DNA of 64,000 nt from Eledone cirrhosa (lineage: Eukaryota), in contig OZ024743.1 in NCBI GenBank assembly GCA_964016885.1, positions 177,258,001 to 177,322,000 of the forward strand. Reading direction: 5' to 3'. This document shows, piece by piece, positions 1-64,000 of this stretch; within the stretch, counting starts at the first letter, position 1, and the number at the start of each line of letters is the position of its first letter. The position numbers and the translations under genes are program-made. Below the pieces are notes generated by a model that was not told the DNA's origin, did no database searches, and saw only the letters and a program-made list of their open reading frames with translations.

Positions 1-45
<45 letters not shown>

Positions 46-98
46 ACATACACGCACACACATATATATATATATATATAATATATATATATATATTG
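1..98. repeat. Compound (TA)n/(GA)n/(CA)n microsatellite; dozens of similar tracts occur throughout 1-49 kb
   Basis: Directly visible dinucleotide runs. Confidence 0.95.
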
Positions 99-1109
99 AC
101 TGGATGTATTAACCACCGGAATCAACTTGTTTGGTTTTGGTTTTATATATAATTCTATACGACAACACCCAACTACCATATGTCACACACACACGTCATT
201 CCTCCTCCCACACATGTATGTGTATTTAACTGGAGTCACCATCTCTGACAGGAATCTTTTCTGCCTCTCTACACCTCCTACATGATGTCTATTAATGTAT
301 TCTGCCTCTGTACCCCTCCTATATGATATCTATTAACATAGATGAATGTATTCATTTTATTTATGGAATATATCGTGTAAATACAATTTGATAGAGAAAG
401 AAAAAATGAAATTTATATCGAGAAGAATGAAATGCAAAATAGGAAAATATGAAGAAAAAAAAAAGAAAAAGAAGGGAAAGGGAGGGAATGATAAGGGTCC
501 TATTGTCACCTAAGAATGGGGAGAGGGAGGGGAAGGATTATTGAGATTTGTGCCTAGGGCAGAGAGAGAAACTGCTGCGTTACAGTGAAATATAAACATG
601 GAATCCTTGGTCGTGATAACTTAATATGTATTGAAGATTAATGACCCTATCCACAATGAAAGACTAATGAAAGTATTTTCCTCTAGTATTTGCTTTCGAC
701 TTTGAACAGTCTTTAATGCTTCTTATTCAGTAGTTACCTCTGGGAAATCAACTCAACCATTATAACGAGAAATTTCCCCGTCACGTAACTTTAGAAATAT
801 TATCTTTGTCTCATACCACTTAAATCATCCAGGCTAGTTATAAATACTAAAGGATTTCTCTCGCTTTATTTTACTTGTTATATTTCGTTATTCAGGGCGT
901 GCATTCTTTTTCCTCTTGCATGCTTATTTGTCTCGAAACTCAAAGTAAGCAATTATAATCTCTCAGAACACTGCAAACTCAAATAGTACTAGCATCATCA
1001 CCAGCACGAATGCCACGTCGATGAAGGGCAGATATAATGTGGGGCAAAAGGACAATAGCTTCCCTCCGCAGAGAAGGGGATCACCAGCAATGGCTGTAGC
1101 AATTTATTT

Positions 1110-1440
1110 GTCCCTTCTGTTGTGCTTTTTAGTTTTATCCCTTTGACAACTAGAACTATATTTTTAACAAAAAGTATTTAATGTCCATACTGTGGCAAAA
1201 TTCATATTTTTTCTCAACTTTAGAGACGTCAGATTGCTATCAGAACAATATTCTAATGAAAAAAATTTACTGTCACTTGGAGTCATCAACATTTTTCTAC
1301 GTAAGCGACATTTTTTGTCTTTGCAGACACGAATCGTTCTCGTCACATCACATATTACGTGTATCGAAGGTTCTGAAGCAAAATTTTTCTGATAATGTGC
1401 CATTGAAACCATAAGCTCCTTAGCAATAGCTCCAATTACC
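1110..1440 (-). mobile_element. Possible degenerate Tc1-like transposase N-terminal fragment
   Basis: Minus-strand peptide pieces IAKELMVS, LMTPSDSK, SNLTSLKLRKNMN and KTKKHNR loosely resemble the Tc1 HTH region; frameshifted and weak. Confidence 0.25.
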
Positions 1441-1959
1441 TTTCTGGGGTTCTTAAATCACCGCACCTTTCGTACAAATGTGAGTGTACTGGTGGTATTG
1501 GGACTATTAGCAGGTGCTTTACTTTGTCTACTGCAGCGTCTTCAAGCTCCTTCAGAACTTTGGCAACAGTTTTCAAGAACCTTTTTATTTGCTGAGTTTG
1601 CTTGATGTCATCATTTATCTGAAAAGAAATAATAATCAGAACAAATTAACAAAAAGAGTTAGAGATATTAAAAGAAGTGTCCTGAAAGAACTGAGCATCC
1701 CTATAATAGTTGGTGTTCTTAAATAGATATTGAGGTTGCTTTGACGTGATCAAAGAGAGACTTATGTATGTTTATTATACATAAAAATATTGTATATGCC
1801 TCTATTTTCCCCATCATGTATAATTTCATTTTAAATTTATGTATAACTGGTCAGAATATTTGCAGTGGCTTCGCTGGTTGTGCAATATGTGAATGACAGA
1901 GCAGAAGTGAGCTGAGAGAATATTTTAGTTAAATATACTGTGCAAGTGTGACGATTGTT

Positions 1960-2125
1960 CTGATATGGACATATGATACGGCAGAGTGAGAGTTGGATAA
2001 AAAGAAAGTGTCAAATGCTTAACGTGGAATATCAAGGAACACATGGAGCGAAGTTGTAAAGAATGACATCAAGAAACTGAACCTGACAAAGGAGATGACA
2101 CAGGACAGAGCTGATTGATGATATA
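1960..2125 (+). mobile_element. RTE-type LINE 3'-terminal coding fragment
   Basis: Translates as YGHMIRQSESW..KCQMLNVE..RNTWSEVVKNDIKKLNLTKEMTQDRAD, matching the RTE C-terminal pattern (GH..R, W...V..D, DR..W). Confidence 0.65.
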
Positions 2126-2199
2126 CCATAATATAAAAGACATGCCCACCAGTAAAAGCAGTGAAACATTAAAAGTAAGTGAGGTGAAAGACACTTTAG

Positions 2200-2520
2200 T
2201 CTGGCCGAGCATGTGACAACCCCTTTAGCACTAGTGCCATGATAAAGTGTACTCAGTAACTCTCGTATATTGTTAGCGTTGGTGCCTTGATAGAATATAC
2301 CTAGTCAACGGTGTAAAGTGGTTGTGTTGGTATCGCAAAAACAATTCACCCAGTAAACACTGTAAAGTAGTTATGTTAGGAAGGGCATCTAACCATAGAA
2401 ACCATGTCAAATATGTAATGTATGAGCAATATGGGGTCACTCTGATATATCTGGTCTCAGACTGTGACAACCTGTCTAACACATGCCAGTGTTGAAAGTG
2501 GACGAAAAATGAGGATGGAT
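2200..2520 (+). mobile_element. Degenerate SINE/RTE-tail-like repeat
   Basis: GGGCATCTAACCATAGAAACC and ACCTGTCTAACACATGCCAGTGTTGAAAGTGGACG resemble a mollusc SINE 3' tail; similar antisense sequence near 48210-48260. Confidence 0.4.
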
Positions 2521-2669
2521 AGATTTTTTAAATTTAATAAATCTATGGATAACTTTTCAATTCCAATTATTTGCGCCAAACCGACTTTGATATATAAAAT
2601 TGGGTATTTGCTGTGTATTCTAATTATTTTGTTTATGAGACCCCCCCCCCCTTCCTCTAAGAAAATGAA

Positions 2670-2705
2670 GTGCCCGGGGCCCCCAAAGACTAAATCCGGT
2701 CCTGG
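2670..2705. mobile_element. Possible hAT-type DNA transposon terminus
   Basis: GGGCCCCCAAAGACTAAATCCGGTCCTG; reverse complement resembles CAGGGCCGGATT-type terminal inverted repeats (TIRs). Confidence 0.3.
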
Positions 2706-4326
2706 CCGGAACCACCATTCCTGATAAGCTAACTAAATGTTATTTGAAATAAGGAATTTAACGGCGGCTCCAGTAATATATATACATATGTTGATGCATG
2801 GCTGTGTGGATAAGGAGTTCGAGCACGTGGTTGAAGGTGGTTTGTATTAGGGAGAAGAGGTTCCATGCTGAATGAAACATCGAGCATGTATTGAGATTGA
2901 AGTCATGCTTAAAGAGACGGTAGGGGCGGGGAAATGGAAAACGTGGGAGGAGATAAAATAAATATAGAAGTAGGAGTTGATAGTTTTTAAAAGGTGGATG
3001 TTTTGAACGTGAGTTGGATGCGGGTGATAGAGAGAGAAATGTCGAGAAAATTGACGGAAGTAACAGAGATCGAGGGGTGAAAGCAACAGACATACATGCT
3101 GTCTGTTTTGCTATTCACTTAAAACAATAAATTGAATTTCAAGAATCCCATGTAATAAGATATTGTTTAATTAATCTCAATATCATAAGATGCCATTCAT
3201 TAATTTAACGTACCATTCCTCATTTATAGATTTGATAAATATATTAGACTACACCAGAGAAGGAGTTCGATTTCCGGCTGCACGTTTTGTTTTTCAGCAA
3301 GATATTTTATTTCACGTTCCTTCTCCAGGAAAAATGAGTTCTGCCTGTAATTCAAAGGTTTAGCCTTGTCACACATTCTTTCACGCTGAATCCCTCTAAA
3401 ATTTATATTAAGGTTGAGTAGACCTGTAGAAATCTGAGCTCCACTTTATGTACAGGCTGTCCTGTACTTGAACACTAATCGTCGGAGGTCCCTCTCATTT
3501 ATTTAACCATTTTAGAGTTGAATAAGTAAAATTGTGGCAGTTTTTATCAACTAAAAGCAAATCAATTTCATATAATAATAATAATAGTAATGGTTTCTGA
3601 TTTAAGCCCAAAGCCAGCAATTGTGGGAGATTAAATCAACTCCAATGCATTACTGGTACTTTGTTATTAGTATTATTCCTAATGCGTGCCGTCAGTGCAT
3701 TACCGAGCACAGCTTCCTGCGCCTTCGGTTTGTGCAGTTTCATTTCTGGTATTGTTATTATTATTTTATTGAGTTGGCTGTGATCTCCCTGTCTGTGCAT
3801 TTCGCAGAATAGAGTTACTTGGTCATTCTCTGATATTTGTTCCTGTATACGACTCTGTTGGCACAACTTCTAATGTATGCAAATCCTATCTCTATCATTT
3901 TTGTGACTATACGCTTTTTCGGCTAAGACTGGACAACCAGATATAATTGTTTCTTTGATTCTTCCCCAACACCGCATATTTTGCAGTTAATTAGTCAGTT
4001 GTGCCTCAGTGTGTATTTTTTGTGGCCTCTGAAGAGGAGAAATTTGATCTTGTGATAAGCATCAATACTCTAGCAATGTCAGTAACAAGCTACAGTTTTA
4101 ACATTCTGAACTGTATATTAAGATACCTAGCAGAACTAGACAGTAAAACACGAAAAATAATGATTGCATTTAGAATACACCTCCTAAAATCACAGTAGAA
4201 GATTATTCTCACCTGAACACATGGAGGAGGTGTTATTCAAGTAGGAAACAATTATAAAATAACAACCGTAGGGCTACAATAATATCTAATGAAGTAGTGC
4301 CAATGCTTGAAATAACAGGAGAGGTG

Positions 4327-4362
4327 TCTTAGTGTTTCGGGCACTAGTCCTTCATCAGAAGA
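4327..4362 (-). ncRNA. Degenerate minimal hammerhead ribozyme
   Basis: Minus strand TCTT-CTGATGA-AGGACTAGTGCCC-GAAAC-ACT-AAGA; stem I TCTT/AAGA; cleavage triplet mutated. Confidence 0.55.
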
Positions 4363-5222
4363 TAGAAATAGAAGACAGAAATAGAAGTAAAAGATAAAAT
4401 AGAAAGATAAAGAGTCAGAAGAGAAAGTGACGGAAAAAAATGAGAGAAAACACATGTGTATTCAGTCAGCCCGTATATATATATACCTAATTACTAGCCA
4501 TACTATATTTGCAAGCAATAAAATGTGTACACATAACACACTATACACCAACCATGTATATGCTTCATTTTATTTAATGATATGAAATTAAGCAGAGTAA
4601 CCAAGGATATGGAAAGCATTATATTTTGCAGACAAGTTAAAAAGTACCCTTATTATGGTAGAATTATAATTAACGAGAGAAAATGTTTGACAAGAAAATA
4701 GAATATGTTTGTCATATTTGATATTACATATTTAGATTTAAAATCGTACATAATTTTTAATGTTTTCAGTAAATCTTTAAAAGAATCAATAATTAGAGGG
4801 AGTAATTTTAGAGCAGGTGAAATAATTAAGTTAATAATGTGTCATCTAAGAGAAACATTAAGTTATAATCTTTAGAATACTCACACCCCATGTGTAGGCC
4901 TAATCGATCTTAGTATGCCCTGCCACGTTCATCATCCTGATGCAGTGCTCAATTTCTCAACAACACCTCTGTCCAATATTTTCCGTCACCAGGGATACTT
5001 TACCCGATTTTTTCAATTAACTATTATTTATTGTAATCGACTATCATTATGGTATTTTTGCATTGGGACACATTTTAAATTTCAAATTTAATCAATGCTT
5101 CTTCTGTCAACTCTATTTTATATCTTTGTCCGTTCTATTCGATTCGACTTGCTTCGTCTCCCAATTACACACACACACACACATCCACACACACACACAC
5201 GCATATATATAATAATAATAAT

Positions 5223-5403
5223 AATTGTTTCTACTTTAGGCACAAGGCCAGCAAATAACCAGTGCATTACTGGTACGTTATTTTATCGACCCCGTAAGGA
5301 TGAAAGGCAAAGTAAACCTCGGCGAGATTTAAACTCAGACCGTAAAGGGACGTAACTATGCTGGAAAGCATGGCGTCCGACTCTCCACCGATACTGCCAA
5401 TCC
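5223..5403 (-). mobile_element. tRNA-derived SINE (main family in this window)
   Basis: Minus strand has A box TGGCAGTATCGG, B-box-like GAGTTTAAATCT, core GCCTTTCATCCTTACGGGGTCGATAAAAT and tail GGCCTTGTGCCTAAAGTAGAAACAATT; about 18 related copies in the window. Confidence 0.85.
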
Positions 5404-5479
5404 AAATAATAATGATAAATAATAATAATGATAATAATAAAAAGGACGATTTGTTATGTATTCATTACGCTTATTGAAT

Positions 5480-5567
5480 AGTGATGCGCGTTTCGCTATT
5501 GATCAGATCAAGGTTCGATCTGTATCGATCTGGCTCGACTCTGGAATCAAAAGCTCGTCAGACCTCT
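5480..5567 (-). ncRNA. Degenerate hammerhead ribozyme with extended stem II
   Basis: Minus strand AGAGGT-CTGACGA-GCTTTTGAT...ATCAATAGC-GAAAC-GCGC-ATCACT; U of the cleavage triplet appears lost. Confidence 0.55.
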
Positions 5568-5718
5568 GGTATATATATATAAGCGAGAAGTTATATATAT
5601 AATACATCAAGAAAGAAGAGTGACATGGTTTGCTATAAAATAAGGGCTGTATTCACATTGCTGACAATTGTTTAGTGGACTGCCTATAACAATAATTTGT
5701 TATCCCGTATATATATAT

Positions 5719-5902
5719 AATTGTTTCTACTTTTGGCACAAGGCCAGCAATTACTCAGTACATTACTGTTACTTTATTTTATCGACCCCGTAAGGATGAA
5801 AGGCAAAGTTAACCTCGGCGGGATTTGAACTCAGACCGTAAAGGGACGTAACTCTATGCTTCAAAGCATGGTGTCCGACTCTCTACCGATACTGCCAATC
5901 CA
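5719..5902 (-). mobile_element. tRNA-derived SINE copy
   Basis: Closely similar to 5223-5403; B box GAGTTCAAATCC. Confidence 0.85.
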
Positions 5903-5949
5903 GCGCGCGCGCGCGCGCGTGTGTATGTGTGTGTGTGTGTGTATGTGTA

Positions 5950-5983
<34 letters not shown>

Positions 5984-6263
5984 CAAACATCGGAATTAAG
6001 AGTATTCCGCAGTTCACTGTAATAATAATAATAATATTAGCTCAAAGAAGAATAGAGAATTTCCTTCTGAGCTCAAATGCAAGTATATATTACACAAAGA
6101 GAAGTGTGTTACACAGTGAGATGTGTTTAAAGAATTATTACAAGTGATTTTACCGTTACTGTATAGAGAACAATATCTACAGGTTAGCAATTAAATAGAA
6201 AAAAACTAATTCAGAATCAAATCTCTGGATTAGACTTTTAAATCACAAACCTTATAACTATAT

Positions 6264-6338
6264 TTTGCTGATACGAATCTCGCTTCGTTTCACCACTTAT
6301 ATGTGAGGTGTCAGGTCACAGGATCCTCAGTCAGCAAA
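6264..6338 (-). ncRNA. Type I hammerhead ribozyme (CUGAGGA core)
   Basis: TTTGCTGA-CTGAGGA-stem II-GAAAC-GAAGCGAGATTC-GTA-TCAGCAAA; 8-bp stem I, 5-bp stem III (ACGAA/TTCGT), GUA cleavage site. Confidence 0.8.
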
Positions 6339-6432
6339 TGCGAACACTGAAAACTACACATCCAACCTCATGGATAGAGAGATTGCTAATAGACACGCTG
6401 CCCAGCGTATGTATATATATATATATACATAT

Positions 6433-6720
6433 GTCAGGTCACCAGTTGGTGCTACTGGTAACATGTATCCCAGTACAACCTGTCCCATGGTCGGGTCGTT
6501 GGCGACTAAACTGGCAACCCCACCAAGGTTTCTTGGTGAGGAGGGTGACTTTGGACATCCTGCAGGACTAAAAACAAAACCTGTCAAAGGGCAAAGGAGC
6601 TCTTAAGAGTCAATGGCCATCCAAAATCACCGGGAGAGATGACCCCTTAGCCTTTGTCAAGGCAGAATTCTAGGAGAAGGAAAACTCTGATATAACACCT
6701 GCAACCCTGATGGTATCCAA
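6433..6720 (+). mobile_element. RTE LINE 5'-UTR-like fragment
   Basis: AAAACCTGTCAAAGGGC and CTAGGAGAAGGAAAACTCTGA motifs recalled from RTE 5' regions; GC-richer island inserted in a (TA)n tract. Confidence 0.45.
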
Positions 6721-7050
6721 TGATGTTGACTTGTTCTTCTTTTTGGTAAATATCATCTTGGTTAAGAGAGTGGGACTGGCTTTGTGCAGTGCCTTTGCTC
6801 ACTATAAAAGCTTCACGGCACAGGCATTGCTTTATATCTGGAGATCTCTCTGCACTTGTCGTCACATGGTACCATGGGCCCAGCACTATGTGTCAGTAAT
6901 TGTCACAAGTGTAGTGTTTGTACCAGAGTTTTCAAGTCGCTGGCTGGACTAAAAAGTCACACTCGTTCAGCGCATCGGTAGGGGTTCGCCTACATGGATA
7001 TAAAGTAGTGGCCGTACTCGAAAACGAGTTGGCAGCCACCATATATACAT

Positions 7051-7148
<98 letters not shown>

Positions 7149-7180
7149 AGAACAAAAGATGGTTAAAAGAGTTCCATGTA

Positions 7181-7247
7181 TTTTATTATGCGCATTTCAA
7201 AAACAAATATCATCATGCAATAATATTTGTGTTTTCATCAGATAAAA
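7181..7247 (-). ncRNA. Type I hammerhead ribozyme
   Basis: TTTTAT-CTGATGA-long stem II (ACAAATATTAT/ATGATATTTGT)-GAAA-TGCGC-ATA-ATAAAA; palindromic stem III ATGCGCAT. Confidence 0.8.
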
Positions 7248-7856
7248 CAGGAAGACATGATATGAAGGTTAAAAAACACTTGTGGATAGTGCAGTTTTAA
7301 ATCAACATATCTGCATTGCTTTATTGTACTACAATAAAACTCACCTCCTACATATATATATATATATATATATATATGTGTTTTTTTTTTATTTAATTGC
7401 TAAACCTGTAGATATTGTTTTCTGTACAGTAACGGTAAAATCACTTGTACTAATTCTTTACACACATCTCACTGTGTAACACACTTCTCTTTCTGTAATA
7501 TATACTTGCATTTGAGCTCAGAAGGAAATTATATACAAGTATACAAGTGTTTGCATTGCAAATGATCAAGTTAACTAGATTGAAAAATACTAATTAAAAT
7601 AATACGGTTTGCCTGTGTCGATTTAAAATAATAAATCAATAAAAACAAACCTATATCGGCAATAGCCGTGCTATTCTGTGCTCTTCTGCAGGTATCCAGA
7701 AATTGGTATGTTTCACTTCAAAATACTTTCAAAATACTGAGGAATATAATCATCATATATATTATATATGTTGTGAAATTAGTCTATATATACATATATA
7801 TGCATATGTTTTTCTATGATGAAATTCTCTTAGTACTTTCTACTGTTTCTTATTTT

Positions 7857-7918
<62 letters not shown>

Positions 7919-8300
7919 GTGTGTGTGTGTCTGTGTGTGTAGGTACATATATATGCTGGTTATGGATTAATTATTAATCGATGACCAGTGGATTTTCCAT
8001 AGAATCGGAAACAATATTGTAAATCTTAGATGTGGATTTTTGTATTGTGATATTTTGTGCGCTAAACCAGGAGGATACTGGCTGTTTCAATTGATGAAAT
8101 TGTGAGAACTTTTTTAAGGTTTTCATGTTAATCTGTCGATACAATAATTATATTGTTTTCAAAGATTAAGCTTCTTTCTGAGAATGTTGTCTTACAATTA
8201 ATACTATGCGTGGGCTTTAAATGCATTCGTTGATCAAATTGTAATCGACCAGAACGTAACCACTGGACATTTATCTAAACCCTTTATATATATATATATA

Positions 8301-8486
8301 CGTTATTCGGGGTTGAATCGGAGGTAACCACAGTAAGTAAGGTACTCAATACATTGCAGAGTATAAAAGTTTTAATATAGATGAGATTCTACAGGACTAG
8401 AACTGTTTCATTCTTTAGAAATCATCAGGATTCCTGATGATTTCTAAAGAATGAAACAGTTCTAGTCCTGTAGAATCTCATCTACA

Positions 8487-8490
<4 letters not shown>
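8301..8490. mobile_element. Fold-back (palindromic) HHR mini-element in (TA)n
   Basis: ~55-bp near-perfect inverted arms centred on CAGGA-T-TCCTG at 8431, extra ~75-bp tail on the left arm, (TA)n on both sides. Confidence 0.8.
8429..8477 (+). ncRNA. Type I hammerhead ribozyme (mirror copy on the minus strand at ~8385-8432)
   Basis: GATTC-CTGATGA-TTTCTAAAGAAT-GAAAC-AGTTCTAGTCCT-GTA-GAATC; stem I GATTC/GAATC, stem III ACAG/CTGT. Confidence 0.8.
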
Positions 8491-8549
<59 letters not shown>

Positions 8550-8744
8550 TTATTTATATATATATATAAATATATATACCGGTATATATATATTCTCATC
8601 AATTATCATCCCTACCCCAATCTTATTTACACTTCAAAGTGGTTTAATTAAGTAACCCCGACCCCTTAAAATAAACATCACACCTGAATATCGTCGAAGT
8701 TATAAACAAATCCATATCACATCCTAGAACAAAAAAAAAAAAAG

Positions 8745-8995
8745 TGAGAGATACATTGGGTAATGTAATCTGGAATCAAAAAGATAAAGTGAGATACATT
8801 GAATAATGTAATCTGGAATAAAAAGAAAGAGAGACACATTGAATAATGTAATCCGGAATAAAGAAGAAAGAGATATATATATTGAATAATGTAATCCGGA
8901 ATAAAGAAGAAAGAGAAAGGCAGATTGAATAATGTAATCCGGAATAAAGGAGAAAGAGAAAGACATATTGAATAATGTAATCCGGAATAAAAAAG
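8745..8995. repeat. Minisatellite, ~42-46 bp unit, about 6 copies
   Basis: Repeated ATTGAATAATGTAATCCGGAATAAA plus purine-rich spacer. Confidence 0.9.
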
Positions 8996-9139
8996 AAAAA
9001 AAGAGTTAACTGAGATGGAATGTCTGTTTGCAGGTTTGCTCAATCATGGACTAACGATCGATAAACCAGAATAAATAAGAACATCTGGCCATTGTCCACG
9101 GACATGTCTTTGCAGTTTTGTCCATATGGCGCAGTCTAA

Positions 9140-9320
9140 ACAGCGCCCCGACATAGGCATAGAGCCTGTCACTCTCTCCCCTTCGCCCTCTCCTTTTTTC
9201 GTTGCCTAGTAGTCCTTGCTTTTCCCCTCCTTTTCTTTTCATTTCTGGCATTTATAGTCCTTTCCTTTATCTTTACTTTCCTCTACATCCAGATCTTTCT
9301 TTCTTTACCCACCCGCCTCC
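9140..9320. mobile_element. Dispersed repeat, related copy at ~24200-24365
   Basis: Shared pyrimidine-rich segment ending in CATTT(C/A)TGGCATTTATAG(T/C)CCTTT. Confidence 0.55.
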
Positions 9321-9959
9321 TTTTTTTAATTATTCATATAATAATTTTTGAAAACTTAATAAATTATTTAATTAATAAAAAAATAAGAAATATCTGAAGT
9401 ATTCTGGACGCAATTTAATCAAAGTTTTTCCCTGTCAAGTGTTTTTTAATCGTTGATGAATTTTAATTTTGATGAATCCAGCCAATTTATGTTTGTTTCC
9501 AATCCGTTCCAATCCAATCCAGGGCCTTTGTCATTCCTGGTTGACCTACCCCACTTTCTATTTGTTTCGGTCATTTGGCGAATTGTGGGTTGGTGAGGTT
9601 ATTTAGCTCATATTTGGGGGTGGTGGCCATTGACACTGACGACTTTATCGGCCCTTTTAACTGCTCTTTTTTTGTGCTGCTGGGGTTCCACTTACCCTCC
9701 TCACTATACCAGAGTCTGGTGGGTGAACCGCTTTATTCACCAACTATTCGACCATGAATCAGGTTGTACTGGGTTACATGGTACCAGTAGCAAGCAGAAG
9801 TCTGACCTGTCGTTTTACTTTTTACTCAAAAAATATTTCCCTCAAATACATTAAGTGCTTTAATTTTACTAGAGGGGTTTCAGTCGTTTCATAAATGTAA
9901 TTTCAAATAAACTCCCAGCAAGCTGGCTCCGCATCTTGGCATAATTTCAAAAGTTTATT

Positions 9960-10620
9960 CTAAGGTCGGTTCTTATCCTCGGTTTCTTTGACAATAAGCA
10001 ACTGAGAATACAAGTCTCTCCCTGGATAGAATACCTGTTTATCGCAGGATTAGCCTTGCAGCTACTGCCGGTACTGACTCTCAGCAGAATCTACTGAAGA
10101 AACGTGAAATTAAGTGTTTTGCTCAAGAACACAACATTGGTTTGTAATTATTCTATTTCATATTCAGAGAACATATTCAGATTGTGATACAATCACACTT
10201 TTCCAATATGTATCTGACAAAACTCACGTAATTAAGTAAGACATATATATCAGTGTAATTTAACCAGATGGATCTCCGTCAGTTTAGATTATTTCTAGTT
10301 CGCTCAATAGATCAGCCTGCTCACGAAATTAACGTGTAAGTGGCTGAGCATCCTACAGACACATGCAACCTTTCAATTTAACATAATTCTCGGGGAGAAT
10401 CAGTATGACTGTGTATGACAAGACTGGATCATTGATAATTACATGTACAGTAAATCCAACGGGCTTCAAAACACTCTATGTGTACCTACCTTCCCTCACA
10501 AAAGCATAGATCGACCTGATGCTATGGTAAATCACACTTACCCGTGATGCCACATAGTCAGGTCAAACCCAGGCCCTCATGATTGCGAAGCGAACTTTTT
10601 AACCACTCAGCTATTCTACG
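9960..10620 (-). mobile_element. Degenerate second tRNA-SINE family fragments
   Basis: GTGAAATTAAGTGTTTTGCTCAAGAACACAAC shared with 48615-48720 and, in reverse, with 27575-27690 and 3255-3330. Confidence 0.5.
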
Positions 10621-11499
10621 ATCACAGTCATTTAACTAAGGAAAACTTTCTGGTAATTCTTCGGCGAAATGGATTATTGGGAAGTCGTGTTCCATTCAAG
10701 TCCATTTTATTCAAGAGAAGATGTGTAGAAAGATGTAATGACATGATTTGAATTAGAATCATTCTAGCTAGGTTTCTATTTCTCATCTCAGCTATTTGTT
10801 AATTTTACTATCATTTTTTCATCTATTAGACAACTTGTTTCAAACGAGGATCTATTCTGTTTTCTGTGTAGTTTCATGGGTGTTAATTATATAAGCTATA
10901 TTAAGATATACTGGACATGCTTTGTATTTAGTGTTCATAGGAACCCATATGTCTGTTCTCAGAATTTAAATGCATACACACCCTTATATAAATACTCAAT
11001 TGCATGAATACATGCATATACTCAATCAGTTTTCCATATACATATTATCTATAATCTATCTATTTTTACCAATACTTCGCTTTCGATTATTGAATCCAAT
11101 AATTAGTTTTCCTTCTATAAGAGAATCTTATAGACTGTATGCTCCATCATCTACTTAAAGTTGTTTTATTGAATTAAGACGACAACCAAATAAGTTTTGC
11201 CGTCAGTTGTAGTGCTAACCTAAAGGAAGACGTAGAAGAGAAATATGTCTTGGAAATGACAAAATAAGATGAAATCTATTAGCAAACGCATTGATATGTT
11301 TCTTCTCACAATGAATCTTTTCAGCTATTTAGATAAATACATCCAGCTTACACAATATTAATGCATACACCGTATTGTAAAATAAATAATTAGAATGTGG
11401 TAATCATAGTCGATCCTAAGGTTGTCAGCAAACTGTCAAGCCGCATCTTATCATCTTCCAACTATTATATTTAAAATGTTCACATGGAGGAAAACCTGC

Positions 11500-11922
11500 A
11501 AATGTAGTAACACGTAACAACATGTAGCATCATGTAACAACATGTAGCAATATTTTGAAGCATGTAGCAACATGTAGAAACTAGTAGCAATATGTAGCAG
11601 CGTGTAGCAGCATGCAACAATATGTAGCAACATGCAGTACTATGTAGCAACAGGTAAAACATGCGACAACATGCAGCAGCATGTAGCAATATGTAGCAAC
11701 ATACAACATGTAGCAACATGTAGAAACGAGTAGCAATATGTAGCAACGTGTAGCAGCATGCAGCAATATGTAGCAACATGCAGCACTATGTAGCAACAGG
11801 TAAAACATGCGACAACATGCAACAGCATGCAGCAGCATGTAGCAATATGTAGCAACATACAACAACATGTAGCAACATGTAACAACATGTAGTAATATGT
11901 TGTAATATGTTATAATATGTAG
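11500..11922. repeat. Minisatellite built on ATGTAGCA(A/G)C units with a ~129-bp higher-order duplication
   Basis: Visible tandem units; source of the LLH/ATCC pseudo-ORFs. Confidence 0.9.
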
Positions 11923-12164
11923 ACTAAAGAAAATAGTTCAAACGCGCAACATAAATTAAAATATAGCTACAAGAAAGAGGGAGAAAGAAAGAGAAGGGGA
12001 GAAAGAGAGACAATAAGAGAGTGAGAAGGATAGGGTGGAGGGGGGTGGGGAGAATGAAAACAAAATCGAAGTTTAGTGCTTAATTAGTTCAGAACTGATT
12101 AAGCACAAAATGTCGCCTTTCGTTTTTCAACACACACATACACAGGCTCACGCGCACATACACA

Positions 12165-12199
<35 letters not shown>

Positions 12200-12285
12200 G
12201 TGGAAAAAAACGGAACCAACAAAATAACCAACACAGTACAATGAAGAAATATATTAGTTTAACGCTTGATATAGTAGAAAAAGAG

Positions 12286-12321
12286 TCATAACGTTTCAGA
12301 CATTAATCCTTTATCAGAAAA
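12286..12321 (-). ncRNA. Degenerate minimal hammerhead ribozyme, same family as 4327
   Basis: TTTT-CTGATAA-AGGATTAATGTCT-GAAAC-GTT-ATGA; flank AAAATAAC...AACGCTTGA shared with 26010-26075. Confidence 0.45.
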
Positions 12322-12700
12322 AGAATGAGAAATAAACAACGAAATAGAACGATAGAGAAAATAATTAATGAACAAAAAAAAGCACGTGTGAATTTAGTCA
12401 GCTTTTGATTAGATTTTTTTTCCTCTAAACAAATTAACATTTCAAGCTTATGGTGAGACACATTATTTCAGACCATAGAGTTAATTTCATTTGTTTCAGC
12501 GTAAGATTTCTAAAAGAAGCAAACATTATACCATTACTTGGTCCTCGGTTCCTCTTAAAGATTCTCGAATATTTGCATATTGAGTGCTTTAATTATATTA
12601 ATTGCTTTCTTACGTTTCTACAATAACAGAAAAGAAAAAAACGCCGTAAAATATGTCTTTTTTTTTTTACTGAAATTAAAGAATAAATAAGTAAATATAT

Positions 12701-13660
12701 AAATAAATACATAAATACAGTCTACATAAAATTAATCTTTTAGTTCTATTGTATTCTCCCTACATATATCTTATCTTCTCTCTCCATGTTCTCTTCTCTC
12801 TCTCTCTCTCTATTTCCATCTCTTTCTGTTCTCTCTCGTTCTCTCTCTTCCTTTCTATCTCCCACTCTCTTTCTCTCTCTTTTTCCTTATCTTTCTGCTT
12901 TTTCACGTTCTCCTTCACCCCCTCCCCCCCTTCCCTTACTAAGAACATACCCTAATTAACAATTGTGTTTTCACTGTCTCTCATAAACCTCAACCCATTA
13001 CGTCTCTTTACAATGTAATAGTTGGAGTATTTATGATAATTTTCAAGGCCTTCTATGAAAGCCATAGAACAGAAAAACGTTTTCAGCATATCGGGCCCAC
13101 CAATTAGTTTAGATTCTTGGATTTCATGATTTATTTATATGAAGACCTAGTTGTCTTAAGAAGTATTGAAGCAATTTAAAGTATTGAAATGTGCGCCTCC
13201 CAACGCAAATAAGCGCAATAAGGATTTCTGATTTAGGCACATAGCCAACAATTCTTTTAGGGTTTTGGGGGTGGTGGAGGTGGGGTGGGGGGGGGGGGGT
13301 GCAATGTTGATTAAATCGACCCTAGTACATTAGAGATACTTTATTTTATAGACACCGTAAGGATGAAATGCAAAGCGAACTTCGGCGGATTTTTAAGCTT
13401 TGACTATAGAAAGTGAATATTTAGCTTTTGCTTAAAGCATCAACGTTGTGGCTGCTCTTATGGTTTCATAGTGCAAGGCCATTAACGCTTAGAACCATGG
13501 AAATTTGGTTTCTAGCAAGTCTAAAACATATGACCCCACTAAATTGTATGACAAATAAATACATAAATAAATTCTACATAAAATTAATCTTTTAGTTCTA
13601 TTGTATTCTCTCTAGATATATCTTATCTTCTCTCTCCATGTTCTCTTCTCTCTCTCTCTC
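12701..13660. repeat. Direct repeat pair (~110 bp at 12701-12810 and 13553-13660) with a SINE (13225-13400, minus) between them
   Basis: TCTACATAAAATTAATCTTTTAGTTCTATTGTATTCTC...CCATGTTCTCTTCTCTC occurs twice ~852 bp apart. Confidence 0.85.
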
Positions 13661-13829
13661 TCCCTTTCCACACTATCGAATGATCGTACAGATACATCAA
13701 AGACGTTTGTGCTAATTGAGGTTTTTATACAAGCCACTCCATTGTTAAATATGAGAGTTTTTCTCTTGTGGGATCTAACTTACGCTTGGTATCGTTTCAT
13801 TTGTGTAATTGGTAGCAAAATTCAGGGTG

Positions 13830-14130
13830 TTAAATCAATTTATTACGGTGAGAGAGTGATTAAAATTGACATAAGTCCGGACTAATAATGTTGACGTTTC
13901 TTCTTTAGATGTTATCTTTACTTTAAGTTGCTTTGTAGAAGCACCAGGCCAGATGTGGCAACAATAATCAATATAAGTCGATTTATAAAAAATTCAGATA
14001 TTTTTCGGCGTGAAATATTTTCTGGCATGACAAAGTGAACCAACTTTCTGGGCAGCAGATATCACATTCAACATGATATAATTATTCAAACTCAAATAAG
14101 TGGAAACATGCCTGACCAATAAGCTGTAAG
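13830..14130 (-). mobile_element. CR1/Jockey-group LINE reverse-transcriptase C-terminal remnant
   Basis: Minus strand reads KVGSLCHARKYFTPKNI*IFYKS..YIDYCCHIWPGA, matching the LYK...RP.(M/L)EYC..IW motif after the RT thumb. Confidence 0.55.
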
Positions 14131-14795
14131 GAGTTACTCTCTTGGAAGATAAAACTGCAATGTGTCCTCGGCTTGTTGAGTACTTCTGGCTAAACGGTGC
14201 TCTTTGTAATGATGAAAAAAATACATTTCATAAAACCCTTCAAAATCTTCAACACAATTGTCATAGTTGTAAGCATTCAGAACGCGTACGGGTATAGAAT
14301 AACGTACAAATATAAATATATACATTCACACTCACACTTACATATATATATACATTCATAACCAATCGATGTTGTACTTAAACACATTTAGCAAAGCGAT
14401 TTCTAACTAAGGTATGATGAGGTCGTTTATTTTGTACGAGTACATCATTTATTTTGTCTGGCAACCAGCTATATTGAATATTTTCAAATAGAATAGATAA
14501 TAAACAGACTAAATAGGCATAAGTGTTAGATATTGCCTGCTACATCGCGAAAAAATGATTAAATTTGGGATAAGCTTTTAGCATAGTTTCCGCTGGTAAC
14601 GGCTGTGTATTTAATGGAACTGATGAAATTTCAAAGTCCTTTGCTTAATGTTGAGCTAATGGAGTTATTTGCCATTCGATTTGTACTTTCTGTAACAATA
14701 AATGCTATCAAATAAGAATACATTTAAGCTTCAACACACACATACACACACACACACGCGCGCGCGGATATCGATATACACAGACACACACACAT

Positions 14796-14864
<69 letters not shown>

Positions 14865-14868
14865 TATA

Positions 14869-15855
14869 CTAGCTGAATTACCCGTGCGTTGCTGCGTTTC
14901 ATACATTTTTCTTTGTAAGAAAATGATGATTCATTTTAAATCAGTGATATAATTTATGGAGAAAAACTCTGCATTTCAATATTACTCAATGTAAAATGTA
15001 ATGCATGAAAAATTGGAAAACATTAATTTTTGTAATATATCAAATCAAAATTACATTATTATATCTTATTCTTATTTTGTTTCTTGTAAATAATTTATTT
15101 CAAAATATCAATTCAAAACTTGATCATTTCATTTTGTGTAAACCATTATTTTCTAATTAGAAATTCAAAGTTTAATTATTTATTTTTTAACATGATAAAT
15201 ACATGAAAATAGATTTCCTACTTTGCCCTAATGAAGAACTTCAGGGTAAACAACATTTCTTGTCTTTCTTTGATTGGCTAAAATGTCTAGATTTTTTGAA
15301 GTTCCAGTCCTTGAAACAGCCACATAAAACATGCCATGACTGAAACACGGGTTTTTCAGATCTATACCAATAGTTTTGAAAGTTTGACCTTGACTCTTAT
15401 TGATGCTCATGGCAAAGCATGGCCTCACTGGGAACTGGAGCCTCTTAAATGTAAAAGGCAACTCGCTATCACTTGGTATAAGTGGAATCCTCGGAATGAG
15501 AAGAGATTGACCTTTGTAAGCCCCGAATATAATGGTTTCTTCAATCAAGTTCTCGTGCAATCTTGTTACAACACATCTTGTTCCAGAATATTCACTATAG
15601 GGTGTCTTAATATTATTGTATTTTGGTGGAATTTTGTGATGAGGCATCATATCTTGTCATTTACCTATGGTTTAAATTTCATATAAAACGAAGGGAAACA
15701 ATTTTCAGCGGGGAACCCTTTGATTAAAATGAAATATACTTATCCAAGTACCCTGGGCAATGCAGTTTCAGAATATATATGGTTATGGGGGTCTATCTCC
15801 AAAACCATAGGAGGAGTTCGTGAACAAACAAAAAAAAAACCAGACAGAAACTACA

Positions 15856-15862
<7 letters not shown>
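14869..15862 (-). mobile_element. Internally deleted Helitron
   Basis: Minus-strand 3' end ACGCAGCAACGCACGGGTAATTCAG-CTAG|T (subterminal palindrome + CTAG); 5' end runs into a TATATA tract; contains a helicase fragment in the same orientation. Confidence 0.8.
15228..15585 (-). pseudogene. Helitron RepHel PIF1-like helicase, C-terminal fragment
   Basis: GTR.VV..L..N.IE..I..G..KG..LIPRIPL.P...PF.FKRLQFPVRPCFAMSINKSQGQT...GIDL..PCFSHG.FYVA.SR...T.NVVYPEVL is the canonical Helitron helicase C-terminus. Confidence 0.92.
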
Positions 15863-15929
<67 letters not shown>

Positions 15930-16071
15930 AGTGGAAGCTTAGTAAAATCGAAGCTTTAGCTGTGGCCAGGCTAACGACCTACAATTAGGAATGAGCAGCA
16001 AAGCACTCAATAAGGGAGGCCCTTAGAGTAATAACATACGTTTAGACAGTTTGACAAATATATATATATAT

Positions 16072-18265
<2,194 letters not shown>

Positions 18266-18280
18266 TAAATATATATATAT

Positions 18281-18613
<333 letters not shown>

Positions 18614-18690
18614 TTAAAATAAGGATGACGGAGTATATTTATAAAGAGGAAAATGCGAAGTGTTAGATGTTAGAATATTTTATTAATTGA

Positions 18691-18741
18691 GCTGTTATAC
18701 ACATTTCCATGATGATGAATATCGCGATTTCTTCAGACAAC
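18691..18741 (-). ncRNA. Type I hammerhead ribozyme (CUGAAGA core)
   Basis: GTTGT-CTGAAGA-AATCGCGATATTCATCATCATG-GAAA-TGTGT-ATA-ACAGC; stem I GTTGT/ACAGC. Confidence 0.65.
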
Positions 18742-18999
18742 AACATTGAATAAAAGGTAACATTTCCGAGGCAATTATGGGAGGAAGTGAGCATACTAAA
18801 AGAAAATGTATGCTTTTGCTTTGGATGTCCGCTTCCTTCAGAAGAGGATCATAGTTATTAGAGCGTTCGGTAATTCTTCCGGCGTTCTGCGATCCGTGTT
18901 CAAATCCCGCTTAAGTCTACTTTGACTTTCATCTGTACGAAAGAGTTTACAAGCCCACTCTAGGTAGAGCCCTCAATCCTTTAATCTGCCGCAACTTTG

Positions 19000-19130
19000 A
19001 TATTCCGCTGGATCACAGAAGTGCGAATTTGTTTCGCGCGACTGCTCAGCACCATTCGTAACTTGGCGGCTGTTTTCAATCAATCGCAGCATATCAACTT
19101 TTTCGCCGATAGTAAAGGCTTGTCAATGAG
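19000..19130 (-). mobile_element. pogo/Tigger-like transposase N-terminal HTH fragment
   Basis: Minus strand QAFTIGEKVDMLRLIENSRQVTNGAEQS resembles the CENP-B/psq HTH (LT..EK..I...E.G....VA..F). Confidence 0.45.
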
Positions 19131-19454
19131 ATAGGCGCGTAAGTCCACCACAATATTTTATATATATATATATAACAGAGAGAGAGAGCGAGAGAGAGAG
19201 CGAGAGAGAGAGAGAGCGAGAGAGAGAGAGCGAGAGAGGGAGAGAGAGAGAGAGAGAGAGATGGAGAGAGAGAGAGAATTATATATAGAAATTAAGATTT
19301 AACATTAGGCATAGCTGTATACAAATATGAATAGTAATTTCGTATTTCTAAAGAAACACGGTATGTTTACCGGTAACAATTTAGAAAGCCGTAGCTATGC
19401 ACAAAACACCGAGGCTAACGCCCTCTGATTGTGTCCAGTAGAAGCAAGGGAGAC

Positions 19455-19500
19455 AATCATCGATGGATTTCGGACTTGACTGGTCCTCATCAGTACTTGC
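19455..19500 (-). ncRNA. Hammerhead ribozyme, copy 1 of tandem
   Basis: CTGATGA-GGACCAGTCAAGTCC-GAAA-TCC-ATC-GATGATT; canonical G-C closed stem II; stem I decayed in this copy. Confidence 0.6.
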
Positions 19501-19781
19501 GACTGCTGGACTTGAAAACAGTCAAGAATATATAGTTTTCTCGTTTGTGTAAATGAGGTGATTAATCTCATTTGTATATGAAGCTGTATAAGTTGGCTCA
19601 ACTTATAATAGAATAGAATTAGGAATTAGCTTCAGGAATAGCTGTATACAGATGTGTATGGAAATTTCGTATTTCTAAAGAAACGTGGTATGTCGACAGC
19701 TAAACATTGAGAAACCCGTAGCTATGTACAAAACACTGGGTCTAATGCCCTCTGGTGGTGCCCAGCAGAAGCAAAGGGGAC

Positions 19782-19827
19782 AATAATTGATGCCTTTCGG
19801 ACTTAACTGGTCCTCATCAGGACGATC
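19782..19827 (-). ncRNA. Hammerhead ribozyme, copy 2 of tandem
   Basis: GATCGTC-CTGATGA-GGACCAGTTAAGTCC-GAAA-GGC-ATC-AATTATT; the consensus of both copies restores stem I ATCGTC/GATGAT. Confidence 0.6.
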
Positions 19828-19873
19828 CCACCCACATTTATACACATACACACATAATATATATATATATGCA

Positions 19874-19922
<49 letters not shown>

Positions 19923-20007
19923 GCGTGTGTATGTGTGTGTGTGTGTGTGTGTGCCACATTGTTTCACAATTTCCAGCACAATAAAAATAAGACTACTAAT
20001 AATGATA

Positions 20008-20335
20008 ATGGTTTTTGATTTAGGCACAAGGCCAACAATGTTGGGGGAAGGGAAGGTCAATTACGACCCCAATGTGTGACTGGTACTTTATTTTATTGAC
20101 CCCATAAGGATAAAAGGCAAAGCTAACCTCGGTGGGATTTGAACTCAGAACGTAAATGCCGCAAAGCATGTTACCCGACACTCAACCAATACTGCCAAGG
20201 AAGGGAGAAGTCAATTAAATCGACACCAGTAAGTGATTAATACTCTTCTTTATCGATCTCAGTATGATAAAAAGCAAAGTTGACTTTGGCGAGATTTGAT
20301 CCCAGAACGTAAAGTGACGGAATAAATACCGCAAT
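20008..20335 (-). mobile_element. Two adjacent tRNA-SINE copies
   Basis: Family core and B box on the minus strand. Confidence 0.75.
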
Positions 20336-20997
20336 GATGATATGGCCACAGTTATTTGCCTGCGTGGTCTATCTCTCACAGTATTGTTCAATATAGGATC
20401 AATTCTTCCTTTCAATATACTTATCCGTATTCTGTCGACGTGGGATGGTCAAAATGTTTCAATTTCGATTTTCTATCCTCAGGAAAGATAACAATAAAGC
20501 GATGGAGTAACAATACTTTCTTTATTGAAAGTTTTACATATCCAAATTTTATAAATTAGGTAGAAAAAAATAAAAATGAATAGAGATGAAAATCAATGGA
20601 CACGATAAAAACTCGTGTAGTATTTTAAATAGAATCATAAATTGGAGGAATATACTAATAATCGATATAAGCATATGTTGTTTTTTTTAATCATAGCATT
20701 AGGAACATCGTTGTATTCAACACAACCAGCATCCATTCACAGTAATCCTAGTAGTCGATATGATCGTAAGCTTCAGCAATAACTTCCACTGCCTCCCTCA
20801 TCCCCATCCTTCCTTCTTTTTATACAATTGTCTCATCTCCTCTTCCACTACCTCTTACTCCCAACCACTGTCGTCATCATGATCATCATCATCATCGTTA
20901 TCGTCAACATTTGACATAAGGTAAACCGTATGGAACTATATCTAAAGGTGACTATATCGACTGTAGTAATTGTTTGGTACTTTATTTTATCAATCTG

Positions 20998-21140
20998 GTG
21001 GCGGTGGATTGGCAGCATCCGTAGAGTTTTGGACGACATGATTTGTGGTATATAGTTACGTCCCCTTACGTTCTGGGGTTAGCTTTGCTTTTTATCCTTA
21101 CAGGGCCGATAAAATAAAGTACCAGTAACGCACTGGGATC
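20998..21140 (+). mobile_element. tRNA-SINE copy (internally deleted)
   Basis: GGCGGTGGATTGGCAGCATCCGTAGAG...GATAAAATAAAGTACCAG. Confidence 0.7.
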
Positions 21141-21189
21141 GAACAAGACTTAATACTATAAGGCTGTATACCTGGTTCTCTACCAATTC

Positions 21190-21520
21190 TACTGGCGTCA
21201 GCACAAAGTGCTTATGTCACTTACCAATAGTCTGGATCAAGAGAGATATAAGGAATTCCAAAGACGAATGCAACAAACATCAGTAGTCAAGTTTGTAAGA
21301 GAGAAAAGCCACCTAACACAGTTGAAAATGACACAAATTTTGGGCTATGCAGTTTGACCTGGGTGAAAGGTTTCAGCTTCAGTAGATAACCCAAACATAC
21401 CTATTACCAGATGTAGATCACCGTCTAGAAAGGAGAAGAGGATAATTCTGATTGAACTAACAATCACTCGAGAAGAAAAATGCGGTCACACCTTTGAGCG
21501 TAAGAGTGCCAAGTAGCAAG
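21190..21520 (+). mobile_element. HERO/NeSL-like (RLE) LINE endonuclease-domain remnant
   Basis: VKFVRE...MQFDLG...LPDV...KRIILIELTITREEKCGHTFERKSAK matches the PD..IELT.PWEE....ERK..KY restriction-like endonuclease motif. Confidence 0.6.
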
Positions 21521-21570
21521 ACGTAGGACTAAAAGCAAAGAAATACAACAAAACAACAACAATAATAATA

Positions 21571-21765
21571 ATTGTTTTTACTTTAGGCACAAGGCCAGCA
21601 ATTTTGGGGGAGGGAAAGTCGATTAAATCAACCCCAGCTTTATTTTATTGACTCCCTTAAGATGAAAGCGAAGGGTAACCTCGGCAGGATTTGGACTCAG
21701 AACGCAAAGAGCCGTAACTATATGCCACAAAACGTGTTGTCTGAAGCTCTACTGATTCTGCCAAT
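21571..21765 (-). mobile_element. tRNA-SINE copy
   Basis: Family head, core and tail present. Confidence 0.8.
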
Positions 21766-22744
21766 TTAATAATAACGATGATGATGATCATCATGCTAAT
21801 GACGATTTCTTTATTAACCACAAAGTCCAGAATGACACCATGTGGCTTTACACGAAAACGTGTAAAAAAGGTGAAATATCAAACGCAAAAACAAAAAGAA
21901 ATTTCCCGAATAAGGGAAACCTCCTTACCATTCAGTAGTTGTACTGTGTTACTACTTCTGTCAACTATTTCTGAAGAAGAACGGCTGGAGGATAATTCAT
22001 GATATCTTCCGCTCCGTCGGAACTGTGTTGGATTAAACAACAACACTGCTGTTATGAAAATTATCAAACCTATCATTACCATCAATACGAAAGAGTCCCC
22101 GGTGAAAAAAGTCTCACACAGGCATTCTACCTGCTAGAAATAACAGATAAACCTCTCTAAAATGATAACCTACCGTTACCGGAAGGAAACGACACACTGA
22201 ACAATTAATATCGAGATAGACACCTCAGTTTCTCAGTCAGTCTTGGTTTATGTGTAAACAACTACAACATCATATTTCTTGTTCTTATAATTTTATCAAA
22301 ATATTAATGAGAATAATTAAACAAAGATTAATCACTTTAAATCAAGTTTAATTCACATTCAAATAAAATATTATACAATTATATAAATCCACTATAACAA
22401 GGACACATTAGAACTAAATAAATGTAAATATGAATTCTATATATATTTCTTATTTGATTTATACATTTAGCTTATTGGTTTGCAAGTAAACAAGTAAACA
22501 ATAATTATATTGAAGATAATGAGAGTGTACTTAATACTACGAGAAAAACATATGTAAATAATTAATGATATTTAATAGAAACAAAAGATCAATGAATATT
22601 AATTTAATCTAAATAGAAGTAATATATATTCATAAACTGTTGTCGTTTTACATGACTTTTTATGATGAAGATTTGTAGTTCAGAAACATACACAGATTAT
22701 ATTTGTGATAATGATAATGATATTATTAGTTATTATTATTATTA

Positions 22745-23690
22745 AGGCGGTGGATTGGCAGTATCGGACACCATGCTTTGCAGCATATAGTTACGGCCCT
22801 TTCTGATTTGAGTTCAAATCCCGCCGAGGTTAACTTTGCCTTTCAGGCTCACGGGGTCGATAAAATAAAGTACCAGTAACGTCCTGGGGTTGATTTAATC
22901 GACTTTACCCTCCCTCCAAATTTGCTGGCCTTGTGCCTATATAAGAAACCATTATTATTATTTAAAGACTTTGCCTTTCATCCTTACGAGGTCGATAAAA
23001 TAAAGTACCAGTAATGCACTGGTAATTGCTGGCCTTGTGCCAAATGTAGAAACAATTATTTAAAGGTGGTAGAGCGGTGGATTGGAAGTATAGGTAGAGA
23101 GTTGGACAATATACTTTGCAGCATAGAGTTTACGACCTTTTACATTCTAAGTTCGAATCCCGCCTAAATAAGCGTTGCCTTTCATCCCTACGTAGACGAT
23201 AGAATAAAGTACCAATAACGCAATGGGGTCGATTTAATCAACTTTCCCCTCCCCCAAAATTGTTGGTCTTGTTCCTAAATCAGAAACCATTATTAACATT
23301 TCAGGGTGGTAAAGGTGGTGATTTGGCAGTGTCCGTAGCGGGTCGGACGCCATGATTTGAAGCATAGAGTTACGCCTCTTTACGGTCTGAGTTCAAATCC
23401 CGCCGAGGTTAACTTTGCCTCTCATCCTTACGGTGTCGATAAATTAAAGTACCAGTAATGCACTGTGATAATTGCTGGCTTTGTGCCAAAAGTAGAAATT
23501 ATTCTTTAAGGGTGGTGGATTGCCAGTATTCGTAGAGCATCGGAAAACATTCTTTGCGGTATATAGTTACAACCCTGTACGTCATCAGTTCAAATTCCGC
23601 CTTTCCTTCTTACGGGGACGATTCAATAAATTACCAGCAACGCACTGGGGGCGATTTAATCGGATTTCTCCTACCTCACATTATTATTAT
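22745..23690 (+). mobile_element. Head-to-tail cluster of five tRNA-SINE copies (one 5'-truncated)
   Basis: Heads at ~22745, 23065, 23305 and 23510, partial copy at 22968; all on the + strand. Confidence 0.85.
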
Positions 23691-24566
23691 TATTATTGTT
23701 ATAATTATTTGTAGTAGTAAATATTTAGTGGCATCATCATTTGCTGGTTGTTGCAATTTTCCGTGTAGAAAAAAAAATCTTTGCGATTATACATGTAAAA
23801 TCATAACAACTAGAACCAGCAGGCCTCGACGTCGGAGACGACAAGCACCCCGACGAAATTACCTTCTTCCTATTCGAAGGAGGTAATTCCCTCATCTGGA
23901 CACATTCTCCGCCTACAACTTAGTCGCCTCGGCCACAGACCCCAGTACTGCAGCTCACAATGCAGAGGACAGGAAGACATGAAAACACCAGAGTTTGTCC
24001 GGCCGCTTCCTCTTCGTACCGGTTACCATCGAGACTTCAGGCGTCCTCGGACCCCTTACTGCCTAGCTCCACCTTAAAATCGGAACGTTAACAGCCCGTC
24101 TGAGGAAAAAACCCTGCGAGGTGGGGGTAGCTGTTGCAGCGGGTGTTGGCTATTATTCGCGGAAATGCTTTTGTAGTTTTGACCCTGGGATGCAACCCAA
24201 ACACAGCACCACCCTAGTCTTAGAGACATCACCCTCTCCCTTCCCTTTCCTTTCTTCTGTGGCCGCACAGTCCTCACTTTTCCCTCCTTTTCCTCTCATT
24301 TATGGCATTTATAGCCCTTTCTCCTTTTGTCATACACAGTCATATCTGCTTTTCTTTACCCCTCCACGCTATGTTTGTTGATTGGTTTTGTTATCATATT
24401 TCCATCAATATTTGCAATGTTATTCATACAACTGTGAATTGAATTATTGTCTGTAATTCTATTAAGTTATAAAATCAATCTTAATTTATAGTAAAAATTT
24501 TAAAAACATATTCACAAATTTAAAAGTTAATAATAATCGTGCCGAAAAAACCTGTCAAATTAAAAT

Positions 24567-24746
24567 AATTGTTTCTATTTTTGGCACAAGGCCAGCAATT
24601 ATCCCTGTGCATTACTGGTACTTTATTTTATCGACCCCGTAAGGATGAAAGGCAAAGTTAACCTCGGCGGAATTTGAACTAAGACCGTAAAGGGGCGTAA
24701 ATCTATGATGCAAAGCATCACTCCGACCCTCTACCGATACTGCCAA
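24567..24746 (-). mobile_element. tRNA-SINE copy
   Basis: Closely similar to 5719-5902. Confidence 0.85.
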
Positions 24747-25088
24747 TGTCTTATACTAAACGAGGGGTCGCGGGTTGTTCGCGATACATTTCTTTAAAAA
24801 AATATAAAATGAGATTTCAAAAGTTTGGGAAGATCTGGATTAAGGAATAACGTGTTAGGATTCTTTAGTCTTTTATTATTTTTTTGTTTTAAATCATTTT
24901 TTTTTTTTACATTCATCAAACATGGTACTTAGTTTTTAACAAACACACTGGTCTGTTGGGACCATGAGGTAGCGTACGCCTGGGGTCTGCTCGGCGGAAA
25001 GTTTTAAAATTAGTAGCTTCAAGGTTTTTAACTATGAAAAATAGTCTAGGATGAGCATATAAGCCTCTGGAGACAAACTGCGTACAAT

Positions 25089-25161
25089 GTCACCCGTGGA
25101 TCTGGAATCCACACTTTCAATCACTACATTGCAGTTGTGGGTTCGAGTCCCACGGGTGGCG
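25089..25161 (+). other. tRNA-like structure (pseudo-tRNA or SINE-head-like)
   Basis: Acceptor-like stem GTCACCC/GGGTGGC, T-arm GTGGG-TTCGAGT-CCCAC, 6-bp hairpin GTGGAT/ATCCAC; no pairable anticodon stem. Confidence 0.4.
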
Positions 25162-25393
25162 CTGTATATATTTCTTCCGTATCCAGAGGCTAAGAGGCAA
25201 TTTAGACTATTTTTCATAATCAAAAACATTGAAGCTAATAACTTTGAAATTCATTATTTTGATATATGTTTCAGTATACCGACTCTAATCTTTCAGGTCG
25301 AATCACAACTCCCAAGAAAATCTTTCCTAATATATATATATAGAGAGAGAGATGGAAAAAATGAAATTTCATTTCTCACTCTTAGTACGGCTG

Positions 25394-25959
25394 ATATAAG
25401 TATGTATACGTACATACATATATGTATATAGACGTACAGTAGTATGTATATACATACATACATGCACACATATATATATATATGTACGTATGGGTTTACC
25501 CAACATTTATTATAATGTTCGGTTTGTTTGTAAACAAACAGCCCGAATTAAGCCGTACAGTGTTCGGCAACTATCGTTTCCCTTTTGTTCAACACTGACA
25601 AAGGAACGATGCCTAACTCATTCGATATTCAAATTAGGCTACTCAGCCGTTAATATGCATAAGGAAAGTATATACTTTCAAACGTTCAATCGATTGGTAG
25701 GAAGGTATACGGTGCTGATGACAGCTAAGAAGCTAGAAACTAGTTCATCGTTCCTTTGTCAGTGTTGAACAAAAGGGCAACGATGGTCGCCGAACACTGT
25801 ACGGCTTAATTCGGGCTGTTTGTTTACAAACAAACTGAACATTATAATAAATGTTCAGTAAACCCATACGTACATATATATATGTGTGCATGTATGTATG
25901 TATATACATACTAGTCTACGTCTGTATACATATATGTATGTATGTATACATACTTATAT
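25394..25959. mobile_element. Head-to-head inverted HHR element (arms 25394-25611 and 25746-25959)
   Basis: ~215-bp reverse-complement arms ending in TA-rich microsatellite; 134-bp unique centre contains the HHR core. Confidence 0.88.
25709..25751 (+). ncRNA. Minimal type I hammerhead ribozyme
   Basis: ACGGTG-CTGATGA-CAGCTAAGAAGCTA-GAAAC-TA-GTT-CATCGT; 6-bp stem I, palindromic stem III AACTAGTT, GUU site. Confidence 0.82.
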
Positions 25960-26119
25960 ATATATATAAGAATATATATATATATATATGTGTGTGTGTG
26001 TAAAAGGTAAACAGAAATAACAACACAATCGGTACAGTATATGGAAGGAATATATTAGGTTAACGCTTGAACTAGCAGGAATATATATACTAATTTTTTT
26101 ATTTTATATTACGAAAAAA

Positions 26120-26212
26120 CATGCTCGCGCTATAAAAACCTTTGTGTGGGCTGCAGGTGAGCTTATAAAGGGCCGCATGTGACCCTCGGTCCGCATGTTT
26201 GACATGCCTGAT
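26120..26212. mobile_element. hAT (Charlie-like) non-autonomous element end
   Basis: GGGCCGCATGTGACCCTCGGTCCGCATGTTTGACATGCCTG; reverse complement CAGGCATGTCAAAC resembles hAT TIRs with GGGCCGC subterminal repeats. Confidence 0.5.
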
Positions 26213-26325
26213 CTACTTATTCATACACACACACACACATACACAATCTCCCTCACACACACACATCGTTTGAAGCACTCAATGCTGTCACGAGGTCCAT
26301 CTCTTGTTTTGTTGTTTTCCAGTGT

Positions 26326-26387
<62 letters not shown>

Positions 26388-26941
26388 GATAACAAGTTAT
26401 CGTTATAGGTAATCTTGTTAGAGGTTGTGAGTGCTCTGCGTCGGGGATAGTTTTAACGTACGGCTTTTTTTGACTCAACAAGATGCTTCCATAGTTATGC
26501 AGCGAGTTCGCGGTAATTTCTATTGGAGTAATAATAGTTAAAGAATTAAGATTAACAAGTACTGACAATTGTTTCGTTGATCATGTGGGTCCAGAGTTCG
26601 CTAATCGCTTGAGGTTGCCAATCTCCAATACATTATTCACCTCTAGTCAACACATCAGAGTACGTAGATATGAAAGTAATTCACTCGAGGCAAGACTTAT
26701 ATAGAAAAATAGCGTATAATTAAAACAATAACATCAATAATAAAATAGCGTATAATCTAAACAATAAGATCAATAATAATACATGTATGGTAAAGAGGTA
26801 GAGAAGTTACAGATGTAAAAAGTAAAACTAAAAGTAAAATATAAGATAGGGTACATTAAAAAGTAAGAAAAAGAGAGAATGGAAAATATAAAGAGATAAA
26901 CAAATAAATAGGCTTCCTTCTCCATTGTTTGAGACGAGGAA

Positions 26942-27370
26942 GGGTGGCGGATCGGCATTACAGGTAGAGCGCCGAACAATATGTTTTGAGACATATAGCT
27001 ACGTTCTGAGTTCAAATCCCACCGATGTTAGCTTTACTTTTAATCCTTACAGGTTCGATAAAAATAAAATACCAGTAACGCACTGGAGACCATTTAATCG
27101 ACTTTCTACTCCCCACCTAATCGTTGGGCTGGTGCCTAAATCAGAGACCATTATTATTGAAGACCTTAGGGCGGGGGTTTGGCAGTATCGGTAGAGCGTC
27201 AGTCAACATGCGTTGCGGCATATAGTTACGTTCCTTTACGTTCTGAGTTCAAATCCCGCCGAGATTAGCTTTGACTTTCATCCTTACAGAGTCAATAAAA
27301 ATAAAATACCAGTAACTCAAATGATTTTTCCACCCGCAAAAATTGTGGCCTTGTGTCTAAATTAGATTTC
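26942..27370 (+). mobile_element. Two tandem tRNA-SINE copies
   Basis: A/B boxes and family core at 26942-27152 and 27170-27365. Confidence 0.8.
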
Positions 27371-27575
27371 ATCCTTATTAAAGACCTTCCTTCTTTAAAT
27401 TTAAATATCTGATCGTTATGTTTTGAAGCACAGCAGGAATTCGTTTGATCTTTTGGTTGTGTTCTTGTAAAAGTCTTTAGCACTCTTTGATAGTTGTGAG
27501 AATTTGAACGGAGATAAGTCAATGACAGAGGAATCCAATGGTATCACCGCTTTTGAAATCATCTTTATTCCTTAA

Positions 27576-27695
27576 TGCGCATGGCTTAGTGGTTTAGCGG
27601 GTTGGAATCGCAATCATGAGGTGATGATTTCAATTCTCGGACAGGGTGATGCGTTGCCTCCTTCAACAAGATACTTTATTTCACGTTGCTCTTTT
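27576..27695 (+). mobile_element. Second tRNA-derived SINE family head
   Basis: A box TGGCTTAGTGG and degenerate B box, followed by CAAGATACTTTATTTCACGTTGCTC shared with 3298-3325, 40740-40765 and 48610-48720 (minus). Confidence 0.6.
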
Positions 27696-28034
27696 TGCCA
27701 GGGGTTGCGACCGGTAGATAGTATCAGCAATGGAAAGACCAATGGAAACATTGTTTCTTAGGTCCGATTTGACGAGGTTTACCCCACTTGGTAACCGAGT
27801 GTGCTCTGGGATCTTGTCGATCGATCAGAGCGAGCGAGTTATTCCTAATAAACAATATGATCTTTAATTACGCATTAAAATCATCCGTTTGATGTTAACC
27901 AAATATCTAGGGAAATATTTTGTTGAAATATGCTGGGTAAAACAATATTTTGTTTTCTATTATTTGTCATTCTTTTCCCTTATAAGTTTCTACCGCATTG
28001 TACCGGCTTTCTGACAGTTAACAGTTATTTAGTA

Positions 28035-28292
28035 AATATCTCAAAATACCTCGTATTTACTATAATACAATATTGATACCTATTACATATCTCAAAATGT
28101 CCATATTAACTATGCTACCATACCTATATTTATTACATATCAAACAATACTCCATATAATCTATACTACCATACCTATATTTATTTCATATCGCACAATG
28201 CCTCATATTGACTATACTACCATATCTATATTTATCACATAAATCAAAATGCCTCGTATTTACTATACTATAATACCTATATTTTTTACATA
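28035..28292. repeat. Degenerate ~50-bp tandem repeat, about 5 copies
   Basis: Recurrent CATATC.CAAAAT.CC.C.TATT.ACTATACTACCATACCTATATTTATT. Confidence 0.75.
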
Positions 28293-28575
28293 TTTTTTTT
28301 TATAATAGAAAACTACCCTCGAGTTTTCTATCCATTAATTTGCTGATATCCACACTGATTCATTTAACATATTGGAAACACATTTAAAATATTGCAAACA
28401 CATTGTGGCGGTCCTAAACAATCGACAGTTCAGAGTTCATCATTTTATTTAAGGACCAAGAAACGAATAACAAGATCCCGGACTTGATTCGTTTAGCGAC
28501 GGGTGTGGAACTCGTTAGATCGGACCAAATATACAAAGTTTCAGGACTACTAACCTCCTTTCAAATGTGCGCGTG

Positions 28576-28610
<35 letters not shown>

Positions 28611-28687
28611 GGGTGGGTGGGTGTGTGTGTGTGTGTGGGTGTGTGTGTGTGTGTGTGTTTGTGTATCTTTGGTTGGGTAGAGAATAA

Positions 28688-29316
28688 TCTCTATATATAT
28701 AAAATTGAGGATGTCTGTGTGTGTCTGTGAGTTTGAATCCCTAAAACTCGAGAAGTACCCAACCGATTCTTTTCAAACTTTACATGTGTATTACTTATGT
28801 TTAAGGGAGTGTTATGCATATAACAAAATTTAACTGTTTCATCCCCTAGGCTCCGCATTAGATGAAAAACTGCGTTTTTTTCAGGTCTTTAGGGGTTTTT
28901 TGAGGCGTTACGTCAGACCGATTTTCTTGAAATTGTAACTATGTATTAATCAGTGTCTTCCGCATACCGTAAGCAAAGAAAATCCCGCTTTCTTCTGGCC
29001 TAGGGCCTGCATTAGGTGAACAACTTTATTTTTTCAGGTTTTGAGGCGTTACGTCTAGCCGATTTTCCCGAAATTTCAAGGCTTATTATTATGCACATAA
29101 AAATTCATTTTCTTGATCCGCTAGGGCCCGCATTAGGTGAAAACCTGCATTTTTCTTGCTTCATCGAGGAAAATCTTAAAGATTATCCAGCCATCAGAGT
29201 ATTCGGTTTATTTTCTTTACATATTATCCAGGCATGCAGTTTTTCCACGATTAGGTTGGTTGTCGACTCGTGTTCCAAAATACCTTATCGTGTGCAACGC
29301 CGGGTACCACTGCTAG
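28688..29316 (+). mobile_element. Non-autonomous Helitron
   Basis: A|TC(TCTATATATATAAAA) 5' end; GTGCAACGCCGGG...CTAG|T 3' end; A|T target; internal ~130-bp subrepeats. Confidence 0.8.
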
Positions 29317-29927
29317 TATAATTATAAAACAGTGTTTATAATTTGAATCCAGTTGTTATCCAATCGTTGTTAAAATGGTAGTCAAACCGGAAGGTCCCTG
29401 TGTGTATTTTCGTATTTTATTAAGAAAATCTGACATGGTTGAGTTTCTTATAATATATTGCTCTGTTTCTTACCGGCATTTTGGATATTCCCTTGATCAT
29501 ATATGAAAAAGAAATATTTTGAATTTACTTATTTATTTATAAAAATATAAATATCTACTGAGCGAAAACCAAATCAAATGAAACAGTAAGTGTGTTTTAC
29601 TATTTTTGGCAATATTGTCTCAACATGACTCTCACCAAATATAACAATATCAGATTTTCTGAATTGTAGTTCATTTCTGCATTGATCTTAAAGGATTTTC
29701 AATTTTTAAATATCCCCTCGGAACCAATTTCCAAATAATTACAGGCGTCGCTATTGTGTATCCCAGATCTGCTATCTCCACAAGTTTCAACGGAAAATTT
29801 GGAATTATGTGAAGGTTTCTCTAGCGAGATATTTTTCGAGATTCTTTCGTTTGTATTTACTGTTGATAATTGAGGTTTATTTTTTATTAAATCTTTTATT
29901 TTTATGCTTTACAACAGAATTCTACTA

Positions 29928-30008
<81 letters not shown>

Positions 30009-30013
<5 letters not shown>

Positions 30014-30326
30014 TGAAGAATAACATGGTTGAGTGTAGAAACAAGGATATTTATTTACAGTCTTACAATTGTTTCCATGATAGAATTGTCTATAAATTGC
30101 TAAATACTGGAGACAGTATAACTCAATCTACAATACATCTCAGTTCAATGATTTCATCAGAAACTATTAAGAAATATAAAATATATGCGTAACGGTAAAC
30201 TTAAAACTTAGATGTATTGTAAATTGAGTTATACTGTCTCCAGTATTTAGTAATTTATAGAGAATTCTATCATGGAAAAAATTGTAAGATTGTTTGTACT
30301 GTCAACCATGTTATTCTTCACTTTTT
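30009..30326. mobile_element. Inverted-repeat HHR element next to (TA)n
   Basis: 30009-30140 is reverse-complemented at 30208-30326 (with an internal deletion). Confidence 0.8.
30059..30165 (-). ncRNA. Type I hammerhead ribozyme with ~80-nt stem II insertion
   Basis: AGTTT-CTGATGA-AATCAT...ATCATG-GAAAC-AATT-GTA-AGACT; palindromic stem III ACAATTGT. Confidence 0.7.
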
Positions 30327-30486
30327 TATTACTCAAGATATTTACATAGGAATACAAGCGAAGTCATAAAATCGTCACCAACGTAAACCTCTTGTTGAGT
30401 CACACAGCACCGTACGCTTAAACTGGCCATGATAAGTAGTTTTCACAAACTCTTATCGTATTACCTTTAACGATTTATGGTTATCC

Positions 30487-30643
<157 letters not shown>

Positions 30644-30678
30644 ATGTGTGTGTGTGTTACATAATTCCAAATGAAAAG

Positions 30679-30709
<31 letters not shown>

Positions 30710-30794
30710 CTGTGTATATATATAGTAATAATAATAATGTAAACTAAAATCCAAAGAGGGCTCGATAAGGATAAATATATATCAATATTCAACA

Positions 30795-32897
30795 TACAGA
30801 AACAACACCTGAATATTTCTACAAAGAACATACCCGTACCTAGCAGGAAGACATATTTAAAACTTCTTATACAAAAGACGGATTCGTTCCTTAAAAGGTT
30901 GCGTTTGCACCTTTTATTTCGATAACCAGGAAAAAGCGGACAATAAACAGGATAAATTTGGGTTTAAAACTTATAATAGCCCTCAGAGTAACCCAACCTT
31001 GTTACCTTTCGAAAACGATGTCTTGGAACTCATACGGAGTATCAGATTTCGGAACAGGAGCAATTCCTTCCAACAGCCTGAAGAATAGAATTCGTTCTAA
31101 TGCCGTGCAAGTCCACTCCGACAAAACTGGTAATCTATATCTAGTGGAGCGCAGTACATACCATCACCTGGTACATAATGCTGTAACCAAGGATTATGGA
31201 AAAACGATCGGAGTGTCATTAATGACATCAAGGATGCTGGGTTTAAAATCATTTCAGAACTCAACATCTAGGACCGGACCGAACCTCTGGACCCTATTTC
31301 ACTCCACTTTTCCCTGAAGGATCACAAACCCAATTTCGCTAACAACCCTTCTATTCGGCTAATTAACCGTACGAAGTCTGATTTAGGTAGACTTAGTAAA
31401 AGGGAATTTAGATAGTATTATACCTGAAATTAGAAGCTTGGCACCTCTTGCACTCTTGAATAATTCTTTCGCGGTGATTGATTGGTTTAATGGCATATGC
31501 AACAAGGAATATTGCCGTTTTATCTAATTTGACATCAACAACTACTACTCCTCCATCACTTTACCACTTCTTCTTAGAGCTATCAATTTCGCTAAAACAC
31601 TCACGGTCGTTAAGGATTTAGAAGTTGATGTCAACCTCAATGCCCGTAAGTTGGTGATTAATTGTGACGGCGCTATTTGGATAAAACATCTAATAGTACC
31701 CCATTCTACGTGAGTAAGGGCGCCAACGATTCGGCGGAGGTTACAGATCTTATCGGCTTTTTCCTTCTTTTCTCTATCAAGGAAGTATTGCCTAATGTAG
31801 ACGGAGGCTTGTACCGCGACGACAGACCATGACAAAGTGCGAGCCCCCGCTTGTGACAGATTTAGAAAAGAACTCACAGCTTTCTTTAAAGGCTTCAACC
31901 TCTCTATACAAATTGAGACCAACCTTTCGGTCGTAAACTACCTCGACGTTACCCTCAATTTGTCGAATGGCTTGCACTACCCGTATAGAAAGCCAAATGA
32001 TACGCTTAATTACATCAGTAAGCATTCTAACCATCCTGCCAGCATAACCAAGAACCTCGTAAAAAACATTTCTTTGAGGCGTTCTCGTCTATCTACAAAC
32101 GAGTATATTTTCACCGACCATTCCACATATTACAATGAAGCTCTTGCTCGGAGTGGATTTGTCGATAAGGTAGCATATACTAAGTATGAGCATAAACCTA
32201 GGAAAAAAAGACCCCGACGCATTATATGGTATAAACTACCATATAATATGGAGGTGGTCACACCATTAGCTAAAATCTTTCTCTGCCTTATTAAGAAGCA
32301 TTTCCCCTCAGCACATAAATATAATAACATTTTAAATAGAAATACCGTTAAAATATCTTACTTCACGATCCCTACCTTTGCACATAACATCACTGCTTCA
32401 AATTTAGCTAAATTACCTAGCCGTAGTAACACATGCAACCCTGTAGCTAGTACTAACTGTAATTGTAGGAATCGGGTTGACTGCCCCCTATCCGGGAAAT
32501 GCCTCTCGAGTAACATTGTCTACAAATGTAAGGTCGACATCCACACGTCTAGTAGGGCCTACATACGGTTAATCGCAATAGTTTCAAGCAGCATCTTTAC
32601 ATGCACACACATTCTTTTCTTAACCCTTTAAGAAGGAACATGCCGTCACTTTCAGCTTATATCTGGAGTCTAATAGACAACCACACACAATATAGGTTAC
32701 ACTGGGAGATCCTAGCTGAAGCTAGATCGTATAACGGAAATAAATGGCCATGCGTTCTTTGCGCTGCCGAAGCCCTGGAAATAATCTACGCCAATGATCA
32801 CACCTTAAACAAAATATCTGAGGCAACTTCGGGTTGTAAACACAAATTGCATATAACCTTCCTGTATTACAGCTCCACATTATACCCTAACGGATAG
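30795..32897 (+). mobile_element. Near full-length degenerate Penelope-like retroelement (RT + C-terminal GIY-YIG endonuclease); possibly Hydra clade
   Basis: N-terminal [17 protein letters not shown]; DKTGNLY; RT GLYRDD; VNYLDVTLNL, PYRKPND..NYI...SNHP; IIWY..PY; CNCR....CPL.GKCL..NIVYKC; YIW, W.IL, C.LC..E, LNK.SE..S.CKH; several frameshifts and stops. Confidence 0.9.
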
Positions 32898-33650
32898 TAC
32901 GAACAATACGCGGATAATTTACGTCTTGATGTGGTAGCTAAGTATATTTTATGTTTATACCATTACTTATTTGTATAGGTAAGTATACCTCACCCGTATG
33001 TTTTGTGAAGGTATGTATACTTTCTCGTACGTAACTATAATTGTATTTGTTATAGGTGTATATATTATAGATAGTGGTATGTGTATATATGGTTATGTGT
33101 ATATGTGTATTTCGTGTTTCTGCGTGTATAATTGTATGCGTATATGTATGTATATGTGTATGTGTGTATATATGTATTTGTGTGTATTTGTATATATATG
33201 TATATGTGTGTGTGTATATATATATGTATATATATATATGTGTGTGTTTGTGTGTGTGCGTGTGTGTGTGTGGGGGCGTGCACGTGTGGATGTATGGGCA
33301 TACTTGTATTATATTTGTTTATTTGCGTGTGTGGATTTATATAGATATTTATATATTGTGGGTGTTTATGTATATGTATGTATGCCTGTACGTATGTATA
33401 TGTATATTTATATAGGTATATTTATATATGTATATGTATATATGTATATATGTTTATTTGTATATATGTGTATGTATATATGTGTATGTATATATTGGTG
33501 CTCTGAAATATCGATGTATACATGAATGTATGTATAGTATATTTGGCAATATGCTGTATGTCTAATTGAAAATATTTTGAAGACCATAGGCAATCGGTTT
33601 TAAACTAGTGACTATGTCACTTACTTCTTTTCGGCGAAAGAAGGGAGAGA

Positions 33651-33692
33651 AGCTAACAGTTTGTTTCGCGCTGTTTGGCGATCATCAGAGCC
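33651..33692 (-). ncRNA. Type I hammerhead ribozyme
   Basis: GGCT-CTGATGA-TCGCCAAACAGCGC-GAAAC-AAACT-GTT-AGCT; stem III ACA/TGT. Confidence 0.72.
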
Positions 33693-33923
33693 ACTACTTT
33701 AAAACCGACAGAGTATGGTCTTCAAAATGTTTTTTATTAAACATACGGTATATTGCCAAATATACTATACATATATTCATGTATACATCGCTATTTCAGA
33801 GCACCAATCCTAATACCTAATTTTTGCTGGACCGGCAATCGCCCTGTATAATCAGCTCCTGATTATTCCTGGAATTCTATAAGAATCCAGCTTCTCTAAT
33901 TTTCGGCGAAAGAGGGAGTGCGT

Positions 33924-33965
33924 GGCTCTGATGATCGCCAAGCAGCGTGAAACAGATTGATAGCT
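33924..33965 (+). ncRNA. Hammerhead ribozyme, second copy, cleavage triplet mutated
   Basis: GGCT-CTGATGA-TCGCCAAGCAGCGT-GAAAC-AGATT-GAT-AGCT. Confidence 0.6.
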
Positions 33966-34085
33966 TCTCTCCCTTCTTTCGGCGAAAAGAAGTGACATAG
34001 TCACTACTTTAAAACCGATAGCGTATGGTCTTCAAAATGTTTTTAATTAAGCATACCGAATATTGCCAAATATACTATACATACA

Positions 34086-34134
<49 letters not shown>

Positions 34135-34206
34135 ATTCGTTGGGTATGCGTATGAGTTGCTATATGTTTGTATATGCGGGTGACTGTGTATATATATATA
34201 TGTATA

Positions 34207-34586
34207 CTACCAGAATGGCCCGGCGTTGCTCGGGTTTCTAAACATAGTTTGGCATGTTTATCCCTCGTTTCTGAAACAATACAGAGAAGTACGGAATACC
34301 TCAGCCTGGGGATTGAGTCTACATTTTGTTCTTCTAAAAAAATTTCGTCGTGGATTACCAGGGGTTTAACTTAATTGGGTGTCTGAGAGTAAAATGTTGA
34401 ACCTAGAAATGTTTAACAAGAGAACATAGACAAATAAAAGCTGCAGTTAATATCTTTAGACCGCAAGGAATATATAAATGCAAGTTTGAAGTCAATCGGT
34501 GTAGATATTTGGATTTGCATAGACTTTGCAAAAATTAGGACATACACACACACACAGACAACTGCTGTTTTATATATATGCATAGA
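34207..34586 (-). mobile_element. Non-autonomous Helitron-like element
   Basis: Minus-strand 3' end CCCGAGCAACGCCGGG-CCATTCTG-GTAG|T; 5' TCT..ATATATATAAAAC. Confidence 0.65.
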
Positions 34587-35329
34587 TATGTATATGTATG
34601 ATGGTATTTTTTTTATACACACATATATGTATAATTATATATACATATTTATATGTATATTTAGTGTATACGTTCGTATGTGTGCGGGTATAAGTGTCGC
34701 GCCGGTTGACGTATGTGTGCGTGTGTTTGTGTACGTGAATGTAAATACATGCATGGGGTGTGTTTCACACACAAATCTACACATACATATAGCCTTAGTA
34801 AGTTTCATACCTATTATCTTCCCACACAGAGAATCAAACAGACACGCACATCTAAACATATAGATACATATGTGATGACAGACAGGTGTGCGTGAATGTC
34901 TGTCTGTGTGTGTCTGTCTCAGTATATAATATGTAAGTGTATGTGAGAGTGTATATGTTTGTGAGTGTATGTGTGATAATTTTTTTATTTTCTTTTGGTG
35001 TAGCGACTGTAAAAAAAATGAGGTAAAAAGCTATGCGTGTGTCTGCGTGAATATATGTCTGTGTGTGTCTGTCTTAGTATATGTATGTGAGAGTGTATAT
35101 GTGTGAGTGTGCAGCAACAATTTATTCATTTGGACAGCAACAAAAAATTACACAATGAATATTGTTTACCCTAAGGTGCTTCAACATTGACAGATTTTCA
35201 TTTCTAAATTCTATTATCGTTACAATTTTGATATTTCTTTTCATAAAATATAGATATTTTGAAACAATTATGAGAGAAAAAACATATCTTGATATTTATT
35301 GTTTATTAATCTGAATAAAAACAGCAGTT

Positions 35330-35362
35330 TAACCCATTCAACGCCGGGTAATTCAGCTTGTA
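35330..35362 (+). mobile_element. Degenerate Helitron 3' terminus
   Basis: CCCATTCAACGCCGGGTAATTCAGCTTGT has the same GGGTAATTCAGCT tail as the 14869 Helitron. Confidence 0.5.
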
Positions 35363-35548
35363 TATAATTGACATATATATATCATTATGGTTAATTAAAT
35401 TTTTTTTTTTTAATTTAGTTAACTTATAATTAGAAATTTACTACAGAGAATTTCATAACTTTATTTCCCTCTTACAGCTCACTTTACCTAAAGTTATCTT
35501 TAACCTCACTACTTCTTTTAACCGCATCCCCTATTTATAACATTTAAT

Positions 35549-35727
35549 TGTTTCTACTTTAGGCACAAGGCCAGTAATTACCCAGTGCATTAGTGGTACT
35601 TTATTTTATCGACCCCGTAAGGATGAAAGGCAAAGTCAACCTCGGCGGGATTTGAACTCAGATCGTAAAGGGACGTCACTATGCGTCAAAGCATGGCGTC
35701 CGTCCCTCTACCGATACTACCAATCCA
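35549..35727 (-). mobile_element. Young tRNA-SINE with 21-bp target-site duplication
   Basis: CCCCTATTTATAACATTTAAT at 35528-35548 and 35728-35748 flanks a near-consensus SINE. Confidence 0.92.
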
Positions 35728-37207
35728 CCCCTATTTATAACATTTAATGCCTAGAATTATTAAATATAAGTAATATCTTTACTATTATGGATGTTTAGAT
35801 AGATACACTGCTTTTTATAAAATTTTATCTATTTCAGTTTTTCTATATATATTTTTTAATTTTTTAATTTTTTTACTTTTTTATTTATCACATTCATAAG
35901 AATTAATATAATTTTAACTCTGTAAGTATACCTATCAATTAATTTAATTTCCTTTTATGTATCTGGGTTCCTTGAAATTTAGATAGAATTACTATGTCTC
36001 ACTAACACTCTCATCCCACAAATTTCTTTCTCTTCGCTTTTAACAGCACTTTTTAATAACATCAAATGTTTTGGGTCTCTTTCCCTAACTCCTTGTTTTG
36101 ACCTCATTTTAAACCATATCTTTCTCTTCCCCATTGTATTCTTTTCATTCAAAGCATAAATTTACATTCCTCCACTCCCAGCATCAAATTCTACTACTGT
36201 TATTCTATCAACTTGACCTCTAACTCTTTTCTATTGGTCAATTCAAAACCTGTTCCCTAATAGACCTTTTATATTAATACTTTGTTTCTTTCAATAAACA
36301 TACTTCATCATTTCTGAAGATGGTATATATATAGGCAAAGGTATATATATCTCCACTGATAATTTGTAATATATTTTTTTACATAGATCTTTAACATAGA
36401 TCTTTAACATGATATGCATACCAACACACACATAAATATCCCAGAAACGATCGTAAAATGATGAATTTTTCAATATAAGGAACCTTTTCTTTGTTTTTGT
36501 TTCATTGTTTTTATTAATTTATCTTGACTCTGTTTTCCTAGGATTTTTACAATTAATTTTTGAATGCATTTTCTCTTTTAATGATATCTTCTATATTTGA
36601 ATTACATTGAGTTCTTCATACGGATTGGACACTACCGTTTATTTTGGTAGATTGTTCTACATATATATATATATATATATATACACTTAAAGAGGAAATC
36701 TATCAGTTAATTTTGTAAATGCTTTTAGTAGATTTAATTATATTTCAATTGATATGTTATTGCCGTTCGGTATATATTCTATAATAGTGTTGTTTGCAGA
36801 AGTACCCTGCCTCCTTGTCTTCATGACAATGTAATCTCATTATGTTTGGTGGGCATTTTTAATGTATTATGTTTTCCAATCGAAAGCTGCTAATTAATTT
36901 AACCTTCAGTTGAAGATATAATTATATCGTATTACTGCATAATCTAGATTAATGATATATATTATCTTCATTTTGGCATTTGGAGCATTTTCGATCCTTC
37001 ATCTAATGCGTACAATTATATTTGTTCCTAATCCATTCATTGTCTGTGATGTGTTCCGGCTAGTTCATTAATTTGTAACCTTTCTCTAATTTCTCTTTCT
37101 TCTAATTCGCTTACCTATGGGGTTTGAGGGCGAGGTAAGTCGTTTTGAGTTTACAACAAATTTTAACCAATCCTCTTGACAACTACATTCTTCCCATATA
37201 AGGAAGT

Positions 37208-37304
37208 ACCCCCTTGACAAGTTCGGCTATTTATTCACCAGGCTAAAAATTCTAATTTAGTCCACAAATAGCCGTCGAAACGGCTTGATCTCTGCCGTCG
37301 GGGT
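37208..37304 (+). ncRNA. Degenerate full-length hammerhead of the 18281/39281 family
   Basis: ACCCCC-TTGACAA-G..CGGCTATTT...AAATAGCCGTC-GAAAC-GGC...GCC-GTC-GGGGT; core decayed from CTGACGA. Confidence 0.6.
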
Positions 37305-37326
37305 CATACTTTTTCCTATATATATG

Positions 37327-38200
<874 letters not shown>

Positions 38201-38209
38201 ATATATATA

Positions 38210-38298
<89 letters not shown>

Positions 38299-38986
38299 GC
38301 ATATATATATAAATTTATATATATATATATGCAAATATAAATTAGTGAGAATCGTATTTCGACTATTGGAAATTAGCGAAAAACAACTTCCGAGATGTGT
38401 GGCAAGCGCTCCATAGAAGCTAGTGAACTAGAGCTACAACATAAGTTAAAACACACTGAGACGATGGTTAAACCATTATCCACACAGCCATAGAAACGAC
38501 TAAGTAATTCGGGTCAAACAAATAAAATATGATTGAAAATTATACCCGAACCCCTGCAAGGTTGGTAAAATCCAGCATTTTGTTTCTAAAACTCCTAAAT
38601 CAGGTACTGTCTGCTTAGATAAATAATGTTAAGCTTTTGGTAAGATGATTGAACAAGGAATCACTTTCTCAACAGGCTGTTAGTTCAAGTGCCAAGCCAA
38701 GGACTGACCGTTATCAAAACCCACGTGGGGCTCGACAAGGGGGGAAACCCTTAGTTTTGGCGGATGAATTAGGTATGTGTGTTATTATTGCAGAACTACA
38801 AAATATCACAACACGAATTAAGTTCTCAACAGAATGGTTTTAAAATTAACAAAAGCTATTCATCAGTCAATAGAATTAACTAAAAAAATCAAGAAAATTA
38901 ACTGGTCAATAGCTAGACTCTGGAGATTAATATATATATATACAATGATATTAAATAAATGGAAACTATATTTATAAAACCATATT

Positions 38987-39050
38987 TATTTTATTATATA
39001 TATTTCGGGGTTACCAAGACAACATTGGTACGCTTTCATCAGATAAAATA
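38987..39050 (-). ncRNA. Type I hammerhead ribozyme, adjacent to a ~150-bp hairpin (39043-39192)
   Basis: TATTTTAT-CTGATGA-..TACCAA/TTGGTA..-GAAA-TATAT-ATA-ATAAAATA. Confidence 0.7.
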
Positions 39051-39247
39051 CAAAGTGTGTTTTATAAATAGAGACATACCCAAGAAAATCATACCTTATA
39101 GTTGGAAATTCACTGGATAGTGAATTTCCAACCGATAAGGTATGATTTTCTTGGGTATGTCTCTATTTATAAAACAAACTTTGTATTTTATTTAATATCA
39201 TTGAATATCTACTCCAGTAAACTGTTGAGTGATCTAAATCAATTATA

Positions 39248-39280
<33 letters not shown>

Positions 39281-39282
<2 letters not shown>

Positions 39283-39470
39283 CGAAGGAAATGTGGTAAT
39301 GAACCAGGTGGACCATAACGCACCAAAGTACTCAATACTTAGGGTAGTAGAGTGGGTAATAGGAACGAGTAGGACCCCGACGGCTGAGCTCAAGCCGTTT
39401 CGACGGCTAATTCTGGACCAGAATTAGCCGTCGAAACGGCTTGAGCTCAGCCGTTGGGGTCCTACCCGTT

Positions 39471-39473
<3 letters not shown>
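39281..39473 (-). mobile_element. Fold-back mini-element, inverted twin of 18281-18475
   Basis: Near-identical sequence, flanked by (TA)n. Confidence 0.85.
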
Positions 39474-39533
<60 letters not shown>

Positions 39534-39785
39534 GCATATATATATTAGAATTGGTGCTCTGATATAGCGATGTATACATGAATGTATATATAGTATATTT
39601 GTCAATATACGGTATGCTTAATTAAAACTATTTTGAAGACCTGGCGCTATTATTTTAAAGTAGTGACTATAGCACTTCTTTTTTCAACAAACAAATCTGC
39701 TTCATACCGTTGGTAATCATCATATATATATATTATATATATATATTTATATGGACATATATAGACACACATACATACATATATA

Positions 39786-40195
39786 CAAGGTGTGGACGAT
39801 ACTTGTTCGCAATTTTCAACTGCTAATGTTATGCACATTTTTTTACTTCCGTTGTCACTCTTGTCTGCATAAAAACAGTGACTATATTTTCATTATTTAT
39901 TTTCAGAATAACTGATTATGTATAACTTTGAACCTCCATATTTGTGGAAGAGACACGGAGTTCTTCTTGGAATCCGCGCCGGGAGCACAAATAAGGAAAT
40001 TTCAGACTTTCTCAGCGTCAGCAGGAGAATGGTGGAAAAGGTCAGAAAGGAATTGGAAGATTCAGGATTCGACTACAAAGCAACATCAGAGAGGAAAACA
40101 TATGATGGACGATCTGACGCCTTCAGAACGCCCGAGTTCGTCGCTGAAGTTCAGGATATCATCAACAATGAACCAAACAAGTTGATGCGTGCCAT
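39786..40195 (+). mobile_element. 5' fragment of a Tc1/mariner-superfamily (maT/DD37D- or rosa-like) transposon
   Basis: TA|CAAGGTGT TIR-like start; ORF 39918 KRHGVLLGIRAG....EISDFL.VSRR.V.KVRKELE...RK....RSD..RTPEFV..VQ.II...P.K.MRAI is an HTH region; catalytic domain absent. Confidence 0.7.
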
Positions 40196-40375
40196 TATAT
40201 ATACATTCATGCCACTATATATACATTCATGTATACATCGCTATTTCAGAGCACCAATTCTAATATATTTATGCATATATATATATATCAACCCTCGTAA
40301 TTTTAGACACACAATTTAGTGTGTTTATTATTATATATGTATAAATGTGTTTATTATTATATATATATATATATA

Positions 40376-40419
<44 letters not shown>

Positions 40420-40601
40420 ACATAAACAGAGAAAGCCTTAAGCGATCCTCCGACCAACTCCATCTCACTCAACAAACATTAGGATATACTTAAGTACTAT
40501 CCCAATTTAGTGTTTGGGGTGCTAACTAATCAGTATTTCGTGGATAATTGGTTGTATTATTGTATATGAGACATTATTAAATAAATATCTCATTTCTTCC
40601 A

Positions 40602-40720
40602 GACGACCGTTTCGTTATAAGATTTCTATAATTTGGGATAAATAATTTCCAGGTTATGTAGAAACTTGTATATAATCCATAGTTTTATACACAAGCGGGC
40701 TCTTATAAACTCATCAGTTA
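40602..40720 (-). ncRNA. Hammerhead ribozyme with large branched stem II, stem I truncated
   Basis: CTGATGA-GTTTATAAGA...TCTTATAAC-GAAAC-GGTC-GTC. Confidence 0.6.
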
Positions 40721-40883
40721 TGTATATATATATATATATATACTTTATGTCACGTTGCTCCAGTTTATTAAGCTGTAGAAATGAGGACCGGCCTGCCCGC
40801 CCAGCCAGTGGGATGGCGTTATCTTATGGCTAAAACAGCACGACGTGCTGTGACCAGCGGCGCCCGACAGACTGGTCGGTCAA

Positions 40884-40930
40884 GTGTTACAACTGAATAT
40901 TCCTTTGTATGGAATATTCAGTTGTAGCAC
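40884..40930. repeat. 20-bp-stem hairpin
   Basis: GTGTTACAACTGAATATTCC-TTTGTAT-GGAATATTCAGTTGTAGCAC. Confidence 0.8.
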
Positions 40931-42357
40931 TCTATGATAGGGAGAAATCATCCTAATATAAATACCTTTAGTACATCATGATAGAGTAGACTGTGTTTAA
41001 AATTGGAAACTGAATATAAATATACAACCGTCAATATAGGGGACTCAATTGAGACACCTTATAGAACAATAATTTAGTTATGGAAATCAGCTAGTTACCT
41101 CCCCTTACGCATTAACCCCGCCTTAATTACACACATACTTCCGGATAATAAACCGATGTAAATTCTCGCAGCAGAAACAACCTACTCTATAAAATTGGAT
41201 TAAAGAACACTGAGCCGCAATAAGCTAAAATAATTTAATTTAATGCATCAAACATCCAATACGGAATCATCGTTAATTATGTGATGGATGTATAAACTAT
41301 ATATTACATTTCCTGAATGTGAAAATGATGGTGGATACGAAAACCATAACTCTCTTTTACTTCTCCTTTCTATTTCTATTTTTCTGCACACATACTTTTT
41401 TATTATATACAAAAAATACCTTACCTCTACAACCTCCATAATACTCTTACTTACCCACGTAAAGTGCTTGTATTACATGTAACACCCTGCCGCACCATAA
41501 TCATATATAAATGAGACACACGTAACTAACGCATACAATAACTACTACATCTGACTAACAAACTATCCTCTTGCATTATCTATGTTAACTGCCGAATGTA
41601 TTTTAATTTTGTTTTAATTTTGTTTTAATTTTGATATTGATTTTGACTTTGAATTTGAATTGCTATACGGAAATAATATAATATACTATATGTCACTCCA
41701 CTGTACATCAATATATACATATGTATCTGTATGTCTCTTGCGTTGGAAAGGAGGTCAATCATGTGTACAAACATTGAAAAATTCTCCGAACATTCCAAGC
41801 CTAGGTTTGGATGAAACAATTGTAAGTGAATAAATGCTTTGAACATAGCTTTGATTCTTGTGAATTCTATATAACTGCTCTGCAGAACAACTGATGTTAT
41901 TACATTGAGCTTACTGGTAATAAGGTAGTAATAAATTACTGACCTTCACTGTTTAGGGTTTAAAATATATATAACTATAAAAAGTTTTAGTATATACATA
42001 ACCATAAATAGTATCCTTAATATTATGTATGTATATATATATATATATATATATATAGGAGAATATATATATATATATATATATATAGATAGATATAGGT
42101 ATAGCTATAGATATATAGATATATATATGCTTGTATGTATATGTATGTGTGTCTATGTATGCATATATATATATAGATAGATATTGATATATATATATGT
42201 ATGTATATGTATGTGTGTCTATGTATATATATTTAGATATAGATAAATATGTATGTATAGGTACGTGTGTCTATACAAAACATACACACACATATATATA
42301 TATATGTATGCGTGTGTATATGTATGTGTATGTATGTGTATATATGTGTCTATATAA

Positions 42358-42395
<38 letters not shown>

Positions 42396-42451
42396 ACATA
42401 TACATATGTGTGCGCATGTGTATATATGCGTATGTATGTAGGTGTGTATGT

Positions 42452-42989
42452 TGCAGTATTCTTCTCCCCATTTTTTCACATATATTTACCTAAACTGCGA
42501 TTCTGTTTTTCTCTCTCTCTCTCTTACTGCTCCCTCGTTCTCTCTGTTTCTCCTACTTTCTTTCGCCCCCTCTGTCATGTCAGTTAACTCTTCCTCACAC
42601 TTCCACTCACTCACTCACTGTTTCTCCCCTTCTCACTTCACCCCGTTCGCGACGAATACATTTTCTATCTTTCTTACATTTGGATTCATCTCGAAAGGTC
42701 TTTTTTCTAAGCGCTCATATATTCACCTAGCTTATGCTAACAGAATAACTATGTAGCTTGTTCCCTTCCTATCTACGGTTAGCTTTCCTCTTTGTTGTTT
42801 ACTTGTCTCACTCGCTTTACGCGTTTTAATTGTCCTAATAACTTAATTTACTTATTATTGCACCAACGTGAGGTATATGATTTTTAATGCAATGAAATAT
42901 CTATGATCGTTGGCAAATCACTGATGAGGGACTCATTTTATAACATGTTATCCATGTGCAACCTGCAGTATTCTTCTCCCCATTTTTTC

Positions 42990-42990
<1 letters not shown>
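42452..42990 (+). mobile_element. Element bounded by a 27-bp direct repeat (512-bp period), embedded in microsatellite
   Basis: TGCAGTATTCTTCTCCCCATTTTTTCA at 42452 and 42964; CTGATGAGGG at 42921 with a decayed 3' half. Confidence 0.5.
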
Positions 42991-43033
<43 letters not shown>

Positions 43034-43321
43034 ATGTATGTGTGTATATATATATTGTATGTGTGTATATATATATTGTCTGTGTGTGGAGTGTGTTTGT
43101 AGACACCTGATCATTAGCCATTTTTATCTCATGTAAACCTTAACATTCAGGAGTGGCACCCCAGGGTGAACTTGTCTATAGAACTATTTCCACCTTTGTT
43201 ACGGTAAATATAGTTTTTAAAGAAATCGCTTTTCTTTAAACCCATCAACCAATGACCTCCACCCATCCCAATCACCACCCACTCCTATCACCAGAAAAGA
43301 TATAAATACCACCATATATTC

Positions 43322-45990
43322 GTGAGGGAAATAATACCTGTCTCACCGCGAGTGTTGAGGGTGACCTTCAATGGAAACCCAAGACCGGCAGTCATCTCAG
43401 CCTATAGTCCAACTGAGGGAGACAGTGATGTGAGTGCGGAAAAGTTCCATGAGGAGGTATGTAGAGCTGTCAACACCACACAATCACACAACATTCTGCT
43501 TGTTCTGGGGGACTTCAATGCACATCTGAGTAAGGAGGGCAGTGAAGATTCTTGCTGGTACTACGATAACAGCACCAACAGAAATGGAAGACTACTGAGG
43601 ACACCTTGCTGGAGGCGAACTTGATAGCGACCAACCTAAGGTTTAGGAAGAATCCGGGGAAGATGTGGACCTACATCTCAGATATGCACCTGTCCAAGTC
43701 CCAGATTGATTTCATTCTGGTGAGGAAAATGTGGCGGAATAGTGTTCTGAACACAGAACCATGCAACTATTTAAGTACACTGGGTAGTCACCACCAGCTT
43801 GTTATGAGTGAGGTCCGGGTGAGCTTAAGAAAGAGCAAGGCTCAGCCCCGGCGAGCAATATATGACAGGGGAGCTTTAAAGGAAGATGAGAAGTTAGAGG
43901 AGAGGTTCACAGTAGAAGTGAGGAATAGGTTCAGTGCTCTGTGTGGAGAGACAGAGGAGAGAGAGAGAGATTGGATGGACTGAGGAGAGTTTGACGAGGA
44001 GGTACGGGTACTTCACCAATGCAGTGGCGGAAGCAAGTGAGACCCTGGTGCCGAGGAGAAGGAACAAAAGGAAGCACGTCAGCTCTGCAGACCCAAAAGT
44101 GTGTGCCGCCAAAGAACACCTGAAAGCTGCCAAGGACCAATTCTATGCTGATCCTACGGAGGAGAAGAAGGAGAATGTGGAAGTGATGAAGAAAGAACTC
44201 TGTACCGCTTACACCCAGGCCAGAGAGGAGGCACTGATTGACAAGATCAGAAGTGTGGAGAGAGCGGTTGGCAGGTCTGGATGTAAGGAGAGCTGGATGA
44301 TCATCAACGAGATCACAGGGAGGAAGAGAAGGTGTTCGAGTCAGATCCTGTGAACAGGGCCCGAGGTTAGGAAGGGGAAATGGCTAGACCATTTTAGGAC
44401 CCTACTAGGAGAGCCGCCCTCCACAACCCAGAACACTGGGGAGATCAGGCGGCTGTTTGAAGAACTGGATGTTGAGACAGAGCCCTTCACCAGAGATGAG
44501 CTTCAGAAAGCCAAGAAGAAGATCATGGAGGACAAGGCTCATGGAGAAGATGGAGTGGCATCAGAGGTGATGAAGAGGTGTGATTTTGATGATATCATCC
44601 TGGGGTTCTGTAACCAGGCACTGGAGAAAGAAGTTGCCCCGAATCAGTGGAAGATCAGTAACATTGTCCCAGTGCCAAAGAAGGGAGATCTCTCTAACAC
44701 CAACAACTACAGGGGGATCTCACTGACGTCTCTTGTGGCAAAGACCCTCAACAGGATGATTTTTAACAGGACCCAGCCCGAGATGGAGAGTAGCTCGTGA
44801 CAACCAGTACGGCTTCAGAGAGGAAAGATGAACCACCAATCACATCCTGATGCCGAGGAGGATATTAGAGGAAGCTAGAGCAAAGTGCCTTCCTGCGGTC
44901 ATGGTTTTAATTGACCTTAGGAATGCCTTTGATTCTGTGGACCGTCACTGCCTGGTGATGATCTTACAGGCTTATGGAATCCCCAAGAAGATAGTAGACC
45001 TGATATCACTGCTCTACACCAACACCAAAGCCCAAGTCATTACACCTGATGGGATGACAGAGGTTTTTGAGATACTGGCTGGAGTGCTCCAGTGAGATAC
45101 ATTGGCTCCCTACCTTTTTATCACCGTAGTGGACTATTGTATGCGTTTTGCATTGGAGAAACACCAGGACTCTGGCTTTACTGTAACACCGGCTCAGAGC
45201 AGGAGAGTTAAGGCGAAAAAGATATCGGTTACTGAATTTGCTGACGACATAGTTTTGGTGACAAACACAGTGAAGGATGCAGAGGATTTGATGCGGGAGG
45301 TTGAGACTGTGTCGATGAGTGTGGGGCTGACAATGAATGAGATTAAGACAACATATCTAGTAGAGCATGTTGAGAAGCCAGAGGGGATCACTAATGTAGG
45401 CGGGAAGCCGCTAGAATTGGTTGAGAACTTCCTGTATTTGGGAGCAAATATTGGGAATACGGAAGATGATCTGGTCGAGAGGAAGAGCAATCCTGGGCGG
45501 CGTGCCACAGCTTGAGATCGGTGTGGAAGTCGGACCTTCGTCAAGACCTGAAGATCCGTCTCTTCGTTGCTGTAGTGGAGTCTGTGCTGCTGTACGGGTC
45601 TGAGACTTGGACACTGACCAAGAAACTCACTCAGATGGTGGATGGGTACTACACGAGAATGCTGAGGATGGCTTTCAACATTAATCAGTATACACTGTGG
45701 ATGAAAAACTTGAGCTGTATGGGCTCTATGGGAGCCTGCCAAAAGTCAGCTCAAAAGTGACACAGAGGAGACTGAGGTTAGCTGGACATGCTCACCGACA
45801 TCCAGAGTTTACACTGCACTCAGTGCTCCTGTGGTAGCCCCTGCATGGACACACTGGAAGAGGAAGACCAAGGTTAACATATGTTGATGCCCTAAGGACA
45901 AACACTGGTCTGTTGGAGACGCAGGACATGGAAGCGATAATGGAGGACAGAGAACGCTGGAGACAACTCGTCCATGGATTCCACCCTAGA
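43322..45990 (+). mobile_element. 5'-truncated RTE-clade LINE (APE endonuclease + reverse transcriptase), disrupted
   Basis: APE motifs AYSPT, LGDFNAH, QIDFILV; RT motifs NYRGISL, AFDSV, GVLQ.DTLAPYLF, EFADDI, FLYLG; ESVLLYGSETW; LAGH; DR..WR; several stops and frameshifts; ends in TAGA/TA repeats. Confidence 0.93.
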
Positions 45991-46018
45991 TAGATATATA
46001 CAAATATATACATATATA

Positions 46019-46143
<125 letters not shown>

Positions 46144-46171
46144 TGTATATATCTATATAATTTTTAGCTCA

Positions 46172-47134
<963 letters not shown>

Positions 47135-47549
47135 CCTTTCATTACACTCAATCATTTCGAAAAAACATTTTTTTTTTTCAAATTACGACCCTTACATCGG
47201 TTCGTTATTCTATAGGTCTACCCAAGATATATTTATTCCTTAGGAGATAATTCAGTTGGCCTTTAAAATATTTTGACCGATATTTTAACCTGGTGCTTCC
47301 TTCTGTGTGAATACTCTAGTATACTGTTATTTGCTCAACGCTTGTTTTTAACATTCTGACAGTTAATCCGATATCCAGACAGTTACCTTAAATATTCTAC
47401 TTCTCTCTTTGGTGCTGTTAAATTGGTCTTCATATTGATTTTCGCAATTTTTCTTAAAATCCTGAAGATGAGATTTTTGTCTCACTCGCTTCATAACGAC
47501 TAATATTTGCAATTTAACGAGTTTTTATTTTAAACCCGAGACGGATTTT

Positions 47550-47900
47550 ATTGTTTCGTTTGTAACTTAATCGTATTTCTAATATATTCGTCTCGTCTCT
47601 CTTTCCTATTTCATAATTACTTTTTCGTTGTCAATCTCATTATATTTCAGCTATACCCTCTTAAGTTATCATTTTTTTTTAATCTTCAAGATTGTTTTCA
47701 TATTGTTTTCTGATTTTGTTGTTATGACAAACGTTAAGGGTTCCTATTCCTTTATAACTAGTATGCTGTTACATAAATTATTTGAAATATCCTGAGGATA
47801 ATAATGTCCAGATCTGTTGCCAGTATGTCTATGGAAGTCTAATGTGGGTTTGCTTTTAATATTAATGTTAAGAATTTTATCGTTCAGATGGATCTATTGA
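47550..47900 (-). mobile_element. Possible decayed RLE-type LINE C-terminus
   Basis: Minus strand NR.(fs)DIII...ILVI.E..P resembles the RPDI..IE motif; weak. Confidence 0.25.
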
Positions 47901-48564
47901 AGTTCTTAGGAATTTTGATATTCTAATTAAAATCATCTTCAATGTTCCCAGTATCATTACTGCCTACTCAGAGATCTTCTTTCTCATTTTTATCCATATT
48001 GTCAGAATATACCTAGGTTTTCTGTTATAAAATACTTGGAAGATATACCTAGACTAAGCTCCTTACATGTAAGTTTTTAGCGTCTGTCTAAAATAAATTT
48101 AGTTATCCATTTATACTAGGAAAGACATTACATTATTTCCTCGCAAATGTTTTACGTCCTTATAGTCGCCTGTTTTTTCAAATACTTTGTGTCCAGGGTT
48201 TAGATTTATCGTCATCAGCACTTGCTTTCCCTGTTAGCAAGGGTTGGATGGGTCTGTTAGCAAAGGTTGGATGTCTGCAAGGGTAGGATGTGTCTGTTAG
48301 AAGTCAGTACTGAAGCGGGGTTACTAACCTCCCAGAAAAGGGTCGGCATCAAACTTTCGTAAGGACATACGTTCTATCAAGTGCTAAAGAGTATTTGCAC
48401 TGTCTTTTGAAACAATCTAAGGGTCATCCCAAACCATTTTGTTTTCGCAAGTTTTCCACGGCGGAATTACGTTCTTAACACCAACCACAGTACAACGTAT
48501 ACTGGGAGCTTTATCGTGTAAATCTACAGCTCTAGGGAGGTGTTCATGTCCTTGACACGTCTAT

Positions 48565-48720
48565 TGGATCACATCAACTCTTTCTTTGTCAAGCTTTCTA
48601 CAGCTGGATGCAACGTGAAATAAAATTTTTTGCGCAAGAACACAACACTCAACCTAGCCAGGAATCGAACCCATGACATTACGATCATAATTCCAACACC
48701 CTAACCACTAGGCCACGTGA
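48565..48720 (-). mobile_element. tRNA-derived SINE, second family
   Basis: Minus strand GTGGCCTAGTGGTTAGGGTG (A box) and GGGTTCGATTCC (B box). Confidence 0.75.
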
Positions 48721-48816
48721 ACTATTCCTTTATCTTTCCTCCTCGATTAGTTTGTATGAAATTTGTAGAAATTTGTTTTTCTTCTACAAATTTCTACAAA
48801 TGGCATACTTGACGAC

Positions 48817-48886
<70 letters not shown>

Positions 48887-48971
48887 AGTGGCTATCCAGA
48901 TGGCTTCCAAAAATAATGGTTGCATTTTAAAAGGGTACGTCAAAGCTTATTTGTAAAACAGTTATATATTG

Positions 48972-49036
48972 TATTTTGTCTGATGAAGGCATACCATAAT
49001 TTAATTTGGTATCCCTGAAATATGTATAATGAAATA
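48972..49036 (+). ncRNA. Type I hammerhead ribozyme, same family as 38987
   Basis: TATTTTGT-CTGATGA-AGGCATACCA...TGGTATCCCT-GAAA-TATGT-ATA-ATGAAATA; downstream tail matches the reverse complement of 38945-38985. Confidence 0.72.
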
Positions 49037-49530
49037 AATATGGTTTAATAAATATAGTTTCCATTTATTAATATCGTATATATATATATGTATATACAAG
49101 TGAAAAGAGGGTATGTTTAGGGAGTCATACAATGCAAGTGGGTTGTAGATTTATCAAAGCAACAAGCTGGAATGAAATTAAGGGAGGTGTAGTAGAAGTT
49201 AATATGTGTGAGAGGGGGGGGGGAGATAACTGAATGTAACCTTACTAATTTATTAGTTCGAATCTGTTATGGATTTACCATTCGTTATCAACAGGGTGTC
49301 CGTATTATTGGGGTAGATTAGATGGGGAGGTTGTGCTCTTCAGAGAAATCAGAGAGTGTTTTTCTGGGGTCTGCTTAATATTTTCAAATTTCGTAATCTA
49401 AAAAATAAGCAGGGACCAGGAATCTTTGACAAACGACTTCTTGTATGGCTTCCTAAATATAGAAACTTTTCACTTATATAAGAGAGGAATTTACAAAATA
49501 GATGTGCCAAACAAAAATAGATTGTATGTG

Positions 49531-52500
49531 GTTCATGTGGAGAATATTTTGCATATTGTCAGATCTTATGAAAGTGGAATTCATGTAGAGAATGTGTTGC
49601 ATATTGTCAGATCTTATGAAAGTGGGATTCATGTGGAGAATGTTTTCCATATTATCAGATGTTATGAAAGTGGGATTCATGTGGAGAATGTTTTCCATAT
49701 TGTCAGATCTTATGAAAGTGGGATTCATGTGGAGAATGTTTTCCATATTGTCAGATCTTATGAAAGTGGGATTCATGTGGAGAATGTTTTGCATATTGTC
49801 AGATGTTATGAAAGTGGGATTCATGTGGAGAATGTTTTGCATATTGTCAGATGTTATGAAAGTGGGATTCATGTGGAGAATGTTTTCCATATTGTCAGAT
49901 GTTATGAAAGTGGGATTCATGTGGAGAATGTTTTCCATATTGTCAGATGTTATGAAAGTGGGATTCATGTGGAGAATGTTTTCCATATTGTCAGATCTTA
50001 TGAAAGTGGGATTCATGTGGAGAATGTTTTGCATATTGTCAGATGTTATGAAAGTGGGATTCATGTGGAGAATGTTTTGCATATTGTCAGATGTTATGAA
50101 AGTGGGATTCATGTGGAGAATGTTTTCCATATTGTCAGATGTTATGAAAGTGGGATTCATGTGGAGAATGTTTTCCATATTGTCAGATCTTATGAAAGTG
50201 GGATTCATGTGGAGAATGTTTTGCATATTGTCAGATGTTATGAAAGTGGGATTCATGTGGAGAATGTTTTCCATATTGTCAGATCTTATGAAAGTGGGAT
50301 TGATGTGGAGAATGTTTTGCATAATGTCAGATGTTATGAAAGTGGGATTGATGTGGAGAATGTTTTGCATATTGTTAGATGTTATGAAAGTGGGATTCAT
50401 GTGGAGAATATTTTCCATATTGTCAGATGTTATGAAAGTGGGATTCATGTGGAGAATGCTTTCCATATTGTCAGACGTTATGAAAGTGGGATTGATGTGG
50501 AGAATGTTTTGCATATTGTCAGATGTTATGAAAGTGGGATTCATGTGGAGAATGTTTCCCATTTTGTCAGATGTTATGAAAGTGGGATTCATGTGGAGAA
50601 TGATTTCCATATTGTCAGATCTTATGAAAGTGGGATTGATGTGGAGAATTTTTTGCATATTGTCAGATCTTATGAAAGTGGGATTCATGTGGAGAATGTT
50701 TACCATATTGTCAGATGTTATGAAAGTGGGATTAATGTGGAGAATGTTTTATATATTGTCAGATGTTATGAAAGTGGGATTCATGTGGAGAATGTTTTCC
50801 ATATTGTGAGATCTTATGAAAGTGGCATTCATGTGGAAGATGTTTTGCATATTGTCAGATGTTGTGAAAGTGGGATTCATGTGGAGAATGTTTTCCATAT
50901 TGTCAGATCTTATGAAAGTGGAATTCATGTAGAGAATGTGTTGCATATTGTCAGATCTTATGAAAGTGGGATTCATGTGGAGAATGTTTTCCATATTATC
51001 AGATGTTATGAAAGTGGGATTCATGTGGAGAATGTTTTCCATATTGTCAGATCTTATGAAAGTGGGATTCATGTGGAGAATGTTTTCCATATTGTCAGAT
51101 CTTATGAAAGTGGGATTCATGTGGAGAATGTTTTGCATATTGTCAGATGTTATGAAAGTGGGATTCATGTGGAGAATGTTTTGCATATTGTCAGATGTTA
51201 TGAAAGTGGGATTCATGTGGAGAATGTTTTCCATATTGTCAGATGTTATGAAAGTGGGATTCATGTGGAGAATGTTTTCCATATTGTCAGATGTTATGAA
51301 AGTGGGATTCATGTGGAGAATGTTTTCCATATTGTCAGATCTTATGAAAGTGGGATTGATGTGGAGAATGTTTTGCATAATGTCAGATGTTATGAAAGTG
51401 GGATTGATGTGGAGAATGTTTTGCATATTGTTAGATGTTATGAAAGTGGGATTCATGTGGAGAATATTTTCCATATTGTCAGATGTTATGAAAGTGGGAT
51501 TCATGTGGAGAATGCTTTCCATATTGTCAGACGTTATGAAAGTGGGATTGATGTGGAGAATGTTTTGCATATTGTCAGATGTTATGAAAGTGGGATTCAT
51601 GTGGAGAATGTTTCCCATTTTGTCAGATGTTATGAAAGTGGGATTCATGTGGAGAATGATTTCCATATTGTCAGATCTTATGAAAGTGGGATTGATGTGG
51701 AGAATTTTTTGCATATTGTCAGATCTTATGAAAGTGGGATTCATGTGGAGAATGTTTACCATATTGTCAGATGTTATGAAAGTGGGATTAATGTGGAGAA
51801 TGTTTTATATATTGTCAGATGTTATGAAAGTGGGATTCATGTGGAGAATGTTTTCCATATTGTGAGATCTTATGAAAGTGGCATTCATGTGGAAGATGTT
51901 TTGCATATTGTCAGATGTTGTGAAAGTGGGATTCATGTGGAGAATGTTTTCCATATTGTCAGATCTTATGAAAGTGGGATTCATGTGGAGAATGATTTCC
52001 ATATTGTCAGATGTTATGAAAGTGGGATTCATGTGGAGAATGTTTTGCATATTGTCAGATGTTGTGAAAGTGGGATTCATGTGGAGAATGTTTTCCATAT
52101 TGTCAGATGTTATGAAAGTGGGATTCATGTGGAGAATGTTTTCCATATTGTCAGATGTTATGAAAGTGGGATTCATGTGGAGAATGTTTTCCATAATGTC
52201 AGATGTTATGAAAGTGGGATTCATGTGGAGAATGTTTTCCATATTGTCAAATGTTATGAAAGTGGGATTCATGTGGAGAATGTTTTCCATATTGTCAGAT
52301 GTTATGAAAGTGGGATTCATGTGGAGAATGTTTTGCATATTGTCAGATGTTATGAAAGTGGGATTCATGTGGAGAATGTTTTACATATTGTCAGATGTTA
52401 TGAAAGTGGGATTCATGTGGAGAATGTTTTCCATATTGTCAGATCTTATGAAAGTGGGATTCATGTGGAGAATGTTTTGCATATTGTCAGATGTTATGAA

Positions 52501-55500
52501 AGTGGGATTCATGTGGAGAATGTTTTCCATATTGTCAGATCTTATGAAAGTGGGATTCATGTGGAGAATGTTTTGCATATTGTCAGATGTTATGAAAGTG
52601 GGATTCATGTGGAGAAGGTTTTCTATATTGTCAGATCTTATGAAAGTGGGATTCATGTGGAGAATATTTTGCATATTGTCAGATGTTATGAAAGTGGGAT
52701 GCATGTGGAGAATGTTTTCCATGTTGTCAGATCTGATGAAAGTGGGATTCATGTGGAGAATATTTTCCATATTGTCAGATCTTATGAGAGTGGGATTCAT
52801 GTGGAGAATGTTTTACACATTGTCAGATCTTATGAAAGTGGGATTCACGTGGAGAATGTTTTCCATATTGTCAGATCTTATGAAAGTGGGATTCATGTGG
52901 AGAATGTTTTCCATATTGTCAGATCTTATGAAAGTGGGATTCATGTGGAGAATGTTTTGCATATTGTCCCATGTTATGAAAGTGGGATTCATGTGGAGAA
53001 TGTTTTCCATATTGTCAGATCTTATGAAAGTGGGATTGATGTGGAGAATGTTTTGCATAATGTCAGATGTTATGAAAGTGGGATTGATGTGGAGAATGTT
53101 TTGCATATTGTTAGATGTTATGAAAGTGGGATTCATGTGGAGAATGTTTTCCATATTGTCAGATATTATGAAAGTGGGATTCATGTGGAGAATGTTTTCC
53201 ATATTGTCAGATGTTATGAAAGTGGGATTGATGTGGAGAAGGTTTTGCATATTGTCAGATGTTATGAAAGTGGGATTCATGTGGAGAATGTTTTCCATAT
53301 TGTCAGATCTTATGAAAGTGGGATTCATGTGGAGAATGTTTTGCATATTGGCAGATGTTATGAAAGTGGGATTCATGTGGAGAATGTTTTCCATATTGTC
53401 AGATCTTATGAAAGTGGGATTCATGTGGAGAATGTTTTGCATATTGTCAGATGTTATGAAAGTGGGATTCATGTGGAGAAGGTTTTCCATATTGTCAGAT
53501 CTTATGAAAGTGGGATTCATGTGGAGAAAATTTTGCATATTGTCAGATGTTATGAAAGTGGGATGCATGTGGAGAATGTTTTCCATGTTGTCAGATCTGA
53601 TGAAAGTGGGATTCATGTGGAGAATGTTTTCCATATTGTCAGATCTTATGAGAGTGGGATTCATGTGGAGAATGTTTTACACATTGTCAGATCTTATGAA
53701 AGTGGGATTCATGTGGAGAATGTTTTCCATATTGTCAGATCTTATGAAAGTGGGATTCATGTGGAGAATGTTTTCCATATTGTCAGATCTTATGAAAGTG
53801 GGATTCATGTGGAGAATGTTTTGCATATTGTCCCATGTTATGAAAGTGGGATTCATGTGGAGAATGTTTTCCATATTGTCAGATCTTATGAAAGTGGGAT
53901 TGATGTGGAGAATGTTTTGCATAATGTCAGATGTTATGAAAGTGGGATTGATGTGGAGAATGTTTTGCATATTGTTAGATGTTATGAAAGTGGGATTCAT
54001 GTGGAGAATGTTTTCCATATTGTCAGATATTATGAAAGTGGGATTCATGTGGAGAATGTTTTCCATATTGTCAGATGTTATGAAAGTGGGATTGATGTGG
54101 AGAATGTTTTGCATATTGTCAGATGTTATGAAAGTGTGATTCATGTGGAGAATGTTTTCCATATTGTCAGATGTTATGAAAGTGGGATTCATGTGGAGAA
54201 TGCTTTCCATATTGTCAGACGTTATGAAAGTGGGATTGATGTGGAGAATGTTTTGCATATTGTCAGATGTTATGAAAGTGGGATTCATGTGGAGAATGTT
54301 TCCCATTTTATCAGATGTTATGAAAGTGGGATTCATGTGGAGAATGATTTCCATATTGTCAGATCTTATGAAAGTGGGATTGATGTGGAGGATTTTTTGC
54401 ATATTGTCAGATCTTATGAAAGTGGGATTCATGTGGAGAATGTTTTCCATATTGTCAGATGTTATGAAAGTGGGATTCATTTGGAGAATGTTTTCCATAT
54501 TGTGAGATCTTATGAAAGTGGCATTCATGTGGAAGATGTTTTGCATATTGTCAGATGTTGTGAAAGTGGGATTCATGTGGAGAATGTTTTCCATATTGTC
54601 AGATCTTATGAAAGTGGGATTCATGTGGAGAATGATTTCCATATTGTCAGATGTTATGAAAGTGGGATTCATGTGGAAAATGTTTTACATATTGTCAGAT
54701 GTTATGAAAGTGGGATTCATGTGGAGAATGAGTTCCATATTGTCAGATGTTATGAAAGTGGGATTAATGTGGAGAATGTTTTGCATATTGTCAGATGTTA
54801 TGAAAGAGGGATTCACGTGGAGAATGTTTTCCATATTGTCAGATGTTATGAAAGTGGGATTGATGTGGAGAATGTTTTGCATGTTGTCAGATGTTATGAA
54901 AGTGGGATTCATGTGGAGAATGTTTTCCATATTGTCAGATGTTATGAAGGTGGGATTGATGTGGAGAATGTTCTGCATATTGTCAGATGTTATGAAAGTG
55001 GGATTCATGTGGAGAAAGATTTCCATATTGTCATATCTTATGAAAGTGGGATTCATGTGGAGAATGTTTTACATATTGTCAGATGTTATGAAAGTGGGAT
55101 TCATGTGGAAAATGTTTTCCATATTGTCAGATGTTATGAAAGTGGGATTCATGTGGAGAATGTTTTGCATATTGTCAGATCTTATGAAAGTGGGATGCAT
55201 GTGGAGAATGTTTTCCATGTTGTCAGATCTGATGAAAGTGGGATTCATGTGGAGAATGTTTTCCATATTGTCAGATCTTATGAGAGTGGGATTCATGTGG
55301 AGAATGTTTTACACATTGTCAGATCTTATGAAAGTGGGATTCATGTGGAGAATGTTTTCCATATTGTCAGATCTTATGAAAGTGGGATTCATGTGGAGAA
55401 TGTTTTCCATATTGTCAGATCTTATGAAAGTGGGATTCATGTGGAGAATGTTTTGCATATTGTCCCATGTTATGAAAGTGGGATTCATGTGGAGAATGTT

Positions 55501-58500
55501 TTCCATATTGTCAGATCTTATGAAAGTGGGATTGATGTGGAGAATGTTTTGCATAATGTCAGATGTTATGAAAGTGGGATTGATGTGGAGAATGTTTTGC
55601 ATATTGTTAGATGTTATGAAAGTGGGATTCATGTGGAGAATGTTTTCCATATTGTCAGATATTATGAAAGTGGGATTCATGTGGAGAATGTTTTCCATAT
55701 TGTCAGATGTTATGAAAGTGGGATTGATGTGGAGAATGTTTTGCATATTGTCAGATGTTATGAAAGTGTGATTCATGTGGAGAATGTTTTCCATATTGTC
55801 AGATGTTATGAAAGTGGGATTCATGTGGAGAATGCTTTCCATATTGTCAGACGTTATGAAAGTGGGATTGATGTGGAGAATGTTTTGCATATTGTCAGAT
55901 GTTATGAAAGTGGGATTCATGTGGAGAATGTTTCCCATTTTATCAGATGTTATGAAAGTGGGATTCATGTGGAGAATGTTTTGCATATTGTTAGATGTTA
56001 TGAAAGTGGGATTCATGTGGAGAATGTTTTCCATATTGTCAGATATTATGAAAGTGGGATTCATGTGGAGAATGTTTTCCATATTGTCAGATGTTATGAA
56101 AGTGGGATTGATGTGGAGAAGGTTTTGCATATTGTCAGATGTTATGAAAGTGGGATTCATGTGGAGAATGTTTTCCATATTGTCAGATCTTATGAAAGTG
56201 GGATTCATGTGGAGAATGTTTTGCATATTGGCAGATGTTATGAAAGTGGGATTCATGTGGAGAATGTTTTCCATATTGTCAGATCTTATGAAAGTGGGAT
56301 TCATGTGGAGAATGTTTTGCATATTGTCAGATGTTATGAAAGTGGGATTCATGTGGAGAAGGTTTTCCATATTGTCAGATCTTATGAAAGTGGGATTCAT
56401 GTGGAGAAAATTTTGCATATTGTCAGATGTTATGAAAGTGGGATGCATGTGGAGAATGTTTTCCATGTTGTCAGATCTGATGAAAGTGGGATTGATGTGG
56501 AGAATGTTCTGCATATTGTCAGATGTTATGAAAGTGGGATTCATGTGGAGAAAGATTTCCATATTGTCATATCTTATGAAAGTGGGATTCATGTGGAGAA
56601 TGTTTTACATATTGTCAGATGTTATGAAAGTGGGATTCATGTGGAAAATGTTTTCCATATTGTCAGATGTTATGAAAGTGGGATTCATGTGGAGAATGTT
56701 TTGCATATTGTCAGATCTTATGAAAGTGGGATTGATGTGGAGAATGTTTTGCATATTGTCAGATGTTATGAAAGTGGGATTCATGTGGAGAATGTTTCCC
56801 ATTTTATCAGATGTTATGAAAGTGGGATTCATGTGGAGAATGTTTTGCATATTGTTAGATGTTATGAAAGTGGGATTCATGTGGAGAATGTTTTCCATAT
56901 TGTCAGATATTATGAAAGTGGGATTCATGTGGAGAATGTTTTCCATATTGTCAGATGTTATGAAAGTGGGATTGATGTGGAGAAGGTTTTGCATATTGTC
57001 AGATGTTATGAAAGTGGGATTCATGTGGAGAATGTTTTCCATATTGTCAGATCTTATGAAAGTGGGATTCATGTGGAGAATGTTTTGCATATTGGCAGAT
57101 GTTATGAAAGTGGGATTCATGTGGAGAATGTTTTCCATATTGTCAGATCTTATGAAAGTGGGATTCATGTGGAGAATGTTTTGCATATTGTCAGATGTTA
57201 TGAAAGTGGGATTCATGTGGAGAAGGTTTTCCATATTGTCAGATCTTATGAAAGTGGGATTCATGTGGAGAAAATTTTGCATATTGTCAGATGTTATGAA
57301 AGTGGGATGCATGTGGAGAATGTTTTCCATGTTGTCAGATCTGATGAAAGTGGGATTGATGTGGAGAATGTTCTGCATATTGTCAGATGTTATGAAAGTG
57401 GGATTCATGTGGAGAAAGATTTCCATATTGTCATATCTTATGAAAGTGGGATTCATGTGGAGAATGTTTTACATATTGTCAGATGTTATGAAAGTGGGAT
57501 TCATGTGGAAAATGTTTTCCATATTGTCAGATGTTATGAAAGTGGGATTCATGTGGAGAATGTTTTGCATATTGTCAGATCTTATGAAAGTGGGATTCAT
57601 GTGGAGAATGTTTTCCATATTGTCAGATGTTATGAAAGTGGGATTCCTGTGGAGAATGTTTTCCATATTGTCAGATCTTATGAAAGTGGGATTCATGTGG
57701 AGAATGTTTTTCATATTATCAGATGTTATGAAAGTGGGATTCATGTGGAGAATGTTTTCCATATTGTCAGATCTTATGAAAGTGGGATTCATGTGGAGAA
57801 TGTTTTGCATATTGTCAGATGTTATGAAAGTGGGATTCATGTGGAGAAGGTTTTCCATATTGTCAGATCTTATGAAAGTGGGATTCATGTGGAGAATATT
57901 TTGCATATTGTCAGATGTTAAGAAAGTGGGATGCATGTGGAGAATGTTTTCCATGTTGTCAGATCTGATGAAAGTGGGATTCATGTGGAGAATGTTTTCC
58001 ATATTGTCAGATCTTATGAGAGTGGGATTCATGTGGAGAATGTTTTGCATATTGTCAGATGTTATGAAAGTGGGATTCATGTGGAGAATGTTTTCCATAT
58101 TGTCAGATCTTATGAAAGTGGGATTCATGTGGAGAATGATTTCCATATTGTCAGATCTTATGAAAGTGGGATTCATGTGGAGAATGTTTTCCATATTGTC
58201 AGATCTTATGAAAGTGGGATTCATGTGGAGAATGTTTTGCATATTGTCCCATGTTATGAAAGTGGGATTCATGTGGAGAATGTTTTCCATATTGTCAGAT
58301 CTTATGAAAGTGGGATTGATGTGGAGAATGTTTTGCATAATGTCAGATGTTATGAAAGTGGGATTGATGTGGAGAATGTTTTGCATATTGTTAGATGTTA
58401 TGAAAGTGGGATTCATGTGGAGAATGTTTTCCATATTGTCAGATATTATGAAAGTGGGATTCATGTGGCGAATGTTTTCATATTGTCAGATGTTATGAAA

Positions 58501-61500
58501 GTGGGATTGATGTGGAGAATGTTTTGCATATTGTCAGATGTTATGAAAGTGGGATTCATGTGGAGAATGTTTTCCATATTGTCAGATGTTATGAAAGTGG
58601 GATTCATGTGGAGAATGCTTTCCATATTGTCAGACGTTATGAAAGTGGGATTGATGTGGAGAATGTTTTGCATATTGTCAGATGTTATGAAAGTGGGATT
58701 CATGTGGAGAATGTTTCCCATTTTATCAGATGTTATGAAAGTGGGATTCATGTGGAGAATGATTTCCATATTGTCAGATCTTATGAAAGTGGGATTGATG
58801 CGGAGAATTTTTTGCATATTGTCAGATCTTATGAAAGTGGGATTCATGTGGAGAATGTTTTCCATATTGTCAGATGTTATGAAAGTGGGATTAATGTGGA
58901 GAATGTTTTATATATTGTCAGATGTTATGAAAGTGGGATTCATGTGGAGAATGTTTTCCATATTGTGAGATCTTATAAAAGTGGCATTCATGTGGAAGAT
59001 GTTTTGCATATTGTCAGATGTTGTGAAAGTGGGATTCATGTGGAGAATGTTTTCCATATTGTCAGATGTTATGAAAGAGGGATTCACGTGGAGAATGTTT
59101 TCCATATTGTCAGATGTTATGAAAGTGGGATTGATGTGGAGAATGTTTTGCATATTGTCAGATGTTATGAAAGTGGGATTCATGTGGAGAATGTTTTCCA
59201 TATTGTCAGATGTTATGAAGGTGGGATTGATGTGGAGAATGTTCTGCATATTGTCAGATGTTATGAAAGTGGGATTCATGTGGAGAAAGATTTCCATATT
59301 GTCATATCTTATGAAAGTGGGATTCATGTGGAGAATGTTTTCCATATTGTCAGATGTTATGAAAGTGGGATTCATGTGGAAAATGTTTTCCATATTGTCA
59401 GATGTTATGAAAGTGGGATTCATGTGGAGAATGTTTTCCATATTGTCAGATCTTATGAAAGTGGGATTCATGTGGAGAATGTTTTCCATATTGTCAGATG
59501 TTATGAAAGTGGGATTCATGTGGAGAATGTTTTCCATATTGTCAGATCTTATGAAAGTGGGATTCATGTGGAGAATGTTTTCCATATTGTCAGATGTTAT
59601 GAAAGAGGTATTCACGTGGAGAATGTTTTCCATATTGTCAGATGTTATGAAAGTGGGATTGATGTGGAGAATGTTTTGCATATTATCAGATGTTATGAAA
59701 GTGGCATTCATGTGGAGAATGTTTTCCATATTGTCAGATCTTATGAAAGTGGGATTCACGTGTAGAATGTTTTGCTTATTGTCAGATGTTATGAAAGTGG
59801 GATTCATGTGGAGAATGTTTTCCATATTGTCAGATCTTATGAAAGTGGGATTCATGTGGAGAATGTTTTGCATATTGTCAGATGTTATGAAAGTGGGATT
59901 CATGTGGAGAATGTTTTCCATATTGTCAGATCTTATGAAAGTGGGATTCATGTGGAGAATGTTTTGCATATTGTCAGATGTTATGAAAGTGGGATTCATG
60001 TGGAGAAGGTTTTCCATATTGTCAGATCTTATGAAAGTGGGATTCATGTGGAGAATATTTTGCATATTGTCAGATGTTAAGAAAGTGGGATGCATGTGGA
60101 GAATGTTTTCCATGTTGTCAGATCTGATGAAAGTGGGATTCATGTGGAGAATGTTTTCCATATTGTCAGATCTTATGAGAGTGGGATTCATGTGGAGAAT
60201 GTTTTGCATATTGTCAGATGTTATGAAAGTGGGATTCATGTGGAGAATGTTTTCCATATTGTCAGATCTTATGAAAGTGGGATTCATGTGGAGAATGATT
60301 TCCATATTGTCAAATGTTATGAATGTGGGATTGATGTGGAGAATGTTTTCCATATTTTCAGATCTTATGAAAGTGGGATTAATGTGGAGAATGTTTTACA
60401 TATTGTCAGATGTTATGAAAGTGGGATTTATGTGGAGAATGTTTTACATATTGTCAGATGTTATGAAAGTGGGATTGATGTGGAGAATGTTTTGCATATT
60501 GTTAGATGTTATGAAAGTGGGATTCATGTGGAGAATGTTTTCCATATGGTCAGATATTATGAAAGTGGGTTTCATGTGGAGAATGTTTTCCATATTGTCA
60601 GATGTTATGAAAGTGGGATTGATGTGGAGAATGTCTTGCATATTGTCAGATGTTATGAAAGTGGGATTGATGTGGAGAATGCTTTGCATATTGTCAGATG
60701 TTATGAAAGTTGGATTCATGTGGAGAATGTTTTCCATATTGTCAGATGTTATGAAGGTGGGATTGATGTGGAGAATGTTTTGCATATTCTCATATCTTAT
60801 GAAAGTGGGATTCATGTGGAGAATGTTTTGCATATTGTCAGATCTTATGAAAGTGGAATTCATGTGGAGAATGATTTCCATATTGTCAGATCTTATGAAA
60901 GTGGGATTCATGTGGAAAATGTTTTACATATTGTCAGATGTTATGAAAGTGGGATTCATGTGGAGAATGAGTTCCATATTGTCAGATGTTATGAAAGTGG
61001 GATTAATGTGGAGAATGTTTTGCATATTGTCAGATGTTATGAAAGAGGGATTCACGTGGAGAATGTTTTCCATATTGTCAGATGTTATGAAAGTGGGATT
61101 GATGTGGAGAATGTTTTGCATATTGTCAGATGTTATGTAAGTGGGATTCATGTGGAGAATGTTTTCCATATTGTCAGATGTTATGAAGGTGGGATTGATG
61201 TGGAGAATGTTCTGCATATTGTCAGATGTTATGAAAGTGGGATTCATGTGGAGAAAGATTTCCATATTGTCATATCTTATGAAAGTGGGATTCATGTGGA
61301 GAATGTTTTCCATATTGTCAGATGTTATGAAAGTGGGATTGATGTGGAAAATGTTTTCCATATTGTCAGATGTTATGAAAGTGGGATTCATGTGGAGAAT
61401 GTTTTCCATATTGTCAGATCTTATGAAAGTGGGATTCATGTGGAGAATGTTTTCCATATTGTCAGATGTTATGAAAGTGGGATTCACGTGGAGAATGTTT

Positions 61501-64000
61501 TCCATATTGTCAGATCTTATGAAAGTGGGATTCATGTGGAGAATGTTTTCCATATTGTCAGATGTTATGAAAGTGGGATTCATGTGGAGAATGTTTTCCA
61601 TATTGTCAGATCTTATGAAAGTGGGATTCATGTGGAGAATGTTTTGCATATTATCAGATGTTATGAAAGTGGCATTCATGTGGAGAATGTTTTCCATATT
61701 GTCAGATCTTATGAAAGTGGGATTCATGTGTAGAATGTTTTGCTTATTGTCAGATGTTATGAAAGTGGGATTCATGTGGAGAATGTTTTCCATATTGTCA
61801 GATCTTATGAAAGTGGGATTCATGTGAAGAATGTTTTGCATATTGTCAGATGTTATGAAAGTGGGATTCATGTGGAGAATGTTTTCCATATTGTCAGATC
61901 TTATGAAAGTGGGATTCATGTGGAGAATGTTTTGCATATTGTCAGATGTTATGAAAGTGGGATTCATGTGGAGAAGGTTTTCCATATTGTCAGATCTTAT
62001 GAAAGTGGGATTCATGTGGAGAATATTTTGCATATTGTCAGATGTTAAGAAAGTGGGATGCATGTGGAGAATGTTTTCCATGTTGTCAGATCTGATGAAA
62101 GTGGGATTCATGTGGAGAATGTTTTCCATATTGTCAGATCTTATGAGAGTGGGATTCATGTGGAGAATGTTTTGCATATTGTCAGATCTTATGAAAGTGG
62201 GATTCATGTGGAGAATGTTTTGCATATTATCAGATGTTATGAAAGTGGCATTCATGTGGAGAATGTTTTCCATATTGTCAGATCTTATGAAAGTGGGATT
62301 CATGTGTAGAATGTTTTGCTTATTGTCAGATGTTATGAAAGTGGGATTGATGTGGAGAATGCTTTGCATATTGTCAGATGTTATGAAAGTTGGATTCATG
62401 TGGAGAATGTTTTCCATATTGTCAGATGTTATGAAGGTGGGATTGATGTGGAGAATGTTTTGCATATTGTCATATATTATGAAAGTGGGATTCATGTGGA
62501 GAATGTTTTGCATATTGTCAGATCTTATGAAAGTGGGATTCATGTGGAGAATGATTTCCATATTGTCAGATCTTATGAAAGTGGGATTCATGTGGAAAAT
62601 GTTTTACATATTGTCAGATGTTATGAAAGTGGGATTCATGTGGAGAATGAGTTCCATATTGTCAGATGTTATGAAAGTGGGATTAATGTGGAGAATGTTT
62701 TGCATATTGTCAGATGTTATGAAAGAGGGATTCACGTGGAGAATGTTTTCCATATTGTCAGATGTTATGAAAGTGGGATTGATGTGGAGAATGTTTTGCA
62801 TATTGTCAGATGTTATGAAAGTGGGATTCATGTGGAGAATGTTTTCCATATTGTCAGATGTTATGAAGGTGGGATTGATGTGGAGAATGTTCTGCATATT
62901 GTCAGATGTTATGAAAGTGGGATTCATGTGGAGAAAGATTTCCATATTGTCATATCTTATGAAAGTGGGATTCATGTGGAGAATGTTTTCCATATTGTCA
63001 GATGTTATGAAAGTGGGATTCATGTGGAAAATGTTTTCCATATTGTCAGATGTTATGAAAGTGGGATTCATGTGGAGAATGTTTTCCATATTGTCAGATG
63101 TTATGAAAGTGGGATTCACGTGGAGAATGTTTTCCATATTGTCAGATCTTATGAAAGTGGGATTCATGTGGAGAATGTTTTCCATATTGTCAGATGTTAT
63201 GAAAGTGGGATTCATGTGGAGAATGTTTTCCATATTGTCAGATCTTATGAAAGTGGGATTCATGTGGAGAATGTTTTGCATATTATCAGATGTTATGAAA
63301 GTGGCATTCATGTGGAGAATGTTTTCCATATTGTCAGATCTTATGAAAGTGGGATTCATGTGTAGAATGTTTTGCTTATTGTCAGATGTTATGAAAGTGG
63401 GATTCATGTGGAGAATGTTTTCCATATTGTCAGATCTTATGAAAGTGGGATTCATGTGAAGAATGTTTTGCATATTGTCAGATGTTATGAAACTGGGATT
63501 CATGTGGAGAATGTTTTCCATATTGTCAGATCTTATGAAAGTGGGATTCATGTGGAGAATGTTTTGCATATTGTCAGATGTTATGAAAGTGGGATTCATG
63601 TGGAGAAGGTTTTCCATATTGTCAGATCTTATGAAAGTGGGATTCATGTGGAGAATATTTTGCATATTGTCAGATGTTAAGAAAGTTGGATGCATGTGGA
63701 GAATGTTTTCCATCTTGTCAGATCTGATGAAAGTGGGATTCATGTGGAGAATGTTTTCCATATTGTCAGATCTTATGAGAGTGGGATTCATGTGGAGAAT
63801 GTTTTGCATATTGTCAGATGTTATGAAAGTGGGATTCATGTGGAGAATGTTTTCCATATTGTCAGATCTTATGAAAGTGGGATTCATGTGGAGAATGATT
63901 TCCATATTGTCAAATGTTATGAATGTGGGATTGATGTGGAGAATGTTTTCCATATTTTCAGATCTTATGAAAGTGGGATTAATGTGGAGAATGTTTTACA
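49531..64000. repeat. 48-bp tandem satellite, ~300 units, continuing past the window edge
   Basis: Consensus CATGTGGAGAATGTTTT(C/G)CATATTGTCAGAT(G/C)TTATGAAAGTGGGATT; substitutions only, except one 1-bp deletion near 58478. Confidence 0.98.

What the first reader, a model, noticed from the sequence alone, without database searches (positions are those of the whole stretch)
25394..25959. Inverted-duplication breakpoint coincides exactly with the ribozyme cleavage site
Seen: the HHR predicts cleavage after GUU at 25745, giving an RNA that starts CATCGTTCCTTTG. The left inverted arm ends at 25611 with ...AAAGGAACGATG, the reverse complement starting at that very base. Inference: the left arm is a cDNA copy of a self-cleaved RNA run to its 5' end, joined head-to-head to a second cDNA. 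This would be a genomic footprint of in vivo ribozyme activity and of two-ended insertion into TA-rich DNA.
Basis: partly seen in the sequence, partly recalled or inferred. Interest (0 to 1): 0.75.

Follow-up and report, generated by a model that had tools for sequence, protein, structure and literature searches.

The report
Ordinary head-to-head retrozyme insertion
This is one of thousands of copies of a 430-base jumping repeat that carries a hammerhead-ribozyme motif and sits as two head-to-head pieces, and because copies elsewhere in the genome break no more often at the predicted cut site than nearby, the match seen here is likely chance and not a record of the RNA cutting itself.

Summary
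The inverted arms, the hammerhead motif and the match of the left arm's end (25611) to the predicted cut (after 25745) are real. The inference drawn from the match is not supported. The insert is a copy of a ~428-nt tandem repeat with one type I hammerhead per unit (non-LTR retrozyme; 4,069 exact copies of one 19-mer). In a sample chosen without regard to 5' ends, 118 arms pass through the cut site 98 times and end within 6 nt of it twice, never at +1. Genome-wide, 20 of 3,590 copies break at +1/-1 (0.56%) against 0.40% at two matched control sites (risk ratio 1.4, 95% CI 0.8-2.5). A small excess is not excluded. The junction itself is uncertain by 1-2 bases. The two-ended part holds: 88 head-to-head against 4 tail-to-tail pairs, with fixed 3' ends, one long and one short in 42 of 49 pairs, the known Penelope-type 'tail on one end'. 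Templates were therefore mostly uncut or re-joined (circular) RNA (inferred). The scan has noted like elements before, in this genome and others.

The parts
25330..25351 (.). Left flank: TA then GA dinucleotide run against which the long 3' end of the left arm lies; no target-site duplication can be told
25352..25393 (-).
25394..25611 (-). Body of the left (inverted, 5'-truncated) arm, unit positions +1 to ~+217 counted from the predicted cut; holds no hammerhead core
25611..25613 (.). Head-to-head junction; G25611 fits either arm, C25612 fits neither as it stands
25613..25959 (+). Right arm: starts at unit position ~+296 (133 nt before the cut), runs through the hammerhead and the cut site, ends at the family's short 3' terminus (~+217)
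25702..25756 (+). Type I hammerhead motif: stem I (25709-14 with 25746-51, distal helix 25702-05 with 25753-56), core 25715-21, C.A mismatch 25722/25735, stem II 25723-26 with 25731-34, GAAA 25736-39, 2-bp palindromic stem III, GUU 25743-45; cut predicted after 25745, untested
   Evidence: read by hand; pairing across 248 copies
25960..25991 (.). Right flank: TA repeat against the short 3' end

Best explanation
The insert is two 5'-truncated copies of a ~428-nt hammerhead-bearing tandem repeat (a non-LTR retrozyme) joined head to head in a TA repeat, likely made by a borrowed Penelope-type enzyme copying uncut or re-joined RNA, and the left arm's stop at the predicted cut site is likely a chance truncation. 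Steps: (1, shown) the unit is tandem, has one hammerhead motif per unit and no long ORF, and has thousands of copies. (2, shown) insertions end at two fixed 3' points, about +217 and +273, usually one on each arm. (3, inferred from PMC11167929) these are the two internal reverse-transcription starts of a Penelope-like enzyme that cuts and extends both target strands. (4, shown) nearly all copies run through the cut site, so (5, inferred) the templates were uncut tandem transcripts or circles. (6, inferred) both cDNAs stop at scattered points and are joined through 0-3 nt of microhomology.
For: Unit and arrays: period 427-433 in a five-to-six-unit array; 4,069 and 8,295 exact copies of two motifs. 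118 arms sampled by the tail motif: 5' ends spread over the unit, none at +1, nearest +2 and +5; 98 passes through the cut. 109 partner arms of selected junctions: 1 within 2 nt of the cut, 1.3 expected. 64 inverted junctions near the site: 5 at +1 (window included), 6 at -5, 4 at +4, 4 at +8, 7-11 at +9 to +11. Matched patterns: 20 of 3,590 at +1/-1 against 9 of ~2,937 and 13 of ~2,546; pooled risk ratio 1.39 (0.76-2.54), p 0.34; 1.25 (0.67-2.33) without the window and one of a palindromic pair. Architecture: 88 head-to-head and 4 tail-to-tail; 42 of 49 pairs long+short (about 24 expected if drawn independently); TA repeat beyond 103 of 131 3' ends; arms of a pair differ at 4.6% of subfamily sites, random pairs at 45%. 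RT + GIY-YIG ORFs exist in the genome. The same architecture is described for Penelope-like elements (PMC8557442, PMC3846280, passages).
Against: Against the unmatched -10/-11 control, which is dominated by other subfamilies, the cut site is higher: 20 of 3,590 against 48 of 19,716, risk ratio 2.3 (1.4-3.9), p 0.003. The point estimates against matched controls are above 1 for one of two sites (1.64 and 0.98). Three separate loci share one junction of +1..+3 with +13. No autonomous partner with the same terminal sequence was found in 46 GIY-YIG loci. Control denominators for the matched test are estimates from 55 copies. The 118-arm sample comes from the first 55 Mb of one contig.
Confidence: 0.8

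Rival explanations
1. The left arm is a run-off cDNA of an RNA that the hammerhead had cut. Such events would be a small minority in the family, and this copy one of them.
For: The match at the site is real. The hammerhead core is intact and pairs across copies. Risk ratios of 1.25-1.39 against matched controls and 2.3 against one unmatched control leave room for a small excess. In R2 elements ribozyme cleavage does set the RNA 5' end and junction type (PMC3774820, abstract).
Against: No significant peak in three samples; at least 98 of 100 passes read through; junction uncertain by 1-2 nt; in the anole Penelope element uncut RNA was the main substrate and no RNA reads began or ended at the site (PMC11167929, main text parts 1-2). 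With 0.24 ends per 100 nt and thousands of copies, some ends at +1 are expected.
Confidence: 0.15
2. The inverted arm arose at the DNA level after insertion (fold-back or inverted duplication of one copy), or by self-priming on an antisense template as proposed for rotifer Penelope elements.
For: Arms belong to the same subfamily; some junctions in the family are near-perfect fold-backs (L137, L138); self-priming on an antisense template is proposed in PMC3846280 (passages).
Against: The left arm carries a tail that the right arm lacks and the flanks are not duplicated; the spacer is 134 nt of element sequence, not a palindrome; both outer ends fall on the two family termini in most pairs, which a random DNA event would not give.
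Confidence: 0.05

Closest known systems
Animal non-LTR retrozymes (Cervera and de la Pena 2020, PMC7229834; parts 2-4 of 6 read)
   Same: Short low-GC tandem units (150-450 bp there, ~428 here), one type I hammerhead per unit, thousands of copies, no LTR or ORF, Penelope-like elements in the same genome. A mismatch at the base of stem II (U.U) is described for axolotl HHR_Amex2; here U.U in 159 and C.A in 77 of 248 copies.
   Different: Here most copies are dispersed, 5'-truncated, head-to-head pairs with a one-sided tail; the parts I read do not describe that architecture. Transcription, cleavage and circles are shown there and untested here.
Insertion units of endonuclease-positive Penelope-like elements (PMC8557442 passages; PMC3846280 passages; PMC11167929 parts 1-2 of 4)
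   Same: Inverted 5'-truncated copy next to the 5' end, partial tandems, tail at one end only, TA-repeat targets, two fixed 3' ends matching two RT starts, reading through the hammerhead.
   Different: No ORF; tail ~56 nt rather than 30-40 nt (some Penelope-like loci here show ~69-nt repeats); the partner element is not identified.
R2 retrotransposon HDV-like ribozyme (PMC3774820, abstract and section list only)
   Different: In R2 the ribozyme marks the element's 5' end; here about 99% of copies run through the site.

Membership tests
Type I hammerhead ribozyme | Core CUGANGA ... GAAA ... UH with stems I-III | tested here: met
   across 248 copies core positions 232-248 conserved (copies were picked by likeness to this region, so partly built in); position 17 is A in 141, U in 104; stem I pair -34:+3 is GU 137, UG 45, AU 44
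Type I hammerhead ribozyme | G10.1-C11.1 pair at the base of stem II | tested here: not met
   U.U 159, C.A 77 of 248; the window copy has C.A. U.U is known from an active axolotl variant (PMC7229834); I saw no precedent for C.A
Type I hammerhead ribozyme | Match to an Rfam hammerhead model / stable predicted fold | tested here: not met
   no hammerhead family listed; other folds preferred, z about -0.5; the 2-bp palindromic stem III suggests work as a dimer (inferred)
Type I hammerhead ribozyme | Self-cleavage after the triplet | not testable with these tools
   Needs in vitro transcription of monomer and dimer
Non-LTR retrozyme | Short tandem units, one hammerhead each, non-coding, many copies | tested here: met
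   no ORF of 150 codons over the insert
Non-LTR retrozyme | Expressed as linear and circular monomer RNA | not testable with these tools
   No RNA run was listed for this stretch, which says nothing on expression
Penelope-mobilised insertion | Inverted 5'-truncated copy, tail at one end, TA-repeat target | tested here: met
Penelope-mobilised insertion | An autonomous RT + GIY-YIG element sharing the terminal sequence | tested here: inconclusive
   RT and GIY-YIG ORFs exist; in 46 of 150 listed loci no shared terminal sequence, only 16-21-nt or TA-rich matches and two retrozyme copies lying beside such ORFs
Ribozyme-defined 5' junction (R2-like) | 5' ends of genomic copies pile up at the cleavage site | tested here: not met

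The most novel reading that the evidence does not exclude
Each head-to-head insert is made in one step by a Penelope enzyme dimer that primes both target strands at two fixed starts (+217 and +273) on one ribozyme-made circular RNA and rolls through the re-joined cut; a small share of cDNAs, this left arm among them, instead run off linear RNA freshly cut by the hammerhead and leave a faint (up to about 2-fold) genomic trace of cleavage in vivo.
Probability: 0.15. Interest if true: 0.55.

Novelty: new member of a known kind. Interest (0 to 1): 0.2.

Why it matters
The headline claim fails, so the locus itself is ordinary. What the family adds is modest: counts that fit the published proposal that animal retrozymes are moved by Penelope-type enzymes (one long and one short 3' end in 42 of 49 pairs) and that the copied RNA is uncut or circular (98 passes through the cut, 2 stops near it). 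Searches for retrozyme + head-to-head + Penelope and for six breakpoint-related terms together listed no paper; searches listed none whose title or abstract start describes this count. The library lacks most subscription papers, and supplements were not read.

Tried and rejected
Rfam scans gave no hammerhead call; single-strand folds did not adopt it. A first pattern for 'not U before the cut' (1,610 matches) turned out to pick up a GUA subfamily, not breakpoints: none of its 30 fetched loci broke at +1. Raw counts at two control sites (65 and 56 against 28) first looked like a deficit at the cut; exact denominators removed that reading, and subfamily matching was needed. A cluster of 5' ends at +72 to +84 in the first 30 loci was not a clear peak in the 118-arm sample. 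The peak at +121 to +140 (19 of 118) lies where the TA-rich part of the unit starts and may be an alignment or microhomology effect; not resolved. Search for the autonomous partner among 46 GIY-YIG loci found none. Shared rare variants (16 of 215 in head-to-head pairs, 7 from one locus; 37 of 409 in tandem neighbours; 68 of 8,672 at random) show kinship of arms but cannot tell one circular template from a tandem precursor. A look-up of earlier findings by sequence gave nothing.

Full report
Observation. The region holds an inverted repeat with arms 25394-25611 and 25746-25959, 93.6% alike over 218 nt. The 134-nt spacer ends in a hammerhead motif: CUGAUGA at 25715-25721, stem II with a C.A mismatch at its base, GAAA at 25736-25739, a 2-bp palindromic stem III and GUU at 25743-25745 (read by hand). 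The left arm's match stops at the base that mirrors 25746. Positions below count from the predicted cut (+1 = 25746).

The hammerhead. Rfam lists no match at gathering score in the window and no hammerhead family among 87 matches to E=10 around the locus; three single-strand folds prefer other structures. Support comes from the family: in 248 distinct copies of the region (picked by at least 42 of 60 identity and one exact core block, so conservation is partly built in) stem I pairs hold in 218-241, a distal stem I helix in 203-232, stem II in 234-241, stem III in 238-244; pair -34:+3 is GU 137, UG 45, AU 44; the base before the cut is A 141, U 104; the base of stem II is U.U 159, C.A 77. It reads as a type I hammerhead that probably needs a dimer (inferred from the short palindromic stem III; PMC4209133 part 2 of 4, PMC7229834 part 3 of 6). 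Cleavage is untested.

The element. A search of the own genome gave 3,303 candidates, 40 scored, best copies 95-96% identical. The unit closes on itself with period 427-433 in an array of five to six units. One 19-mer has 4,069 exact copies, a tail motif 8,295, a core motif shared with related subfamilies 19,716. This meets the sequence features of animal non-LTR retrozymes (PMC7229834, parts 2-4 of 6). In the window the left arm covers +1 to about +269 on the minus strand (25352-25611) and the right arm runs from about +296 through the cut to +217.

Two-ended insertion. Among 217 loci chosen by ribozyme-side motifs there are 88 head-to-head and 4 tail-to-tail pairs; 49 of the 88 have both outer ends on a family terminus (39 have one or both elsewhere and were left out), and of these 42 have one long (+272/273) and one short (+216/217) end, 5 two long, 2 two short; about 24 mixed pairs would be expected from independent draws. 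A TA repeat lies within 20 nt beyond 103 of 131 such ends. A tail-selected sample agrees: 24 of 26, with 18 of 44 pairs left out; the two samples share some loci. Arms of a pair differ at 4.6% of 21 subfamily sites, as at invariant sites (5.4%), while random pairs differ at 45%. This is the architecture described for Penelope-like elements: inverted 5'-truncated copy, tail often at one end, TA targets (PMC8557442 and PMC3846280, passages). In the anole element the tail lies between two internal RT starts, the protein cuts and extends both strands, uncut RNA is the main substrate and no RNA reads ended at the hammerhead site (PMC11167929, parts 1-2 of 4). The genome holds RT + GIY-YIG ORFs (10,596 candidates, 150 scored; RT and GIY-YIG domains in 2 of 3 ORFs scanned, RT alone in the third), five of 46 loci with a hammerhead-like motif that also has U.U at the base of stem II. 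None of the 46 shares terminal sequence with this unit, so the partner is inferred, not found. A 2026 preprint argues that animal retrozymes derive from Penelope terminal repeats (10.64898/2026.07.22.740005, part 1 of 5 and passages).

Test 1, unbiased arms. The first 100 tail-motif places (contig C1) gave 147 distinct arms; 118 end on a family terminus (29 left out). Their 5' ends cover the whole unit; none is at +1, the nearest are +2 and +5; they pass through the cut 98 times; the mean rate is 0.24 ends per 100 nt.

Test 2, ends close to the site. Of 4,069 copies with +11..+29 exact, 101 have non-family bases at -8..-10; 100 were analysed. 64 are inverted junctions: 5 begin at +1 (the window and one with long microhomology included), 0 at -1, 6 at -5, 3 at -7, 4 at +4, 4 at +8, 9, 7 and 11 at +9, +10, +11. 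The other 36 rows are flank junctions, direct jumps and small indels. No peak at +1.

Test 3, matched patterns. Copies exact at +1..+18 (3,590) with non-family bases at -2 and -10: 28, of which 20 are breaks and 8 point changes or small indels. The same design at -10/-11 gave 65 of 19,716 and at -18/-19 56 of 7,978. I fetched 55 of the 65 and 45 of the 56; the other 10 and 11 were set aside by eye from the printed match as point changes, small indels, internal deletions or a duplicate. Breaks: 48 and 38 (one search printed 47 and 35 because its duplicate filter also removed pure TA flanks and one chance match; I restored these four). Limited to copies exact at +1..+18: 9 of ~2,937 and 13 of ~2,546 (denominators scaled from 45 of 55 and 39 of 55). 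Pooled: 0.56% against 0.40%, risk ratio 1.39 (0.76-2.54), p 0.34; without the window and one of a palindromic pair 1.25 (0.67-2.33). Against my reading: the unmatched -10/-11 control gives 2.29 (1.36-3.85), p 0.003; it is dominated by other subfamilies. The unmatched -18/-19 control gives 1.17, p 0.57. The partner arms of the selected junctions (109) have 1 end within 2 nt of the cut, 1.3 expected.

The junction. The family reads G-A-C-T at the place where the window reads G-C-C-T (25611-25614). G25611 therefore fits either arm, and if C25612 was once A it also fits -1 of the left arm. The arms have since diverged by about 6%, so such a change is ordinary. The end lies between -1 and +2.

Verdict. 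About 99% of copies run through the cut site, so the templates were uncut tandem transcripts or re-joined circles (inferred; the DNA cannot tell which). With thousands of copies and 0.24 ends per 100 nt, some ends at +1 are expected, and a scan of many windows will pick one. A small true excess is not excluded; a risk ratio of 1.3 would give this copy about one chance in four of being a run-off product, and I put it at 0.15. R2 elements are the known case in which ribozyme cleavage shapes genomic 5' junctions (PMC3774820, abstract); this family does not behave so. It is a new member of a known kind. Earlier notes of this scan describe like elements in this genome and others; they are unchecked and were used as leads only. 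Supplements of the papers were not read and could hold breakpoint maps.

Noticed in passing
family positions +8 to +16 (window 25753-25761); 5' ends seem more frequent just 3' of the hammerhead's distal stem I: 27 of 64 inverted junctions at +9 to +11, and 10 of 109 partner ends at +8 to +16 (2.3 expected, post hoc, coupled sample). The 118-arm sample has only 2 there (2.5 expected). Could be an RT stop at the foot of a folded, uncut ribozyme or T-run microhomology.
   Followed up: partly
L335, L346, L354: Three loci on three contigs, of two subfamilies, share one inverted junction: one arm begins at +1..+3, the other at +13, joined through 2-3 nt of microhomology.
   Followed up: partly
L190:1170-3621: Array of five to six units in which GUU and GUA triplets are mixed, so not copied from one uniform monomer unless changed later.
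   Followed up: no
L357:1247-2051: Palindromic structure with two copies starting at +1 behind the same flank and another palindromic element in the middle; likely one event duplicated at DNA level.
   Followed up: partly
G000 C1, places: Related subfamilies share the hammerhead core (19,716 exact matches) and some form arrays with longer periods (about 465-510).
   Followed up: no
L318, L322, L323, L326, L332: A Penelope-like family with a CxxC motif before GIY-YIG carries a hammerhead-like motif a few hundred bases after the ORF, with U.U at the base of stem II.
   Followed up: partly
window 49532-63997: Satellite of 48-nt units (TRF period 96 and 144, 93% matches) with open frames on both strands, the longest 2,839 codons at 49402-57918; the first 333 residues have no Pfam match over cut-off.
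   Followed up: partly
window 31801-32628 (+): 276-codon open frame that looks, from recall, like the C-terminal part of a Penelope-type RT; no Pfam match at E 0.01.
   Followed up: partly
window 22733-23678, 24563-24718, 26941-27380: Several copies of a SINE-like repeat with a tRNA-like head (label recalled, not tested), in both orientations.
   Followed up: no
window 37475-38181: Three weak matches (69-78%) to the unit, mostly its TA-rich part; may be an old relative or low-complexity look-alikes.
   Followed up: no
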